Below are positions 1 to 64,000 of a DNA stretch of 64,000 nt, piece by piece. Source of the DNA: a virus (Duplodnaviria > Caudoviricetes); the IMG/VR virus record IMGVR_UViG_3300020120_000084, positions 5,090-69,089 of that record; one strand, written 5' to 3'. The notes below the pieces were generated by a model. That model made no database searches, was not told the DNA's origin, and saw nothing but the letters and a program-made list of their open reading frames with translations. Numbering within the stretch: the stretch's first letter is position 1; each line of letters starts with the position of its first letter. The translations under genes and the position numbers were made by a program.

Positions 1-229
1 GCGCACCTCGTTGCCTCTCGCGCCACCCCGGCAGATTCGCATCCCGCCAGCGCAGATCATCTTCACTGACCGTTGCGGGGTCGGCGAAGTAGCGCCCTTG
101 CGCGTACTTTGACCGGCATGTCTTGCACCAGGACTGCAAACCATCGGCGGCGCGGCGGTTGCGGCCAAACCTGCTGGCCGGGAGAGGATTTGACCCCTCA
201 TGCTCCCGTCGGGAGCAACGCTTGAGCAT
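1..229 (-). CDS. HNH/EndoVII-type homing endonuclease, N-terminal part (runs off window edge)
   Basis: Hand translation MLKRCSRREHEGSNPLPASRFGRNRRAADGLQSWCKTCRSK; the 'F.RN...DGLQSWCK.C' Zn module is typical of phage HNH/EndoVII proteins. Not in ORF track (truncated). Confidence 0.55.
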   Translation of the reverse strand, partial: MLKRCSRREHEGSNPLPASRFGRNRRAADGLQSWCKTCRSKYAQGRYFADPATVSEDDLRWRDANLPGWRERQRGA

Positions 230-240
230 GATCATCTCGT

Positions 241-534
241 TCATGACTCCGGGTACCCCGCCTTCTCCTTGGCCTTCTCGACCTTCTCCCGCATCCGGCC
301 CCGCGCCGCGGTGCCGAGGACCGACCAGAAGAACCGGTGCACGGCGGTCGCGCCGATGCGCCTGGCCTGCTTGGTTCCCTTGCACTTGCGGCACCGGCCG
401 TACCGTTTCCGGTTGCTGCCCCGGTTGACTCCCCGGCCCCTGCACCGCGGGCAGGGGCGCAGCGGCCAGCGCAGCAGCGAGACCAGGTACAGCACGGCCA
501 CGATGACCAGGACGAGGAACACCTGCAGGCTCAC
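241..534 (-). CDS. membrane-anchored CxxC zinc-finger protein (DnaJ-type Zn motif), AICE-like accessory
   Basis: N-terminal TM helix, CPRCRGRG and CRKCKGT motifs; such genes typically follow TraB/FtsK in actinomycete elements. Confidence 0.7.
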   Translation of the reverse strand: MSLQVFLVLVIVAVLYLVSLLRWPLRPCPRCRGRGVNRGSNRKRYGRCRKCKGTKQARRIGATAVHRFFWSVLGTAARGRMREKVEKAKEKAGYPES

Positions 535-540
535 CGGCCA

Positions 541-750
541 TCACCCGCCGTGCGGGCCGGGACAGGACGCCAGGCCCGCATTGAAGCCGGCCTGGTACCC
601 GGCGGAGTAGCCCTGCGCATAGCCCTCGGCATAGCCGATCTGGTAGCCGTCCGCGTATCCGTCGGCGTAGCCCTCCTTGTAGAGGCGGCACGGGTACCGC
701 TGGCAGTCCTCGTCGCCGCAGGCGGCGTGCTCATGGCTGATCACCCCCAT
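541..750 (-). CDS. small protein with GYxxG repeats
   Basis: EGYADGYADGYQIGYAEGYAQGYSAGYQAGFNAG repeat, Cys/His-rich N-terminus. Confidence 0.7.
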   Translation of the reverse strand: MGVISHEHAACGDEDCQRYPCRLYKEGYADGYADGYQIGYAEGYAQGYSAGYQAGFNAGLASCPGPHGG

Positions 751-894
751 GGGCTCGGGTCGGCGATCCCGGCGGCTACCCGGCCGCTGGCCATAACATC
801 GCAGGTCAGCGCGTTACGACTCGTTATCACTGAAACTGGTTTCCGCAGGTCAGGGCACTGTAGGAGATCTCTAACGGTTTCGCGGGGTCTCGTC

Positions 895-2967
895 CTACAC
901 ACCGGCCGCCTCCCTCATGCCGGCGACCGCCTCAACGGCCGCCCGCTCGCACCCCTGGTTCGGGTTGCGGCCAGGCTCGCGAACGTTCTTGACGGTGACC
1001 TCAATGGCGCGGAGCTGACTCGCCACGGCGGCGGGAGTGATGTCGGCATAGACGCCGGGGAAGTGCTCGCGGAGCCGGGCGGCGATCGTCTCGCACCACA
1101 ACCTGGAGTCGGCGCCGAAGACGGACAGTACGTCAGCGGCGAAGCTGCGCGCCGGCTGGCCGTCATCCTCGCCGAGCGCGTAGCCGGACAGCACCCCGGC
1201 CGCCTGCCGCATGGCACGGGCGCGGGCGGCGATCTTCGCGGTCGCGTTCAGGTCCGGATAGTGGGTGCGGACCGCCAGCGGGTCATCCTCACCCTTGAAC
1301 CAGCCGAGTCCGGCGTCGATCTTGGGCCGGAACTCGCTGGCCCGGTACCCGGCCTTGTACGACCCGGTGCCCAGGATCATGTCGTTGGACACCTGGTCGG
1401 GAACCTTCAGGCAGAACCGCACCGTGGCCAGGTCCCGGATCTTCGGCGGCAGCGCGTCGCCGTCGGGCCGCTGGGTGGACAAGATGAGGAAGATGCCGAG
1501 CTTGCGGCCCAGCCGCTCGACGTAAGCCAGGTCCTCGACGAACTGCGGGCCGTACTTAGGGTGCAGGATCGCATTCTGGATCTCATCGAAGGTCGCGCAG
1601 ACCGGCCGTAGCCGCAGGTGCCGCTGGGCGGCCAGTTCACGGGTGAGCTTGCCGTCCGGGCGGACCTCTCGTGGCAGCGCCTTGAGCATCGGGCCGCGGC
1701 GGTCCACCTCGGCGCGCAGCTTCCGCGCCGAGGCGGCGGCGTAAGCGATGGACTCGTCATCCAGCCCGGACACGTACCGGTGGCAGACCTGGGCCAGCGG
1801 TTCCAGGTCACCGGCACCGGCCAGCTCGTGAATCCACAGGTCGCACACGACATCCAGGGCGGCGCCGCAGTTCAGGACACGGACAGCGGTGGTCTTGCCC
1901 TGCCCGGGGGCGGCGCCGATCACCCAGTTCGTCTCGAACAACGGCGCCCCGATGAGCTGGCCGCGCGGGTTGGCCGCGAACGGGACCTGGCCGAACACGT
2001 CCGCGGTCCCGGTCTTGAGCAGCGGGTACGGAACCGGCTTGGTCTTGGACAGGTCGTGACGGCCGATCCACAGGTACAGCCGCCCGGCGTTCTCGTGCGG
2101 CACCGCCTCGGGCCAGGTCGCCGAGTGCGGGCGGCGCAGCCCGGACGCCAGGGCCTCACGGCGGCGGATGATGTCCGACGCGGTGACGCCGTACGGCAGG
2201 TCCAGTTCGACGCCCCACCCGTCGCCGTCACGGTGCACGTCGGAGACCCAGTCCAGGTCCCCGCCGTCCTTGAGCTGCTGGTCGATCTTGGCGATGCCCA
2301 GTGACCCGAACCCGCGGCGGATGATGACCGGGGTCGGCACGGTCCAGGCGGGCGGCAGGATGGCGGGCTCGATGATGGGCCGGCCCTCCGGGCGCCCGTG
2401 CCACACCAGCACCGGGAAGACGGCCGCGGCGAGCGGGGCCGGCCACCACCAGGGCCCGTACCGGGCCAGCCCGTACAGCGGGACCGCCGCGGCGGCGGCG
2501 CAGGCGCCGGTGATCTTCCACCGCGCGCCCCTGGTCTTCTTGCCCTCGGTGTGCGCCCGCATCGCCTCGTGGTGCCCGGCCCGGCCCACGGCGACCGCCT
2601 GGGATTCCAGCAGCCACCCCTCGGCCCAGTTCGCCCAGGTGAACAGGCGGCAGGTCAGCCGCCAGGCTCCCTTGTGCGCCAGCCACGACAGCCAGATGAC
2701 ATGCCAGGGCAGCCGCAGGCCGTGGTAGCGGAGCTGGTACCAGGTGCGGCCGGCCCAGTTCCCGAGGGTCTCCGGCAGGCGGTCCCGTGCCAGGGACTCC
2801 GGGATGATGTCGCGGCGCTTGCCGCCGGCACCGGTGGTGTCGATGTAGGAGGCGGCGTCCGCGCCCTGCTCCCCGAAGCGGACCGCGCTGCCCGCGTCGG
2901 CGGCGCGCAGCGGGATGACCTCGGCGCCCGGCTCGGGCTCGTCCGGGTAGTCCTTGCGCTCGCTCAC
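895..2967 (-). CDS. FtsK/SpoIIIE-family DNA translocase (TraB/TraSA-like)
   Basis: TM segments, Walker A GAAPGQGKT, Walker B ATFDEIQ, 'LILSTQRPD' motif, C-terminal winged-helix-like domain; SD GGAG. Confidence 0.9.
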   Translation of the reverse strand: MSERKDYPDEPEPGAEVIPLRAADAGSAVRFGEQGADAASYIDTTGAGGKRRDIIPESLARDRLPETLGNWAGRTWYQLRYHGLRLPWHVIWLSWLAHKGAWRLTCRLFTWANWAEGWLLESQAVAVGRAGHHEAMRAHTEGKKTRGARWKITGACAAAAAVPLYGLARYGPWWWPAPLAAAVFPVLVWHGRPEGRPIIEPAILPPAWTVPTPVIIRRGFGSLGIAKIDQQLKDGGDLDWVSDVHRDGDGWGVELDLPYGVTASDIIRRREALASGLRRPHSATWPEAVPHENAGRLYLWIGRHDLSKTKPVPYPLLKTGTADVFGQVPFAANPRGQLIGAPLFETNWVIGAAPGQGKTTAVRVLNCGAALDVVCDLWIHELAGAGDLEPLAQVCHRYVSGLDDESIAYAAASARKLRAEVDRRGPMLKALPREVRPDGKLTRELAAQRHLRLRPVCATFDEIQNAILHPKYGPQFVEDLAYVERLGRKLGIFLILSTQRPDGDALPPKIRDLATVRFCLKVPDQVSNDMILGTGSYKAGYRASEFRPKIDAGLGWFKGEDDPLAVRTHYPDLNATAKIAARARAMRQAAGVLSGYALGEDDGQPARSFAADVLSVFGADSRLWCETIAARLREHFPGVYADITPAAVASQLRAIEVTVKNVREPGRNPNQGCERAAVEAVAGMREAAGV

Positions 2968-3022
2968 TTCACGCTCCAGTTCGCGGCGGCGGCGGAGGGG
3001 AAGGCCGCCGCCGCCAGTACGG

Positions 3023-3154
3023 TCAGGCGGCCCAGGCTTCCGGCGGCAGGCCGCGGCGGGCGGCCGCGGCGTCGAGCTCGCGGCGGACCAGGCGGAAGTA
3101 CGGGGTGATGACCGGCGGCGGGTCGCTGTCGGGGGGCTGTGTTACGTTGGGCAT
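3023..3154 (-). CDS. small hypothetical protein (43 aa)
   Basis: MPNVTQPPDSDPPPVITPYFRLVRRELDAAAARRGLPPEAWAA; GC3-rich codons, SD GGAAGG; preferred over track ORF 2964..3305. Confidence 0.55.
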   Translation of the reverse strand: MPNVTQPPDSDPPPVITPYFRLVRRELDAAAARRGLPPEAWAA

Positions 3155-3265
3155 GCCTGGCACCTTCCATCTGGACGTGGAAACCGGCACTGAGAACGGC
3201 CCTGTTCACAGCAGGGTCGTTCTTGCTTTGCGGGGAGCGTGTCACCACGGTGTCGCGTCGGCCGG

Positions 3266-3338
3266 TCATGCAACGATTATTATCGCTATACGCCAAACGA
3301 TGCAAGAGCGCATCGCGTTCTTATCAAACGTTGCATGA
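3266..3338. promoter_or_regulatory. AT-rich divergent promoter/operator with inverted repeats
   Basis: TCATGCAACG (3266-3275) / CGTTGCATGA (3329-3338) perfect IR; AAACG(A/T)TGCA at 3295 and 3326. Confidence 0.55.
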
Positions 3339-3351
3339 GGAGTAAAGTCTC

Positions 3352-3882
3352 ATGGCTATGAGCCGCTACATCACGACGGGGGACGCTGCCCGCGCGCTCG
3401 GCATCAGCTCGGCCACGCTGACCCGGTGGACAGCGGCCGGGATCGTGACGCCCGCCGAGCGCACCGCCGGCGGCCACTTCCGGTGGGACATGACCTCGCT
3501 GCGCGCCCAGCTGCGGCGCCGCAACCTCGGCGAGCACGACGTCACCGCCGAGGACATCGCGCGGGTCGTCCACGCCGCGAACCGGGAGCTGCAGATCGTC
3601 CAGGGCGACCCGGCGCCGTCACCGCCGTGGGACGAGGCCCCGGACTACCAGGTGAAGCAGGCGACCGCCGGGGTGCAGGAGGTCTTGCGGGACCCGGACC
3701 TGACCGCGGAGCGCTCGCACGAGTTGTGGGCGGAGCGGATGCGCGCCGACGGGTGGACCTACGGCGAGGTGAAGGACCGGGAGCGGAAGACGCACCCGAC
3801 GCTGCTGCCGTTCGGCGAGTTGCCCGCAGAGCAGCAGCTGAAGGACCGGCTGTTCATCGCCATTGTCCGGGCGCTGACCTAG
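3352..3882 (+). CDS. MerR-type HTH fused to RyR (ryanodine receptor repeat) domain
   Basis: ITTGDAARALGISSATLTRW...RTAGGHFRW HTH; HELW..RMRADGWTYGEVKDRERKTHPTLLPFGELP..QQLKD RyR signature. Confidence 0.85.
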   Translation: MAMSRYITTGDAARALGISSATLTRWTAAGIVTPAERTAGGHFRWDMTSLRAQLRRRNLGEHDVTAEDIARVVHAANRELQIVQGDPAPSPPWDEAPDYQVKQATAGVQEVLRDPDLTAERSHELWAERMRADGWTYGEVKDRERKTHPTLLPFGELPAEQQLKDRLFIAIVRALT

Positions 3883-3948
3883 CTCCCGCGCCCGGCGGGT
3901 GACAAGCCGGTCACGGCCTGCTAGCGTCCGGGGGCGGAGGTGGTCATC

Positions 3949-4098
3949 GTGACCGGTTTTTCTAACGGGAACTCGTTCAGCGGCAGCAGCAGCTACGGCG
4001 ACAGCATGGGCAACGCCATCGGGACAGGCCCCGTCAGGTGGCCGGTGCCGCGGTGGAAGTTCGGGCTGCGCGTGTCTGACGACCGGGGCGGCATGTAG
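3949..4098 (+). CDS. small Ser/Gly-rich peptide (49 aa)
   Basis: SD GGAGGT, GTG start, VTGFSNGNSFSGSSSYGDSMGNAIGTG...; below ORF-track cutoff. Confidence 0.35.
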   Translation: MTGFSNGNSFSGSSSYGDSMGNAIGTGPVRWPVPRWKFGLRVSDDRGGM

Positions 4099-4106
4099 CA
4101 GGCGTC

Positions 4107-4319
4107 GTGCCGCGCGACGGCGAGCGGATCACCGTGGCGCTGACCCCGGAGGCCGCGGCGGCGCTCGCCCGGCTCCAGGCGCGGACCGGGCTGTCCAAGA
4201 CCGGCCTGGTGAACCGGGGGATCTCGCTGCTGGAGCTCGTCGACGGGCAGGCCGCGGCGGGCGGCAGGGTGCTGATCCAGCCGCCGGACGGCCCGGCCGT
4301 CGAGGTCAGGTTTCTCTGA
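4107..4319 (+). CDS. ribbon-helix-helix (CopG-like) DNA-binding protein
   Basis: ERITVAL beta strand plus two helices (RTGLSKTGLVNRGISL). Confidence 0.75.
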   Translation: MPRDGERITVALTPEAAAALARLQARTGLSKTGLVNRGISLLELVDGQAAAGGRVLIQPPDGPAVEVRFL

Positions 4320-4360
4320 CCTGCTTGCCTTCCGCCGCCCGGTTACGTAGCGTGCGCCAC

Positions 4361-4552
4361 ATGGAGGGGACCCCGCTGCTGCCCGGCTCGCTCGCCGAGT
4401 TCCTGGCCGCGCACCCGAAGGTCAAGGTCGACCCCGCTCCCGTCGAGGGCACCTGGCACGCCACGGTCAGCCTGGACTGCGGCCACGGCTACGTGCACGC
4501 CCGGGACGAGGCGGAGCTGCTCGCCAAGCTGACCGCCGCGCTGGGCGGCTAG
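4361..4552 (+). CDS. hypothetical protein
   Basis: ORF with -10-like TAGCGT 7 nt before ATG 4361. Confidence 0.6.
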   Translation: MEGTPLLPGSLAEFLAAHPKVKVDPAPVEGTWHATVSLDCGHGYVHARDEAELLAKLTAALGG

Positions 4553-4902
4553 GGCGCCTGGCCGCCGCTGACGACCCCCAGGCGGGGACGCTCGGCCATG
4601 GCCGCGGCGTAGCCCGCGGTGAACCCGCGCTCCCGCTCGGCCTCCATGACGGCCTCGTCAGCCCGGCAGCGGCCCGCGATCGCGCCCAGCCGCTCGAAGA
4701 CGTCCAGGCACAGCCGGGCCATCTCCAGCGCGCCCTCGCTGGCCGGGTGCGCGGCCAGGCCGGCGACGGACTTAGCGCACGCCTCCGCCGAGGCGATCAG
4801 GGCGTACCGCACGTCCGCCCAGCCGCCCGCCCGCGGGTCGGGTTTTCTCTCCGGGTCGTCCGGCGCGGGGCCGCCTGCGCTGCGGCGCGCGGGTTCAGCC
4901 AT
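4549..4902 (-). CDS. hypothetical protein
   Basis: SD GGGAGG before ATG 4902; helical, ends in RPRLGVV. Confidence 0.6.
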   Translation of the reverse strand: MAEPARRSAGGPAPDDPERKPDPRAGGWADVRYALIASAEACAKSVAGLAAHPASEGALEMARLCLDVFERLGAIAGRCRADEAVMEAERERGFTAGYAAAMAERPRLGVVSGGQAP

Positions 4903-5098
4903 CGTGGCATACCCTCCCAGGCCAGGCCCGCCGCGGGGTAGCAGGCGCGTCTCACAATGTGACAATCCCTGAAGCTTCGTCTTACGCGATGCACGTGCAG
5001 TAGCGCAAGTGCTTGCGGAAAACACGCGGTGACTGCCGTGCGCAGGCGTCCCGTTACTAGCGCTCGCGGGCCCGGGAACGTTACACGCGCAGGTCAGG

Positions 5099-5725
5099 CT
5101 ATGCGCCGGCGCCCTCACCGGAGTTCGGGGGGAGCCGGCCGGCGGCGCGGCGCTGGATGTCGGCGATGAACCATATCCGGTCACCGATGTCCCAGTCGGC
5201 GGCGTACTTGTCCCAGTCCCGGGCGTCGGGGGTGCCCTCGCCGAACAGCTGGGCGCCCGACGGGTCGGCGACGCCCTGCATCCGGAGCAGGTCGACGCGT
5301 CCCCTGATCCGGTCCGCGTACGGGCGGTCGGCCGCGGTGCGGCCCTCCTCGGACGCTATCCACCCGGGCGGCTCGCCGGGGACGGGAAGCGCGGCAGGGG
5401 GCGCGAGTGCCGGGCCAGCCGGGACCAGCGTGTCCGACTCCCCGGACAGCACGGCCAGCATCGACTCATAGGTGACCTGGTACGCCGCCGCCATCTCCTT
5501 CAGCGTCCCGGGCGGCCAGCGGTTGGCCCTGCGGTTGCTCTCCAGGTCGTCGACGCGGCGCGTGTTCGGGTTGCCGTCCGGGGTCAGCGGCAGCCGGGCC
5601 CGGGCGAACGTCGTCCGGAACTGGTGGCCGAGAGTGACGCGGCGCCGCTCGAGGAGGAGCTCGCCGAGCAGCTTCCACCTGTCCTCGGGTGCCCAGATCG
5701 CGAGCCGCTTCCGGTTAGCTGCCAT
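5099..5725 (-). CDS. putative immunity repressor (XRE-like HTH)
   Basis: RWKLLGELLLERRRVTLGHQFRTTFAR...RRVDDLESNRR actinobacterial XRE-like helix pattern; divergent from cro-like gene. Confidence 0.65.
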   Translation of the reverse strand: MAANRKRLAIWAPEDRWKLLGELLLERRRVTLGHQFRTTFARARLPLTPDGNPNTRRVDDLESNRRANRWPPGTLKEMAAAYQVTYESMLAVLSGESDTLVPAGPALAPPAALPVPGEPPGWIASEEGRTAADRPYADRIRGRVDLLRMQGVADPSGAQLFGEGTPDARDWDKYAADWDIGDRIWFIADIQRRAAGRLPPNSGEGAGA

Positions 5726-5782
5726 CGCGAATGCCCCTTTTACGCCTGGAGTTACCGCCCCGTAACTGACTTTGACTGACGG

Positions 5783-5806
5783 GGAGGTTGCCGTCAAGCA
5801 ACCTCC
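5783..5806. promoter_or_regulatory. operator-like inverted repeat in cI/cro intergenic region
   Basis: GGAGGTTGC-cgtcaa-GCAACCTCC perfect 9-bp IR. Confidence 0.5.
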
Positions 5807-5900
5807 GCTGACTATGTAAAGAGCCAGCGTACACCGTATCTAGCCAACTTCTGTCCAACTTCAGGCAACGGGTCGATGGCGGCTTTTTTTGGCCAGTCGT

Positions 5901-5930
5901 TTGACGACAGTTCCCGATACGGTCTAATGT
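5901..5930 (+). promoter_or_regulatory. sigma70-type promoter for leaderless cro-like mRNA
   Basis: TTGACG-N18-TAATGT, ATG 6 nt downstream, no SD. Confidence 0.65.
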
Positions 5931-5936
5931 CGTCAC

Positions 5937-6227
5937 ATGCCGGACACCCCGACCGCCCTGCCGGACAAGGCGAAGATCCGCGCGCTGATCAGGGAGCGCG
6001 GTTACGAGATCGGCGACCTGGCCCGCAAGATCGGCCGGCCCCCGGCGACCCTCTACGCCATCACCGGCCGCCGCAAGCCGAAGCCGACAGGCATCAAGAT
6101 CCTGCGCCCGCTCGCCGAAGCCCTGTCCACGGCGGCGCGGCCCGTCAGGGTCAGCGACATCAGCGACTGGACCGGCGACGACGACGACATCGAGAGCGAG
6201 CCGGAGCCGAAGGTCCCGGCCGCCTAG
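5937..6227 (+). CDS. Cro-like HTH regulator
   Basis: KIRALIRERGYEIGDLARKIGRPPATLYAI XRE HTH. Confidence 0.8.
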   Translation: MPDTPTALPDKAKIRALIRERGYEIGDLARKIGRPPATLYAITGRRKPKPTGIKILRPLAEALSTAARPVRVSDISDWTGDDDDIESEPEPKVPAA

Positions 6228-6320
6228 ACACGAAAAACGGCCCGGCCGTTTACGGCGACCGGGCCAACGAGCGGGATACGTCTCGCTCCACAGAATAACA
6301 AATCGAAGGGATACGACTCA

Positions 6321-6452
6321 ATGACCGGCTACACACCCGCCGAGCAGGCCATCCGCGCAGCGCGCGGCCTGCCCTACGCCACCGGCGCCGACGAACCGCC
6401 CGCCTGGCACGACCAGCCCGGCACGCAGCCGGAAGCGAGGTCAGCGGCATGA
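6321..6452 (+). CDS. small hypothetical protein (43 aa)
   Basis: SD GAAGGG; ATGA coupling to next gene. Confidence 0.55.
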   Translation: MTGYTPAEQAIRAARGLPYATGADEPPAWHDQPGTQPEARSAA

Positions 6453-6718
6453 CCACCATCAGCGTCACCGAGGCGCACCTCACCGAGGGCGTGCGGTCTT
6501 CATGCTCGCGCTGCCCGGTGGCCCTGGCCATAGCGGACGCCTTCCCGGGGGCCACTTACGTCTGGGTCGGCGGTGCCACCGCCGACGTCGAGATTGACGG
6601 GCGCGAGGTCAGTTTCGACCTGCCGGGCGAGGCCGAGGAATTCATCGGCCGCTTCGATGACGACGGCTTCGGCGAGCCCTTCACCTTCGACGTGGACTAC
6701 CCGGCGGTGACCTCATGA
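6449..6718 (+). CDS. hypothetical phage protein
   Basis: Coupled ORF, CSRCPVALA motif, GC3-rich. Confidence 0.75.
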   Translation: MTTISVTEAHLTEGVRSSCSRCPVALAIADAFPGATYVWVGGATADVEIDGREVSFDLPGEAEEFIGRFDDDGFGEPFTFDVDYPAVTS

Positions 6719-7344
6719 CGGGCGGCACGCTCGCGCTGGGCTGCTCCTTCGCGGCGCTCTGCATCCTCCTCGGGATCATGATCGGCTGGCCCATCGGGCA
6801 CTGGCGCGGCATGAGGCACGCCGCCCGCGACGCCGAAGACGCCTCATGGCAGCAGACCGACGCCGAATGGAAGGGACTCGCGGACGCCACCCCCGACCCG
6901 GCGCCGCTGCCCGTCCAGCCAGTAGTGCGCGCCGGGCCCGGGAAGCACCGGCACCCCGCCGGGCCCCGGCACGCCGGGTACCTGCCCGCGGAGACCAGCC
7001 CGTGGGCCGGCACGATGACCCTGCCCGCCCCCGGCCAGGCACCCCCGTGGGACCAGCCGCCAGACCGGATGCTGCACGTCCAGGGCGTCCTGCGGGCAGA
7101 CGAGGCCGCGCGCATCAAAGAGGCGCTGGAACCGCAGACGGAAGTGCTCGAGCCGACCGCGGCGGACTGCCGCCGCCCGGACACGCTGACCGACACGGGA
7201 TGGACCCGGCAGGAGGCCAGGAGGCTGGCGGAGGAGATGGACCGGGACATCGAACGCATGGAGCAGGACGCGTTCGGCTGGATCGCCGAGCGCATCGGCG
7301 CCACCGACAGCACCCTGAAAGAGATCACAGGCGGTGCGCGATGA
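6715..7344 (+). CDS. membrane-anchored hypothetical protein
   Basis: N-terminal TM helix, coupled ATGA. Confidence 0.7.
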   Translation: MTGGTLALGCSFAALCILLGIMIGWPIGHWRGMRHAARDAEDASWQQTDAEWKGLADATPDPAPLPVQPVVRAGPGKHRHPAGPRHAGYLPAETSPWAGTMTLPAPGQAPPWDQPPDRMLHVQGVLRADEAARIKEALEPQTEVLEPTAADCRRPDTLTDTGWTRQEARRLAEEMDRDIERMEQDAFGWIAERIGATDSTLKEITGGAR

Positions 7345-7484
7345 CCGCACAGGAACTAGCCGGGATGCTGCTGCAGTACCCGATGGCCGAGGTGTCCATC
7401 GAGGCACTCGATGCCGATGGCCGACCGTCAGACTGGCCGGTTACCGGCGTATCGCTAGTGGCTGGCCGGATGGTGATCTCATGA
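7341..7484 (+). CDS. small hypothetical protein
   Basis: MTAQELAGMLLQYP...; coupled on both sides. Confidence 0.55.
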   Translation: MTAQELAGMLLQYPMAEVSIEALDADGRPSDWPVTGVSLVAGRMVIS

Positions 7485-7741
7485 ACGGCCCGCAGAACTA
7501 CCGCGAGGCCGACCTGATCCTCACCGGGCCCCGCGACCCCTGCGAGTACGGCTGCCCGCACACCGGCTGCCCTCACGAGATGGCGGCGATCACCCGCGCC
7601 ATCGCGCACGGCCTGCTCTCCCTCACCGCCGCCGTCATCGCCACCGCCGGCCACAGGATCAACCCGGCGAACCGGCGCGAATGGCTCATGGCCACCGACC
7701 CGGACTACGCCGCCGAGCAGGCAGCGGAGGTGACCCGGTGA
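7481..7741 (+). CDS. hypothetical protein
   Basis: MNGPQNYREA... coupled ORF. Confidence 0.65.
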   Translation: MNGPQNYREADLILTGPRDPCEYGCPHTGCPHEMAAITRAIAHGLLSLTAAVIATAGHRINPANRREWLMATDPDYAAEQAAEVTR

Positions 7742-7965
7742 CCGGCCGTCGCGTCCATGCGGGCTGCGGCCTGCGCAACCCCTTCGTTCCATGGCTGTGG
7801 GCCGCCCTGATCGCGTCGCAGGGCATCATGTGGCCGGTCCTGCTGCTGACCGGAAGCTGGCTCGCCTACCTGGCATGGCTGCCGTGGCTGCTCGTCCTTG
7901 CCCTGCTGCTCCGGTGGGAACGGGTGCACTCGCCCGAGAAGATGTACCGGACGTGGTCGCCGTGA
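7738..7965 (+). CDS. small membrane protein
   Basis: Two hydrophobic segments, GTGA coupling. Confidence 0.6.
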   Translation: MTGRRVHAGCGLRNPFVPWLWAALIASQGIMWPVLLLTGSWLAYLAWLPWLLVLALLLRWERVHSPEKMYRTWSP

Positions 7966-8237
7966 GCTGGACCGACATGATGACACCCTGGGACGCCGGC
8001 CCCGCAGCCCCCGACCCGCTGCGGACCATCATCCTCGGCGGCCTCGCCTACAGCGCCCTCGACCTCCGCGAACGCATCACCGGGGACTGCGCCGACTGCG
8101 CCGACGGCGAGCCCTGCCCCGACCACGCCGAGGCCGCCGACCTCGCCGACCGGTTCGAGCACGCCTACATGCAGGTCGCGAACGGCAGCACCGCCTGGTG
8201 CGACCTCGCCGTGAAACTCATCTCGGAGATGAACTGA
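7962..8237 (+). CDS. hypothetical protein with Cys cluster
   Basis: CADCADGEPCPDH; coupled. Confidence 0.65.
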   Translation: MSWTDMMTPWDAGPAAPDPLRTIILGGLAYSALDLRERITGDCADCADGEPCPDHAEAADLADRFEHAYMQVANGSTAWCDLAVKLISEMN

Positions 8238-9103
8238 TGACCGCCGCGGACATCGCCGAGGCCGGGATCGTCGTCACCGAGCCCGGCGTCTACCCCTACC
8301 TGCCGGAGGACATCTACCACGCCGACCCCGTGCCCGGCGGGTCACTGTCGGCATCGGGGGCTAAGCTCCTGCTGCCCCCGTCGTGCCCCGCCCTGTACCG
8401 CTACCGGCGCGACCACCCGAAAGTCTCCGCCGTCTTCGACTACGGGACCGCCGCGCACAAGTTCGTGCTCGGCACCGGCCCGCAGATCGCCATCGTCGAC
8501 GCGCCCGACTGGCGGACGAAGGCCGCGCAGGACGCCCGCAAGGAGGCCCGCGCCTCCGGTGCCGTCCCGCTGCTGGTCAGCGAGTACGGCGAGATAGCGG
8601 ACATGGCCCGCGCGATCGAGCGGCACGAGCTCGCCGGGCAGCTGTTCAGGCCCGGCCGGGGTGAGGCCGAGCAGTCCCTGTTCTGGCAGGACCCCGACTA
8701 CGGGATCTGGCGGCGGGCGCGGCTCGACTGGCAGCTGCCCGGCCTGCGGCTGATCATCGCCGACTACAAGACCACGGCCGACGCCAGCCCGGCCGCCATC
8801 CGCAAGACGGTCGCGAACCTGAATTACCACATGCAGGCCGCCTGGTACACCGACGCCATCGCCGCGCTCGGCATCGGCGACGACCCGGCGTTCCTGTTCG
8901 TGTTCCAGGAGAAAACCCCGCCGTACCTCATCACCATCGCCGAGCTCGACGGGGACGCGATTCGCGCCGGGCGGCACCGCAACCGGGACGCCTGCGAGAT
9001 CTGGCGCGACTGCACCGCCGCCGGCGTCTGGCCCGGCTACACCGACGACATCGAGCTCATCACGCTGCCCCCGTGGGCCGCGCGCACCGAGGGGGACTAC
9101 TGA
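8237..9103 (+). CDS. RecE-like exonuclease (exonuclease VIII / PD-(D/E)xK)
   Basis: YHAD...SLSASGAK, RARLDW, IADYKTT, Y.MQAAWY motifs. Confidence 0.9.
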   Translation: MTAADIAEAGIVVTEPGVYPYLPEDIYHADPVPGGSLSASGAKLLLPPSCPALYRYRRDHPKVSAVFDYGTAAHKFVLGTGPQIAIVDAPDWRTKAAQDARKEARASGAVPLLVSEYGEIADMARAIERHELAGQLFRPGRGEAEQSLFWQDPDYGIWRRARLDWQLPGLRLIIADYKTTADASPAAIRKTVANLNYHMQAAWYTDAIAALGIGDDPAFLFVFQEKTPPYLITIAELDGDAIRAGRHRNRDACEIWRDCTAAGVWPGYTDDIELITLPPWAARTEGDY

Positions 9104-9104
9104 C

Positions 9105-10238
9105 ATGACAAGCACCGCACTCGACCTCAACCACCACCCGGCCACGGCCCTGGCCATCCAGCCCGGCCAGATCGCGTGGGACCGCACCCAGCTCGCCGCG
9201 CTCAGTCAGCTCGGGCTGGAGGATGCAGGCGACGGCGACCGGGCCGTGTTCCTGCACGTCTGCCAGCGCACCGGCCTCGACCCGTTCGCCCGGCAGATCT
9301 ACATGATCGGCCGCAACGAGAAGGTGCCCGGCACGCGCGACCAGTGGCGCAAGAAGTGGACGATCCAGACCGGCATCGACGGGTTCCGGGTCAACCGCTC
9401 ACGCGCCGAGAAGGACGCCGGAGTACGCGGCATCCTCGGCCGCGCGCTGTTCTACGACCACGAGGGCAACGAGTACAGGGTCTGGGTCCAGCCCCGGCCG
9501 CCTGTCGCCTGCGAGATCACCTACACCGTCAGGGACCCCGGCGGCGGCGAGACACCCTACACGTCCGTGCTGCGGTTCGCCGAGTACGTCCAGGTCAAGG
9601 ACGGCAACCCCATCGCCCAGTGGGCCACCAAGCCCGCCCACATGCTCGAGAAGTGCACCGAGGCCGACGTGTACCGCAAGGCGTTCCCGCAGGACTTCAG
9701 CGGCATCTACCTCGACGACGCCATGCCCCCGCAGGAGGACGCGCCGCCCGCCCCGCCGCGCGGCCGGGTCACCGCCGGCGAGATCGTCAGCCGGCAAGAA
9801 CCTGCGGCGGAGGATGACACCCTTCCCGGGTCCGGGCGTGCCGTCGCCGGGGACGAGGCCCGGGCCGCCGCCGGCGAGGTGCGGACGCAGACGGACCCCA
9901 GGGCTGCCGGGGCTGCCTCTCCTCGGGGTGCGCAGCCGCCTCCGCCGCAGCCCGAAGACGGCCCGCGGCCGCCGGCCCGCGCCACCACCGGGCAGCTCAG
10001 CATGCTCGGCCAGCGGCTCGGCAAGCTCGGCGTCGAAGACGAGAACCGGCTTGGCACCCTGGAGAAGCTCGCCGGGCGCGACCCCGGCGATCCGCAGATC
10101 AGCAAGCCGGCCGACCTCACCCAGGACGAGGCCGCGCACATCAGGGGACTGCTCGACCGGTGCAACGGCGACCGGGGCGCCCTCGTCGAGCTGCTCGCCA
10201 CCGGCCAGCTGCCCGAAGCGGGTGACGGCGATGACTGA
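9105..10238 (+). CDS. bet: Bet/RecT-family single-strand annealing protein
   Basis: FLHVCQRTGLDPFARQIY, IQTGIDGFR, QWATKPAHMLEKCTEA...RKAFP. Confidence 0.9.
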   Translation: MTSTALDLNHHPATALAIQPGQIAWDRTQLAALSQLGLEDAGDGDRAVFLHVCQRTGLDPFARQIYMIGRNEKVPGTRDQWRKKWTIQTGIDGFRVNRSRAEKDAGVRGILGRALFYDHEGNEYRVWVQPRPPVACEITYTVRDPGGGETPYTSVLRFAEYVQVKDGNPIAQWATKPAHMLEKCTEADVYRKAFPQDFSGIYLDDAMPPQEDAPPAPPRGRVTAGEIVSRQEPAAEDDTLPGSGRAVAGDEARAAAGEVRTQTDPRAAGAASPRGAQPPPPQPEDGPRPPARATTGQLSMLGQRLGKLGVEDENRLGTLEKLAGRDPGDPQISKPADLTQDEAAHIRGLLDRCNGDRGALVELLATGQLPEAGDGDD

Positions 10239-10491
10239 CGACCCGCACGTCCGCGAGGTCGGCCGCATCGACTGGGAGGCCGGCGATGGCGTCGCCGGGA
10301 TCCCGCTGCAGGTCGGCGTGGACTACGACACCGTCACCATCGGCTGCGGCGCCATCCGCTGGCGGCTCACCGCCGCGCAGCTGGAGGAGCTCGCGCAGCT
10401 GATCGTCTCCGCCACGTGGGAGGCGGCCGCGCACCAGGGCAGCAAGCTGGGTCAGCTAGAGGCTGCGGCGGCGGCGGGCGGTGCGCCGTGA
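10231..10491 (+). CDS. hypothetical protein
   Basis: Coupled ORF, GC3-rich. Confidence 0.65.
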   Translation: MTDDPHVREVGRIDWEAGDGVAGIPLQVGVDYDTVTIGCGAIRWRLTAAQLEELAQLIVSATWEAAAHQGSKLGQLEAAAAAGGAP

Positions 10492-10730
10492 ACGCCGCCT
10501 GCCTCCGCCGCACCGCCGCCACCCGCGCCGCCAGGACCCTCCTCGCCGCAGCCGTACCCGCCGCCTGGGCCATCGGCCGCGCCCGCGCCGCCATCCTCCG
10601 CGCACGGTGGGCCTGGCGCTGCCGCGGCAACCCCCCCGTCCGCGATGAGGGCGGCGAGAAGCTGAGCCGCGAGGAGTTCCAGGTCCTCGGCAACCTCGCC
10701 GCCGGCCGCGACGTGAGGGCCAGGACATGA
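10488..10730 (+). CDS. hypothetical protein
   Basis: GTGA coupling. Confidence 0.55.
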   Translation: MNAACLRRTAATRAARTLLAAAVPAAWAIGRARAAILRARWAWRCRGNPPVRDEGGEKLSREEFQVLGNLAAGRDVRART

Positions 10731-10906
10731 GCCCCCACTTCCTCGCCGTCGCCCTGGCCGTGTACGCCGCCTGCGCCGTGACCGGCATCCTGCCCGCCGC
10801 GGTGCTCGCCGCGCGGGCGCGGCAGCCGGTCCTGGCCGCCTTCGCCATCGCCGTCGGGCTGTTCACCGCGGCGGTCCTCGCCTGGGCCGGGGCGGACCTG
10901 TGGTGA
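10727..10906 (+). CDS. small two-TM membrane protein
   Basis: MSPHFLAVALAVYAACAVTGILPAAVL...; ATGA coupling. Confidence 0.55.
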   Translation: MSPHFLAVALAVYAACAVTGILPAAVLAARARQPVLAAFAIAVGLFTAAVLAWAGADLW

Positions 10907-11060
10907 GCAAGCTGCCGGCCGGGGCCAGGGCTGGGCTCAGCGCGGCCCCGGCCGGGTAACGCACGACGCGCCGGCATGCCGCGCACAACGCATGCCGCCT
11001 GGCGCAGGGGACGGGAGCCGGTTCGACACCGGCCGCCAGGACGTGACAGGAACAGGACGC

Positions 11061-11606
11061 ATGAGCCGCCGGGAGGCGCTGCAGATGGCCCGGGCACTTC
11101 CCACGAAATACCCAAAGGACCACGGGATCCTTTACCGCTCGCGCGGCGAGGCGCGCTGGGCGGTGTTCTTCGACCGGCTCGGAATCGTGTTCGACTATGA
11201 ATATCAGGGATTCGCCACGGGCCGCGAAGCGTACCTTCCGGATTTCCTGCTGGCTGGCCAGGCTCTATGGGCCGAGGTAAAGCCGTCTGTTGACGCGGAC
11301 CCTGACGGGGTAGCGAAGCTCAGGAACTTCATCGCGGCCCGGAGACTTGAACGCGGCGTAGTCCTCACCTCCCTGCAACCCGGCGAGATGACGTTCCTGC
11401 TCATGGGGCCAGACGGCCATGGCGATACATGGGATGACGACCGCGCTACCTGGCTGACGTGCCCGGACGGCTACCACTACGATGTCCAGCCGGTTCCTGA
11501 GCGAGGCTGCCGCCATTGCCCGAGGGAAGGCGACTACTGGTATTACGCCGAAAAGATCGAGGAGGCGTCCGCGTTCGCGCGTTCATTCCGTTTCGACCGG
11601 CGGTGA
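11061..11606 (+). CDS. PD-(D/E)xK nuclease-fold protein
   Basis: YRSRGEARWAVFFD...YEYQGF...YLPDF...WAEVKP; codon usage less GC3-biased than neighbours. Confidence 0.8.
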   Translation: MSRREALQMARALPTKYPKDHGILYRSRGEARWAVFFDRLGIVFDYEYQGFATGREAYLPDFLLAGQALWAEVKPSVDADPDGVAKLRNFIAARRLERGVVLTSLQPGEMTFLLMGPDGHGDTWDDDRATWLTCPDGYHYDVQPVPERGCRHCPREGDYWYYAEKIEEASAFARSFRFDRR

Positions 11607-11609
11607 TCG

Positions 11610-13709
11610 GTGGATGATGCGCTTGAGCTCGTACTCGGGAAGCTGGACGGCGTCCGCCAGCACGGCGGCTACTGGATGGCCCGGTGCCCCGCCCATGACG
11701 ACAACGAGGCAAGCCTGTCCGTCGCGCGCGGGACAGAGCAGCCGGTCGTCTTCAAATGCCACGCCGGATGCGACCGCGACCTCATCCTCGACGCCCTCGG
11801 ACTCACCCTCGCCGACGTCAGCAACCCGCGCGAGGGTGACGGCAGCAGCTCCTGGCGCGGCGACCCGATCATCGCCACCTACGACTACGCCGATGAGCAC
11901 GGCAAGCTGCTGTTCCAGGTCTGCCGGACCGCGGGCAAGCAGTTCCCGCAGCGGCGACCGGACCCTTCAGCGAAATCCGGGTGGGCGTGGAAGCTCGGCC
12001 GCACCCGGCGCGTCCCCTACCGGCTGGCAAAGCTCATCGCCGCCGTCGCCGCGGGCCGTCTCATCTACATCACCGAAGGCGAGAAAGACGTCCACGCCAT
12101 TGAGGCCGCAGGCGGCGTGGCCACCACCAGTCCCGGCGGCGCCGGTAAATGGCGGGTCGAATACGACAGCTGGTTCGCCGGAGCCGATGTCATCATCATC
12201 GCCGACCGCGACGAGCCCGGGCGGGCCCACGCCCGCACCGTCAGGGAGCACCTGCAGCCCGTCGCCCGCACCGTGGCCGTGTTCGAGGCCGCCGAAGGCA
12301 AGGACGCCGCCGACCACCTCGCCTCCGGGCACAGCCTCGCCGAGTTCATCCACTCCGGGACCGGGCAGCCCCCGCCGCCCGCGGAACTGTGGGACGGCGC
12401 CCGGATCCTCGACGGCGTATACGCCTTCCTCGGCCGGTTCGTCGCCTACCCCTCCGAGGCCGCCCACGTCGCCCACGCCCTGTGGTGCGCCCACGCCCAC
12501 TTCATGGACACCTGGGACTCCACGCCCCGCATCGCGTTCCTGTCCCCTGAGCCGGGGTCCGGCAAGACCCGCGCCCTGGAGGCCACTGAGCTCCTCGTCC
12601 CCCGGCCCGTCGAGGCCATCAACACCACCCCCGCCTACCTGTTCCGCAAGGTGTCCGACCCGGACGGGGCGCCCACCATCCTCTACGACGAGATCGACAC
12701 CCTGTTCGGCCCCAAGGCCAAGGACAACGAGGAGATCCGCGGCATGCTCAACGCCGGCCACCGCCGCGGCGCCATGGCCGGCCGGTGCGTCGTCAAGGGG
12801 AAGATAGTGGAGACCGAGGAGCTGCCCGCCTACTGCGCAGTCGCCATGGCCGGGCTCGGTGACCTCCCCGACACGCTGCTGTCCCGCTCCGCCATCATCC
12901 GCATGCGGCGCCGCGCGCCCGGCGAGACCGTCGAGCCGTTCCGCCGCCGCGCCTGCAAGGACGAGGGCCATGCGCTGGCCGCGCAGCTCGCCGCGTGGGC
13001 GGCCGCCGCGTCACCGCAGATGGAGGGCGTGTGGCCGGAACTCCCGGACGGGATCGTAGACCGCGACGCCGACGTGTGGGAGGCGCTGATCGCGGTCGGC
13101 GATGCCGCCGGCGGCAACTGGGGCGAGCGCGCCCGGGTAGCGGCTGTAGCGCTTGTAGCGGATTCTAAGGCAGCCAGTCCCAGCCTCGGCATCCGGCTGC
13201 TCGCCGACCTCCGGGAGGTCTTCGGCGACGCCGAGGCCATGTCGGGCGAGGAGATCCTGACCGCCTTGCACGGCCTGGAGGAAGCACCCTGGTCTGACCT
13301 GCGGGGAAAGCCGCTGAACGCCCGCGGTCTCGCCTCCCGGCTCCGCCAGTACGGGGTCAGGTCCGTCAATGTCCGCATCGGCGGCTCGGTCCCCAAGGGC
13401 TACCGCCGGGAGGACCTGCACGACCCGTGGTCCCGGTACCTGCCGCCTGTAGCGGATAAACCTTCTCAATCCGCTACAGCGTCCGCTCCATCCGCTACAC
13501 AATCATCAAACGGCCAGCTCACATACCCCCCCCCGTATACAGATCAGGCTTCAGGACCGGCTACCTATAGTCCCGCTACATCCGCTACATGCAAAGTGTG
13601 CGGCCTCCCGCTCGATAAGGCGCTCATCGCCATGGGGGACGTCACGCATCCCGGCTGCGACCCAGTGCCCTGGCCGCCCGGGACCATCGGCGAAGGAGCA
13701 TCCGAATGA
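11610..13709 (+). CDS. replicase: Zn-binding + TOPRIM primase fused to DUF3631-type ATPase/helicase region
   Basis: MARCPAHDD, TEGEKDV, IIADRDEPG, KDAADH (TOPRIM); SPEPGSGKT, DEIDT, LNAGH, WRPL-like WEALIAV, GIRLLADLREVF. Confidence 0.85.
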   Translation: MDDALELVLGKLDGVRQHGGYWMARCPAHDDNEASLSVARGTEQPVVFKCHAGCDRDLILDALGLTLADVSNPREGDGSSSWRGDPIIATYDYADEHGKLLFQVCRTAGKQFPQRRPDPSAKSGWAWKLGRTRRVPYRLAKLIAAVAAGRLIYITEGEKDVHAIEAAGGVATTSPGGAGKWRVEYDSWFAGADVIIIADRDEPGRAHARTVREHLQPVARTVAVFEAAEGKDAADHLASGHSLAEFIHSGTGQPPPPAELWDGARILDGVYAFLGRFVAYPSEAAHVAHALWCAHAHFMDTWDSTPRIAFLSPEPGSGKTRALEATELLVPRPVEAINTTPAYLFRKVSDPDGAPTILYDEIDTLFGPKAKDNEEIRGMLNAGHRRGAMAGRCVVKGKIVETEELPAYCAVAMAGLGDLPDTLLSRSAIIRMRRRAPGETVEPFRRRACKDEGHALAAQLAAWAAAASPQMEGVWPELPDGIVDRDADVWEALIAVGDAAGGNWGERARVAAVALVADSKAASPSLGIRLLADLREVFGDAEAMSGEEILTALHGLEEAPWSDLRGKPLNARGLASRLRQYGVRSVNVRIGGSVPKGYRREDLHDPWSRYLPPVADKPSQSATASAPSATQSSNGQLTYPPPYTDQASGPATYSPATSATCKVCGLPLDKALIAMGDVTHPGCDPVPWPPGTIGEGASE
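13137..13589. repeat. iteron-like (A)TCCGCTACA / TGTAGCG(GA) repeats, putative replication origin inside the replicase 3' end
   Basis: GTAGCG x3 at 13137-13162; TGTAGCGGAT/ATCCGCTACA IR at 13448-13478; further copies at 13490, 13573, 13580; locally AT-richer. Confidence 0.6.
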
Positions 13710-13785
13710 AAAACAGACCGGGGACGGAGAAGCGCGGCGCGGCGATGGCCCGCCAGCTGCTCGGCTACGAGGGCGGCGACGCCGC

Positions 13786-14043
13786 GTGACCGCCGCGAGC
13801 GAGGTCCGGGCCGCGTTCACCGACCTGGTCCGGATGCAGGTGTGCGAGCTGGTCATCCCGTCCGGCGGCCGGGTGTACCCGCGGCCCGGCGAGGCGAAGA
13901 TCGGCGTCGCTCATCCGGGATGCCCGGTCATCGCGGACCTGGAAGTCGGGCTGGACGCGTTCTGGTGCCCGCAGTGCCAGTGGAACGGCCGGGTGTCCGG
14001 CGCGTGGTGCGCGGACCTGATCCGCGCGGCGGTGACCGCGTGA
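13786..14043 (+). CDS. hypothetical Zn-ribbon protein
   Basis: HPGCP...FWCPQCQWNG. Confidence 0.65.
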   Translation: MTAASEVRAAFTDLVRMQVCELVIPSGGRVYPRPGEAKIGVAHPGCPVIADLEVGLDAFWCPQCQWNGRVSGAWCADLIRAAVTA

Positions 14044-14363
14044 CCGCCGTCCTGGCCGTGATCGGCCGCGCCGTCGCCTACGTGACCCTCGGCCTGGCCG
14101 CCCTCGCGGGCATGCTCTGGGCAGCTCTCAGCCCGCTGCCGCCCGTGCCGGCGGTGCGGCTCGCGGTCATGTTCGTGACGTTTTCCGGCTCCGGCGTGGC
14201 GCTGGAATGGCTCGGGAAACGACGCCGGAAGGGGCGCGCGATGAGCGACGGACCGGGCCTGGCGTGCCCCGGCTGCGGAAGCCCGGACGTGGACCTCCGG
14301 CGGGGGCTGCTCTGCGGGACATGCGCGGAAGCCGCCGCTGCGGAGGGAGACCGTGATGGGTAA
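14040..14363 (+). CDS. membrane protein with C-terminal CxxC motifs
   Basis: Two TMs, CPGCG...CGTC; coupled. Confidence 0.55.
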   Translation: MTAVLAVIGRAVAYVTLGLAALAGMLWAALSPLPPVPAVRLAVMFVTFSGSGVALEWLGKRRRKGRAMSDGPGLACPGCGSPDVDLRRGLLCGTCAEAAAAEGDRDG

Positions 14364-14934
14364 CCGCATGTCGTGGTGGGCGTACGCCGCGTTCGCGGTC
14401 TACGTCGCCGCGATCGTCGCCTCGAACTGGATGATTGGCCACGTGGGCATCCCGACGGTGCCGGGTGGCCCGCACCTGACCCCGGTCGGGTTCGGGCTGT
14501 ACGCGCCGTCCGGGGTGTGGGCGGCGGCGGTGAGCTTCCCGGCCCGTGACGTGACCCAGCGGCTCGGCGGCCGGTGGCTCGGCGTCGCGGCCATCGTGGT
14601 GGGAGCTGGCGTGTCGTACCTGATCGCCGACCCGCGCATCGCTGTCGCGTCAGGGGTTACCTACCTGTGCTCTGAGGCCGCCGACATGGCCGTCTACACG
14701 CCGCTGCAGCGCCGCTGGTTCGTCCCGGCCGTGTTCGCGTCGGGGTGCGTGGCGATCGTCGTGGACTCGGTCCTGTTCCTGCACTTGGCCGGGCTGCCGT
14801 CCGGCGCGGCGGCCGTCGCGGGGCTGGTCCTCGGGAAGTTCTGGGTGCAGCTCGCGGCGGTCCCCGTGGCGTGGTCGCTGCGCCGCAGCGGGCCCGTAGC
14901 CGTCACTAGCCGCCCGGAAGCGAGTCCGGCATGA
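14356..14934 (+). CDS. yhhQ: VUT/YhhQ-family 7-deazaguanine (preQ0/preQ1) transporter
   Basis: Multi-TM; SNW, PVGFGL.AP.GV, RD.TQ, RIAVAS..TYL.SE..D..VYTPL, VDS.LFL..AG, GK.W motifs. Confidence 0.8.
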   Translation: MGNRMSWWAYAAFAVYVAAIVASNWMIGHVGIPTVPGGPHLTPVGFGLYAPSGVWAAAVSFPARDVTQRLGGRWLGVAAIVVGAGVSYLIADPRIAVASGVTYLCSEAADMAVYTPLQRRWFVPAVFASGCVAIVVDSVLFLHLAGLPSGAAAVAGLVLGKFWVQLAAVPVAWSLRRSGPVAVTSRPEASPA

Positions 14935-15233
14935 TCATCATCCGCATGCCCGTCGCCAAGCGCTGCCCCTACGCGGCCGAACTCGACGCCGGCGAGCTCA
15001 CCATCACCCTGCCCGGCGACGCCCCCGAACTGCATGGCCTCGCCAGGCAGATCGGCACGCTGGGCCGCGACGGTCTCGTCGGGATCAGCCATGAGGAGTT
15101 CAGCCGGCAGGTTCTCGGCCTGCTGCCGCGCCCCGCACTGGTAGTGACCCGCTGGCGTACCGGCCCGTGGGACGTGGAGGTGCGAGACGGCGATGATCTA
15201 CTTCGCGAACCCGTCGAACTCGCGAGTGCGTGA
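14931..15233 (+). CDS. QueF-like / T-fold small protein
   Basis: CPY..ELD.G.LTI...EL..L.....ISHEE resembles QueF CP...D...EL..L...HE pattern. Confidence 0.65.
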   Translation: MIIIRMPVAKRCPYAAELDAGELTITLPGDAPELHGLARQIGTLGRDGLVGISHEEFSRQVLGLLPRPALVVTRWRTGPWDVEVRDGDDLLREPVELASA

Positions 15234-15852
15234 CGCCATGACGGCGGGGCTCCTCGGCGCGATTACCACCCCGGCGCAGGGAAACAAGATCGGCGGCCTG
15301 CCGCTGTGGTGCGCTGACAACGGCTGCGGGCCGGGCGTGCGAGGCATCGGCAAGGGTTACCCCGGTGACGAGGCGTGGCTGGCGTGGCTCGCTGAGTTGG
15401 CCCCGCACGCCTCCCGCTGCGCGTTCGCGGTCGCGCCCGACGTCGTAGGCCACGCAGCGGCGACGATCGAGCGGTCGCTGCCGTTCCTGCCCGTGATCCG
15501 GGCCATGGGCTACCCGGCCGCGTTCGTCGCCCAGAACGGCCAGGACCGCCTGCCGGTCCCGTGGGATGAGTTCGACGTGCTGTTCAACGGCGGCGACGAC
15601 GAGTGGAAGCTGGGCGAGCCCATGGGACGCCTGGCCGCTGAGGCTAAGGCGCGCGGCAAGCGGCTGCACATGGGCCGGGTCAACTCGCTGAAGCGGATGC
15701 GTCACGCCCGCGCCCGCGCCTACGACAGCTGCGACGGGACGTTCATCCGCTTCGGCCCGGACATCCGGCTGCCCGAAGCGCTCGGATGGCTACGGGACGC
15801 CAACGATCAAGGGATGCTATGGGAGGCGTCGTTATGGGTGACGACCTGCTGA
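15193..15852 (+). CDS. dpdA: TGT-fold DpdA-like 7-deazaguanine DNA transglycosylase
   Basis: WCADNG, AVAPDVVG, VAQNG, FNGG, LHMGRVNS, DSCDGT TGT-like motifs; next to yhhQ and QueF-like genes. Confidence 0.7.
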   Translation: MIYFANPSNSRVRDAMTAGLLGAITTPAQGNKIGGLPLWCADNGCGPGVRGIGKGYPGDEAWLAWLAELAPHASRCAFAVAPDVVGHAAATIERSLPFLPVIRAMGYPAAFVAQNGQDRLPVPWDEFDVLFNGGDDEWKLGEPMGRLAAEAKARGKRLHMGRVNSLKRMRHARARAYDSCDGTFIRFGPDIRLPEALGWLRDANDQGMLWEASLWVTTC

Positions 15853-16040
15853 ACGGCCGGCCGGCCACGGACTTCGAGCTCGCCGCGGTCGAGCACGGCC
15901 GCAAGTGCGAGCTCGACCGGGACGCGGAGGTCGTCGCGGGGCTGCTGTCGGAGTACCCGCGGGCCGAGCTGCCGGCGGGCCGGCCGAGGCATGTGACGGA
16001 CCTCGAGGTGGACTTCGCCACCGCCAGGAGACGGCCGTGA
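15834..16040 (+). CDS. hypothetical protein
   Basis: Coupled ORF. Confidence 0.55.
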   Translation: MGDDLLNGRPATDFELAAVEHGRKCELDRDAEVVAGLLSEYPRAELPAGRPRHVTDLEVDFATARRRP

Positions 16041-16237
16041 CGCGCCTCGGCCGGCTCTTCCCGGACCCGGACGCGGACCGTGCCGCGAGGCTCCGCGCGG
16101 CGCACGGGAAGGTGAGGCTGTACCGGGAGGCGGGCTGCGAGGTCCCGGCCCGGCTGGCGCTGCTGGAGAGCGAGTACCGCCGCTGGCGCAGGAGGGTGCG
16201 GTCCGGCCGGGCTGCGGAGGTGCCCCGTGCCGCGTGA
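16037..16237 (+). CDS. hypothetical protein
   Basis: GTGA coupling. Confidence 0.55.
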   Translation: MTRLGRLFPDPDADRAARLRAAHGKVRLYREAGCEVPARLALLESEYRRWRRRVRSGRAAEVPRAA

Positions 16238-16514
16238 CCCGTCCGTGAATCCGAACCGGGGCTCGCCTGACGTCCTGCACGGCGGAGAGCCCCGGCTGAC
16301 GCAGGAAGAGATCGCGGCGGCACTTGCCGCGAGCCGGGCTGAGCATTCAGCCCTGGCAGCCGAGGACGCGTTCCTTACCGCGCTGCTGGCGGGCAGCGGG
16401 CGGCTGGTGCTGCCCGGCGGAGGGCTGGCATTCCACGGCCAGGGTGCTTATGCCACGATCCGCTACGCGTCAGGCGCGGGCCGGTGGCGGCTGACGCTGG
16501 AGCGTGCGGCGTGA
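16227..16514 (+). CDS. hypothetical protein
   Basis: ORF in early operon. Confidence 0.5.
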   Translation: MPRDPSVNPNRGSPDVLHGGEPRLTQEEIAAALAASRAEHSALAAEDAFLTALLAGSGRLVLPGGGLAFHGQGAYATIRYASGAGRWRLTLERAA

Positions 16515-16547
16515 CGGGCCGCCCGGAGGCGCTCGCCGGGTGGCGTC

Positions 16548-16709
16548 ATGCAGCCTGACGACGGCTACCCGGAGGGCTGGCGGGAGCAGGGCTGGTGCTG
16601 CCGGGAGTGCGCGGTGACGGCCTGGCGGCTGGCGCAGGCGATGGGGCTGGCGGGGGCGTACGGCACGACCGCCGGCGCGCTCCCCGACGGGGAGGTACCC
16701 GGTGGCTGA
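16548..16709 (+). CDS. small hypothetical protein (53 aa)
   Basis: MQPDDGYPEGWREQGWCCREC...; overlaps MTase start. Confidence 0.45.
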   Translation: MQPDDGYPEGWREQGWCCRECAVTAWRLAQAMGLAGAYGTTAGALPDGEVPGG

Positions 16710-18111
16710 GCCGTACTACGCCGACGAGGACGTGACGCTGTACCTGGGGGACTGCCTGGCCGTGCTGCCGGGGCTGCCTGACTGCTCGGTTGACGCGGTC
16801 GTGACGGACCCGCCCTACGGCCTCGAGTTCATGGGTCGCGAGTGGGATTCGTTCAAGCCGTCTGCTGCACGGGTCCGCACAAGGGTTGACGGGCGCACGA
16901 ACCCGGTTGAGGGCAAGTCGGTCACGGCGACGCCGGAGGCGTACATCGCAGGGCAGCCATTCCAGCGCTGGTGCGAGGCGTGGGCGGCCGAATGCCTGCG
17001 GGTGCTGAAGCCGGGCGGCTGGCTGCTGGCGTTCGGCGGGACGCGCACGTCTCACCGCCTCGTCTGCGGCATCGAGGACGCCGGGTTCGAGATCCGCGAC
17101 TCCACGGCGGACCTGACCGGCTATGACGCGCCGGGCCTGATGTGGGTGTACGGGTCGGGGTTCCCGAAGTCGCGGGACGTGTCCAAGGCCATCGACAAAG
17201 CGGCCGGGGCAGAGCGTGAGGTGGTCGGCCGCTATAAGCACCCTGACCGCGATGATGACTGGTCCAGCTATCCGTCGTGCTCAGCAGTCAAGCCGAGCAA
17301 GGACGCCTACGGCGATTTCGCGGGCCGTGTCATGGACGTCACCGCTCCCGCCACGGAGGACGCGGCCCGCTGGGAAGGCTGGGGGACGGCGCTGAAACCC
17401 GGCTGGGAGCCGATCGCGGTGGCCCGCAAGCCGCTTGCCGGGACGGTGGCGCAGAACGTGCTGGCGTACGGCACGGGCGCGCTGAACGTCAACGGGTGCC
17501 GCGTGGAGACAGCCGACAACCTCAGTGGCGGCGCGCACGCCCGCAACGGCTCCGAACGGCACGACGGGGCGGAGAACTGGCGCTTCAGGATCGGCGGCGC
17601 GGGCGAATATGAGCAGCCGTCAGGCCGCTGGCCGCCGAACGTCGTGCTGGGCGAGGAAGCCGCAGCCGAGCTAGACCGCCAGAGCGGGGTGCTGCAGGGC
17701 GGCGGTCGCCTTGATGCGGCGGGTATCAAGGCAGAAAACAAGATTTACGGTAGACGCCCTGAAGCGCGGAATGGCATTTGGGAGAGGGACATCGGCGGCG
17801 CGTCCCGGTTCTTCCCCGTCTTCCGCTACGAGGCCAAGGCTCCCGCGTCCGAGCGGCCCCGCCTGCCCGACGGCACCGCGCACCCCACCGTCAAGCCGGT
17901 CGGCCTGATGGCGTGGCTCGTGCGGCTCGTCACGCCGCCCGGGGGTCTGGTCCTGGACCCGTTCGCGGGCTCCGGCGCGACCGCCGAGGCGTGCATCGTC
18001 GAGGGGTTCCGCTGCGTCCTGATCGAGCAGGACCCGCCGTCCGCCGAGCTGATCAAGACGCGGCTGGCCAAGCCGATCCAGCCGGTCATGTTCGGGCTGG
18101 AGGCGGGGTGA
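16702..18111 (+). CDS. N6-adenine/N4-cytosine DNA methyltransferase (beta class), orphan
   Basis: VTDPPY catalytic motif N-terminal, HPTVKP and LVLDPFAGSG SAM motif C-terminal. Confidence 0.92.
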   Translation: MAEPYYADEDVTLYLGDCLAVLPGLPDCSVDAVVTDPPYGLEFMGREWDSFKPSAARVRTRVDGRTNPVEGKSVTATPEAYIAGQPFQRWCEAWAAECLRVLKPGGWLLAFGGTRTSHRLVCGIEDAGFEIRDSTADLTGYDAPGLMWVYGSGFPKSRDVSKAIDKAAGAEREVVGRYKHPDRDDDWSSYPSCSAVKPSKDAYGDFAGRVMDVTAPATEDAARWEGWGTALKPGWEPIAVARKPLAGTVAQNVLAYGTGALNVNGCRVETADNLSGGAHARNGSERHDGAENWRFRIGGAGEYEQPSGRWPPNVVLGEEAAAELDRQSGVLQGGGRLDAAGIKAENKIYGRRPEARNGIWERDIGGASRFFPVFRYEAKAPASERPRLPDGTAHPTVKPVGLMAWLVRLVTPPGGLVLDPFAGSGATAEACIVEGFRCVLIEQDPPSAELIKTRLAKPIQPVMFGLEAG

Positions 18112-18117
18112 TCCCGT

Positions 18118-18358
18118 TGACCGCAACGCTGACAGCAACCGGGAACATGGACTCCAGTGGACAGGAGCCGACATGAGTGCCTTTACCTGGGTTTTCCGCA
18201 CTGTAGTCCACTGCTGTCCGTCGTTGCCTACGACTACGGATCAGAAGGCTGGGGGTTCGAATCCCTCCGAGCGCGCCACGCTGACCAGCGGAAATACTAC
18301 GGGTGCTGACCTTCTGACGGGTTGCGGTCGGTTGAATGACCGCAACCGTGACAGCAAC
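18118..18358. other. attP: tRNA-Arg(ACG) 3'-half core with integrase arm-type repeats on both sides
   Basis: Core GACTACGGATCAGAAGGCTGGGGGTTCGAATCCCTCCGAGCGCGCCA (18232-18278); TGACCGCAAC-nn-TGACAGCAAC at 18118-18139 and 18337-18358; inverted GTTGCGGTC at 18321. Confidence 0.85.
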
Positions 18359-18484
18359 CGGCGGCGGTCATGAGCGCGTGGCAGCCGTGCGGGCGCAGGG
18401 CGACGCCACGAGGAGGCGGATGCGTCGTGACCGATTCCAGTACCGTCGGCCCGCTGCCCGCGCCGGGCGAATGGGACATCAGGT

Positions 18485-18691
18485 ATGCGTGATCATGTTC
18501 GATGCCCGCACTGCGGGGGTTGCCTGACCTGTCGAATCCACACTGCGAGCATTGCCTGCGGCGGGACATTGAAGTCCCGGCGCGACGAGAATCTTCCGCT
18601 CGTGCTGTCGATTGCGTGCGCAGAGTGGCGGCACGATGAGTGCGATACGTTCCGGTGCGACTGTCAGCATCACAGGAGGCCGACCTCATGA
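18485..18691 (+). CDS. Cys/His-rich hypothetical protein
   Basis: CPHCGGC, LSIAC...H..C....CDC.HH. Confidence 0.5.
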   Translation: MRDHVRCPHCGGCLTCRIHTASIACGGTLKSRRDENLPLVLSIACAEWRHDECDTFRCDCQHHRRPTS

Positions 18692-18879
18692 CCGATTCCA
18701 GCACCGTCGGCCCCTTGCCCGCGCCGGGCGAATGGAACAGCACCGTCGAGCACAGTCTCGCCAACCCGACGCACATCCTCGGCCCGTACGAGGACGATGA
18801 CGGCGTGACGCACGTGCGCTGCGACGGTGATGGTGACCCGTACGAGCCGAGCAGCTGCGACTTCACCACGGAGCCCTGA
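18688..18879 (+). CDS. hypothetical protein
   Basis: SD AGGAGG, ATG 18688. Confidence 0.6.
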   Translation: MTDSSTVGPLPAPGEWNSTVEHSLANPTHILGPYEDDDGVTHVRCDGDGDPYEPSSCDFTTEP

Positions 18880-18883
18880 CTTG

Positions 18884-19270
18884 ATGGATGACCTGACCGC
18901 GTTCCTGGCCGCGCGGCTGGGCGAGGACGAGGCGGCGGCGAAGGCCAACATCGGAGCCGGTCCCGGCTGGGTCCACGGTCTCGGCGACACGGAGAACTTC
19001 GGCCCGTCGTGGCCGGACTACCAGACCTATGACAGCGAGGAACTCTCCGCAGCCGAGGATTACCTTGACCGCTTCCGTCCGCTCCGCGTGCTCCGCGAGG
19101 TCGAGGCCAAGCGGGCGATCGTCCGCCTCGCGGCCAAGGTGCGGGAGTGGACTGATGGTTCCGCGGGAGCAACAGCGGGATATGCGGCGGCCGTCGTCGG
19201 TGACACGCTACGCGCCCTTGCCGCCGTCTGGAGCGATCACCCGGATTACCGGCAGGAGTGGAAGCCCTAG
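18884..19270 (+). CDS. DUF6221-like actinophage protein
   Basis: MDDLTAFLAARL.ED...RVLREVEAKRAI...LAAVWSDHPDYRQEWKP. Confidence 0.8.
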   Translation: MDDLTAFLAARLGEDEAAAKANIGAGPGWVHGLGDTENFGPSWPDYQTYDSEELSAAEDYLDRFRPLRVLREVEAKRAIVRLAAKVREWTDGSAGATAGYAAAVVGDTLRALAAVWSDHPDYRQEWKP

Positions 19271-20499
19271 CGCTGGCGCAGCCCTTCGAGTACCCGGTCC
19301 ATCACGTCCGCCCCGGCCCGCGGCACGTCCTCCAGCGCGTGCACGTACACCTGCGTCGTGGAGATCCGCGCGTGCCGCAGCATCCGCTGGACCGTCTTCA
19401 GGTCCGCGCCCCCGGCGAGGGCGTACGACGCGCAGGCGTGCCGCAGGTCATGCAGCCGCGCCGGCCGCTGGATGCCCGCGCGGGCCCGGACTTTCTCCCA
19501 CTGCCGGTTGATGTTCCGCGGCTCGACCGCCGTGCCGAGGTTCGTGGTGAACACGAGGCCGAGGCCGGCCCACGCGGGGGCGGCCATCCGCTGCCTGCGC
19601 TGCCCGGCCAGCTGCCGTCCCAGCGCCTCGACGGCCGCGTCAGGGAGCGGCACCAGGCCCCGGGACGCCGCGGTCTTCAGCCCCCGCGCGATCAGCTTGC
19701 CGTCCTGCCGCTGGACCTGCATGCCCGGCGTCCAGATCCGCCGTTCCAGGTCGAGGTCGTCCCAGCGCATGCCGAGGCCCTCGCTGCGGCGGAAGCCGAG
19801 CAGGAACGCGAGCAGCCAGTAGCACCACCACCGGTCCTCGCCCATGGCGACCAGGAGCGCGGACACCTCGGCGGGGGTGAGGATGACCGGTTCGGCGGGG
19901 CGTTTCTTCGGCGGCTTGACGAGGTCGACGACGTTGCGTTCGAGGCCGGCGGTCTCGTCGCGGATCGCGTCGGCGATCATCTTGCGGAGGATCTCGCGGC
20001 AGTAGGCGACGGTGCGGGGTGACAGGGGCTTGGGCGGGGGCCCGTTCTTGCGGCGTTTGGGGGGTGTGCGGGCGGCTGGCTTGCGGGAGAGGCGGTCCTG
20101 CCAGTCGCGGACGGCGGCGGCGGACAGGGCGGTGAGCCTGATGTGGCCGAGGCCGTCTTTGCGGGACAGGATGTGGAGGCGGGCGTTGCTGGCGTAGGAG
20201 TCGGCGGTGGACTGGGTCATGTGGCCGGCGCGGACGTACTGGGGGAGGGTCTCGCCGGTCCAGCGGGCGAACGCGTCGGCGACGGTCTGCCCGGAGTCCG
20301 ACGGGATGCCGCGTGCCAGCTGCGCGGTGAGCTCGGCGGCGTTGGCCTTGGCCTCGGCGCGGGTTTTGCCGTAGACGGTGCGCGGCTTGCGGTCGATGCC
20401 GCCGCCGGGGGGGTAGGCGCGGGCTTGCCAGCGGCCGTCGGCGCGTTTCCAGGGTTTGCCTTCGCGGTTGGGCCGCGCCCCGGCCGGCTTCCCGGTCAC
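19267..20499 (-). CDS. int: tyrosine integrase
   Basis: GFRRSEGLG (R), RLHDLRH (HxxR), LRH...TTQVY (Y); N-terminal arm-binding WKRADGRWQA. Confidence 0.95.
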   Translation of the reverse strand: MTGKPAGARPNREGKPWKRADGRWQARAYPPGGGIDRKPRTVYGKTRAEAKANAAELTAQLARGIPSDSGQTVADAFARWTGETLPQYVRAGHMTQSTADSYASNARLHILSRKDGLGHIRLTALSAAAVRDWQDRLSRKPAARTPPKRRKNGPPPKPLSPRTVAYCREILRKMIADAIRDETAGLERNVVDLVKPPKKRPAEPVILTPAEVSALLVAMGEDRWWCYWLLAFLLGFRRSEGLGMRWDDLDLERRIWTPGMQVQRQDGKLIARGLKTAASRGLVPLPDAAVEALGRQLAGQRRQRMAAPAWAGLGLVFTTNLGTAVEPRNINRQWEKVRARAGIQRPARLHDLRHACASYALAGGADLKTVQRMLRHARISTTQVYVHALEDVPRAGADVMDRVLEGLRQR

Positions 20500-20711
20500 G
20501 TTTCGGTCATCAGTTCCGTGACGCCCTGCGCTACGCAGCACGGGGCGCACAGGGGAACGTCGACCGAGCCGAGCAGTTCCGTCTCGAAACGGCGCGCTAT
20601 TACTGCATTCTCCGCCTCGCAGATGCCCCGGTCGGCCGGGTGCGCCTCAGAGCACAAGCAGTGGCAGGGGTTGTATCCGGTCGTCTCGCTGACCTTCTGA
20701 GTGTTCTCCAT
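20496..20711 (-). CDS. small Cys-rich protein coupled to int
   Basis: CHCLC.EAH...C...LCAPC; GTGA overlap with int. Confidence 0.6.
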   Translation of the reverse strand: MENTQKVSETTGYNPCHCLCSEAHPADRGICEAENAVIARRFETELLGSVDVPLCAPCCVAQGVTELMTET

Positions 20712-20731
20712 GCCCGTAACACTACCCAGGA

Positions 20732-20757
20732 TGGACATGTCTGGTCTAGAGTGGACT
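20732..20757. promoter_or_regulatory. 10-bp-phased TGG(A/T)C repeats in the int/xis divergent region
   Basis: TGGACA 20732, TGGTCT 20742, TGGACT 20752; same motif phased at attP (18148, 18158). Confidence 0.45.
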
Positions 20758-20839
20758 CCGGATGTCTCCATTTACCGTCAACCGTGGCGGGAGAGCACGG
20801 GAGCCTGTCTCCGGGCCCCGGCAGGCGAAGGGACGCAGG

Positions 20840-21115
20840 ATGACCGACGTGACACATGACCCGCAGACCGACTGGTGCGCCTGCGAACCCGACGCCGCGA
20901 ACCGCTGCGACTACCGGACGCTTGCCGACAAGGTGATCGAGCGGTTCAATCCAGCGGACGGCGACGAGGCCGAGGTGGCACTGCTCATGCTGGCCCTCGA
21001 CGTCGCCGCCGACTACATCACAGACCAGCCGTGCTTCTGTGACCGGGAACCGGATCTGCCGTGCTGGCGATGCTCCGCCCTCGGCCAGCGCAACCGGGAG
21101 CCGGTAGCGCGATGA
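20840..21115 (+). CDS. Cys-rich hypothetical protein
   Basis: WCAC...C, CFC...CWRC. Confidence 0.65.
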   Translation: MTDVTHDPQTDWCACEPDAANRCDYRTLADKVIERFNPADGDEAEVALLMLALDVAADYITDQPCFCDREPDLPCWRCSALGQRNREPVAR

Positions 21116-21408
21116 CCGAGCGGCCGGGTGAGATCGACGTCGGCACCGCCGTGCTCGGGCTCATGACGATCAAGGAAGTCGCGGCGCTGCTGAAGTACTC
21201 CGAGAAGAAGGTCTACCGCCTGACCAAATCCGGGGCGCTGGAGGCCGTCAAGGACGGCGGCTGCCTGCGGGTCCTGCCGGAGTCGCTCATCGAGTACAAG
21301 CAGCGGCTGCGCGGAGACCCGAAGCCCGTCTGCGAGATGTGCGGCGGCGTGCCCCCGGAGGGGTTCATCTGCACCAGGTGCGGCCGCGCGAGCCGGGTGG
21401 CGTCATGA
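21112..21408 (+). CDS. xis: excisionase-like HTH_17 protein with C-terminal Zn ribbon
   Basis: LMTIKEVAALLKYSEKKVYRL..SG.L.AVK.G..LRV; CEMC...CTRC. Confidence 0.8.
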   Translation: MTERPGEIDVGTAVLGLMTIKEVAALLKYSEKKVYRLTKSGALEAVKDGGCLRVLPESLIEYKQRLRGDPKPVCEMCGGVPPEGFICTRCGRASRVAS

Positions 21409-21626
21409 GCAGCGCCCAGTGCGGCACTTACGCCGGACTGCAGGCGCACCGGAAAGCTGAAGAAGACCCCTGCGCTAACTGCCTGCGTGCGGCTGCCATC
21501 TACCACAAGGCGCACCGGCAGCGTGATAAGTGCGCGCCGGGCCTGGGATGGCCGCTGCGGTCGATCCCGGTCATGAGAAAGCGGCGGAAAACAGGGGTCG
21601 GCGCCCCGGAAGCCGGGGCGTCATGA
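21405..21626 (+). CDS. actinophage CGT..H..PC..C Zn-binding protein
   Basis: QCGTYAGLQAHRKAEEDPCANC. Confidence 0.7.
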   Translation: MSSAQCGTYAGLQAHRKAEEDPCANCLRAAAIYHKAHRQRDKCAPGLGWPLRSIPVMRKRRKTGVGAPEAGAS

Positions 21627-21735
21627 CTTCCGGGCGGCGGCGCTGGTTACGACTTTCGCCGGTTACAACAGCGGCCTGCCCAGGGCTTTCTGGTCATGTT
21701 GTGCCTGAAGGCCGATAGCCGCCGCCCGGAACGCG

Positions 21736-21771
21736 AAAAGAGCCCCGCACGTCGTCTGACGTGCGGGGCTC
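21736..21771 (-). terminator. intrinsic terminator ending the late operon
   Basis: Perfect 14-bp stem GAGCCCCGCACGTC/GACGTGCGGGGCTC followed by U4 on the minus strand. Confidence 0.8.
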
Positions 21772-21832
21772 GTGGTATTACTGGTGCGCCCGCCCGGCGG
21801 CAGGCCGCACCGCCGCCGGGCGGAACGGGGGG

Positions 21833-22603
21833 TCAGTCCACCCAGAAGCGGATCCCGGCCGGCAGGATCGCGCCCGCGGGCTTGGTCCCGGCGTGGATGG
21901 CGTTGAGGTAACCCGCCAGGTCGTTGCCGAATGTCCCATAATGGACGGCGGTCATGCGCAGCAGCGCCGAGGGTACGGTCCCCAGCTTGGCGGCGAGCTG
22001 GGCGAGGGAGTACATCCCGGCGGTGACGTACTCGCCGTGGAAGGCGGCCGGCGGCGCGGCCGGGTCCCCGGACACCGCGTCCAGCCACGGCTTGCTGAAG
22101 ATGCTCACGTCGTAGGTGCCGGCGTTGCGGTACTGGACGCCGATGATGGGGAACGGGCCGCCCGCGTGGGCGACGAGCGCGGCGGCCTCGGCCTCGGTGA
22201 GGTTCCAGTTCGCGACCCACAGCCCCGGCCCCTCGGCGATGCCCCCGGCGATGAGGGCGTTGACGACGGGGGTGACCTTGGACAGGGACATGTAGACGGC
22301 GGGGTGCCGCTGCCCGGGCCGCGTCCCGTCCGCGTAGCTGGCGGCGGCGGCCTCGGCCCAGGGGGCGCACTCCGCGAGGGTCGCCGCGTTGGTCTCCACG
22401 TCGAGGACGTCGGCGTGGACGGCCTCATCGACGGCGAGGACAGGCCACTGGGCGATACGGACGGCGCCGGGATGGGCTTTCCAGTCGGCGGCGCCCCACG
22501 GGATGTCCCCGGTGCCCGTCGCGTACCCGGCGGCGAGCCCTTTGGGGAGGTGGCCGATGTTGGCGCGGACGGCATCGGCGACGGTGACGGTGGCGATCGT
22601 CAT
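21833..22603 (-). CDS. endolysin, GH25-like muramidase with C-terminal LysM-like binding module
   Basis: DVLDVE (DxE), P.VY, LWVANW, GVQY; C-terminal SLAQLAAKLGT..S.LL; last gene of late operon. Confidence 0.7.
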   Translation of the reverse strand: MTIATVTVADAVRANIGHLPKGLAAGYATGTGDIPWGAADWKAHPGAVRIAQWPVLAVDEAVHADVLDVETNAATLAECAPWAEAAAASYADGTRPGQRHPAVYMSLSKVTPVVNALIAGGIAEGPGLWVANWNLTEAEAAALVAHAGGPFPIIGVQYRNAGTYDVSIFSKPWLDAVSGDPAAPPAAFHGEYVTAGMYSLAQLAAKLGTVPSALLRMTAVHYGTFGNDLAGYLNAIHAGTKPAGAILPAGIRFWVD

Positions 22604-23011
22604 GGGGCTCCTCTAGGCTGATGTGGTTCCGTCAGGGGCGCGCGGGCGCGATCGCGTCGATCGGGCCGACCGGACGAGGAGCTACGGAACGAGCGAACTC
22701 CCTGCCATTCCCTTTAAAGGGCCGTCCCTGGCGAAACCGGGATCTGCGGCGTGGATTCGGCGGGTAAGGTCCGCAGACGGCGCTCTGGCGGGTAGGAACG
22801 CGCGGGTTCCGAGGTCGCCGGGCCTGCTCCCGGCTGGCCGCCAGTTGTCGCGGCACCACCGGCACATCTTGGTGCGCGGGTCGAGGTCGGCCTCGTACCA
22901 CCACCCGCAGGTGAAGCAGTAGCCCATGGCAGTCTCCTCAGACGGCCAGGGCTGCCGGGGTCTAGAGCAGCAGGGTGGGTGGTGCCCGCGCCTGGCTCCC
23001 GCCGCGGCGGG

Positions 23012-23293
23012 TCACTCCGGGGCGGCGGGAGGCTGGATCAGGGTCTTGGGTGCCGGGACGGGGAGCGCGGCCACCAGCGGCTGCCCGTTGCCGTCCTTCG
23101 GGTCCGCCACCGGGGTGACCTTCATCCTGCTGTACAGGAACGCGGCCGCGGCGAGAGCGGCGATGACAACCTGCGGGTCGATCACGGCGTGGTGGTGCGT
23201 GGCGTTGACGATCATGACGACGGCCGCGTAGATCGCGGCGGCGGACGACCCGAGGCCGGTGGGGTTCGTCGCGGGGGCTAGTGCGCGTTTCAG
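23012..23293 (-). CDS. holin-like membrane protein (probable CTG start)
   Basis: Two hydrophobic segments, TPVADPKDGNGQPL; frame extends to GAGG-cacca-CTG at 23293. Confidence 0.6.
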   Translation of the reverse strand: MKRALAPATNPTGLGSSAAAIYAAVVMIVNATHHHAVIDPQVVIAALAAAAFLYSRMKVTPVADPKDGNGQPLVAALPVPAPKTLIQPPAAPE

Positions 23294-23325
23294 TGGTGCC
23301 TCGCTCTTGGTGAGAGGATGCGGGG

Positions 23326-23697
23326 ATGTGCGATGAGTTCCGCGAGGCCGTGCGCCAGCTTCACCAGCCGGTGTGGCATCGCACCTATCACCTGCGGCCG
23401 GAACAGGTGTGGCTCGTCTGCAACGGATGCGATGAGGGGCCGCATGCGGAAGGCCCGGCAGGCTGGCCGTGCCGGACCGCTGACCTGGCTTACTCGCCGG
23501 AGGAGATCGCGGCCCGCGAGCCGCAGGTGCCTGAGTGTCCCGAGGATCACGGGACGAGGGGAGACGGGCAGCCGGTGCGGCTTCCGGCGGTGTTCATCCG
23601 CCGTGCTGACGGGAGTCTCGTGGCCGCGCGGTTCAAGTGCGACCATGTGACACCCGTCCCGGCCGTGGCCGCCGACCTGGGAACGGGCTGGGATTAG
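23326..23697 (+). CDS. hypothetical actinophage protein inserted antisense in lysis cassette
   Basis: LHQP...VCNGC...WPCRT motif; leaderless start. Confidence 0.65.
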   Translation: MCDEFREAVRQLHQPVWHRTYHLRPEQVWLVCNGCDEGPHAEGPAGWPCRTADLAYSPEEIAAREPQVPECPEDHGTRGDGQPVRLPAVFIRRADGSLVAARFKCDHVTPVPAVAADLGTGWD

Positions 23698-23711
23698 CTG
23701 GCGCCTCCCCG

Positions 23712-24299
23712 TCACTTCTTGACTGCGTAGAGGATGAACCCGAGGACGGCGGCCAGGGTCGCGATGGCGGCGATGACCGCGGACACGTTCAGCCGCTGGT
23801 CGGTGCGCTGCCCGGCCGCGCCGCTGTCGGACCCCTCGCCCCGGTCGATCCGCTGCGTGTTCACGTCGATCTTCTCCGCCAGCGACTTGAGCTGCTGGGA
23901 GACCGACTCCTCGGTTTTCGCGTTGGCGAGGGCGTTGGCCCGGGTCTGGAGCTCGCCGAGTTCCCGGGCGGCGGTCAGCGCGGCTTTCAGCGCCTCGGCG
24001 TTGGCCTCGTTCTGCTGGGTGAACCGGATGTCCCGCTCGGCGAACCGCTGGTCGACTGAGGCGAATTTCTCGTCGATGACCTCGCGGACGTGGCTGATCT
24101 CGGTCTGGATGACGGTGGGGGTGCGGTTGACGGTGGCGGACAGGAGCTCGGTGGCGCGGTCCATCCCGTCGAGGCGGGTCTCGAGGAGCTCGCGGAGCGC
24201 GGCGAGCTCGCGGAGGAGCTGGGCGGTGGTGAGGATGGTGGGGTCGGGGCGGGGTGTCCAGGTGTCGCTGCCTGCCCCGCGGTCGTCGACAGCCGTCAC
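23712..24299 (-). CDS. coiled-coil protein with C-terminal TM (lysis-cassette accessory)
   Basis: Heptad-rich, C-terminal hydrophobic helix + KK. Confidence 0.75.
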   Translation of the reverse strand: MTAVDDRGAGSDTWTPRPDPTILTTAQLLRELAALRELLETRLDGMDRATELLSATVNRTPTVIQTEISHVREVIDEKFASVDQRFAERDIRFTQQNEANAEALKAALTAARELGELQTRANALANAKTEESVSQQLKSLAEKIDVNTQRIDRGEGSDSGAAGQRTDQRLNVSAVIAAIATLAAVLGFILYAVKK

Positions 24300-24331
24300 G
24301 TCACCCCCCCCCCCCGGGTACTACAGGACCC

Positions 24332-24682
24332 TCAGACGACCTGCCCGCCCCACACGGCCGCCAGCTGCTGGTTGAAGTTAAAGGTGCTGGCCCCGGTGCC
24401 GCCGGTGCCGCCCTGCTGGACGGTGCCGAAGTAGCAGCCCGCGACGGTGTTCAGGTAGGCGATGGTGGACAGGGCGAGCGCCGCGTCGGAGACCGATCCG
24501 GGGTTCGCGGGGTTCGACGTGTTGCTATACCCGATGGACTGCAGGTAGGCCAGGCCGCCGCCGCCGCCGTTGACGGCCAGGTTCAGGTCGGCGATGTGCC
24601 GCATGACGTCGCGGAGCTGGACGGCCAGGGCGGTGATGATGTTGTCGACCTGGCCGGAGCCGATCGTGGCGCCTACGGGCAT
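24332..24682 (-). CDS. minor tail-associated protein
   Basis: Coupled to tail-tip gene. Confidence 0.65.
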   Translation of the reverse strand: MPVGATIGSGQVDNIITALAVQLRDVMRHIADLNLAVNGGGGGLAYLQSIGYSNTSNPANPGSVSDAALALSTIAYLNTVAGCYFGTVQQGGTGGTGASTFNFNQQLAAVWGGQVV

Positions 24683-27600
24683 CAGTTTCTCCTCACGAGC
24701 TTGGTCCGGTACGTGGTCAGGCCCTGCCCGGCCGCGCCGGAGCCGGTCCCGCCGTTCCAGAACGCCCGTATCTGCCAGTTGTGGTTCGCGGTCGTGTCGA
24801 ACGCCACGGCGTCAGCGTCGCCGCCCAGGTTCGCCGTGTCGGAGGTGGTCTTGTTGGCGGTTGCCGACATCGACCCGTCGCTGTGGATGTGCACGGCGCC
24901 GCCCGCGCCGGTGGACTGCACGGAGACCACGAAGCGGACCGTGAAAGCGAACGGCTGGCTGTTCGTGGCCGTGGAGGAGAAGACCGTGGCCCCGATCGTG
25001 AACCCGCCGCCGAAGTTGGCCCCGTCCATGTACAGCCGCCAGTCCAGCGTCTGGACGTTCGCGATGGTCGACGGGGCGGTGGCCAGCCCCATGATCTCGA
25101 TCTCGTACTCCGACGACACCTGGGCCTCCCCGGCCAGGTACGCCAGGATTCCCGACATGGGCTGGGCGGTGACGACGTTGCCCTGGTTGAACTGGACGGT
25201 GGAGACGCCGGAGCGCTCGAGTACCAGGTCGGCGCCGGACTGGGCCAGGTACCGGGGCCGGCCGGACGGGCCGCTGTAGAACAGGCTGGCGCCGGTCACG
25301 GCGGCCGGGGCGGAGCTCTGGTTGTCCAGGATGAGGCCGCCCTGCTTGACCTCGACGCCCTCGGCGAAGGCGGTGCCGTACGGGTCGGTGCCGGCGCGGC
25401 CGGAGATCACCGTGGCCAGGGTGGCCGCTCCCGGCGTCCCGGCGTAGGCCAGGAACTCGCCCTGGGTGCCGCTGGCGATGAACTGCAGGGCCTGGACGGT
25501 GGTCGAGTCGACGAACCCGGCGTAGACCTGCCCGGCTGCGATGAGGCTGGCGGTGAGGGTGGCCGTGGCGATGTTGGCCGCGACGACGGTGCCGGGCAGG
25601 ATGGTGACGCTGCCGTCGAATTTGAACGCGGCCCACGACGACCCGTTCCACTGGCTGATGAGCCCGGTGGCTGAGGCGATCCAGATGTCGTTGGTGTCCG
25701 GGTTGGCGGGTGCGGACGCGGAGATGGTGATCCGGTTCCCGCCGAGGGTCTTGACGGTGATGCCCTGGTTGAGCATCGCCGGGGTGATGAACCCGTTCTG
25801 GATGATGCCGCCGAGCCCGCCGGCGCCGGGGGCGGTGGAGGTGACCGCCCCGGACCCGGGGAGCTGCGCGGTCTGCACCGTCCCGGCGGAGAACCCGGTC
25901 TCGTAGGGGGATTCGGGGACGGCGTTGAACGCGAACGTCCATTCCCGGGGTGTGCCGCGGATTGTCTCGGTGTACCCGACGGCGAGCTGCTTGACGGTGG
26001 ACGCGGTCAGGAACGACGGGGGGCTGGTGATCTGCAGGTAGTCGCCGGGCCGGATGCCGGGGATGGCGGCGAACAGCCCGGCGTTCCCCGCGTGGGCCAT
26101 CTTGAGCGTGATGACGGGGAACCGGATCTCGTCGACGGACCCGACGTTGAGGAGCCAGTTCGCGATCCCGGCGACCTGCGTGTCGGACGCGGCGTTCACG
26201 GTCCGGGTGTAGCCGTAGCCGTTCCCGATGCCGTTCGGCGGGTTGAGGATGGACATGGACCCGGCGGTGAGGATGGCCTGCTGGGTGTACCCGGTGGACT
26301 GGTTCGTGACGGTGACGTTGTTCCTGGTCAGCGAGTCGTCGAACGCGGGTGCCAGCGACGGGTCGAGCCGCGCCGCGGTGTAGGAGATCGTCGCCGCGGC
26401 GGCCTGGTTGGCCATGGACGTCAGGGTCCTGTAACCGAGCCCGAACTGGGTGCGGGACTCGAACAGCAGCCCGAGGTCGGTGTCCTCGACGGACTGGAGG
26501 ACGTTGGTGAGGGTGTCGTCGACCTGGGGTCCCATCGCCGCGCTGGTGGCGGCGGCGGACATGGTGACACCCTGCGCGTACGTCGTGGAGCCGTCAGCGG
26601 CCGGGCTGCCCGCCCTCGGCCGGGCCCAGATCGCGGTCGCCGGGACCGTCTGCGACGTCGTCAGGTACGCCCACGTGTTCGCCGGGACCGTGAACGTGGC
26701 GTTGGCGGGCCCGGCGACGAACCCGCCGCCGGACGCGGCGTAGTCGAACCCGAGCTGGATGCTGGTGACCGTCGACCGGAACCAGCCGGACACGGTGATC
26801 ACGGTGCCCGCGACGACGGTGAACCCGAAGGTGGAGGCGCCGCCTTCCTCCATCGCCCCGGCGGTCACCCCGTTGTTGACGTACACCCCGGCGAACGGGT
26901 ACAGCGCCCCGGCCGGCGGGCTGGACGTGACCGAGAACGACCCGTTGAACCCGGACCAGCCGGTCCCGCTGCCCCCGGTGAAGGACCCGTTGGTGTCGGC
27001 CGCGCCGATGGTCTCCGACGCGATGCCCATCTCGGCGCACACCCGGGCGAACCGGTCCAGGGCGTACTCCCCGGCCCGGCCGCCGAGCGCGTACGCGGCG
27101 GGGACCATCAGCGGCACCGCCCCGTAGGTCACGGACAGGTGCCCGACGGCGGTGTCCATCAGGACGTTGGCCCGCCCGAACGTGACCGTGGTGACCGCGC
27201 CGACGGACGCGGTGGTGATGGTGCCGGTCATCGACTCGGTGATGCCGGAGGCGCCCGGGCTGATGATGCGGAACGCGAACGCCACGTTGCCGCCGGACGG
27301 GGTGAGCTCGCAGGACGCGAGGACGGGGACGCCCTTGACGTTCGTCGTGGTGGTCCCGGAGGCGATGACGGTGCCGCCGGAGTTCCGGAGCTGCATCAGC
27401 AGCGTGCCCGTGGCGTTCAGGTAGATCTCGAATTTCGCGACGGTGCCCGCGCTGGCGACCTCGGCCAGGTTCCAGTTCGTGGTGCCGCTGGCCGAGTCGC
27501 CGGCTTTCGGGACGGAGATCAGGAACCGGGTGCAGTTGTTCGTGGCGGTGCCGCCGGCGGGGACGGTCGCGGTGATCTTCGCGGCGTTGAGCTGCGGGAT

Positions 27601-28293
27601 CCCGTCGGATCCCTTGAAGTCGGTGCACGCGGCCAGGGACAGCCCGGCCTGCCCGGTGACGAACGACTGGACGGCGTTGGCGGTGCCCGCGACGGAGGCG
27701 TAGGAGACCAGCTGGCCGGAGCCCGCGCCGTCTTCCATCGGCCAGTAGCAGCGGGGCGCGTTCGACCCGGTCAGGGTCAGCGAGTTGTACCTCGTGTACG
27801 CGGACCCGAGGCTGGTGGCCAGCTGGGACATGCGCCGCCAGATCCCGTTCGCGGTGATGTCGGCGTAGACGTCCCGGCCGGAGACGCTCCACTGCGGCGG
27901 CCACGTGCTGACCTCGCCCCAGAACCTGAACCCGCTGTAGGCCACGGCGGTGACCGACTGGGCGTTGACGCTGACGCGGATCTGGGTGTTCCGGGTGATG
28001 TTCGGGTAGTACGCCCCGGCGGCGAGTTTCGGGGTGAACCGGCCGTCGCGGTTGTCCAGGGTCAGCGTCAGGGTCGCGGCCTGCAGCGTCGACGTCCAGT
28101 CCGCCCGGCCCATGCCGCTGATCTGTACGGGGTTCCGCAGCCGGACGTAGGCGGTGATGTCGGTCCAGACCCCGGCGGAAACGATGCTCAGGAGCTCGAC
28201 CTTGACGCCGAGGCTATTGGCCCCGGCCCCGGGGAAGGTGGGCACGGCACCTCCCGTCGCGTAGGTGGCTCCGTACGTGGCGGGGTACGTCAC
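24682..28293 (-). CDS. tail tip/hub protein with lectin- and CBM-like domains and fibre-like C-terminus
   Basis: W.DIT.YV...GR.D, LTLDNRDGRFTP, YWPMEDG, GLLFESR, RNNVTV; directly after tape measure. Confidence 0.85.
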   Translation of the reverse strand: MTYPATYGATYATGGAVPTFPGAGANSLGVKVELLSIVSAGVWTDITAYVRLRNPVQISGMGRADWTSTLQAATLTLTLDNRDGRFTPKLAAGAYYPNITRNTQIRVSVNAQSVTAVAYSGFRFWGEVSTWPPQWSVSGRDVYADITANGIWRRMSQLATSLGSAYTRYNSLTLTGSNAPRCYWPMEDGAGSGQLVSYASVAGTANAVQSFVTGQAGLSLAACTDFKGSDGIPQLNAAKITATVPAGGTATNNCTRFLISVPKAGDSASGTTNWNLAEVASAGTVAKFEIYLNATGTLLMQLRNSGGTVIASGTTTTNVKGVPVLASCELTPSGGNVAFAFRIISPGASGITESMTGTITTASVGAVTTVTFGRANVLMDTAVGHLSVTYGAVPLMVPAAYALGGRAGEYALDRFARVCAEMGIASETIGAADTNGSFTGGSGTGWSGFNGSFSVTSSPPAGALYPFAGVYVNNGVTAGAMEEGGASTFGFTVVAGTVITVSGWFRSTVTSIQLGFDYAASGGGFVAGPANATFTVPANTWAYLTTSQTVPATAIWARPRAGSPAADGSTTYAQGVTMSAAATSAAMGPQVDDTLTNVLQSVEDTDLGLLFESRTQFGLGYRTLTSMANQAAAATISYTAARLDPSLAPAFDDSLTRNNVTVTNQSTGYTQQAILTAGSMSILNPPNGIGNGYGYTRTVNAASDTQVAGIANWLLNVGSVDEIRFPVITLKMAHAGNAGLFAAIPGIRPGDYLQITSPPSFLTASTVKQLAVGYTETIRGTPREWTFAFNAVPESPYETGFSAGTVQTAQLPGSGAVTSTAPGAGGLGGIIQNGFITPAMLNQGITVKTLGGNRITISASAPANPDTNDIWIASATGLISQWNGSSWAAFKFDGSVTILPGTVVAANIATATLTASLIAAGQVYAGFVDSTTVQALQFIASGTQGEFLAYAGTPGAATLATVISGRAGTDPYGTAFAEGVEVKQGGLILDNQSSAPAAVTGASLFYSGPSGRPRYLAQSGADLVLERSGVSTVQFNQGNVVTAQPMSGILAYLAGEAQVSSEYEIEIMGLATAPSTIANVQTLDWRLYMDGANFGGGFTIGATVFSSTATNSQPFAFTVRFVVSVQSTGAGGAVHIHSDGSMSATANKTTSDTANLGGDADAVAFDTTANHNWQIRAFWNGGTGSGAAGQGLTTYRTKLVRRN

Positions 28294-31200
28294 CGGCTAC
28301 CGTACGCGCGCTCGACCGCGCCCGGCCCGGTACCGCCCCGGATGCGGACGTTCTTGCGGATCCACCGCTCCAGGTCGTCTCCGCCGTTCCCGCCGACCCA
28401 CTCGATCTGCAGCTTCCCGCTGCCGCTGCGGGCGGGCACGAGTTGCTCTGGCCTGCCGGTCTTGTTCCAGACCGGGTTAAATCCGGGCCGCAGCCAGCCC
28501 CCGGAATCCATGACCATCCCGCCGCGGGCGGCACCGGTGAACGGGCTCAGTGCCGCCGCCAAAACAGTCCCCAGGTTGTTCGCCACGTCGCCCCCGTAAC
28601 TGTGGGCCGCCTGCACGCCGGTGGGGGCGGGCGGCGGGTGCGCCTTGGCGATCGCGGCGCGCTGCGCGTCGGAGTAGCCGAGCATCGCCGAGATCGCGGC
28701 GATCGTGTTCTTCTGCCGGCCGATCTGCGTCTTCCACCCGGTCACGTTCCTGGCCAGGGCCGGGGTGCGCCCGGCCGCGGCGATGAACCCGGACAGCTGC
28801 GTGTCGCTGGTGCCGAGCTGGCCGCGCCAGGCCCGCTCGACGGCCAGTTCCCGGTTCAGGACGGCGAGCCGCCGGGCGTCGCCGGCTGCCAGCGCCTTGT
28901 AATGCGCGTGCTGCCTGGCGGTCAGCCCCCCGGCGCCGGACAGGACCTGCGCGGCGTGCTGCGCCGCGGTCATCGCGGCGATCTGCTGGTTGACCACGAC
29001 CGGCCCCCAGGCCGCGCCGTATCCGCCCCCGTGCCGGGTCTGCCAGGCCCGCAGGTACGCGGCGCCCGGCCCGGCCACCCCGCCGGACGCGTACCCGGGG
29101 ACCAGGCCGCCCTTGGCGTACCAGTTGTTGGCGACCTCGTGGGCCCACGCCCCGGCCGGGGAACCGTACCGGCCCTTGATGTAGTTCAGGCCCCAGTCGA
29201 TCTGGGCGCCGGCGCTGGCCTGCCCGCCCTGGCTGGGGAGCCACGCGGCCCGGGGCATCTTGGTGTAGGGGAGCGCCTGCGGGATGCCCGTCGCGCCCGA
29301 TGACGCGTTGTACGCGAACCGGTTCCAGCCTGACTCCTGGTTCCACAGGAATATCAGCGGCTTCATCTGCGCCGCGCCCCACCCGTAGGCGCCGAGCCGG
29401 CCCGAGGCGTACGCCTGCGCCTGCGACGCGCTGGCCGACGTGGGACCGCCGCCGCCGCCGGCCGGGCCGGCTGACGCCTGCGCCTTCAGCGCCGCCTTCT
29501 CCCGGGCGATGGCCGCCTTGACCCCGGCCGCCATCGCCGCCGCGGCCCCGCGGCCCTCGACCCCGGCCGCGACCCCGGCGACGCGGCCCAGCGCGTTCTC
29601 GACGCCGAGGAACCCGCCGGACGCGAACCCGGGGATCGCCCCGCGCAGGTGATCGACCGCCCCCGCCTGCACCATGTTCGCCGGGACGATCAGCTCGCCC
29701 CTGGACGCCCGGATCATCACGTCGTCAGCGGTCGGCCCGGTGCCCCGGTTGATGTACAGGCCGCGCGCGGCGTTGCCGGACACGAACCGGACGTTGCCCT
29801 GCCCGGCCGCCGCGATCCCCGACGTGGTGATGACGACCCCGCCGTGCCCGGACCCGGTCACGCTGATGGGGACGTTCTTGCCGTGCAGCCGGTCGATGCT
29901 CGCCTGCATGTTCCCCGTCGCGGTGGCCACGTCCCGCTGGATCGCGGCCATCGACTGCTGGATCGAGACGTGCGCCGCCCTGAAGGGAGCGCCCAGCGGC
30001 CCCGGCAGCTTGCCCATGATGTTGAGGATGAAACCGGTGCCCTGCAGGAACAGGATCTTGATCTGGTCCCAGGTGATCCTGATGGCCTCTTTGGCGATGT
30101 TGAACGAGGCGGAGATGGTGGTCTCGATGTTCCCCCACCACAGCTTCGCGCCGGCTGCGATGCCGCTCATCGTGTCGTTCATGACCTTGCCGGCCGGTAT
30201 CCCGATCTTGGCGGTCAGCCAGCCTTCCAGCCCGCCGAACGTGAACGCGTGCAGGACGCTGCTGCTGACCGGCCCGGAAAGCCCGGCGAACATCGCGGTC
30301 AGCTTCCCGGCGAACGTGCCCTTGGGGGAGAGGGTGTCGCCGAGCGCCTTGATGGCCGCCCCGGTGATGACGCCGGCCAGGATCGGGCCCAGCGCCGCCC
30401 CGATGGGAGCCAGCAGCGGCGGCAGCTTGCCCTTGAGGCCGCCGGCCGCGCCGCCCGCTGCGCCTGCGGCCCCGCCGCCGGCCATGGCGGCGCGGATCTC
30501 CGCCCCGGCCGCGGCGCCCCCGGACACCATCGCAGTCCTGATCTCCGCCCCGGCCGCGGCGCCGCCGCCGAGGTTGACCAGCCCGCCGGTCAGCCACTTG
30601 AGGACTGGGCCGGTGATCGCCAGCCCGACTTTCAGGACGCCCAGCTTGGACAGGATCAGCGCCGCGCCGGCCACCTCGGCTATCGGCTTGGCCAGCGCCG
30701 GGGGGAGCCTTGCGACGAGGCCGAGGAAGTCGCTGATCACCTTCAGTTCCAGCGCCCCGCCGGAGGTCAGGCCGGGCGCGAGGGCCTTCAGCGCCCCCCC
30801 GATGTTCTTGAGCAGATCCCCGACGACGTGGCCGTTCTGGGAGAACCACTGCATGAACTTGGTGATGTCGTCGGAGGCCTTCTTGCTTTCCGACCATTTC
30901 AGCACGGCGGGGCCGAGGCGGGATATCCACCCGATGGCCTCCCGGATCAGCGGGTCGAACTTCGGCAGCAGGATCATGAAGCTCTTGACCAGGTCGATGA
31001 TCGTGGAGCCGCCCGCGCTGACTGCCGCCGCGCCGGTGGACCCGATGAAGTCGCGGAACTGCTTGAATACGGAGGAGTTCACCAGGGAGTTGAACTGGCC
31101 GCCGAGGCCCTGGATGACGGGGGCGACCTTCGCGATGATCGGCCCGAGCGCGGCGGTCAGCCCGGTGACGGACTTGAGCCACGGCTGGAGCGCGCCGGCG

Positions 31201-31937
31201 ATTACAGGGGTCTGCGCCGCCTTGACCGCGTCCCACGCGGACGCCATCGCCCCGATCTGCTTGGACAGGGCGATCTGGGCGGGTGACAGGTTCGCGTACG
31301 CCTTGGCGATGGCGATCTGCTCGGCTTTGTACGCGACGGATTGCTTGGCGCCGTGGGCGATGGCGATGTTGTAGGTGTTCTGCGCCTTCTCCACCGCCGT
31401 GGCCGCGGTCTTCGCGTCGGTCAGGACGGGCTTGGCGACGGCCCCGAACGCGGCCAGGGCCAGCCCCCCGGCGACGAACGCGCCCGCCAGGCCCGCCGCC
31501 GCGCCGCCCGCCACCCCGGCCAGGACACCAGCGGCCGGGGCCAGCGCCACCGCCGGGCCCAGCAGCCCCGGGCTCCCCTTCAGGCCGCCCAGCGCCTTCT
31601 TCAGCTCAGAGTCATCGACCTTGACCTTAAGCTCGGCTTCCCGCTTCTTCGCCGCGTCCTTCATCGCGTCGTCGAGCCGGCGGATCGCCGCGTCGGCCAG
31701 GACCGCCCGCGCTGTCACCCGGTCCTCCGCGACCCCGGTCTCGCGGAGGGCCTTCGCCAGGATCGCCGACTCGGCGGCGGTGCGGCCTTCTTTCTGCCCG
31801 AGCGTCTCGATGGCGTTTGCTAGGATCTTGGCGCCCTTGGCGGCCAGGACGGTGTTATCGGCGACCTTGCGGAAGCCGGACGCAGTGCGATCCACGCCGG
31901 TAGTCAAAAAGTCAAACGTCACATTTTGACCGGCCAC
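28290..31937 (-). CDS. tape measure protein with lytic transglycosylase domain
   Basis: Long Ala/Gly helical ORF; LWNQESGWN..AYN.SSGA.GIPQ...QIDWGLNYIKGRYG SLT motif. Confidence 0.93.
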   Translation of the reverse strand: MAGQNVTFDFLTTGVDRTASGFRKVADNTVLAAKGAKILANAIETLGQKEGRTAAESAILAKALRETGVAEDRVTARAVLADAAIRRLDDAMKDAAKKREAELKVKVDDSELKKALGGLKGSPGLLGPAVALAPAAGVLAGVAGGAAAGLAGAFVAGGLALAAFGAVAKPVLTDAKTAATAVEKAQNTYNIAIAHGAKQSVAYKAEQIAIAKAYANLSPAQIALSKQIGAMASAWDAVKAAQTPVIAGALQPWLKSVTGLTAALGPIIAKVAPVIQGLGGQFNSLVNSSVFKQFRDFIGSTGAAAVSAGGSTIIDLVKSFMILLPKFDPLIREAIGWISRLGPAVLKWSESKKASDDITKFMQWFSQNGHVVGDLLKNIGGALKALAPGLTSGGALELKVISDFLGLVARLPPALAKPIAEVAGAALILSKLGVLKVGLAITGPVLKWLTGGLVNLGGGAAAGAEIRTAMVSGGAAAGAEIRAAMAGGGAAGAAGGAAGGLKGKLPPLLAPIGAALGPILAGVITGAAIKALGDTLSPKGTFAGKLTAMFAGLSGPVSSSVLHAFTFGGLEGWLTAKIGIPAGKVMNDTMSGIAAGAKLWWGNIETTISASFNIAKEAIRITWDQIKILFLQGTGFILNIMGKLPGPLGAPFRAAHVSIQQSMAAIQRDVATATGNMQASIDRLHGKNVPISVTGSGHGGVVITTSGIAAAGQGNVRFVSGNAARGLYINRGTGPTADDVMIRASRGELIVPANMVQAGAVDHLRGAIPGFASGGFLGVENALGRVAGVAAGVEGRGAAAAMAAGVKAAIAREKAALKAQASAGPAGGGGGPTSASASQAQAYASGRLGAYGWGAAQMKPLIFLWNQESGWNRFAYNASSGATGIPQALPYTKMPRAAWLPSQGGQASAGAQIDWGLNYIKGRYGSPAGAWAHEVANNWYAKGGLVPGYASGGVAGPGAAYLRAWQTRHGGGYGAAWGPVVVNQQIAAMTAAQHAAQVLSGAGGLTARQHAHYKALAAGDARRLAVLNRELAVERAWRGQLGTSDTQLSGFIAAAGRTPALARNVTGWKTQIGRQKNTIAAISAMLGYSDAQRAAIAKAHPPPAPTGVQAAHSYGGDVANNLGTVLAAALSPFTGAARGGMVMDSGGWLRPGFNPVWNKTGRPEQLVPARSGSGKLQIEWVGGNGGDDLERWIRKNVRIRGGTGPGAVERAYGSR

Positions 31938-31944
31938 GGCTCTC

Positions 31945-32631
31945 CTAGAAGAGTGGTATGTGCTGCGGCATCACCGCCTGACGTGCTGCGATGTCAGCGT
32001 TGGCCCGTTCGAGGTTGCCGGCGATGATTCTCAGCAGGGATGGATCGTCCGCTGCGTGGCCGACGACGAGATTGCAGTTCTGGTGCGCCAGCCCGCGACG
32101 GCAATGCCGGCAGGATTTCTTCGGGCCGTGGGCGGCGCATCCGTGCCAGTGCTCGACGTGCGCGTCGTCAGGGTCCATGTCGCGCTCGCAGAGGTAGCAG
32201 CGGCCTTGCTGCGCGTCCCACATGACAGCCCAGTCGGCAGTGATGTCCCGCCCATGCGAGCCCTCAAGGACCTTCTGGCGGACCTTGCTGCCGTTGGACC
32301 GGTAGTACCTGCGCTTGTACTCCTGGATCTGAGGACGGTTCGCGTCTGCGTGGCTTTTTACGCGTGCGAGCACATCGTCGCGGTTCTCCGCATAGTACTG
32401 GCGGTCACGTTCGCGCCACTTCCCGCGGTTGGCCTGGTAGTAGGCGGCCCTCTTCTCGCGGAGCTTCTCAGCGTTGGCCGCGCGGTACTGGCGGTCATAC
32501 TCGCTCTTCTTGTCGCGGTTCGCGGCACCCCACGCTCGCTTCTGCGCGTTGATCTTGTCTCTGTTGGCGGCGCGGTACTGGCGCCGTCGCTCCCGCTCGC
32601 GTTCGGCGGCATCAGGGTTAGGCTCAGTCAT
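31945..32631 (-). CDS. free-standing EndoVII (His-Me finger) homing endonuclease
   Basis: Q.GRCYLC...HVEHWH...C..CRRGL.HQNCN..VG; N-terminal basic helical repeats (YRAANR/YYAENR). Confidence 0.85.
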   Translation of the reverse strand: MTEPNPDAAERERERRRQYRAANRDKINAQKRAWGAANRDKKSEYDRQYRAANAEKLREKRAAYYQANRGKWRERDRQYYAENRDDVLARVKSHADANRPQIQEYKRRYYRSNGSKVRQKVLEGSHGRDITADWAVMWDAQQGRCYLCERDMDPDDAHVEHWHGCAAHGPKKSCRHCRRGLAHQNCNLVVGHAADDPSLLRIIAGNLERANADIAARQAVMPQHIPLF

Positions 32632-32729
32632 GTCGGACCTCTTATCCAGGTTCGGCCAGCCCCGGGAGGTTCACCGGCCTCGCCGGGGCACTTGCTCCTA
32701 TATTACCGCAGGTCAGGAAGGGAGAAGCC

Positions 32730-32918
32730 GTGACCGCAGTCGTGATCGTGTACCTGCTCGCGTGGGCGCCCCTGGTCTTCGCCGGGCGCAGGCTCGGCAG
32801 GCGGTGGGGCAATTCCGACGCCGGGTTCTGGCTGCCCGCCCTGCTCGGCGGCCTGGGCTTCGCGATGTTCATCGCGATCGTCCTCATCGACGGCACGGCC
32901 CCGCGCCGGGTCAGGTGA
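32730..32918 (+). CDS. small two-TM moron protein
   Basis: Own -10-like TATATT and SD GGAAGGGAG; hydrophobic. Confidence 0.6.
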   Translation: MTAVVIVYLLAWAPLVFAGRRLGRRWGNSDAGFWLPALLGGLGFAMFIAIVLIDGTAPRRVR

Positions 32919-33033
32919 GGACCGGCCGGCGGCGGACGTGGCGGCCGCTCATCCGGCAGCGGCTGTGGTTCCCCCGCCGCCTCCCGCGGCTGTCCCGGCC
33001 CGGCGAATGGGCGCGGCGGAAACGGGCACGCCG

Positions 33034-33500
33034 CTAACGGCCGTCCATCATCTCCTCGGCGGCGTCGATCAGGGCTTCGAAGTCCGCGACTTCGAGGAGC
33101 CCGATCTCCCACGGGCGGATGTGGAACTCGCGGGCGAAAATGGGGAGGTATCTGTGCCTGTCCCAGGTGTGCCAGCCGGGGCCGACTCTGCGGTAGGGTC
33201 CGCCTCGGCCGCCTTCGCCGCCGCCGCCTCGGCCTCGGCCGCCTCGGCCATCGACGTCAGCATCTCCAGCAGGTCGAAATCAGCCTTGCCGTCCAGGATG
33301 TCCTCGAACGGCACGTCCCGGCCGTCGCGCCGCCAGATGATCCACGCGAGCACGCACATCGCCTTAGCGGACCCCGCGGACAGGTCCGTCTGCCATTCGG
33401 CGTACCGCCGCTGATAGACGCGCTCGATGGCGAGCGCCTCGGACATCGGCGCCTTCGACCCGTCATACTCGTACGTTTCGCCGGCCAGGACTATTTTCAA
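33034..33500 (-). CDS. tail assembly chaperone G (33069..33500) with -1-frame GT extension ending 33034
   Basis: G ends ..ADPT..; -1 frame encodes HRYLPIFAREFHIRPWEIGLLEVADFEALIDAAEEMMDGR*. Confidence 0.75.
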
Positions 33501-33511
33501 GCTAGGCTCCC

Positions 33512-33988
33512 TTACTTGACGGCCTTGTCGGCGACGTCGGCCAGCGCCTTCTCGATCCCGTCGCGGACCCGGGGGGCGGCCGCTTCGGCGGGGCCGGTGA
33601 ACCAGCCGGGCTGCACCGACGGCTCCTCCTGCGTGAACCAGTGGCCCGGTCCCCGGTCGCCGAACAGGGGGTGGGTGAGCTGGCCCGCGTCCAGGTTGCG
33701 CAGCTTCCGGGTCTTGCCCAGCGCCTGCCCGGTGACGGCCACGCCCGGGTCCCGCTCGTTCGTGCGGACGTTGGTGCCGATCCGCAGGTCCGCGTCGAGC
33801 TCGGCGGCGTACCGGTCCGGCAGCTTCGGCGACGACGGCACCAGCCCGGCCCGGATCTCGGCCTCCACCGGGACGACCGCGTCGCGCATCGCCTTGAGGA
33901 CCTCCCGGACGAGCTCGCCGTCCCCGGCGCGGCGCAGCCGGAACGCGAGGGCCTCCAGCTCTGCCGCCGCGCCGGCCAGCCCCGCCAT
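33512..33988 (-). CDS. HK97-gp10-like tail completion protein
   Basis: G..RHP.FG.R..W.TQ...PGWF..P motif; position between MTP and chaperone. Confidence 0.7.
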   Translation of the reverse strand: MAGLAGAAAELEALAFRLRRAGDGELVREVLKAMRDAVVPVEAEIRAGLVPSSPKLPDRYAAELDADLRIGTNVRTNERDPGVAVTGQALGKTRKLRNLDAGQLTHPLFGDRGPGHWFTQEEPSVQPGWFTGPAEAAAPRVRDGIEKALADVADKAVK

Positions 33989-34410
33989 CAGGTCCCCATG
34001 CCGCCCCACTGGGTGTACCGCTGGACGGGCCCGGCAGCGACCCAGGTCGCCTTGAAGTTCACGGGGCCCGCGACGGCGCCGTCGGCGGCGAAGTCGACGA
34101 GCCAGGTGCCGTACCAGTACGAGTTGGGGTCGTTAGTTGCATCCCAGTAGAGGTAGAAGTTGCGCGGCAATCCGTCGGATGCGGCGACGTAGGTCTGGGA
34201 GGTGCCCGAATCCATGAACCCGGAGAAGTCGCCGGACGCGTCGGGGAGGCCGCCGACGAACGTCTTGTTGGCGTCCCCGAAGGCCGTGACCTCGTCCCGG
34301 TCGGAGACCCGGCTGAGTGACCATGCCGCCTGGAACGGCAGCGGTATCGCGACGCCGCCGGTGGTAGCGGACATGTAGATCTGCGCGTTCCGGCCGTGCC
34401 TGCGTGGCAT
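33988..34410 (-). CDS. major tail (tube) protein
   Basis: MPRRHGRN..IY, EVTAFGD.NKT.V.GL.DA.G.FSG; beta-rich. Confidence 0.8.
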   Translation of the reverse strand: MPRRHGRNAQIYMSATTGGVAIPLPFQAAWSLSRVSDRDEVTAFGDANKTFVGGLPDASGDFSGFMDSGTSQTYVAASDGLPRNFYLYWDATNDPNSYWYGTWLVDFAADGAVAGPVNFKATWVAAGPVQRYTQWGGMGT

Positions 34411-34421
34411 CGGTGTCTCCC

Positions 34422-35651
34422 TTACATTCTGGCGGGCTGCCGGTCGAGCAACCGGAGCAGTTTCTTGGCGTGCTCGGTGAAGGTGCGGCCTTCGACGGCG
34501 GCGCGGGCCTTGCCTGCCGCCCCGGCGCGTTCGGCGGGGTGGGCGAGGGCCCAGCGGATGAGGTCCCCGGCTTCTTCCGGGCTGGCGAACGACGGCAGCA
34601 TCGGGAACAGTTCGTCGGATTCGGGGCGGGGGTCGCGGGCGAACCACAGCCCGGACGCGGCCATCTCGATCTCGCGGGGCCCGCAGGCCCACCCCTGCCC
34701 CGCGTGGCCGTCCTCGGATTCGGTCCGGTAGACGTTGATGCCGGTGCGGGACCTGCGGTAGATCTGCGCGGTCTCGTCGTTGTCGACGCAGTCGCCGGCG
34801 TCGAACGCGGTCCAGTCCCGCATGGGGGAGTCTTCGGGGAGGTCCATCCACAGGCCGGACAGGCGGACGTTCAGCCCGGTGCGCGCGAAACGCCCCGGCA
34901 GGGAGGGTGAAGAACTGGACGCGGCTGGGGAATCCGGTGCCGATGCCGCAATGGAGCCCGCCTGCTGGCGGGAAGCGCAACGCTCATCTTCATGGGATGC
35001 GAGGTCAAGGCCGACTTGCCGCAATGGAGCCCCGCCGGGGCGCCGCTCCAAGTGTAGAGCCATGGCCTCGAAAAATTTCACTCGCGATGGAAAGCCCGTC
35101 CCCACGAACGCCAGGTCATACTCGGGTGCGGTGCCGGGGATGGCCGGGTAGTGGATGTTCTCCCGGTACGCCTGGGGCATGTACTCGGCGGGGCCGATGT
35201 CCCGGTACAGCTGGATATTCACCGGGTCGTTGAGGAGGGTCAGGTCCGCGTACTGCGCCCGGTCCAGCTGCATGTCGTCCTGGTAGGGCGATTCGGTCAT
35301 CAGCATGACGATCTTGTGCCGGTGGTGGCGGAGGATCTCGAGCAGCCAGGGAGGGATGAAGAACGCGGAGGTGCACAGGATCACGTCGGGCCACCAGCGG
35401 GAGGCGGCGGACAGGATCGGGTCGACGGCGAGGCGGGTGGCCTGGTCGCGGGTCAGGAACGGCCGGACGCCGGGGCAGCCGCACGGCAGCCGCACGCCGG
35501 TCTCGGCGAGGACACCGGTGAAGAACCGCAGCGCCGCGTCGAGGGGGTATTCCTCGACCTGCTCGCCGAGGCCGGTGAGGGCTTCGGACCAGCCGTTGAA
35601 CACGTCCGCGACGGACCACGAGGGCCCGGGGTGGATGAGCAGCCAGCGCAT
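34422..35651 (-). CDS. CgeB-like GT-B glycosyltransferase carrying a 56-codon in-frame CRISPR-like insert
   Basis: LLIHPGP..SVADV, ESPYQD, DLAFVGTGFPSR, GINVYR, PREIEMAASG; insert 34881-35048. Confidence 0.85.
   Translation of the reverse strand: MRWLLIHPGPSWSVADVFNGWSEALTGLGEQVEEYPLDAALRFFTGVLAETGVRLPCGCPGVRPFLTRDQATRLAVDPILSAASRWWPDVILCTSAFFIPPWLLEILRHHRHKIVMLMTESPYQDDMQLDRAQYADLTLLNDPVNIQLYRDIGPAEYMPQAYRENIHYPAIPGTAPEYDLAFVGTGFPSRVKFFEAMALHLERRPGGAPLRQVGLDLASHEDERCASRQQAGSIAASAPDSPAASSSSPSLPGRFARTGLNVRLSGLWMDLPEDSPMRDWTAFDAGDCVDNDETAQIYRRSRTGINVYRTESEDGHAGQGWACGPREIEMAASGLWFARDPRPESDELFPMLPSFASPEEAGDLIRWALAHPAERAGAAGKARAAVEGRTFTEHAKKLLRLLDRQPARM
34909..35032 (-). CRISPR. mini CRISPR array, type I-G-like: truncated repeat - 36-nt spacer - 37-nt repeat - 36-nt spacer
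   Basis: Full repeat GTTGCGCTTCCCGCCAGCAGGCGGGCTCCATTGCGGC (34981-34945) with CCCGCC/GGCGGG hairpin; upstream copy shares the 3' 15 nt GGGCTCCATTGCGGC; 73-bp period. Confidence 0.75.
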
Positions 35652-35663
35652 TACACTCCAGAC

Positions 35664-35924
35664 ATGGCCAGGGAAGTCGTGAACCTCAGCGGGATAATCG
35701 ATGCGCCGCTGCCGCCGGAGGTCCAGGCTGCGGAGGACCGCCGGATAGCGGAGTTCGTCGCGGGCCTGCCCGACGCTGAGGGCACGTTCGGCGGCCACCT
35801 GGTGACCGACGCCTGCTACCGGCTAGGCGGCTGCGGTCCGGGCTGCCCGCCCGGGATCCGCGTGGACGCGGCGAAGCTGGCCGGGCACGACGGGGTCCGG
35901 CATCATCCCCACGGGGCGGAGTAG
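35664..35924 (+). CDS. hypothetical moron protein (86 aa)
   Basis: MAREVVNLSGIIDAPLPPE...; TACACT -10 six nt upstream. Confidence 0.55.
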   Translation: MAREVVNLSGIIDAPLPPEVQAAEDRRIAEFVAGLPDAEGTFGGHLVTDACYRLGGCGPGCPPGIRVDAAKLAGHDGVRHHPHGAE

Positions 35925-36376
35925 GAGACCCGGTAGGCGCACAGCACGGCGATCCCCCCGCCGGCGGGGTGGTTGATCCAGCGGCCGTCGGTGGTCCCGT
36001 CGAACGTCAGGCGGGACGGGCCCGCGGCGGCGGCGGCGTCCTCGGCGGCGGCGAGCAGCACCTTCACCCGGGCCCGGCGGCCGGCGACGTCGGCGGCGTC
36101 GCCGGTCTGGGAGACGACCAGGCAGTTGACGGACCCGGTTTCCTGCTGTCCGGTGGTGGTGTCGGCCCACTGCTGCAGGTAGGTCCCCGCGAGGGCGGTG
36201 GCGGCCAGGGTGCCGTCGGGGGCGATGGTGCCGTCGTGGCCGACGAGGATGAAGTCGGCGTCGGCTGCGCCGGAGGGCTGGGCGCCGTCGTAGACGGGGA
36301 CCCCGGCGAGGGCGGCGGCGGCCTGGTAGGCGGCGAGGAGCGCGGTGACGGCGTCGGCGAACCGGGTGGTGCTCAC
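35903..36376 (-). CDS. tail terminator-like protein
   Basis: V.VYDG...D.I.VG.DG, G.VNC...SQTGD; position. Confidence 0.75.
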   Translation of the reverse strand: MSTTRFADAVTALLAAYQAAAALAGVPVYDGAQPSGAADADFILVGHDGTIAPDGTLAATALAGTYLQQWADTTTGQQETGSVNCLVVSQTGDAADVAGRRARVKVLLAAAEDAAAAAGPSRLTFDGTTDGRWINHPAGGGIAVLCAYRVSYSAPWG

Positions 36377-36453
36377 TGGCGCCGCCCTCCCGTCGTCTCC
36401 ACTCGTCTCCTGTTACCGGTAACGTTCGTCTCCTGATGCGGTACTATGACGTC

Positions 36454-37059
36454 ATGACACCGACCGATACGGGCCTCAACAGCAACGACGGCGCCGAAGC
36501 CGCACTGTCCAGCGCGCCCTACCAGATCACCTTCACCATCCGCGGCGTCGCCGACCTGCTGTTCCATCGCTGGTCGAACGAGGACGTAGCCGCCAAGGCC
36601 ACCGCCAAGCGCGGCAGCGCCGTCAAGAAGACCGACAACCTCGAGGCCTACGTCTGGCGCGACGACGCGGGCATGGTCTGCCTGCCCGGCGTCTACCTGC
36701 ACAAGGCCCTGATCGAGGCCGGGAAGTTCATGCAGGACCCGCGCAGTTCCCGGCCCAAGCAGGCGTGCGACTTGTTCAAGGCCGCGTTCGTGCCGGTGAC
36801 GCTGCTGTGCCCGCTCGGCCCGAAGTGGGAGATCGAGGACAAGCGGCGGATGGTCGTCAACCGGTCCGGCATCACCCGCACGTCTCCCGGCTTCAAGGCA
36901 GGATGGGAAGCCTCGTTCGACTTCGACGTGATCCTGCCCGAGTACGTCTCCGAGACCATGCTCTACGAGGCGCTGTCGCTGGCCGGCCGGGTGATCGGGC
37001 TGGCGCAGTACCGGCCGACGTACGGCAGGTTCCAGGTCGTAAAATTTGAGCGCTCCTGA
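36454..37059 (+). CDS. stand-alone RAMP/Cas7-like protein (Vipr-like)
   Basis: Ferredoxin-like pattern (ITFTIRG..DLLFH; LPG..LHKALIEAG; GWEASFDFDV) and C-terminal G-loop AG..IGLAQYRPTYGRF.V; leaderless start after TACTAT. Confidence 0.75.
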   Translation: MTPTDTGLNSNDGAEAALSSAPYQITFTIRGVADLLFHRWSNEDVAAKATAKRGSAVKKTDNLEAYVWRDDAGMVCLPGVYLHKALIEAGKFMQDPRSSRPKQACDLFKAAFVPVTLLCPLGPKWEIEDKRRMVVNRSGITRTSPGFKAGWEASFDFDVILPEYVSETMLYEALSLAGRVIGLAQYRPTYGRFQVVKFERS

Positions 37060-37535
37060 CTTGCCCGGCCGGGTCTGGTCTAGTCGCGCCCAGACAGGTC
37101 CCGACAGGCCTCGCTCTGTCACGTCATGCTGCGCCCGGCCATGCCGCTACTCGTCGTGTCAGGCCTCGCCACGCCTGGCCGCAGCCCGTCCGGTCGCGCC
37201 AGGTCTCGCCGCGTCCTGCCGTGCCGGGCCGAGATCCGCCCGGCCTTGCCGCATCATGCCTTGTCATGCATGGCCATGCCTTGCCTGGACCCGCTGGGCC
37301 GTGCCACGTCGCGCCGTGCTAGGCCATGCCTTGTCCCGCCAAGCCGCGCCCGGACTGGATTAGCCCCGTCTCGACCGGCCGGGTAATGCCCCGACCTGCC
37401 TGGTCATGTCACGCCGAGCCGGGTCGCGTCCGGCCAAGCATTGCCCCGACTCGCCGGGTCCCGCCAAGCCTCGCCCCGCCGGGACTTGCCTTGCCGCGCT
37501 CAGCTACGACCCGTCCCGCCTCGCCACGCCAGGCC
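37056..37535. repeat. in-register pentamer array NN-G(C/T/A)C, 96 units (GGC-NN on the minus strand)
   Basis: Counted by hand: G at position 3 in 93 of 96 units, no indel over 480 bp, NN variable. Confidence 0.95.
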
Positions 37536-37555
37536 ATCTAGATATGAGACCCGCC

Positions 37556-37744
37556 ATGACGCCGCCCGCCACGCAGGCCCTCACCGTCCGCCTGCCCGAA
37601 GACCTGTACGACAAGCTCCGGAAGACCGCGTTCGACCAGCACACCAGCATGAACGCGCTGATCATCGCGGCCGTCCGCCACCAGCAAGACATGTCATGCC
37701 AGGCCGGGTCCAGCCACGTCGTGCCATGCCCCGCCGTGCCCTAG
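37556..37744 (+). CDS. Arc-like ribbon-helix-helix regulator inside the pentamer array
   Basis: ALTVRLPEDLYDKLRKTAFDQHTSMNALIIAAV; C-terminus runs into array block 2. Confidence 0.75.
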   Translation: MTPPATQALTVRLPEDLYDKLRKTAFDQHTSMNALIIAAVRHQQDMSCQAGSSHVVPCPAVP

Positions 37745-37802
37745 ACCAGCCACGGTCCCGCCCTGTCGTGCTTCGCCGTGTCACGCCTCGCCATGCCGGG
37801 CC
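37686..37802. repeat. pentamer array block 2 (about 23 units, two 1-nt insertions)
   Basis: atgtc atgcc aggcc gggtc cagcc acgtc...; first part in the same mod-5 register as block 1. Confidence 0.9.
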
Positions 37803-37804
37803 TT

Positions 37805-38692
37805 TTAAACAAAGGCTTCACTCAAGAACGGGATTCCATCCTGGCTGCCTGCCAGCATCTCGGCGGCCATGTTCGGGACCAGGAACCCGAAGCCGGGTAT
37901 CTGCACCATCTCGCCGCCGCCCATGGGCAGCGCGGCCGGGCCCCGCTGGCTGTTCCACAAATGCTGGATGACGACCCTGGCGAAGCTGTTGAACGCCGCC
38001 GGGACGGACACGCCCCAACCTGCAACATAGGTGACATTGCACTGAGGCAACCAGGTGAAGAACGGGCCGTAGAACGGGAGGCCCAGCTTGCGCCTGATCA
38101 GGCCCGCGTTGACGTCCAGGTCCAGGCCGCCGGAAATATCAATGTTGCTGCCGGATGCTGAGGCTATTGATACGACGCTGACCAGGGGCCTGCGCCTGAC
38201 CGCGATCACCGTCTGGTTCGACAGCATCTCGGCGCGCTCGGCGGTGATCACCTTGTTGACGAGGGGGCCGCCGGTGGCTTTCTCGAGGCTGGACTTGATG
38301 GTGGCGATGTAGGAGGCGATCTCGGTGTCGGACGTGGTGGTGGCCTGCGGGATGTTGAGGGCGTCCTTGGCGTCCTGCAGCGGGAGAACGCTGGTCTCGA
38401 AGGGGTCGAAGACGTCGAACTCGCCGAAGCTGACACCCGCCCCGGTGCCGCTGCTCGTCCAGCTGTACTGGTAGTGCCCGGTCGTGGCGAGGTCGGTGAC
38501 GGGAATGTCGACGTGATACAGGCCGATGCCGTCGTTGGCGGGGGAGGTGTAGGTGCCGGTGGTGGTCCAGGTGCCGTCGGCGGCGGCGGTCTTGACGAGC
38601 AGGGTGAGGGTCCCGGCGTTGACCAGGTTCCCGGACCTGTCGCGGACGGTCGTGGAGACGGTGACGGGTTGATTCTGGGGATACCTGGAAAT
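37805..38692 (-). CDS. head-tail connector/adaptor (295 aa; probable ATT start)
   Basis: Open frame ISRYPQNQPVTVSTTV...LQDAKDALNI...TYVAGWG...LW.SQRG; SD GGAGGT 5 nt before ATT, in-frame stop just upstream. Confidence 0.8.
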   Translation of the reverse strand: MSRYPQNQPVTVSTTVRDRSGNLVNAGTLTLLVKTAAADGTWTTTGTYTSPANDGIGLYHVDIPVTDLATTGHYQYSWTSSGTGAGVSFGEFDVFDPFETSVLPLQDAKDALNIPQATTTSDTEIASYIATIKSSLEKATGGPLVNKVITAERAEMLSNQTVIAVRRRPLVSVVSIASASGSNIDISGGLDLDVNAGLIRRKLGLPFYGPFFTWLPQCNVTYVAGWGVSVPAAFNSFARVVIQHLWNSQRGPAALPMGGGEMVQIPGFGFLVPNMAAEMLAGSQDGIPFLSEAFV

Positions 38693-38844
38693 CTGGCACC
38701 TCCCTCATCGTTGACCCGTGACCCGTTAGGGTGGCGGGATGCTCAGGCGGCTGCGCGGGTCCTGGTGGCGGTGGGCGGCGGCGCTGTCCGCCCTGTGGAC
38801 GCCGCTGGAGGATGTCGCCGCGCGGGCGGAATCCCGCCGGGCGG

Positions 38845-40818
38845 CTAGTTCGGGCGGGCCAGAACCACGTAGTTGACCAGGTACGTCGCGGCGGCAGTCG
38901 GGGCCACGTTGAACGCCACCTGGAAACTCGCGGTGCCCACGGTGGTCACGTACGGCTGCAGCGCCGACGTGGCGGCGTTCGCCGCGGCGATCACCACGAT
39001 GGGCGCGGCGGTGAACGCGGAGGAGAACGTGACCGTGGCGCTGGCCCCGGCTGCGGGGGTAGTGCCGGCGACGACCGATACCTGCCCCTGCGTGTCCGAG
39101 CTCGCGGACAGCAGCGTCACTGTCGGGCCCGTGCCCGCCCCGGCCGCGGCCGCGACCGTGATCGTCGTGCCGTTCTTCACCGCGGTGCCGATATGCCCCA
39201 GCGACGTGGACACCCGGATGGTCGGGGTGGTGTACGCGTCGGAGTAGCCCCGCAGCTCGTACCCGTTCGGGATCTCCACCCGGGGGGCGCCGGTGGTGGT
39301 GGTGACCCCGAACGCGTCCACGAACGACACGGGGTCCTGCAGGGTGTACGCCTGGGCCGTGTTGTCCGGGATGTAATGCTTGTGCACCGCGCCGTCCCAG
39401 ATCAGGGAGTTCGCCGCGTTGAGGGTGTTGGTCTGCCCGGTGGCGTAGACGGCGTACCGGGAGCCGACGACCCGCGTCCCGGCCCACACCGTAGACCCGG
39501 CGGGCGCCCACGCCGCGATCTCGATGTCGTTCTGGGTGGCGTCGTTGACCAGGTTCAGCGCGGCCGTGGCCGCGGAGGTGCAGGCGAGGCGGCTGACGCT
39601 GGTGCGGACCTGGGTGAGGGTGGGGCCGTTGACGGTGTCGCCGACCTGGATGCCGCACCCGGTCTGGGTGGCGCCGGTGGTGACGAAGTAGGAGCCGCCG
39701 GAGATCTTGCAGCCGGACCCGCGGATCAGCACCATGCCGGTGGTGGCGACCTCGGCGACGCACCCGGTCAGGTACACGGCGGTGTCCAGGATGTACCCGT
39801 AGGACGCGGCGGCGCCGTAGGTGTGCGCGCCGTTCAGCAGCATCCCCCCGGCGGAGTAGCCGCCGCCGGTCATGGCGCACGGGTTGCCGGTGGCCAGCGT
39901 CCCGGACCCGGAGACGGTGGTGCACCCGGTGAAGCTGGTGGCGGTGGTCCCGGTGTAGGTGATGGTGGCGGTGCCGGTGCCGCCGGTCAGCCCGGTGACG
40001 ACGACCGCGCCCTGCGTCCCGGAGATCGACGCGGCAGGCCAGTTCAGGGTCGTGTTGACGTTCAGGGTGCCCGCGCCGGCGAACGTGGACACGGCGACGC
40101 CGTTGCTCCCGGCGGCGACCGTCCCGCCGGGGGTGCCTTCCGCCCAGTAGCAGGGGAACCCGGACCCGGGGGAGTAGATGGTCACGTCCCAGCCGCGGGA
40201 GTCGTGCGGCCCCCGGTCATGCCACCCGCAGCCGCCCGTGTTAAAGATCTTCAGGCCGTATACGCGGGCTTCCATGGAGGAGTCGGCGCCGGCGGGGCTG
40301 CCGGACGCGTTCCATTCCGTATACAACCCCTCGGTGAAGCAGTTGCGGATGGTCACGTCGGTCATGGACCAGTCGTAGCCGTAGACGCGGAGCCCGTTCC
40401 CGCCGGTGGTCTGGCTGGCCTTGTTCCCGTCCAGGGTCATATCGCGGATGCCCCACCCGCCGATCCCCCCCGTGCTGCCGGTGCAGGTCAGGGTAGAGAA
40501 GGAGGCGCCCTGCACCACGTCGGCGTTGCTGCCCGCGGGGGCTTTCAGGGTGGTCTGGTTCCGGCCGGAGCCCTTCCAGACGGTGCCGGCCTGCTTGACG
40601 AAGTTCCCCCAGTAGGTGGCGGGCCCGAAGTAGACGGGGCCGCCGGTCGCCTCGGCGGCGGCGACCGCGGCGGCGTCGGTGACGCCGGTGACATCGCCGG
40701 ACGGCTTGACGTACCCGGGCTGCCCCATCCCGATGAGCGCGTCGATGACCTGGTTCATGTCGACGGGGGGGTTGCCGGTGCCGACCGCGCGGGTGTCCGG
40801 GGGAAGCGGGTAGGACAC
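38845..40818 (-). CDS. right-handed beta-helix (pectate lyase-like) fibre/spike protein
   Basis: PSGD.TG.TD.AA, G.G...T.LK, IRDMTLDGN, IRNC..EG. Confidence 0.8.
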   Translation of the reverse strand: MSYPLPPDTRAVGTGNPPVDMNQVIDALIGMGQPGYVKPSGDVTGVTDAAAVAAAEATGGPVYFGPATYWGNFVKQAGTVWKGSGRNQTTLKAPAGSNADVVQGASFSTLTCTGSTGGIGGWGIRDMTLDGNKASQTTGGNGLRVYGYDWSMTDVTIRNCFTEGLYTEWNASGSPAGADSSMEARVYGLKIFNTGGCGWHDRGPHDSRGWDVTIYSPGSGFPCYWAEGTPGGTVAAGSNGVAVSTFAGAGTLNVNTTLNWPAASISGTQGAVVVTGLTGGTGTATITYTGTTATSFTGCTTVSGSGTLATGNPCAMTGGGYSAGGMLLNGAHTYGAAASYGYILDTAVYLTGCVAEVATTGMVLIRGSGCKISGGSYFVTTGATQTGCGIQVGDTVNGPTLTQVRTSVSRLACTSAATAALNLVNDATQNDIEIAAWAPAGSTVWAGTRVVGSRYAVYATGQTNTLNAANSLIWDGAVHKHYIPDNTAQAYTLQDPVSFVDAFGVTTTTGAPRVEIPNGYELRGYSDAYTTPTIRVSTSLGHIGTAVKNGTTITVAAAAGAGTGPTVTLLSASSDTQGQVSVVAGTTPAAGASATVTFSSAFTAAPIVVIAAANAATSALQPYVTTVGTASFQVAFNVAPTAAATYLVNYVVLARPN

Positions 40819-43008
40819 TTAGCCTGGTCCTCCTGTCCTGGTGTCCGAAGCGGTCAGGGTGCCCTCGAGCGGGCCGTAGGCGGCCCCGTACGTGGCGGGG
40901 TAGGCGGCAGTCCCGGACGCGGCCGTCGCGGCTGTCAGCGCCGCCCCCGGGGCGGTGGAGGCGGTCAGGGCGCCGACGGTGAACGCGACCTGCAGGCTCC
41001 CGGCGGCGGTGACGCTGCCGGCGGCCGTGATCGCGGCGATAGCCTGCTGGGTGGCCAGGGCGGACAGGGCCGCCGCGGCGGCTGCCTGGGCGACAGGTGC
41101 CTGGGCGGCGCTGGCGGCAGCCGCGCCCGCCCCGGCCACGCTCGCGGCGCCGGCGATCTGCCCGGACGCGCTGGCAGCCCCGGCCCCGGCGGCGGTCGCC
41201 CTCGCGGCCTGCGTCGCGACGTCGGTGACGGCCCCGGCCCCGGCCGCTGTCGCCGGGGCGATCTGGGTGGCGACCGCGGTGACGGCGCCGGCCCCGGCGA
41301 TGGAGGCGGTGGCCGCGCCGCCGCCGCTGCCGGTCGCGTTGACCGACCCGGCGCCAGCCGCTGATGCGATGACGACCTGGGTGACGACATCGGTGACCGA
41401 CCCCGCACCCGCGGAACTAGCCGGCGCGATCTGCGTCGCGACGGCGGTGACCGACCCCGCACCCGCCGCTGCCGCTGCCGCGGCCTGGGCGGAGGCTGTC
41501 GTGACAGCACCCGCGCCAGCCGCCGTAGCCGGGGCGATCTGGGTTACTACGTCAGTGACGGCGCCCGCGCCCGCTGCGGCGGACCCGGAGATCACCGTGG
41601 CGGCCGCGGTGACGCTGCCCGCGCCGGCCGCGGTCGCGGGGGCGATCTGCGTGACAACCGCCGTGACCGACCCCGCGCCGGTGACGGCGGCGGCGCCGGA
41701 GGGAACCGCGGGCGGCGGCGGCGCCGGGACCCGGTGGCGGAGGAACCGGCGGGCCCACGCGACACCCGGCTGCGCCGCGGTCAGGGGCGGCGGCGGGGCC
41801 GCGATGACGGTCCCGGCGGCGGGGGTGCCGGGGTGGCCGGGGGTGAACTGGCCGGGCCGGGCCGCGCCGGGGATCGCGTTGTACGCGGCGGTCCCGGTGC
41901 CGCCGATGGCCACCGCGGCTGCGGTGGCGGCCTGGGTGACGCTCGCGGTGGCCGTGCCCGCGGCGGCGGCGGACGCGGTGCCGGCAATGACCAGCGCCGC
42001 TGGCGGGGTCGCGGCCGGGGTGTGCGGGCGCTGGAACCGGCGGCGCCACGTCTGCCCTGGCTGCGCGGGCTGGGCCGCTGCTGCTGCCGCGCCTGCGGCG
42101 TTCGCGGTGACGGCGCCCGCGCCGGCCGCCGTGGTGGCCGTCCCGGCGTCCTGCGTGACCACCGCGGTGACGGCGCCCGTGCCCGCAGCGGAGGTGAGCG
42201 TGCCCGCGTCCTGCGTGACGACCGCGGTGACCGACCCGGCGCCCGCAGCGGCGGCGGTCCCGGTGACCGGGACGGGCGGGGCGGGCGGCGGGGTCCGGGG
42301 GCGGATGAACCGGTGCCGCCACGTCTGCCCCGGCTGGGCCGGCTGGGCGGCGGCGGCGCCGCCGGCCGGGACCGCGGCGATCCACACCCCGGCGTAGTCG
42401 CCGGAGGACGGGTTGTTGACAGCCTGCTCGGTCCAGGTCAGGCCCAGCCCGGACGTGTCCGACAGGGCCATCGTGGTGACGCCGAGACCGCCGTCCGAGC
42501 CGACCAGGGCGACGAGCAGGCTTCCCGCGGGCGGGGTGAAACTAGCCGTGGTGACCGCGGTCGCGGCGGTAGTCGATGCCACAGCCGGACCGGACGCATC
42601 CTCAGTCAGCGTCCCCGCGGTCTTGATCTCCGCCATCGCGATCGGGCCGGTGTTGGAACCGGTGATCGTGAAGCCCAGGATGGTCGCGCCCGGCGTTCCC
42701 GTCAGGGACGTCGCCTTGAAGGTTGCGTAGGACTCGGAGTTGGTGGCGTCGTGGACCTGGTCCACGAGCGTCGTCAGCGCGGCAGCGGTCGCGGTGGTCG
42801 TGTTGCCGTAAGAGCTGGCACCGTAGACCCGCGAGCCGGCCTGCGTCGTGGTGATCGACGTCGTGAAGGTCGTGCTGGCGGGGGAGACCTGCAAGCTGGC
42901 GGTCGCGCCGTTCTGCGTGGCCGCCGCCTGGGTCAGGACGAAGACCCGCAGCGCCAGCCCGGCGGCGGTGACGCCCCCCTGGGTGGCGGTGACCGTGAAC
43001 GTGGCCAC
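40819..43008 (-). CDS. Ala/Gly/Thr/Val-repeat structural protein
   Basis: ~15-aa AAAGAG(S/A)VT(A/D)VxTQ repeats and three QPG.(T/A)W.RRF motifs. Confidence 0.75.
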   Translation of the reverse strand: MATFTVTATQGGVTAAGLALRVFVLTQAAATQNGATASLQVSPASTTFTTSITTTQAGSRVYGASSYGNTTTATAAALTTLVDQVHDATNSESYATFKATSLTGTPGATILGFTITGSNTGPIAMAEIKTAGTLTEDASGPAVASTTAATAVTTASFTPPAGSLLVALVGSDGGLGVTTMALSDTSGLGLTWTEQAVNNPSSGDYAGVWIAAVPAGGAAAAQPAQPGQTWRHRFIRPRTPPPAPPVPVTGTAAAAGAGSVTAVVTQDAGTLTSAAGTGAVTAVVTQDAGTATTAAGAGAVTANAAGAAAAAAQPAQPGQTWRRRFQRPHTPAATPPAALVIAGTASAAAAGTATASVTQAATAAAVAIGGTGTAAYNAIPGAARPGQFTPGHPGTPAAGTVIAAPPPPLTAAQPGVAWARRFLRHRVPAPPPPAVPSGAAAVTGAGSVTAVVTQIAPATAAGAGSVTAAATVISGSAAAGAGAVTDVVTQIAPATAAGAGAVTTASAQAAAAAAAGAGSVTAVATQIAPASSAGAGSVTDVVTQVVIASAAGAGSVNATGSGGGAATASIAGAGAVTAVATQIAPATAAGAGAVTDVATQAARATAAGAGAASASGQIAGAASVAGAGAAAASAAQAPVAQAAAAAALSALATQQAIAAITAAGSVTAAGSLQVAFTVGALTASTAPGAALTAATAASGTAAYPATYGAAYGPLEGTLTASDTRTGGPG

Positions 43009-43046
43009 GGCTCACCGCCCCTGCTGCGTAACCGCTCCCGTGCCGC

Positions 43047-45002
43047 TCAATCCATCACCCATCTGGTCGTCAGCGTCCCGGTGTAGGTGACGGAGTACCA
43101 GTGGCCGCCCGGCACCCGGACGGGGATGGCCTGGCCCGCGCTCGCGGTCTGCCCGAGCGCCGTCATGCTGCCGGTCAGCGGCCCCGCCGCCGTGTTGGTG
43201 ATCGACGTGGTGGCCGAGCAGTAGACGGTGGCGTCCCGGTAGGCGGTGTTCTGCTGCGTCACCCCCGACGCCGGGGCGGCCGGCGGCGCCGGGATGTTCA
43301 GCCCGGCGACGGCCGCCCACGGGCCGACTGTCATCCGGGTGTTGACGATCTTGTAGTTCTGCGCCACCGTCGCCGCCCCGGCGGGGGTCCAGGTGGCGCC
43401 GAGGTCACGCCAGTACATGACGCCGCACAGGTTCCCGTTCGGGTCGTTGACGTACCCGGTGATCATCAGCTCGAAGTCGGCGTCGGCGATGAACAGGTTG
43501 TACAGGGACGAGGACCCGACGTTGGTGACCAGGCCCATGCCGGTGCCCTCGCAGGTCCACATCTGGATGGCGCCGCCGTGGATGATCGTCCCGGCCGGGT
43601 TCCAGTTGACCTGGATCCCGGTGTTGCAGTACATGGTGACGACGTGCTGCGCGGTGAAGTGCTCGGAGATCAGCAGCCCGGTGGACAGGCCCTCGCAGGA
43701 GAACCGGCCGACCAGGGCCAGCGCGTTGTTCCCGCTGGCGGGCATGGCCAGGCCGACGCCGACGCCGTTGGACGGCAGGTTGGTGCCCCGCAGCCACGTC
43801 CCGCCGACGGTCTGGGCGTTGATATTGACCGGCGCGAACGCGACCGCGGCGGAGGAGTCCACGTGGGCCTGCGCGGCCCACCGCAGGTCGAACCCGTACT
43901 GCTGCCCGTTGAACGGCATCACGACGGTGATGCCCTCGACGTTGACCAGGACGTTGGCGTAGTTCGCGTTGGTGATGCCGCCGTTCCCGATGTTGGCCTG
44001 CGACGACGGGGTGCCGATGACGGACATCTGCCCGAACGTGGCGTCCGGCTGGGACGGGGGGAACACGGCGGACACCAGGCAGGTCCCCTGCACCGCGGGG
44101 ACCGCGGACCCCCAGAAGTCCGGCTCGGCGGCGTCGCCGACCCCGATCATGTCGATGACCAGCTTGCGGGCGTACTGGGTGGTGAACGGCAGCGGGATGT
44201 GCGTGTTGTACGTGTAGCCGGCCCCGGTGTTGAACGGGGCGAACCCGTAGGTGGTGGACTGGACCAGGGCGCCGAGCATGTACAGCTGCGGCTCGAACAC
44301 GACCTGGGCCTTGTAGTTCCCGGTGGCGACCGCCCACTGGGACGCCGCGAGGACCGCCGCGGTGATCGCCGCCGCGTCGTCGGTGCCGTACACGTAGGGG
44401 GCGGCGGCGCAGGTGGCGGCCAGGTTCCCCGACAGGGTGACGGACGTGGCGGAGTTGACGGCGCTGATCGTGCCGACGAACGGGTTGGTGGCGACGGTCG
44501 CGGAGCCGGTGCCCTGGTTGACGATGATGACCTTGCCGACGTCCCCGGCCGGGGCGGCCGCGTTGACGAACGACGCGGCCGCGTCGGTGAGGACCGCCTG
44601 CCCGGACGCCCCGGTCCCGCCGGTGCCGATCTTCCCGTCGCCCTGCGCGCCGTACTGCTGGACGGGGAACTGCCACGCCGGGTACGCCAGCCCCGCCAGC
44701 ACCCCCGCGGTGACCACCTGCACGACGGTGAACCCGGCGAAGTGCGCGACCGGGGTGCTGCCCTCCGCGCCTCTGAGTACCGTCCACGTGGTCCCGGAGA
44801 TGTTCTGCACGGTGATCATCTCCGACGGCAGCGCCGGGTCCGCGACGTGGAACTGGGTCGCGCCGATCTCCACCGCCGGGAACGACGCCGACGACGCCAC
44901 CGTCCACGTCTCCACGGTCCCCCCGGCCGGCGCCGTCGTCCCGCCGGAGGACACGGTGGTGGACGGGTTGTTGGCGAAGACCTCCAGCGGGATGAACGGC
45001 AC
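43047..45002 (-). CDS. beta-helix (pectate lyase-like) fibre protein
   Basis: V.QYGA.GDG, GTDDAAAI.AA. Confidence 0.75.
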   Translation of the reverse strand: MPFIPLEVFANNPSTTVSSGGTTAPAGGTVETWTVASSASFPAVEIGATQFHVADPALPSEMITVQNISGTTWTVLRGAEGSTPVAHFAGFTVVQVVTAGVLAGLAYPAWQFPVQQYGAQGDGKIGTGGTGASGQAVLTDAAASFVNAAAPAGDVGKVIIVNQGTGSATVATNPFVGTISAVNSATSVTLSGNLAATCAAAPYVYGTDDAAAITAAVLAASQWAVATGNYKAQVVFEPQLYMLGALVQSTTYGFAPFNTGAGYTYNTHIPLPFTTQYARKLVIDMIGVGDAAEPDFWGSAVPAVQGTCLVSAVFPPSQPDATFGQMSVIGTPSSQANIGNGGITNANYANVLVNVEGITVVMPFNGQQYGFDLRWAAQAHVDSSAAVAFAPVNINAQTVGGTWLRGTNLPSNGVGVGLAMPASGNNALALVGRFSCEGLSTGLLISEHFTAQHVVTMYCNTGIQVNWNPAGTIIHGGAIQMWTCEGTGMGLVTNVGSSSLYNLFIADADFELMITGYVNDPNGNLCGVMYWRDLGATWTPAGAATVAQNYKIVNTRMTVGPWAAVAGLNIPAPPAAPASGVTQQNTAYRDATVYCSATTSITNTAAGPLTGSMTALGQTASAGQAIPVRVPGGHWYSVTYTGTLTTRWVMD

Positions 45003-45037
45003 GGGCGGCCCTCCCCGCTAGCGGACGGACGGACTTC

Positions 45038-46174
45038 TCAGGGCAGGTCGAAGACGCGGACGTAGTCGATGAGGCAGCTCTCGGTGGTGGCCGGCCCCCC
45101 GGCGAGCATCTGCAGGTACAGCAGCAGCATGAACTGGGCTCCGGACGCGGGCACGTTCCCGGACGCCGACGTGTGGGTCGTGGTGCCGTCCCGGGCGTAC
45201 ACCGCGGAGACGCCCGGTTTCCACTTCACGTTGTAGACGTGCATCGCGGCGGAGAAGTCCGTCGCCGTGGTCACGATGAACGAGTCGGGGCTGCTGCTGT
45301 TCCACGTGACGTTCCCGTAGTCGTGCGGGGCGGCGATCTGGGAGGGGTTCCATTCGGCGACGTCGAGTTCCGCCTGCCCGGTGCTGTCCCAGCCGGTCTG
45401 CAGCGGGTCGGTTTTCCAGTCGTTCAGGCGCGTCTGCCCGGCCAGCCAGAACAGGCCGGGCCAGAACCCGTTCCCCGAGTCGGCGCAGACCTGCTGCCGC
45501 ACCTCGAACGTCATCGTATTCCCGGCGGTGGGCGCCCACGTTTTCGTGTTGGACTGGCACGCGCCGGACAGCCACGTCTGCGTGCGGACCGTGTTGCCGT
45601 CCGACGGGTAGGAGATGCCGGTGTGCGACGTGTGGGTCGCGGTGAGCTGCAGGTTCCCGGACCCGTCGAGGACGCACTGGGACGGCAGGTACCACTCGAC
45701 CTCGGACTGGGCGATGTACCCGCACCGGGAGTACACCCACCATTCCGGGTCGATCGGCCCGGACGCGGGCCCGTTGAAATCATCCCCGAACACCAGGCCG
45801 GCCAGCGGCGTGTTCGCCCCCGACGCCGCGGATTCGCCCCCGGCGCCCGCGGCGTTGGACGCGTGGACGGTGAACGTATACGCGGTGGAGTTGGTGAGCC
45901 CGGTGCACGGGATGGTCACGTACGTGTTCCCGTTGCTGCCGGTGATGCTGCCCGCCGACCCCACGGCGGTCGTCGTCGCCGACTGCGCCACCCCGGCGAT
46001 GTACGGGGTCGCCGTGTAGGACGTGACGGCGCCGCCGGTGCCGGGGCTGGACGGCGCCAGGAACGACAGGGTGGCCCCGGCGTCCTTCGTGATCGACGTG
46101 ACATTCGACGGCGCGGACGGCGTGGTCCCGGACGGCGCCGCGTACCAGACGGGGGTGTAACCCAGGACCGGCAT
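45038..46174 (-). CDS. FN3 + GH16-like (laminarinase-fold) protein
   Basis: PSAPSNV...YTFTVHASNAAG.G (FN3); F.DDFNG, FWPGLFWL, ELDVAE catalytic motif, H.Y...W, IDYVRV. Confidence 0.8.
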   Translation of the reverse strand: MPVLGYTPVWYAAPSGTTPSAPSNVTSITKDAGATLSFLAPSSPGTGGAVTSYTATPYIAGVAQSATTTAVGSAGSITGSNGNTYVTIPCTGLTNSTAYTFTVHASNAAGAGGESAASGANTPLAGLVFGDDFNGPASGPIDPEWWVYSRCGYIAQSEVEWYLPSQCVLDGSGNLQLTATHTSHTGISYPSDGNTVRTQTWLSGACQSNTKTWAPTAGNTMTFEVRQQVCADSGNGFWPGLFWLAGQTRLNDWKTDPLQTGWDSTGQAELDVAEWNPSQIAAPHDYGNVTWNSSSPDSFIVTTATDFSAAMHVYNVKWKPGVSAVYARDGTTTHTSASGNVPASGAQFMLLLYLQMLAGGPATTESCLIDYVRVFDLP

Positions 46175-46183
46175 CCAGGCCGC

Positions 46184-46765
46184 TCAGTTCAGGCCGAACA
46201 TGAGAATCTGCTGGACGGTCGTGGTAGCTCCGGCGTTGGACGCCGACCAGGTGCCGTACAGCTCCGGGAAGTACGCGACGTTAGACGCCAGGGCGGTCAG
46301 GTTCGCGGCGAACTGGGCTTCGAGCGCCGCGGTGCTCGGCGCGCCGCCAGAGGCCAGGATCGACTGGCGCCAGGAACCGTTCACCTGCAAGGTCATGCCC
46401 GCGCTCGTACCCAGCGCCTGGCAGGTAATCCAGGCTTCCATCTCCCACTGGCAGGTCGTGGACGCCGTGGGCGCGGTGGTCGTGTAGATGGTCGCGGGGG
46501 TCAGGGCGGTGGCGCTGTTGGCCGTCGTGTTCACCGCGAACGCCGGGGAGAACGTGGCCGCTGTCGCCGCGTTGGCGATCGTTCCCAGCGCCTTGAAGTA
46601 GATCGCCCGCTGGGCGGCTCCGGAGAAGAACCCGGCCGGGATTGTCGGCACCAGCGCGGTGGCGATCAGCGGGCCGATGGGCGCCTGCGTGGTGTAGGTG
46701 TTCTTGGTGACCGGGGTGGCCAGCGCGTACAGCAGCTCGCACGAGGTGCCGGTGTAGAACGACAT
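46184..46765 (-). CDS. virion structural protein (beta-rich)
   Basis: Thr/Ala-rich ORF in structural block. Confidence 0.7.
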   Translation of the reverse strand: MSFYTGTSCELLYALATPVTKNTYTTQAPIGPLIATALVPTIPAGFFSGAAQRAIYFKALGTIANAATAATFSPAFAVNTTANSATALTPATIYTTTAPTASTTCQWEMEAWITCQALGTSAGMTLQVNGSWRQSILASGGAPSTAALEAQFAANLTALASNVAYFPELYGTWSASNAGATTTVQQILMFGLN

Positions 46766-46780
46766 CTGGGTCAGCGTCCT

Positions 46781-47239
46781 TTACGTCAGGGAGATCTGGA
46801 TCCCGGCAGCGGCACCGCTCCCGCCGACTACCTGGAATGTGTTGCCGGACGCCACGGCGACAGGCTGCCCGTTGAACGGCCCCCACCAGGACCGGACACC
46901 CGTGTTCGACTGCAGGTCGAACGACACGACGTTGGTGGGTGACCCGTTGGAGACGAACGACTGGGTGACCGCGGGCACCCCCACCGCCGACCCGGCCGAC
47001 GACACGGCCGACGCGTTGGCCATCAGCCACCCGCCGCTGACCGCGGTGGTGTACCCGGAGGTCTGGGTGGGAAGCTCGGTGCCCGCCGCGGACGCTGTGG
47101 ACAGCGTGGAGTTGAGCCGGATCCGCATCGCCGCGGCGCCCAGCGGCGTGCCCAGCGCCGTCCCGGGGACGCCCGCCGCCCCCGTCGGGGTCAGCGCGTT
47201 GAGGATCAGCGACACGAGTGTCTGGTCGATGGCCGCCAT
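46781..47239 (-). CDS. fibre-base-like structural protein
   Basis: GTEL....GY...; VA.GNTFQ pattern. Confidence 0.65.
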   Translation of the reverse strand: MAAIDQTLVSLILNALTPTGAAGVPGTALGTPLGAAAMRIRLNSTLSTASAAGTELPTQTSGYTTAVSGGWLMANASAVSSAGSAVGVPAVTQSFVSNGSPTNVVSFDLQSNTGVRSWWGPFNGQPVAVASGNTFQVVGGSGAAAGIQISLT

Positions 47240-47392
47240 CTAAGTTCTCCTCGCCTGCGTCCGCGGACGCTTCTGTCACCGTCTGGCCGCCGACCGCGAT
47301 TATGTGACCGGCCGCGTCAACGACCTGCCAACCGCACGGCGTCGCCACTGCGGGCGGCTCGTCCTCCGGCTCGAACGCCAGCCCCTCAGTCA

Positions 47393-47581
47393 TCAGCTCA
47401 CCTGGCGGAGCAGCGGTATCTTGTCGCCGGGCACGCCGTAGATCTGGTCGAAGACGAGTTCCACCGTGATGATCGTCTTGCCGCCCGCGCTGACCAGGTG
47501 CCCGTCCGGGTCCAGGACCCGCCACCCCTGGTCCGGTTCCCACGGCGGCGGCACGATCTCCGCCTTGCCCAGCAGGTGCAT
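47393..47581 (-). CDS. small hypothetical protein
   Basis: GWRVLDPDGHLVSAGG; paralogous to the next downstream frame. Confidence 0.55.
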   Translation of the reverse strand: MHLLGKAEIVPPPWEPDQGWRVLDPDGHLVSAGGKTIITVELVFDQIYGVPGDKIPLLRQVS

Positions 47582-47604
47582 AGCGGTCTCCCTTCAGGTC
47601 AGCG

Positions 47605-48267
47605 TCACATCATGTCCGCCGGGTCGTGATGCCACCGCACGGTCACCCCCGGCACGAACTCCCACCGGGCCCCGGCGTTGACCCACCGGCTGATCAGGTC
47701 CCAGTCCGCGTCGCCGCCCCACCGCCAGTTCGCCTGCCGCAGCAGGCCGGCCCGGTGCACCACCATGTTCCCGTCGATCTGCCCGTGCGCGGGGGTGCCG
47801 TCGCCGACCACGTCCCACCGCTGCGCGCCGAACCACCGCTCCATCTGCGTGTAGGCGAAGTCCGCGCCGGAGGCGTCCAGCGCCTTCGCGCACGCCTGCA
47901 GGTGGCCGGGCAGGTACTCGCAGTCCTGGTCCAGGTAGCCGATCAGGTCCCCGGCGGCGAGGTAGGTCCCGGCCAGCGCGGTGGACACGCCCCGGGAACC
48001 CCGGCCGCCGCGTCCGCCGGGACGCCCGGGGGGCTGCCCGGCGTCGTCGCCGCCGAGGAACCCGTGCCAGTTCCGGCCGAGCTCGGCGAGCACCCGTTTC
48101 CCGTGCCCGGCGTAGCCCAGGGCGTGCAGCGCCTCGCGCAGCCCCGGGTCGGGGCCGTCCGCGACCACCACATGCTGCCAGTCCTGCCAGGTCTGCGCCT
48201 CCAGCGACGCGATGGCCCGCTGCAGGGCCGGCCAGTCCCGGTAGGCGGGGGTGACGACGGAGATCAC
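47605..48267 (-). CDS. GT2 glycosyltransferase
   Basis: ISVVTPAY, VVVADG, YLDQD (DxD), DWDL..R. Confidence 0.88.
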   Translation of the reverse strand: MISVVTPAYRDWPALQRAIASLEAQTWQDWQHVVVADGPDPGLREALHALGYAGHGKRVLAELGRNWHGFLGGDDAGQPPGRPGGRGGRGSRGVSTALAGTYLAAGDLIGYLDQDCEYLPGHLQACAKALDASGADFAYTQMERWFGAQRWDVVGDGTPAHGQIDGNMVVHRAGLLRQANWRWGGDADWDLISRWVNAGARWEFVPGVTVRWHHDPADMM

Positions 48268-48737
48268 GCATGCTCCGGCAGCGCGTCGCAGCGCATCACG
48301 TCGACGGCCACGCCGTCCCTGGTGAACGCGTGCACCAGGCGGTAGCCGATGGAGAGGCAGATTTTCTGCTGGGCCGCGTTGTCCCGGCGGACCTCCGCCC
48401 ACATCGGGACGCCGTGGGCGTGGGCGCGCTTCACGTTCTCGATGGTGATGATCCGGCCGAGCCCTTCCCCGCGGCGGGCCGCCGCGACGCCCGTGGACGA
48501 CCAGGCGCGGCCCTCCTCGTCCCAGACAATCAGCCCGTACGCCACCGGCTCCCCCCCGGCGTGCACGAGGAACCCCTCGACCTTCCCCGTCACGATCCTG
48601 GCCCGGTAGAACTCCCGCTGGGCGGCCGGGGTGATCTGGCTGGTATCCCTGGTCATCGACGCGGCGCACTGGTTGCGCAGGACGCGGAGGATCTCGGCTG
48701 CCTCCGGGCTATCGATGGCCTCGAACGAGAGCTGCAT
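48264..48737 (-). CDS. GNAT N-acetyltransferase
   Basis: V.AARRGEGLG, EVRRDNAAQQK...SIGY. Confidence 0.85.
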   Translation of the reverse strand: MQLSFEAIDSPEAAEILRVLRNQCAASMTRDTSQITPAAQREFYRARIVTGKVEGFLVHAGGEPVAYGLIVWDEEGRAWSSTGVAAARRGEGLGRIITIENVKRAHAHGVPMWAEVRRDNAAQQKICLSIGYRLVHAFTRDGVAVDVMRCDALPEHA

Positions 48738-48765
48738 ATACGCCTCTCCCTGCTTTACTTACGCC

Positions 48766-49146
48766 ATGCCAGAGTCAGAGACTGCGCGGATGGCTGAGAT
48801 CCCGGTAAGCATCGTCACCGATGAGATGGTCACCCGCGCCTACGCCATATTCATGCAGAACGTCACGGCAGTCACCCCGATACATGATGGCAGCCCGGAC
48901 GGCATCGTCATCCATCCCCGGACCGCCATCCGCAAGGCGCTGGAAGCGGCGCTCGACAGCCCCGACCTGGACGGTGCGGCGGCTGTCCTGCACCGCGAGC
49001 CGGACGGCTCGCTGTCCGCGCGCATAGCCAGCCAGAAGACCCCGGAGGTGATCGTCGCGTTCGCTGACGACCTGACCCCGGAGCAGGCCGACAGGTTCGC
49101 GGAACGCATCAAGGCGACGCTCGCGCCTTGCGCTCGCAGAAGCTGA
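48766..49146 (+). CDS. hypothetical moron protein
   Basis: Antisense insert; VTDEMV.RA...A.RKALEAAL pattern; start may be 48790. Confidence 0.55.
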   Translation: MPESETARMAEIPVSIVTDEMVTRAYAIFMQNVTAVTPIHDGSPDGIVIHPRTAIRKALEAALDSPDLDGAAAVLHREPDGSLSARIASQKTPEVIVAFADDLTPEQADRFAERIKATLAPCARRS

Positions 49147-50248
49147 TCACCACGTCGGCCACCCGGCGGCGGTCTTCCTCCGTCAGCGCCCAGTGGACCG
49201 GGATGCAGCACATGCGGGAATAGAACTCGTCCGCGCCCGGCAGCGGCCCGGCCGGGAACTCCTTGAAGCAGGTGAGCCTGTCCAGCCGGGCGTGCACCCG
49301 CGAGGCGGCCACGCCGTGTTCTTCCGCGTACCGCATGAACGCCACCCGCTGCGCCTCGTCAGCCCAGATCAGCGTGTACAGCCACCACGCGCCCCGCGCC
49401 TTCGGCAGGCTCGCCGCGACCCGGACGCGGCCGGCGAACCGGGAATGGTAATAGGCCGCGTTGTCCCGGTGCCGGGCCAGCACTGACGGGAGATGGCGCA
49501 GCTGGGCCAGGCCGATCGTCGCGGCGATGTCGTTCATGTGCCATTTCAGGCCGGGGCTGGTGATGTCGGCGCCGGTCCGGGCGTCCTCGCCGCCGGCGAG
49601 CCGGTCGATGCCGTACCAGCGCAGCAGCCGGCCGCGCTCGGCGTCCTGCCCGGTCGCCGTGGCCAGCAGGCCGCCGTCTCCGGTGGTCAGGTGCTTGATC
49701 GCCTGGAATGAGTAGCACGTGTAGTCCGCCGCGGCCGGCCAGCCGTCCCACGACGCGCCGAGCGCGTGCGCGGCGTCGACGATGAGGGGGATCTCATGGC
49801 GAGCGCTGATCGCGTTCAGGGCGTCCATGTCGCACGGCTGCCCGCCCCAGTGCACCGCCAGGATCGCCCGCGTATCCCTGGTGATCTTCCGCTCGGCATC
49901 GGCCGGGTCGATGTTCCCCGTGGCCGGGTCGATGTCGGCCCAGGCCGGCCGCGCGCCCTCAGCCAGGACCGGCAGGGCGGTCGCGGCGCACGTCACCGGC
50001 GTCGTGATGACCTCGCCCATCTTGACGTCAGCCAGGCGGAGAGCCAGCTGGATCGCCGACGTGCACGAATTGACTGCCAGCACGTTCGCGTGTCCCAGGA
50101 ACCCTGCCATCTGCCGCTCGAACTCGGCGGCCTGCGGCCCCTGCCCGATGTACCCGGAGTACAGGGTCTGCTCGAGCGCGGGCATCAGCTCGCCGGCCGG
50201 GGGCATGTGCACCCGGAACAGCGGCACCGGGGCCGGGTGCAGCGCCAT
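49109..50248 (-). CDS. DegT/DnrJ/EryC1/StrS-family PLP sugar aminotransferase
   Basis: VNSCTSA, VHWGG, IVDAAHA, SFQAIKHLTTGDGG. Confidence 0.93.
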   Translation of the reverse strand: MALHPAPVPLFRVHMPPAGELMPALEQTLYSGYIGQGPQAAEFERQMAGFLGHANVLAVNSCTSAIQLALRLADVKMGEVITTPVTCAATALPVLAEGARPAWADIDPATGNIDPADAERKITRDTRAILAVHWGGQPCDMDALNAISARHEIPLIVDAAHALGASWDGWPAAADYTCYSFQAIKHLTTGDGGLLATATGQDAERGRLLRWYGIDRLAGGEDARTGADITSPGLKWHMNDIAATIGLAQLRHLPSVLARHRDNAAYYHSRFAGRVRVAASLPKARGAWWLYTLIWADEAQRVAFMRYAEEHGVAASRVHARLDRLTCFKEFPAGPLPGADEFYSRMCCIPVHWALTEEDRRRVADVVISFCERKARASP

Positions 50249-50270
50249 GCGTCTCCCGTATCTTGAGTGA

Positions 50271-50615
50271 GTGACCGAAGAGGACAAGAAAGCCCTGGCC
50301 GCCGCGATAGCCGATGAGCTGGAAGATTCCGCGTACGGCATCGAGACCGAAGCTGACCGTATCCGCACAGCCCTGCTGGTCGTCGACCGCATCCAGCACG
50401 ACCTCTACCGGCAGGGCTGGATGCCGCCCGAGACCTACGACAACGTCCAGGCGTGGGCCGCGCGGACCGGGAACCTCCCCGACCATCACGTCAGCCGCGA
50501 CGTCCTGACCTCGCACCTATGCGAGCTGGCGGCCATCCTGCAAGCTACGGCCCCTGGTGGGGGAACGACAGGTCCGTCGGCCAGTCATCGGCCGCCGACG
50601 GGGACTCCAGGCTGA
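50271..50615 (+). CDS. hypothetical moron protein
   Basis: TATCTT -10 six nt before GTG. Confidence 0.55.
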   Translation: MTEEDKKALAAAIADELEDSAYGIETEADRIRTALLVVDRIQHDLYRQGWMPPETYDNVQAWAARTGNLPDHHVSRDVLTSHLCELAAILQATAPGGGTTGPSASHRPPTGTPG

Positions 50616-50823
50616 ACCCGCCCGCCCCGGCGCCCTGCGGCGAGTCCGCCCACTCCGCCGCCCCGGCGCACCACGCGTCCCCCGCCGACGTCGCCGTCGC
50701 GAACTCACCCGGGATCGACCCGTCGTAGGGCGCCTGGATGTCCGGCGGCACCCCGTTGTCCTCGGCGGCGTACCTCTCCTCCGGGCTGACAGGCCCCGAC
50801 TGGGGCGGCAGCGGTGCGGTCAT
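50545..50823 (-). CDS. small acidic hypothetical protein
   Basis: Coupled to upstream gene. Confidence 0.6.
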   Translation of the reverse strand: MTAPLPPQSGPVSPEERYAAEDNGVPPDIQAPYDGSIPGEFATATSAGDAWCAGAAEWADSPQGAGAGGFSLESPSAADDWPTDLSFPHQGP

Positions 50824-51074
50824 GATGCGCCTTCCGGTAGTGGCGGCGGCTCCCCGCCGAGAATCGACGTGTCGTGGAACGGCGGGCCCGGCATCGGCAT
50901 CAGGTCGCCGAGGGAGTCGCCCGCCGTGTGGGTGGCCTGCTCGATCTCCATCACGTGCGCCATCCCCGCGGCCTTGGCCGCCTCGACGGTCGCCGCGATC
51001 GTGCTGTCGCTGCCCGCGTCCAGCGGCGTGCCGGGCGGCGCGGACATCAGCCCGTCCGGGCCCGCGTCAGCCAC
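50820..51074 (-). CDS. small hypothetical protein
   Basis: Coupled ORF. Confidence 0.6.
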   Translation of the reverse strand: MADAGPDGLMSAPPGTPLDAGSDSTIAATVEAAKAAGMAHVMEIEQATHTAGDSLGDLMPMPGPPFHDTSILGGEPPPLPEGAS

Positions 51075-51282
51075 CGGAAGCCTTCCCGGCCCCGGTAGCC
51101 GCGGCCTTCGCCTTCGCGACTGCCGCCTTGACCCCGGCCGGCGGGGCGTCGTCGGACAGCTTGTCGAAGATCCCCGGCACCGCCGCCACCGCCGGGTCGC
51201 CGTCGGGGAACTTCTCGCCCTTGCGGATGTACAGGGCGTTGCCGTTCACGTCGTACCAGCCGGCTTCACGGGACAGCCACAC
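51067..51282 (-). CDS. small head-associated protein
   Basis: IRKGEKFPDGDP.V...PG.F motif typical of capsid-adjacent genes. Confidence 0.6.
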   Translation of the reverse strand: MWLSREAGWYDVNGNALYIRKGEKFPDGDPAVAAVPGIFDKLSDDAPPAGVKAAVAKAKAAATGAGKASGG

Positions 51283-52279
51283 GATCCATCACTCCTTCGT
51301 ACGCGGCCTGCCAGGCGGTGTACCGCTTCTGGATAGTCCACTCCCGCGCCAGCCGCCTCGCCGCCGCGCCCATCTCCGCCCGCATGCCCTCATCGTTCAC
51401 CAGGTCGCGCAGGTACCGGGACCACTCGTGGTCATACCGGACCAGGAACCCCGTCACCCCGTGCTCCACGAAACCCCGGTACGCCTCGCAGTCAGACGCC
51501 ACCACCGGGATCCCCCGCGCCGCGTACTCCAGCGCCCGCAGAGGCGACTTGCACCAGTTGAACGCCGCACCCCGATCCAGCGGCGCCACCCCGATATCGA
51601 AGTCGACGCCGGCGTAGAAATCCCACAGATCCGGCGTCCACGGGGTGTGACGCGACCGGCCCGGCGGCGCCTTCCACTCCTCGATCAGCGAGTAATCCGC
51701 GCCGACGAAATGGAAATCAACCTGCGGGTTCCTGACCAGGAACCTGCTCAGCATCGGCGCGGCATACCGGAAGTCCCGCAGGTGGCTCGTGCCGCCCGAC
51801 CAGCCGACCGTCACCCGCTCCCGGGCCGGACGCTCCAGGGCCAGCAGGTCCTCGTGCACGCAGTTCGGCAGGACCACCACATTCGGGTTGTACCGCTTCG
51901 CCACGTCCACCAGCGGCTCAACCGAGACGGTTACCAGGTCGGAGATGGCTAGCAGGTAGGCGGCGATGTCCCGGCACTCCGGCAGCCGGTGCCACAGCGA
52001 CCCCTCGTGGTCGGAGCTGAACACGTCGTCGTCGATGTCGTACACCAGGCGGGTCTTGCCCGCCCACGACTCCCACAGCTCCATCCCCCGCGGCCCGGTC
52101 AGCAGCTGCCCGGCGAACACGTCGATGTCGCCCGCGTTCAGCTCCGCGTCGGGCAGCCACACCATGCCCCGCTCCGGGAGCATCACGTTGTGGCCGCGGC
52201 GGCGGAGCTCGGCCAGCGGCTGGTAGCAGCGGTAGTAGCCGCACCCGTCCGCACCCACCGGCAGGCCGAATATCTTCAC
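51266..52279 (-). CDS. GT4-like glycosyltransferase
   Basis: GCGYYRCYQP, YDIDD, VGWSGG.SH..D, IG.APL...FN.CKS....EY.A.GIP.VASD. Confidence 0.9.
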   Translation of the reverse strand: MKIFGLPVGADGCGYYRCYQPLAELRRRGHNVMLPERGMVWLPDAELNAGDIDVFAGQLLTGPRGMELWESWAGKTRLVYDIDDDVFSSDHEGSLWHRLPECRDIAAYLLAISDLVTVSVEPLVDVAKRYNPNVVVLPNCVHEDLLALERPARERVTVGWSGGTSHLRDFRYAAPMLSRFLVRNPQVDFHFVGADYSLIEEWKAPPGRSRHTPWTPDLWDFYAGVDFDIGVAPLDRGAAFNWCKSPLRALEYAARGIPVVASDCEAYRGFVEHGVTGFLVRYDHEWSRYLRDLVNDEGMRAEMGAAARRLAREWTIQKRYTAWQAAYEGVMDRVAVP

Positions 52280-52530
52280 GTGCCGGGGCCGCCCGGATGC
52301 AGCTTCAGGTACTCGTTCCGCGCCGGCGACAGCGCCGGGACGTCCAGCGGCACCGTGGTGAACATCTCCGGCCGCTGCACCACAGCCTGCGTCGTGCTGT
52401 CCCGCAGGAACCCCAGGCCAACGAACTCGGCGGTGCCCGTGACCGTGTTCCACCACCAGAACGACTGGGTTGCGTAGCGAGCAGCGATCGGAACCGCCTC
52501 CTTTCCTGGCGAAGTGCGGCCCGCCCGCAC
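52276..52530 (-). CDS. small hypothetical protein (start uncertain, possibly ATC 52488)
   Basis: AARYATQSFWWW...; GTGA coupling to GT. Confidence 0.55.
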   Translation of the reverse strand: MRAGRTSPGKEAVPIAARYATQSFWWWNTVTGTAEFVGLGFLRDSTTQAVVQRPEMFTTVPLDVPALSPARNEYLKLHPGGPGT

Positions 52531-52553
52531 AGGGCACGGGCGGCCCGCACTTC
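52511..52553. terminator. strong hairpin downstream of capsid gene
   Basis: 17-bp stem with one mismatch GAAGTGCGGCCCGCCCG/CGGGCGGCCCGCACTTC; no U-tract. Confidence 0.5.
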
Positions 52554-52567
52554 ACGTCCTGGAGTGA

Positions 52568-54290
52568 TCAGGTCAGCAGGACCCTGAACGCCGCCGGGGT
52601 CGACACGTTCGCGCCGACCCTCCAGTACATGAACCAGCCGCTCTGACCGGTCGGCTGGTTCGCGCTGGCACCCGTGCCGGTGACCATGGGCTCGTAGATG
52701 ATCGACACGCCCACCCTGTCGACGATGTAGTAGTTCGAGAAGTCCCCGAACACCATCGGCTTGTGCGTGGTCGTCAGCACCGGGTCGATCGAGCTGGACT
52801 CGTAGATGGGCTTGCCCATCAGCTGTTCCGGGCTGTCCTTCCCCAGGTTGGTCCAGAACGAGGAGCCGCCCGCGGTGTCGAGGGCCCTGGTGCGGTTGAT
52901 CTGGGCGACGTTCGCGACCCAGGCGCAGTTCGGGGAGTTGCGGAACCGCGGCGGGAGCGCGGCGTGGATGGCGTACACGTCGCCGAGGACGTACGCGCCG
53001 GTCGTGATCGTGGCCGTGGTCGTGGTCGCACCGACCACGACGCCCGTGGGCTGAGCCGTGCCCGTGCCGGTTGCGAAGGCGGCTTCTTCTAGCCTGTCCT
53101 TGGCGTCCGCCAGAAGGCGCGGCAATTGCTGCCCGAAATCTGTATCGCTCAGAACTTCGAACGAGCCGAAGATCCACGCCGCGGCTTTCAGCGGCGTAAT
53201 CACGATGTTCCCGACCGTCGGGGACTGGTCGCCGGACGCCGTTCCTTCAGCGAGCCACGCCGCCGTGACACCCGCAGAGGTTACTCCGTTCCACGTATTA
53301 CTCGTCGTGGTCTTGACGTTGGAAATCCGCCGGTACGGGTTCGCACTGGCGTTGTTCGTGAGCACGATGGTTGGCGCATTTGTTACTCACGCCCGAGGGC
53401 GCGGGGCTGGTCATCTCTGCCAGCCTCTGCATGTCTCCATGCAGGCCGGACTATATCTTCACCCGCGTGGGGTGCCACGTACATAGTCTCTGAACCTTCC
53501 CGTCGGAACCTTGCGGTTCCAGGCGGGCTCGGCTGCTGATTATCCCTACCGGCCGCTTCTCAGACCGTCGCGCTCACGCTTTCGCGTCACGCTGTGGTGC
53601 GGCCGTCTGGCAGGACGTCCCAGCAATTCTCGCGGTTTTCACTGGCCCCTTACGGGATCAGGCGACCTGGCAATCGAGCACGAAGGGGAGGAGGTATCCG
53701 CCAGATGCCACGCCCAGGTTCAGCGCGGCACGGGTCGCGGTGGACATGTGGTCCGGGTCCCGGAGGTACTTCTCGAACGCGTCGTAGTACTCCTGCGACC
53801 CGGTCTCGAGGATGTGGCGGGCGATGTTGTTGTCCTTGTAGTACCCGCCGTGCTGGACTTTCTGGGTGGCTTCCTCGGCCCAGTCGTGCTGGATCATCCC
53901 GCGCCTGGCGACGACCTCGATAGCGTCCAGCGCCCGGTCGCGGAGCTCGCCGCGGCTGATCATGTTGTCGGACACCTTGTCCATGGCGTCCCACGGGTCG
54001 TGCTGGCTGCGGACGACCAGCTCGGGGCCCCTGCGGGCGGGGGGGCTGGAGGCGTAGCCCGGCGGCGGCTCCAGGTTGGCGGGGTCCTCGGCCTGCCGGG
54101 TGATTTCCCGGATTTTCTCCATCCGCTCGATCAGCGGCTTGGACTTCAGGTCGAGCTCCTCCCACCTGGCGAGGAGGGTGTCCCGCAGGTCGCCGTCCTG
54201 CTCGTCGGTGGTCTCCAGGTCGTTTTCCATCCGCTGGAGCTCGTTCTTGATCCTCGCCATCTCGTCGAGGAATTCCTGCAGCGCGGCCAT
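52568..54290 (-). CDS. HK97-fold major capsid protein, two exons (54290-53673, 53374-52568; 474 aa spliced)
   Basis: Spliced junction gives GGYLLPFVLD|PTIVLTNN; W.AEG, FGDFS.Y.IVDR.G, G...YWRVG. Confidence 0.92.
53375..53672 (-). ncRNA. group I self-splicing intron, 298 nt, no internal ORF
   Basis: P AATTGCTGGGA, Q AATCAGCAGCC, R GTTCAGAGACTATG, S AAGATATAGTCC; 5' exon ends in U with P1 CGAU:GUCG; terminal omega-G. Confidence 0.93.
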
Positions 54291-54310
54291 TCCGCGCTCC
54301 TTTCGGCTGG

Positions 54311-56023
54311 TTAGAACACCAGCCCGGCCCTCTCCCTCGCTTCCTTGGAGCGGAGGACGTAGAGGGCGTGCTGGTGGTACCGGGCCTCGTGCTTCTCGTC
54401 GCTTGCGCGGGTGAGCGGGGAGCCGGCGGCGGGTTCCTCATCCGGGGGAAGTGCCTCATCGATCTCGTCCGGGTCCGGGGTGAACTCACCCGGAGTGGAC
54501 ATGCGGACGCCGACGATCTCGGCGCCCGAGTAGGCGGGCCACAGCACCGGGCCGTATTCGCGCAGGCCCAGCTCGGTGCGGCGGACGGTGCGCAGGTTCC
54601 CGGCGCTGTCGGGGCGGTACCGGTCGCCGCGGCGCAGCTGCGGGTCCGATCGCATGATCCGGCCGGTGAAGCTCTGGCTGGTGATGGACCCGGCACGGAT
54701 GTTCTCCAGCACCTCATCGGCCAGCGGGGTCTCGGAGTAGCGGGTGCGGGTGAGCAGGCCGCGGGCCTCGGCGCGGATGTCGACGGGGATCCCGATCGGC
54801 ATGGAGAACCGGTCGGAGGCGGCACCGGACAGGTCCCGGCCGTGGTTCCACAGCACCTTCACCGACCCGGGGAAGCCGCCGCGGGCGCGGGACGCGTGGT
54901 CGATGGCGCGGTTGAACGCGGCCGGGTCGATGACCTCGATGTAGTGGCCTTCGTGGTCCTGGATCTCGGCGGGCTCGCCGAACACGGCGGCGTACGCCTC
55001 GACGGTGCGGCCGTCGCCGCCGTCGGCGCTGCGGAGGACGTGGATGTCCTCCAGCGCGTACAGCCGCATGTACTCGGCGCGGGACGATGATCCGTTGCTG
55101 CTGTCGCTGGCCACGTCGGCTCCTATGCGTTTCATCGCCGCGGCGATCTTCGCCTTGACTTCCGAGAGCGTCACCCCGTTGAGCGGGTACATCGCGGCGT
55201 TCTTCGGCATGTTGATGTACGACCAGGCCGCCCGGATGTGCGCCTCGGTATCCAGGGGGTACTTGCCGTTCTTGGGGTCGGCGTAGGTGACGGCGCCGTA
55301 GGGCCTGGCCTTCGTGTCGGTCGCCATGTCCGCCCTTCCTGCGTGCATCTCGGCCGCGTGCTGCGCCGGGTACATCCCCGTCGCCGCCTTATGAGCGAGA
55401 TTGCAATAGCCCTGCGGGTCCTTGATGTACTTGCCGAGCTCGGCCACGCACCTCGAAAAATCGTCGGGGGTCCCCCAGGCGATCTTGGCCGCGCCGGGAC
55501 CGTGGACCCAGTACTCGTGCAGCCGTTCGGTGCCGCCCGGGTTGGTGACGGCCCCGGCGGCGCGGATCGCGTTGGCCTGCTTCTCCAGCCCGGCCGCCTG
55601 CACCCGCAGCGTGCGGATCCGGCCTTTGAGCGTCGTGATCTGCTGCTTCAGCGACTGGTGGTGGCTGGCGTGGTGCTTGTGGTGGGCGGCGTGCTTGCGG
55701 TGGTGGACGACGTGCCCGGCCTTGAGTGACGCCTTCGCGGACGCCGCCGACTTCTTCGCCGCGGCGGCGGCGGTGGCGGCCTGCTTCTCCAGCCCGGCGA
55801 GCTGCTTCTCCAGCACGGCGGCTTCGCGGGCGTCCTTGTGCGCCTGGGCGAGGAGGCGGGCTTTCTCGGCGGCGTGCGCCGGGGACATGTGATGCGCCGG
55901 GGCCTTGGCGGCGGGCTTGGCGCCACTCCCGGCGCTGCTGCCGCCGCCAGAAGTGCCGAACTGGCCGCCGGTAGCCGACCCGGCCGGGACGTGGACCGTG
56001 TTGAACCGCTGCGTGTCAGCCAT
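54311..56023 (-). CDS. multidomain HK97-type prohead protease
   Basis: C-terminal V.AYAAVF, VLWNH, SQSF.G, EYGPV..PAY; N-terminal HVPAGS..GGQF, His-rich stretch, YW..G.GAAKI.WG domain, KYPLDT..HIRAAWSYIN (DUF6582-like). Confidence 0.88.
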   Translation of the reverse strand: MADTQRFNTVHVPAGSATGGQFGTSGGGSSAGSGAKPAAKAPAHHMSPAHAAEKARLLAQAHKDAREAAVLEKQLAGLEKQAATAAAAAKKSAASAKASLKAGHVVHHRKHAAHHKHHASHHQSLKQQITTLKGRIRTLRVQAAGLEKQANAIRAAGAVTNPGGTERLHEYWVHGPGAAKIAWGTPDDFSRCVAELGKYIKDPQGYCNLAHKAATGMYPAQHAAEMHAGRADMATDTKARPYGAVTYADPKNGKYPLDTEAHIRAAWSYINMPKNAAMYPLNGVTLSEVKAKIAAAMKRIGADVASDSSNGSSSRAEYMRLYALEDIHVLRSADGGDGRTVEAYAAVFGEPAEIQDHEGHYIEVIDPAAFNRAIDHASRARGGFPGSVKVLWNHGRDLSGAASDRFSMPIGIPVDIRAEARGLLTRTRYSETPLADEVLENIRAGSITSQSFTGRIMRSDPQLRRGDRYRPDSAGNLRTVRRTELGLREYGPVLWPAYSGAEIVGVRMSTPGEFTPDPDEIDEALPPDEEPAAGSPLTRASDEKHEARYHQHALYVLRSKEARERAGLVF

Positions 56024-56222
56024 CCCGGCTCCACCTGGCGCGTGCCGTGGCAGCGAAGGCGTCGAAGCAGCGCCGGTGAGCGAAGCCGCCGGGCATCCAG
56101 ACGTACCCGCGCCAGAAGCCGGCCAGCATCCCGAAGATCGCCGGCCAGGTCATGTCATAACCGCGCGGGGTCGGCTCACGGCACACCGGGCACGTGTCAG
56201 CCACCGGCCTCGACCACCTCAA
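56016..56222 (-). CDS. small hypothetical protein
   Basis: Overlapping coupled ORF. Confidence 0.45.
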   Translation of the reverse strand: MRWSRPVADTCPVCREPTPRGYDMTWPAIFGMLAGFWRGYVWMPGGFAHRRCFDAFAATARARWSRDG

Positions 56223-56406
56223 TGCTCATGCCGCTGTCGAGGACCACGGCGTGCACGTCATCGGGGAGGGCGAGGCGGTACCGGACCGCCTCGAGCAGGT
56301 AAGCGGCCGTGTCGGCGCGGAGCTTCTCGTCAGTGCGGATGATCAGCCGGTCGCCGGGCTTCAGCGCCAGCCGCTGAACGTCAGTGATCTCGGGAAGGTC
56401 AGCCAT
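56197..56406 (-). CDS. small hypothetical protein
   Basis: VQRLALKPGDRLII...VVLD motif. Confidence 0.65.
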   Translation of the reverse strand: MADLPEITDVQRLALKPGDRLIIRTDEKLRADTAAYLLEAVRYRLALPDDVHAVVLDSGMSIEVVEAGG

Positions 56407-57823
56407 GCCCGTTCGCCCCTTCCAGCGCCCGCCGGGCGCTGGAAGGCCGCGGCGTCGGCCTCGACCCGTCGCCGTCGCCTGCGCCAGGTGAGACCGGGCC
56501 CACGTCCAGCCGCGGCATCGTCGGCGGCAGCGGAGTCGCCGTCGCGCCCGGCTGCGCCTGCGGGAGCAGGTTCTGCACCGGCTGCGAGCTCCCCGGCGTC
56601 CCCACCCCCCCGGCCTTCAGCTGGGACAGGTCCATCGCGTCCACCGCCGCGATCGCCGACTCGTGCGTGTACCCGGCCTGCACCAGCGCCAGCAGCGCCT
56701 GCGCCCGGACGAGGGCGGCCTGGCCGCGTTCCATCTCCCCGTCTTGAAGTGCGGCGATGTCGGACGTGTCGTACCAGAGGCGGTTGCCCGCCGGGACGTC
56801 CGCGATCTGCGACAGCGCGCCGCACACGCTGCGCCAGTGCGGGCGCCCCCACAGGTTCGCGAACTTGGTCATCGACTCCTGGAAACCCCGGCCGGCCCCG
56901 CGCAGGGGCTCGAGGCCGACCAGGACGCCGGGGACCTCGCACGCCGCCAGGATCCGCTCCGTGCCCACCGCGCTCACGCCGGAGAAATCCATCTGCGACA
57001 GGCTGTTGCCGACCAGCGTGATGTCGGCGCCCTGGTCCAGGATGATGCCCTTGCCCGCGTTGTCCGGGCCGCCGTACCGGGCGGCCAGCCGGTCCCGGAT
57101 CTTGTCGATCGTCGCGTCCTGCAGCCTCTGCGCGTACTTGATGTAGACGTTCGGGCTGGCGTTGTTCTTCAGGTACGTGATCTTGTAGTTGGTCATCCCG
57201 TCGTCCCCGGCGACCTCCCGGGCGATCGGCGTCAGAGGGGACATGCCCCGGAAGTCGGCCTGCGGGTCCGGGACCGGCGCCCAGGCCACCACCTCGCCCG
57301 CCGGGACGAAGAATCCCTCGTCCTTGGACATGAGCGACTTGGGGGGCTCCCACCAGTAGCCGACGCGCTTCCGGTACCAGCCGCCGCCGCCGACGCGGAC
57401 CACCTCGGAGATGATCGTCGTCCAGTCTGGCCGCAACCTGACCAGCCGGCTCTCACCCGGCGCGTCCCACACGTACGCCGTCCCCGCGAGGAACGCGTCC
57501 TGCTCCATCCGGGCCAGCAGGTCACCGGTCGTCGACGGGGGCCCGAACGGCTCCTCCAGCCTGGCCAGGGACGTGTTCCCGAACAGGTGCTTGTCGTCCT
57601 TGGCCTGATACCGAAGGCGCGCTTCGGCGAAGAGCCGCATTCTCACCAGGAGCGCGGCGAAGACGATCGCGTTGGACCCGTGGGCCTGCTGCGCGTACGC
57701 GGCCAGCTGCGGCAGCACCGGCTCACGGTCCGGCGACGCGTAGGAGGTGGTCAGGACCGACGCCCCGGTCGCCATCCCCTCCCAGTAGCCGTCGCGCCTG
57801 ATGAGGCGGTCCCAGAGCCTCAC
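56399..57823 (-). CDS. HK97-family portal protein
   Basis: LVRLRPDW, FRGMSPL, N.A.P, ILAACEVP..LVG. Confidence 0.9.
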   Translation of the reverse strand: MRLWDRLIRRDGYWEGMATGASVLTTSYASPDREPVLPQLAAYAQQAHGSNAIVFAALLVRMRLFAEARLRYQAKDDKHLFGNTSLARLEEPFGPPSTTGDLLARMEQDAFLAGTAYVWDAPGESRLVRLRPDWTTIISEVVRVGGGGWYRKRVGYWWEPPKSLMSKDEGFFVPAGEVVAWAPVPDPQADFRGMSPLTPIAREVAGDDGMTNYKITYLKNNASPNVYIKYAQRLQDATIDKIRDRLAARYGGPDNAGKGIILDQGADITLVGNSLSQMDFSGVSAVGTERILAACEVPGVLVGLEPLRGAGRGFQESMTKFANLWGRPHWRSVCGALSQIADVPAGNRLWYDTSDIAALQDGEMERGQAALVRAQALLALVQAGYTHESAIAAVDAMDLSQLKAGGVGTPGSSQPVQNLLPQAQPGATATPLPPTMPRLDVGPVSPGAGDGDGSRPTPRPSSARRALEGANGHG

Positions 57824-58038
57824 GCGGCGTGCCGCGCCTTCTCCAGCACCTGCGCCAGCGTCGGCACCTCATGCACAGACGGCGCCGCACGGCCCCCAGC
57901 CTCACGCAGCAGCGCGTACACGCCCACCGCCACCGAGTCAGCGATGACGGCCAGGCCGAGCGCCCACACGCCGATCAGCGCCGCGCCGCCCAGGATCCCG
58001 GCGAGGGACAGCAGCAGCAGGCAGGCGGACAGGCGCAT
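57820..58038 (-). CDS. small membrane protein upstream of portal
   Basis: Two TM helices, GTGA coupling. Confidence 0.7.
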   Translation of the reverse strand: MRLSACLLLLSLAGILGGAALIGVWALGLAVIADSVAVGVYALLREAGGRAAPSVHEVPTLAQVLEKARHAA

Positions 58039-58060
58039 CGTGCCTCCTAAGCTTGGCTCC

Positions 58061-58315
58061 GTGGCCCGCATCGAGGATCTGTACGACGACCCGGCGATAG
58101 AAATTGAGCTGACCGGCGGCGGCTACTTCGACGGCCGCCGCATGCACGTCCCCGACAACCGCGACACATGGCTTTTCCCGGTCCCGGTAGACATCACGCT
58201 GGGCGGCCCGGAACCCGACGTAACCAGGCCTATGATGACCGCCGAGGTGTACCGCTATACCGGCAGCATCCGCGACGACGGGACGCGGGTATTCCGGTTC
58301 GCGTTCCGGTCCTAG
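58061..58315 (+). CDS. hypothetical moron protein
   Basis: IELTGGGYFDGRRM...YRYTG; TAAGCT -10 seven nt before GTG. Confidence 0.6.
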   Translation: MARIEDLYDDPAIEIELTGGGYFDGRRMHVPDNRDTWLFPVPVDITLGGPEPDVTRPMMTAEVYRYTGSIRDDGTRVFRFAFRS

Positions 58316-58818
58316 ACCTGCCAGACGCCCGGCGTGGCCAGCTCCTCCCACCGGCAGAACGCCCAGCACGCCAGCGTCGCCGCCACCAGCGGCCCCTGAT
58401 CCACCGCCACCTTCGGATCCCACGCCTGCGCCCCAGCCAAAGGTCTCTGCTGCGCCGCCCGGACAGCGGCCGTCAGCGGCGGCTGGTCCAGGTGCGCCAG
58501 GCGGCCATCGTTCACGACGTCGAGGAACTCCCCGTGCGCCACCGCGACATCCTGCGCCGTCACCACGGTCACCAGGATCCCCGCCTCCCCCAGCGGCTTG
58601 ACCAGCGTCCCGCTCTGCGACTTCGGGTTCACCACCACCGCTACCGGGTCGTGCCTCTCCCACAGCCCCGACATGCGCGCCACCGCGCCGCGCGGGTGGT
58701 CATACCAGACGAGATCCACGACCAGGCGCGTGCCGTCCTTCTCCCGGCCCGACGCCACGATCGCGCAGTGCTTCCGGTCCTCCGAGATGGCCGCCCCGAA
58801 CGCGACTTCGCCGCTCAC
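58312..58818 (-). CDS. terL: terminase large subunit, C-terminal nuclease part (separate ORF)
   Basis: VAFGAAISEDR, V.LV, L.HL.QP.L.AAV..A..R..G..WD, D..PLVAATLA. Confidence 0.85.
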   Translation of the reverse strand: MSGEVAFGAAISEDRKHCAIVASGREKDGTRLVVDLVWYDHPRGAVARMSGLWERHDPVAVVVNPKSQSGTLVKPLGEAGILVTVVTAQDVAVAHGEFLDVVNDGRLAHLDQPPLTAAVRAAQQRPLAGAQAWDPKVAVDQGPLVAATLACWAFCRWEELATPGVWQV

Positions 58819-59750
58819 ATCCGCACCTGCGGGGCCGCCGCCGACGCCCACGTGTCCTTCTCGATGACATCCCACCCCGGCTTCGCCACATCCGGCCACT
58901 GGCACAGGTACGCCCGGCGGAACTCCGGCAGGTCCATCAGCTCATAGTCCGCACGGACCGTCTCCTCCGACACGGTGATCCCCAGCGCGGGCATCCGCCG
59001 TCGCCACGTCTCCGGGTCCGCCGGATCCTCATCGTCAGCCGCCGAATACCCGATGTAGCAGCCGTTCTCCGTCACGCCCATCTCCGCCCGGGCCCGGCCG
59101 TCCTCGACCTTGCCCCGGAAATACTCTGACTTCTCCGTCCCGGCCGCGCTGACCACCCACAGCTGCGCGTCGCGGGTCATCATCGCCGGGCGCATCGCCT
59201 GCTCCAGGTGGTCATCGACCTGCGCCCACGCCTCGTCGATCACGCCCAGGTCGAGCACGTCGCCGTGACCGGACGTCTGCGTGTTGGACACCAGCCCCAG
59301 CATCGACCCGTTCCTGAAGATCAGCGCCTCCGACCCCGACCCCCGGCGGACGTCGATGAACGGCGCCAGCTTCGACCGGGCGATCCGCGGCCACCACACG
59401 TCCAGCAGCCGGTGCCGCGCATCCAGCCGGGTCTGCGCCGTGTAGGCGATCTGCGTCCCCGGCCTGCGCAGGCCACGCGCGATCATCATCGACAGCAGGT
59501 CAACCGTCTTGCCCTGCTGCCGCATCACCTCGATCACGACCTGCCGGTACGCGAACCGGCCCTCCGGCGTCTGCTCGGTCGTGACGGCGTTCGCCTCGTC
59601 CTGCCACGGCATCAGCCCAGGGCCCAGCGGCGTGCGGAACTCCAGCAGCTCCGCCGTCTTGCCGATGCCCGCCGCCAGGTTCGGCCGGCCGGTCGCCGGA
59701 GTGCAGAATCTAGGCTTGCAGAGCGCCGAAAAGTCCCGTGAGGTCGGCAT
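58815..59750 (-). CDS. terL: terminase large subunit, ATPase part
   Basis: LMPWQ, RQQGKT Walker A, VIDEAW Walker B, SAAGT, PALG.TV, FRRAYLCQW. Confidence 0.92.
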   Translation of the reverse strand: MPTSRDFSALCKPRFCTPATGRPNLAAGIGKTAELLEFRTPLGPGLMPWQDEANAVTTEQTPEGRFAYRQVVIEVMRQQGKTVDLLSMMIARGLRRPGTQIAYTAQTRLDARHRLLDVWWPRIARSKLAPFIDVRRGSGSEALIFRNGSMLGLVSNTQTSGHGDVLDLGVIDEAWAQVDDHLEQAMRPAMMTRDAQLWVVSAAGTEKSEYFRGKVEDGRARAEMGVTENGCYIGYSAADDEDPADPETWRRRMPALGITVSEETVRADYELMDLPEFRRAYLCQWPDVAKPGWDVIEKDTWASAAAPQVRM

Positions 59751-60009
59751 CGGCGTTCCCGTTGGCCTTCGGCATCAGTTCGAGCAGCGTCTTGCGGAGC
59801 TCCGCGCCCAGGATCGCGTTGGACGGGTCGGCCCGGTGCGCCTCAGCCATCCGGTACGCCAGCTGGCGCATCTCGGCCGTCGCGTCGGTCACCTCGCCGC
59901 AGGACACGGGCGCGGCCAGTTTCAGCGCCGCGCAGTTGCGGCACAGCGAGTGATCGCCCGCCTTGTGCGCCCGGGAGCGGCGGACGCGGAGGGCCCCCGA
60001 ATCCGCCAA
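59710..60009 (-). CDS. terS: terminase small subunit
   Basis: RVRRSRAHK.GDHSLC..C; position between HNH and terL. Confidence 0.7.
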   Translation of the reverse strand: MADSGALRVRRSRAHKAGDHSLCRNCAALKLAAPVSCGEVTDATAEMRQLAYRMAEAHRADPSNAILGAELRKTLLELMPKANGNADADLTGLFGALQA

Positions 60010-60021
60010 AAGTCACCCTCC

Positions 60022-60232
60022 GTAACGTTACTCAAAGCGGCCGAATGTACGGCCATGGCTGCGGCAGTCGTGTAGTCACACTGTGACTACACGCGATCCG
60101 CCTGACCTGCGGCTTTGCGGTTCGAGTTGGTCGGGGATGGTAGATCAGCGGGTGGTCACTGATGGCCGGTCGATGGTCACCGGTCACCGGGCGGGTGGTC
60201 ACCGGGTGACCGTGGTCACTGACCGTGACCTG
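60022..60232. repeat. candidate packaging (cos/pac) region with palindromes and GGTCAC/GTGACC repeats
   Basis: GTAACGTTAC (60022-31), CGTGTAGTCAC-act-GTGACTACACG (60069-93), multiple GGTCAC/GTGACC at 60145-60230. Confidence 0.5.
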
Positions 60233-60416
60233 TACGGATGGCGGCCATCCTTCGCCTGCCATCTATTCGCCCGCTACCTGACCGTCACCACTGCCGTCCT
60301 GGTCGCCTGCATCAGCGGGCCAGATGCCGAAGATGTCGGCATAGGCTTCCATGCTTACCGGGAGCAGGCGCTGCCACTTCACCTGCGCCACCGTCACCAC
60401 TGCCGGGACCTCCATC

Positions 60417-60812
60417 TCACCACTGCCGGGAGGTTCGCCACGCCCGGGCGGGTCCGCCGCGCCTGGCGACGAGGATCGCCGTGGTGATGCGCTGGCCGTC
60501 CTTGCGGTTGCAGTAGCGGTGTGCCAGGCCGGCCAGGTAGCCGCTGCGGTCGGCGTTGTGGGGCAGGTCCAGGTAGTGGCGTGCTACGGACAGCGGCCAG
60601 TACGTCATCGGCTTGCGGCAGTGAGCGCACAGGTTGCCTGGCCTGTACTGCTTGAGGCGCCGGGTGCGTTCTGCCTGATGTGCTGCGCCGTAGCCGCGCT
60701 GGGTGGTGGTTCCCTTGCGTGCCCACCGCTGCCAGTCCTGGCGGGTGCGCGCGGCCATGGTCAGCGCCGCCTGGGTGGCTTGCATGTGCAGCAGCAGGCG
60801 CACGCTTTGCAC
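60417..60812 (-). CDS. HNH endonuclease (gp74-like, terminase-associated)
   Basis: RGYG..H, CAHC, LDLPH...GLAHRYCNRKDG; true start likely ~60758. Confidence 0.8.
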   Translation of the reverse strand: MQSVRLLLHMQATQAALTMAARTRQDWQRWARKGTTTQRGYGAAHQAERTRRLKQYRPGNLCAHCRKPMTYWPLSVARHYLDLPHNADRSGYLAGLAHRYCNRKDGQRITTAILVARRGGPARAWRTSRQW

Positions 60813-60858
60813 TTGCCGCAGATCGGCTGCCCGCAGAACGGCGAGATGTCAGCCATGG

Positions 60859-61074
60859 TCAGCCCGCTCCGAAGCGGCGGCGGCTGCACCGGACCGTGCC
60901 GCGGCAGGCCGGCGGGTGAAGATGCAGCGCGCATAGCACAGCAGCGATAGCCGAACCTAGCCGGTTATCCGGCAGCCAGTGTCCAGGCAGGTCCCGGTGC
61001 TTCAGTGATCTGAATCCGAGCACCATGGTTACCTGGTGATGGTGCGGCCGGGGTGGGCTTCGGTCTGGGTTCAC
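60859..61074 (-). CDS. hypothetical protein
   Basis: Coupled ORF. Confidence 0.5.
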   Translation of the reverse strand: MNPDRSPPRPHHHQVTMVLGFRSLKHRDLPGHWLPDNRLGSAIAAVLCALHLHPPACRGTVRCSRRRFGAG

Positions 61075-61228
61075 GAGATCTCCACCACCGGTTTGCCGTC
61101 TATGTCGTAGTCCGCCATGGGTGCCGTGACGTAGGTGACCACGGACCAGTCAGCTACCGAGAACACCTGAAGGTCCTGGCATTCCTCCGGTAGCGCTAGC
61201 AGCGCCGCTGCCAGTTCGCGCGCTGTCA
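61071..61228 (-). CDS. small hypothetical protein
   Basis: MTARELAAALLALP. Confidence 0.55.
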
Positions 61229-61233
61229 TGAGA

Positions 61234-61455
61234 TCAGCGGGTGATGGTGCGGCCGGGGTGGTCTTGCGCTTCGGCCATGGCGTCGCGGATCCGGTCCTCA
61301 TCGGACGGGTCGTCATCGGGTAGCTCGCCGAGTAGCACGGTGATCTCGCTGCCCGGGGGGAATGCCCTGTCCAGTTTCACCACGGCGACGTCACCCGCGA
61401 TCGTCACGATGGTGCCGAGCAGGACGACCGTGTTGCCTGCCTTGTGCTCAGCCAT
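61234..61455 (-). CDS. small hypothetical protein
   Basis: K.G.TVVL.G.I. Confidence 0.55.
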   Translation of the reverse strand: MAEHKAGNTVVLLGTIVTIAGDVAVVKLDRAFPPGSEITVLLGELPDDDPSDEDRIRDAMAEAQDHPGRTITR

Positions 61456-61461
61456 GGTCAG

Positions 61462-61550
61462 GCTGCCCGGCCGCGGAACAGGCCGACGAGGTAGGCCAGC
61501 GCGATGATGCCGACCTCGACGACGAGGATCCACGCCTGCATGTTCGTCAT
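61462..61550 (-). CDS. 29-aa single-TM peptide (coordinates approximate)
   Basis: MTNMQAWILVVEVGIIALAYLVGLFRGRAA; SD AGGCAGG. Confidence 0.5.
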
Positions 61551-61562
61551 GGTGCCTGCCTC

Positions 61563-61727
61563 TCAGAACAGCGGGGTCTCGGCCATGGCGGCGGGCGCGG
61601 TGTCGAAGTAGACGAGATCCCAGCCATGCCAGTCAGCGATCTCCGCCTCGGCCTGGTCGTCGTCAACGTGTTCCCAGCCATGGCCGGTGAGCCGGTACCA
61701 GCCGGGTTCGGCGGGCAGGTCAGCCAT
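61563..61727 (-). CDS. small hypothetical protein
   Basis: MADLPAEPGWY. Confidence 0.55.
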   Translation of the reverse strand: MADLPAEPGWYRLTGHGWEHVDDDQAEAEIADWHGWDLVYFDTAPAAMAETPLF

Positions 61728-61902
61728 GGCGGATCTCGTCCTCCACGATGGCGTCTTCCTGCTGATGACCCATCGCCCAGCCTTCACACTCGTCATTCCC
61801 GCAGCTGCACGGCTCGGCATACCGGCCGTAGGCGTGCAGCTGGGCGACGGTCACGCCGGAACGTGCCGCGTACTGAGCCTCGAACTCGTCGCGGTCAGCC
61901 AT
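61720..61902 (-). CDS. small hypothetical protein
   Basis: EFEAQYAARSGVTV..L...GR...PC.C...C.GW.M. Confidence 0.7.
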   Translation of the reverse strand: MADRDEFEAQYAARSGVTVAQLHAYGRYAEPCSCGNDECEGWAMGHQQEDAIVEDEIRHG

Positions 61903-62048
61903 TCTCCTGGTCCTGGTGGGCGAAGATGCGGATCTCGGCGCGGAGGACGCCGGGTTCGCCGTCGCTGGCGGACAGTTCGGCTATGGCGCCGTCCAGGTTC
62001 GCGGCGGAGTCGTCGCCGTCGACGATCAGCGCGTATCCGGTCGCCATG
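61895..62048 (-). CDS. small hypothetical protein (start approximate)
   Basis: SD GGAG, MATGYALIVDG. Confidence 0.5.
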
Positions 62049-62250
62049 GTGTCTCCGGTGCGTTCGGGGGGGTGTGCGTCCGGCCCGGCACCGCGGGGGA
62101 GCGTGCCGGGCCGGCTGTACGCGCCGGGCGTGGTCCGCGAACGGGATGCTGGGAGCGCCGGACCTAGCCCGTTGAGCGGCTGCCCGAGGGGGGTTCGGGC
62201 ATAGTGCGCCAAGGCCAAGTTACGTGACGACAACGGGAGACGTCTACCTT

Positions 62251-62503
62251 TCACGCCTGCCGGCGCGGCGTTTCCGCCGGAATCCACTTGGCCACGTCCG
62301 CGTGCAGCCGCTGCAGGTCGCCGATTTCATACACCGGGTGGCCGCGTCCGCCTTTGCTGCCCGGCGGCTGCCTGGTCTCGCCGACACGCCGGAGCCGGGC
62401 CATGCGGGTGACGGCTATGCGGAACCGGGCCTCGTCGACGGGCATGCCCGCCCTGGCGAACTCGGCGACGGCCTCGGTGATGGTCCAGCCCAGCCCGTCC
62501 ATG
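62251..62503 (-). CDS. HTH DNA-binding protein (possible late regulator; start approximate)
   Basis: WTITEAV..F...GMPV...R...L..VG..R...GGR...VY.IGDL..LH. Confidence 0.65.
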
Positions 62504-62504
62504 G

Positions 62505-62858
62505 TCAGTCCGGCCATTCGCCGACGTAGGCGTGGACGCGGGGCAGGTAGCCGGTGATGCGGTAGACGACCTGCTGGTTGACGCCGTTGATGTGCAGGAC
62601 CGCGCCGGTGTACGTGGCGCGCCATGGCGGCGGCATGCACCCGGTCGTGTCCAGCCGCGCGTTCAGCGCGAAAGCCTCCGTGCCGTCGGCGATGGCGCCG
62701 TGCCGGGCGACGGCCTGCAGCAGTTCACCGCTGATCAGGATGCGCGGGTCGGCCCGGTCGATGCGGATGGTGCCGTCGTCCAGCCGGGTGCAGATGCAGT
62801 CACCATGGGGAAGGTCGCCGGGCGGCGGCATCCCGTCCGTGGCGGCGAGCTCAGCCAT
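62505..62858 (-). CDS. hypothetical protein
   Basis: IRIDRADPRILISGELL. Confidence 0.7.
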   Translation of the reverse strand: MAELAATDGMPPPGDLPHGDCICTRLDDGTIRIDRADPRILISGELLQAVARHGAIADGTEAFALNARLDTTGCMPPPWRATYTGAVLHINGVNQQVVYRITGYLPRVHAYVGEWPD

Positions 62859-63159
62859 GGGCGGCCATGACGACCCGGATCCGGGCGATGCCTTCCGTGC
62901 CGCCAGGACCTATGCGCGCGCACCGTGCGCGCAGCGTCGCGGTGCACGGCACGCAGGCGAACATGTGTATCCAGTCGTGCGTGCCAGGCTGGAAGACGAC
63001 AATCTCGTAGCGGCGTTCATGCTGGCACCATGGCGGCATGTCGGCGCTTACTGCCTGACACGGGCCGGGGTCCTCGGAATCACGCGGGTCGTCCGGGGTA
63101 TTGTGCGGCGGCTGGCTGTAGTCATGGTCGCCGTAGCGGCTGGCCGTGCACCCGGTCAT
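62851..63159 (-). CDS. hypothetical Cys-containing protein
   Basis: PCQA...WC.H...ACVPC; coupled. Confidence 0.6.
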   Translation of the reverse strand: MTGCTASRYGDHDYSQPPHNTPDDPRDSEDPGPCQAVSADMPPWCQHERRYEIVVFQPGTHDWIHMFACVPCTATLRARCARIGPGGTEGIARIRVVMAAHG

Positions 63160-63600
63160 GACGCGTCCATGGCGGCGAGGCGGGCGCGGAGCTGGGCGGC
63201 GGTCATCTCCACCGTGATGTCGGCGCCGGCGGCGTGCGGGTATGCCATCCACAGGGGCCACGCTTCCCGCCATTCCTCGGGGTGCTTGCCGGGTACCGAT
63301 GCGACAGCGAGCATGGTGCTGGCTGGCAGTTCGGCGAGCGGCTTCGGGGCGAACGCTTCCCGGGCCAGCTCCACGGCGGCGTCGTGCGGGTCGCGCTGCA
63401 CCCGGTCAATGAGAGCGTCAAGCTGGCCCGACGGCTCATCAGTCATCTCCAGGTGCGGCTCTTCGCCGTCGTCGCGCACGCTGACAGGGATGCCGAACAG
63501 CACGCCGGCAGGGTCCGGTATCCATGCGTCCGGGTCGGTGCGGTTGCCAGTGGTGACCTCGGCCGCAGCGCGGACCTGCCTGTACCAGGCGGGGTTCATG
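63156..63600 (-). CDS. hypothetical protein (start uncertain)
   Basis: W.MNPAWY.QV...LFGIPVSVRDDG..PHL. Confidence 0.55.
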
Positions 63601-63675
63601 ACCCAGCACGCCGCACCAGGGCGCCGCGCCCAGGCTCCTGCCGCGCCGTACACCTGCGTGCACAGCTCGATAGGG

Positions 63676-63876
63676 TCACTCGCGGATGCGGGGGACGCGG
63701 CGGTAGCCGCCGGGGGACAGGCAGACGACGGGGCGGCGGCTCCACCGCTCGCGGTTATGCGGACGGAGCTCGACCCAGCGGCGGTCGGCGTGGGCGGCTT
63801 CGATGCCGGCGGCGCGGCCGGAGATGACGCGGCCGCACTCGGGGCACCGGCCTTTCGCGTACTCCTGCGCGGCCAT
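63676..63876 (-). CDS. small Zn-ribbon protein
   Basis: KGRCPECGRVI...LRPH...C. Confidence 0.65.
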   Translation of the reverse strand: MAAQEYAKGRCPECGRVISGRAAGIEAAHADRRWVELRPHNRERWSRRPVVCLSPGGYRRVPRIRE

Positions 63877-63886
63877 CGCACCGCCG

Positions 63887-64000
63887 TCACCCGGCTTCCT
63901 TCAGGCGCTTGCGGATCTTCATGCACAGATCGTGCGCCTCCTGGGCCGGGCGCTCGACCCACCGCGTGTAGGGCGTCCACTGCTCATAGGGCACGTCATA
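63887..64000 (-). CDS. C-terminal fragment of a hypothetical protein (starts beyond window)
   Basis: YDVPYEQWTPYTRWVERPAQEAHDLCMKIRKRLKEAG*. Confidence 0.45.
   Translation of the reverse strand, partial: YDVPYEQWTPYTRWVERPAQEAHDLCMKIRKRLKEAG

Follow-up and report, generated by a model that had tools for sequence, protein, structure and literature searches.

An in-frame CRISPR mini-array beside its own recoded target in a phage glycosyltransferase gene: a candidate guide-and-immunity cassette

Mini-CRISPR arrays borne by viruses are known to serve as weapons against other viruses. Such arrays are carried by the Saccharolobus portogloboviruses SPV1 and SPV2 (Medvedeva et al. 2019, PMC6858448), and the targets of such virus mini-arrays adjoin the arrays themselves, for a reason that was left unexplained (PMC6858448). 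Phages also encode solitary repeat units, named Racrs, that act as inhibitors (Camara-Wilpert et al. 2023, PMC10651486). Here we analyzed an insert in a glycosyltransferase (GT) gene located in the window, i.e., the whole 64,000-nt stretch of DNA under study, taken from the record of a soil actinophage (69 kb, complete, with terminal repeats; Table 1). Other comparable elements are the homing endonuclease genes and group I introns of phage genes, which lie at or near their own site, leave carriers immune and empty alleles cleavable, and have a patchy, tree-incongruent distribution, as well as the synthetic cleave-and-rescue or home-and-rescue drives and the CRISPR counter-selection templates of phage editing, in which a guide is combined with a linked recoded resistant copy. 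Varble et al. are said to have described in 2019 how phages and CRISPR loci recombine through matching spacers and protospacers. The insert holds two spacers and no cas genes, as virus-borne mini-arrays do, but it lacks their intergenic position with a promoter-bearing leader: the array sits inside the coding gene, in frame, in all copies, and has neither a leader nor a promoter of its own.

Table 1. Features of the cassette and its host gene in the window
Feature	Position	Strand	Description
CgeB-like glycosyltransferase (GT) gene, host of the cassette	34422..35651	-	Pfam Glyco_trans_1_2
TTC Phe codon	35106..35108	-	TTN PAM directly 5' of the protospacer position
Recoded segment	35055..35105	-	17 codons (VGTGFPSRVKFFEAMAL)
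In-frame insert	34881..35054	-	174 nt (58 codons), relative to insert-free homologs
Half repeat R1'	35018..35054	-	starts with a 12-nt junction
R1' 3' arm	35042-35030	-	CGCCCCGGCGGGG
R1' CTCC	35029-35026	-	followed by the handle
R1' handle	35025-35018	-	8 nt, ATTGCGGC
Spacer 1	34982..35017	-	36 nt
Full repeat R2	34945..34981	-	37 nt; CCCGCC/GGCGGG stem, 4-nt loop, CTCC, ATTGCGGC
Spacer 2	34909..34944	-	36 nt
Tail	34878..34908	-	28–31 nt; interpreted as a third repeat's 5' half
Tail arm	34903-34891	-	CCCTGCCGGGGCG; pairs with R1'; 13-nt junction after the arm

The GT gene likely starts at the ATG at 35651 (MRWLLIHPG), which matches the homologs, and the longer open reading frame reaching 35798 is probably a non-coding extension. 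More than 1,000 GT homologs were found, and the insert was present in five of the 120 best-listed ones, which were used for this count. Neither megablast of the region nor tblastn of the insert-free GT protein against 50,697 phage records gave a match, and neither a cultured relative nor a host could be named. In an AlphaFold model, the GT fold flanking the insert has a pLDDT > 90 on either side and insert residues 189-241 of the GT protein (P0002) have a pLDDT < 50; when translated, the insert is predicted to form a disordered loop. All insert lengths (171, 174, 174, and 183 nt) keep the frame, with zero stops in the GT frame across the five cassette variants. The cassette was spanned by contigs of three soil sequencing runs with zero differences, and it is therefore no assembly artefact. 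No contig joined across the insert was recovered in the four soil runs compared with the region, and no RNA sequencing run containing the cassette sequence was found.

The insert is composed, in this order, of a half repeat, spacer 1, a full repeat, spacer 2, and another half repeat. A 15/16-nt block, GGGCTCCATTGCGGC(A), occurs twice (35032-35018 and 34959-34945) at a spacing of exactly 73 nt, while the full repeat (34981-34945) has a single occurrence in the 69-kb genome. Its hairpin, CCCGCC-AGCA-GGCGGG, is followed by CTCC and then by ATTGCGGC. The two half repeats pair over 13–15 bp and look like one split repeat that would close the cassette; the 5' flank and arm of the tail read CCT-CCCTGCC in the window and CTT-CCCTGCC in the other four cassette versions, which resembles the CTT-CCCGCC of R2. 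Pairing of the long-range stem and of the R2 hairpin was found in 100% of cells, and the three changes that fall within them can all be accommodated by wobble pairing, but only on the mRNA strand. The initial annotation, which had proposed an in-frame CRISPR mini-array inside the GT gene, was confirmed in its repeat and spacer blocks and their coordinates on the minus strand, and its insert is indeed in frame, although measured against insert-free homologs it spans 174 nt (58 codons, 34881-35054) instead of the 168 nt (56 codons) given there. Spacer 2 had been taken as the last part of the insert, but the 28–31-nt tail follows it, and the partial repeat described as a hairpin is better read as one arm of the 13–15-bp long-range stem formed with this tail. 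Spacer 2 does encode IGTGFPSRVQFF, as had been claimed, in the spacer's own frame, but not in the GT frame, which reads SAPDSPAASSS.

Judged by its sequence, the cassette repeat is a member of a family whose arrays, in Actinomycetota, have type I-G cas genes as neighbors. The handle motif CTCCATTGCGGC at CRISPR spacing matched > 120 Actinomycetota arrays, and the genes neighboring the handle-matching arrays were Cas3g, Cas8g/Csx17, Csb2, and Cas4g/Cas1g, with Cas3g and Csx17 adjoining the array at one locus (L007) and Csb2 and Cas4g/Cas1g at another (L021). This identity applies at the family level (stem and 3' 18 nt) and is not a match to any single host repeat: the nearest host repeats have a loop length and 5' flank unlike those of the cassette repeat, and a host array with an identical repeat was not found. 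Host repeats of the 4-nt-loop form were not found in 401 genomes of one actinomycete order. Type I-G systems use a TTN PAM, and their Csb2 cuts 4 nt past the hairpin, leaving an 8-nt handle (PMC9638904); the cassette geometry (stem, CTCC, ATTGCGGC) agrees with this published cleavage. The leader and adjacent cas operon of ordinary type I-G arrays are absent. No Csb2, Cas7g, Cas3g, Csx17, or Cas4/1 homologs were detected by tblastn in the 64-kb window, and a family search for cas families in the whole phage record gave no match, with its controls also giving no signal. Another actinophage (L130) carries an ordinary intergenic I-G mini-array, preceded by a promoter-like hexamer and followed by a GC-rich hairpin.

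Spacer 2 corresponds to the conserved [VI]GTGFPSRVxFF site of uninterrupted GT alleles. Type I complexes skip every-sixth positions, which is known for I-E, I-F, and I-C and is assumed here for I-G, and because the guide runs in phase with the codons, every second wobble position coincides with one of them. All nine insert-free alleles examined have TTC and 2–9 mismatches to spacer 2: the closest relative (L136) matches it at 34/36 positions with a TTC PAM and has one of its mismatches at an every-sixth position, and the other eight match at 27–32 of 36. The phage's own version of the target, formed by the first 36 nt of the recoded segment (35105-35070) and encoding VGTGFPSRVKFF, is mismatched to spacer 2 at 15 of 36 nt, with 11 of 12 codons differing and ten of the 15 mismatches falling outside every-sixth positions. 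In all five distinct cassette versions the own site has 13–17 mismatches to spacer 2. The same 17 codons are recoded in all five and in no insert-free allele examined; a metagenome pattern scan for the recoded segment gave cassette bearers only, i.e., no recoded but insert-free allele. At third positions, the recoded codons have 12–24% identity to insert-free alleles, as compared to 65–80% in the flanks, and 70–82% identity to other cassette bearers. The strong signal of recoding comes from this third-position identity and not from AT3-richness; AT3-rich patches account for ~2% of the 17-codon windows in this genome and are not rare per se. The AT-rich recoding is kept in all lineages against the GC3 pressure of the genome. 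The exact sequence of spacer 2 had no match in IMG/VR, and a 36/36 target was not found.

Array and protospacer are separated by 15 nt, the own site being upstream. As in homing elements, the insertion stands beside its own target, the target is kept in empty alleles, and the carriers' own site is mismatched; as in virus-borne mini-arrays, spacer 2 matches a related virus and the own orthologous site is altered. The target is the most conserved motif of the GT protein, and the PAM is locked by a Phe codon (F166) that is invariant in the GT family and reads TTC in own and target alleles alike. Together with the codon phase of the guide, this choice of target looks hard for a target phage to escape. 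Other readings of spacer 2 were considered and rejected. It is not old gene sequence left in situ and running into the gene, as a half repeat follows it and not xxMDLx codons. A 36-nt target-site duplication by a spacer integrase is at odds with the piece between the two copies, which is 125 nt long and itself contains repeats, and a regulatory crRNA acting on the phage's own gene is at odds with the own site, which mismatches the seed at positions 1 and 3 and has 10 effective mismatches in total.

Spacer 1 is of unrelated sequence in three lineages and has been swapped at least twice; in L134 and L135, spacer 1 together with the 5' part of R2 is replaced by unrelated sequence. Conserved through these exchanges are R1', the R2 stem and handle, spacer 2, and the tail. 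Each spacer 1 has a coding-like GC3 in its own frame, which the spacer 1 of the window does not have in the GT frame. Searches of IMG/VR with exact and wobble-degenerate patterns of spacer 1 returned the cassette itself only, and no match was obtained against host loci and host spacers, or at the peptide level against the rest of the window and related loci. A comparison of 1,911 spacers from host type I-G arrays against the window plus six related loci gave one credible match, between an array of a Mycobacterium MAG (L073) and window positions 55197-55234 (5 mismatches, GCG flank); this match does not suffice for naming a host or deriving a PAM.

The insert-bearing alleles occupy at least three places on the GT gene tree, with at least three changes forced by well-supported branches, and an AU test rejected a single clade of insert bearers (difference in lnL 151.7, p = 0.0136); this patchy placement and the AU test together amount to the gene-tree incongruence that is characteristic of homing-type elements. 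The flanks in the window are L136-like up to the borders of the unit (93% and 98–100%), whereas the recoded segment is 84–90% like other carriers and only 53% like L136. The transferred unit has sharp borders, one at the recoded segment and the other where the array ends. L134 shows 81–100% identity in R1', the R2 stem and handle, spacer 2, and the tail, and 66–73% (~60% at third positions) in its flanks. The L128/L133/L141 lineage has 9 extra nt between R2 and spacer 2, a register shift by which the first 9–10 guide nt misfit the TTC-flanked site, and the cassette persists there.

We lean, by a modest degree, towards a guide cassette that borrows the host's Cascade, carries a linked immune allele, and spreads among phage genes by recombination. 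The insert would be a working type I-G mini-array without cas genes, transcribed within the GT mRNA, and a host type I-G Csb2 would cut 4 nt past each repeat hairpin to give crRNAs with the ATTGCGGC handle, while the end half repeats, by pairing, would make up for the lack of a third repeat. Host Cascade-Cas3 would be guided by the spacer-2 crRNA to the TTC-flanked [VI]GTGFPSR site in insert-free related phages; the carrier's site lies 15 nt upstream of the array and would escape cutting because it is altered at 11/12 wobble positions. Spacer 1 would act as an exchangeable second guide. Weapon and immunity allele would make up one 225-nt unit (51 nt recoded and 174 nt of array), presumably transferred by recombination to three or more diverged GT backbones; as part of the same favored explanation, and by analogy, this unit may be seen as a natural counterpart of a cleave-and-rescue or homing cassette. 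Several points speak against this explanation: Csb2 processing would cut the GT mRNA, yet the conserved frame shows that the protein still matters; ordinary recombination and selection could yield the same polyphyly without cut-driven copying; and it has to do without a 36/36 target, a same-repeat host array, a leader or promoter, and a spacer-1 target, and with the register shift of the L128 lineage. The initial annotation had anticipated much of this, namely the type I-G-like actinobacterial repeat (same family as the arrays beside I-G cas genes), the TTN PAM, the lack of cas genes, the own copy with its preceding TTC, the near match to spacer 2 in insert-free homologs, and the recoding in all insert-bearing ones, all of which agreed with our results, and the scatter over the gene tree is in line with the spread that it had proposed; of its AT-rich, foreign codons, the recoding stood and the rarity did not. 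The sequence-testable parts of its overall interpretation held up and no in-silico result contradicted it, while GT-mRNA transcription, crRNA processing, Cascade loading, interference by cutting, and cut-biased copying are steps that we infer.

The cassette offers an answer to why mini-array targets adjoin arrays: a guide and a silently recoded allele in one small unit would follow the logic of toxin-antidote systems or homing drives by means of RNA and borrowed host enzymes alone. If confirmed, it would represent a new class of selfish element in phage biology, account for stretches of unusual codon usage within phage genes, and provide a compact natural design for guide cassettes inside coding sequence. 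A stronger version, which we entertain tentatively and with some doubt, is a protein-free RNA-guided homing element, in which Cascade-Cas3 would break the co-infecting empty allele and the carrier unit would be copied into the break; the split third repeat would then permit processing of two guides without a third full repeat, and the element, if this is true, would be a natural gene drive among phages.

The guides could instead be an interviral weapon and nothing else, excluding relatives, with position and spread resulting from ordinary recombination and linkage selection and not from cut-triggered conversion. This shares the evidence for guide function with the favored explanation and departs from it in the last step alone, nothing in the sequence speaks against it, and phage genes are mosaic anyway; archaeal virus mini-arrays likewise target regions near themselves, which is unexplained (PMC6858448). 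The sharp unit borders fit break repair at the target, without proving it, and we regard the weapon alone as rather improbable. It is also unlikely, in our judgment, that the insert is a molecular scar, i.e., a piece of a host array with an anti-phage spacer, captured once during a CRISPR encounter, with no present function and surviving only because it is in frame in a tolerated loop. Its location in a disordered loop with the frame kept, the missing leader, the lack of detected cas genes in the phage, and the tolerated register shift in the L128 lineage would all suit such a remnant, and phages and arrays are known to recombine between spacer and protospacer. A functionless scar is, however, hard to reconcile with the conservation of the cassette parts in L134 despite its diverged flanks, the repeated exchange of spacer 1, the AT-rich recoding retained in all lineages, and the polyphyly on the gene tree. 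Quite improbable is a Racr-like RNA anti-CRISPR or decoy, whose repeats would soak up Csb2/Cas7 or form useless complexes with incidental spacer content: phages do carry repeat mimics inhibiting Cas complexes (PMC10651486), conservation within the cassette is highest in the repeat parts, and the spacer of the Mycobacterium MAG type I-G array, being close to this phage, implies that such phages face I-G immunity, but the fact that spacer 2 matches the uninterrupted allele, with the correct PAM, and the maximal silent recoding 15 nt away, perfectly linked to the cassette, would be left unexplained, and the normal length, coding-like origin, and turnover of the spacers fit real guides, even if decoy and guide roles are not mutually exclusive.

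The borrowed-Cascade guide cassette that we favor resembles the mini-arrays of SPV1/SPV2 in having one or two spacers and host-type repeats in a virus without cas genes, in directing spacers against close relatives with the own orthologous site mutated, and in the spacer turnover at a fixed position with targets near the array (PMC6858448). It differs from them by residing in a bacterial (actinomycete) phage with a type I-G repeat, by being leaderless and promoterless, in frame in a protein gene and translated, by ending in two mutually pairing half repeats, by the protection of the phage's site through dense silent recoding instead of point mutation or deletion, and by the joining of guide and immune allele in one unit found on at least three gene backbones. 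Like the Racrs, it is a cas-less phage mimic of CRISPR repeats by which Cas proteins of the host would be engaged; unlike a solitary repeat with no functional guide, it has one full and two half repeats that flank two normal-length spacers, one of which has in relatives a PAM-flanked target that is recoded in the carrier. Spacer-protospacer recombination is a plausible route to an array fragment with a self-matching spacer, but a simple crossover in the spacer fails to give the observed order, in which a half repeat comes after spacer 2 and the own site lies upstream, followed by gene sequence. With homing endonuclease genes and group I introns the cassette shares the insertion at its own site, the empty-allele target, and the patchy distribution; in contrast to homing endonuclease genes it encodes no cutting protein, for which an RNA guide and a borrowed host nuclease would serve, and its immunity would stem from recoding 15 nt away and not from disruption of the site. 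As in the synthetic drives, a guide against a conserved, essential-looking site would be tightly linked to a recoded, cleavage-resistant copy, but the cassette is natural, 225 nt long, and without a nuclease gene.

The viral record that supplies the window (64 kb of it) is complete, with 69,089 bp, direct terminal repeats and ~71% G+C, and the phage occurs in soil metagenomes. The protein bearing the cassette is a CgeB-like glycosyltransferase (GT; Pfam family Glyco_trans_1_2) with >1,000 homologs by protein search, typically 335–353 aa long. Judging by where these homologs begin, the GT probably starts at ATG 35651 (MRWLLIHPG), and the 49 codons upstream of it in the long ORF, AT3-rich and absent from homologs, are probably a non-coding leader outside the GT. 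Compared with insert-free homologs, the gene contains 174 nt (58 codons, 34881-35054) of extra DNA, slightly more than the 168 nt (56 codons) of the initial annotation. The cassette is physically real, since contigs of three soil sequencing runs span it with zero differences. In the AlphaFold model the insert is a disordered loop (residues 189-241, pLDDT <50) between a helix and a strand, while the remainder of the GT fold is confident; the protein is evidently still needed. In these phages the region a few genes beyond the 3' end of the GT gene contains free-standing nuclease genes at variable positions, and one GT family member (P0089, 560 aa) has Glyco_trans_1_2 and HNH_3 as its listed domains. 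This neighbourhood seems to attract selfish elements.

Coordinates of the cassette parts (in mRNA order), the surrounding ORF and nearby nuclease genes; positions are those of the window unless an L-handle (a fetched DNA locus) is given
Feature	Position	Strand
ORF with cassette	34422-35798	minus
Probable non-coding leader (first 49 codons of ORF)	35652-35798	minus
TTC	35108-35106	minus
Gene's own VGTGFPSRVKFF codons	35105-35070	minus
EAMAL codons	35069-35055	minus
Junction, 12 nt	35054-35043	minus
First half repeat: arm CGCCCCGGCGGGG, CTCC, ATTGCGGC	3' end at 35018	minus
Spacer 1, 36 nt	35017-34982	minus
Full repeat, 37 nt: stem CCCGCC/GGCGGG, 4-nt loop, CTCC + ATTGCGGC	34981-34945	minus
Spacer 2, 36 nt	34944-34909	minus
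Tail, 31 nt	34908-34878	minus
Endonuclease VII gene	31945-32631	minus
Endonuclease VII gene	L133:4695-5378	
HNH gene	L131:3513-3992	
HNH gene	L138:2928-3212	

The tail does not belong to the gene sequence. It starts with CTT-CCCTGCC in the other four cassette versions (CCT-CCCTGCC in the window), matching the CTT-CCCGCC of the full repeat, and its 13-nt arm is reverse-complementary to that of the first half repeat; the cassette is therefore a spacer 1–repeat–spacer 2 array with a half repeat at either end. RNA folding gave a long-range stem between the half repeats plus the internal repeat hairpin in 5/5 distinct versions, with all 21 base pairs formed in each, and only on the mRNA strand are the three stem substitutions compatible with G-U pairing. 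As the five sequences contain no double compensatory change, covariation lends the stems modest support, not proof.

The assignment of the repeat to actinobacterial type I-G held at the family level. Two CTCCATTGCGGC copies at CRISPR spacing were found in >120 Actinomycetota genome arrays among the matches listed, including Streptosporangiaceae, Micromonospora, Nocardia, Gordonia, Mycobacterium and Acidimicrobiia, and two host arrays adjoin I-G cas genes (Cas3g and Cas8g/Csx17 in L007, Csb2 and Cas4g/Cas1g in L021). In type I-G, Csb2 cleaves 4 nt 3' of the hairpin base, which generates an 8-nt handle, and remains on the 3' hairpin, while the PAM is TTN (PMC9638904). The layout of the phage repeat is exactly that of published Csb2-processed type I-G repeats; the match to host repeats comprises the stem and the 3' 18 nt, and the search of Actinomycetota arrays found none with an identical 5' flank and 4-nt loop. 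No cas homologs were found by tblastn in the 64-kb window, nor in the whole phage record by family searches, whose controls gave no signal either.

Type I-G-family repeats were also seen in other viral contigs. An ordinary intergenic mini-array with two spacers between three repeats (GTCGTCTTCCCGGTCGCGTAGACCGGGCTCCATTGYGGC), preceded by a TTGACA hexamer and followed by a strong GC-rich hairpin, lies in another high-GC phage contig (IMGVR_UViG_3300038406_000217, L130:4930-5180). At the edge of a stretch from a 49-kb viral contig (IMGVR_UViG_3300036820_000550, L129:1-320), two repeats and one spacer lie among sequences with tRNA-like GGTTCGAATCC ends, which may represent a mini-array in a tRNA cluster. 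Moreover, window positions 55197-55234 match a type I-G array spacer of a Mycobacterium sp. MAG (L073) at 33/38 nt, including a 30-nt stretch with one mismatch, with GCG and not TTN as the 5' flank in the window; this is a weak hint that relatives of the phage meet I-G immunity in Mycobacteriales.

All insert-free alleles (9/9) have TTC directly before a site with 2–9 mismatches to the window's spacer 2, in line with what the initial annotation had expected of such homologs. The best match, 34/36, was found in the closest insert-free relative (L136, a 56.7-kb contig), with mismatches at positions 24 and 29, the former being an every-sixth position; no perfect target was found. The peptide IGTGFPSRVQFF, previously ascribed to spacer 2, is read in the spacer's own frame, not that of the GT gene. 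Six IMG/VR homologs without the insert read AF[VI]GTGFPSRVxFFxxMDLxGLNV. Every sixth guide position is unread in types I-E, I-F and I-C, which is assumed here for I-G. The own site of each cassette version has 13–17 mismatches, 8–12 of them outside the every-sixth positions, and in the window the recoding alters 11/12 wobble positions, among them all six expected to be read by a type I complex. Over the 17 recoded codons the window shares 12–24% of its third positions with insert-free alleles, compared with 65–80% in the flanks, and a metagenome scan returned no recoded segment outside cassette bearers. The TTC is the codon of an invariant Phe, both codons of which are TTN; losing the PAM therefore requires a change of this residue, which would account for recoding as the means of protection. 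Further AT3-rich 17-codon windows in high-GC3 ORFs were flagged on the minus strand at 31928-31970, 37858-38188 and 53158-53293.

Using the insert-encoded peptide as query, five proteins bearing the insert were retrieved, and their DNA together with one IMG/VR contig and one metagenome contig yielded five distinct cassette versions. The recoding noticed at the outset proved general: all versions conserve not only the 17 recoded codons but also spacer 2, the tail, the first half repeat and the full repeat's stem and 3' half. Spacer 1 and the 5' flank of the full repeat are replaced by unrelated sequence in the carrier L134, as they are once more in L135; GC3 is coding-like (0.92) for every spacer-1 version read in its own frame, but not in the GT frame, as would be expected of real spacers from high-GC genes. 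Insert lengths are 171, 174, 174 and 183 nt, every one in frame and without stops. In the carriers L128 (4367-4567, minus strand), L133 and L141, a 9-nt near-duplication of the handle (CATTGCGGC then CATTGCAGC) between the full repeat and spacer 2 keeps the frame and shifts the guide register; the first 9–10 nt of this guide misfit the TTC-flanked site, and spacer 2 is thus probably inactive in that lineage.

The insert is present in 5 of the 120 best-listed of the >1,000 GT homologs. When the insert is masked, the window's protein clusters with the insert-free P0007 and P0008, a second group comprises P0003, P0004 and P0006, and P0005 (the protein of L134) lies far off among insert-free proteins. 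Well-supported branches of an IQ-TREE phylogeny of 56 proteins force three changes of state, and the AU test rejects a single clade of carriers (lnL difference 151.7, p = 0.0136); this incongruence shows that the unit moves. The window resembles L136 at 93% in the last 15 codons before the unit and at 98–100% after it, while its recoded codons are 53% like L136 and 84–90% like other carriers, which defines the transferable unit as 51 recoded nt plus the 174-nt array. L134 resembles its insert-free neighbour L137 at 87–93% until ~45 codons upstream of the unit.

We propose that the array would be transcribed as part of the GT mRNA and processed by host Csb2, that host type I-G Cascade would take up the crRNAs, and that spacer 2 would guide Cas3 to the uninterrupted GT allele in related phages, with the recoded site of the carrier escaping the cut. 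With 15 nt between guide and immune allele, recombination could not easily separate them, a linkage that follows the logic of cleave-and-rescue or homing cassettes. Against this reading stand the absence of a leader, crRNA processing that would destroy the GT mRNA, the fact that neither a perfect target nor an identical host repeat was found, and the register shift of spacer 2 in L128, L133 and L141. The cassette could alternatively be a weapon without homing, a decoy of the Racr type or a neutral scar left by recombination between phage and array, but each of these fails to account for some of the following: a match with the correct PAM, recoding that is maximal and has persisted, turnover of spacers, and a cassette more conserved than neutral sites. 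On balance we lean slightly towards a guide with linked immunity as a whole; within this reading, true homing, in which the Cas3 cut itself drives copying, as initially suggested, seems rather doubtful.

Among described systems, the virus-borne mini-CRISPR arrays of archaeal portogloboviruses come closest. They are intergenic and have leaders, their spacers match relatives, and the virus carries mutations at its own sites; that the targets lie near the arrays was noted by the authors without explanation (PMC6858448). In contrast, the present cassette belongs to a bacterial phage and has a type I-G repeat, lies in frame within a gene, is closed by a split repeat, would owe its protection to dense silent recoding, and moves as one unit.
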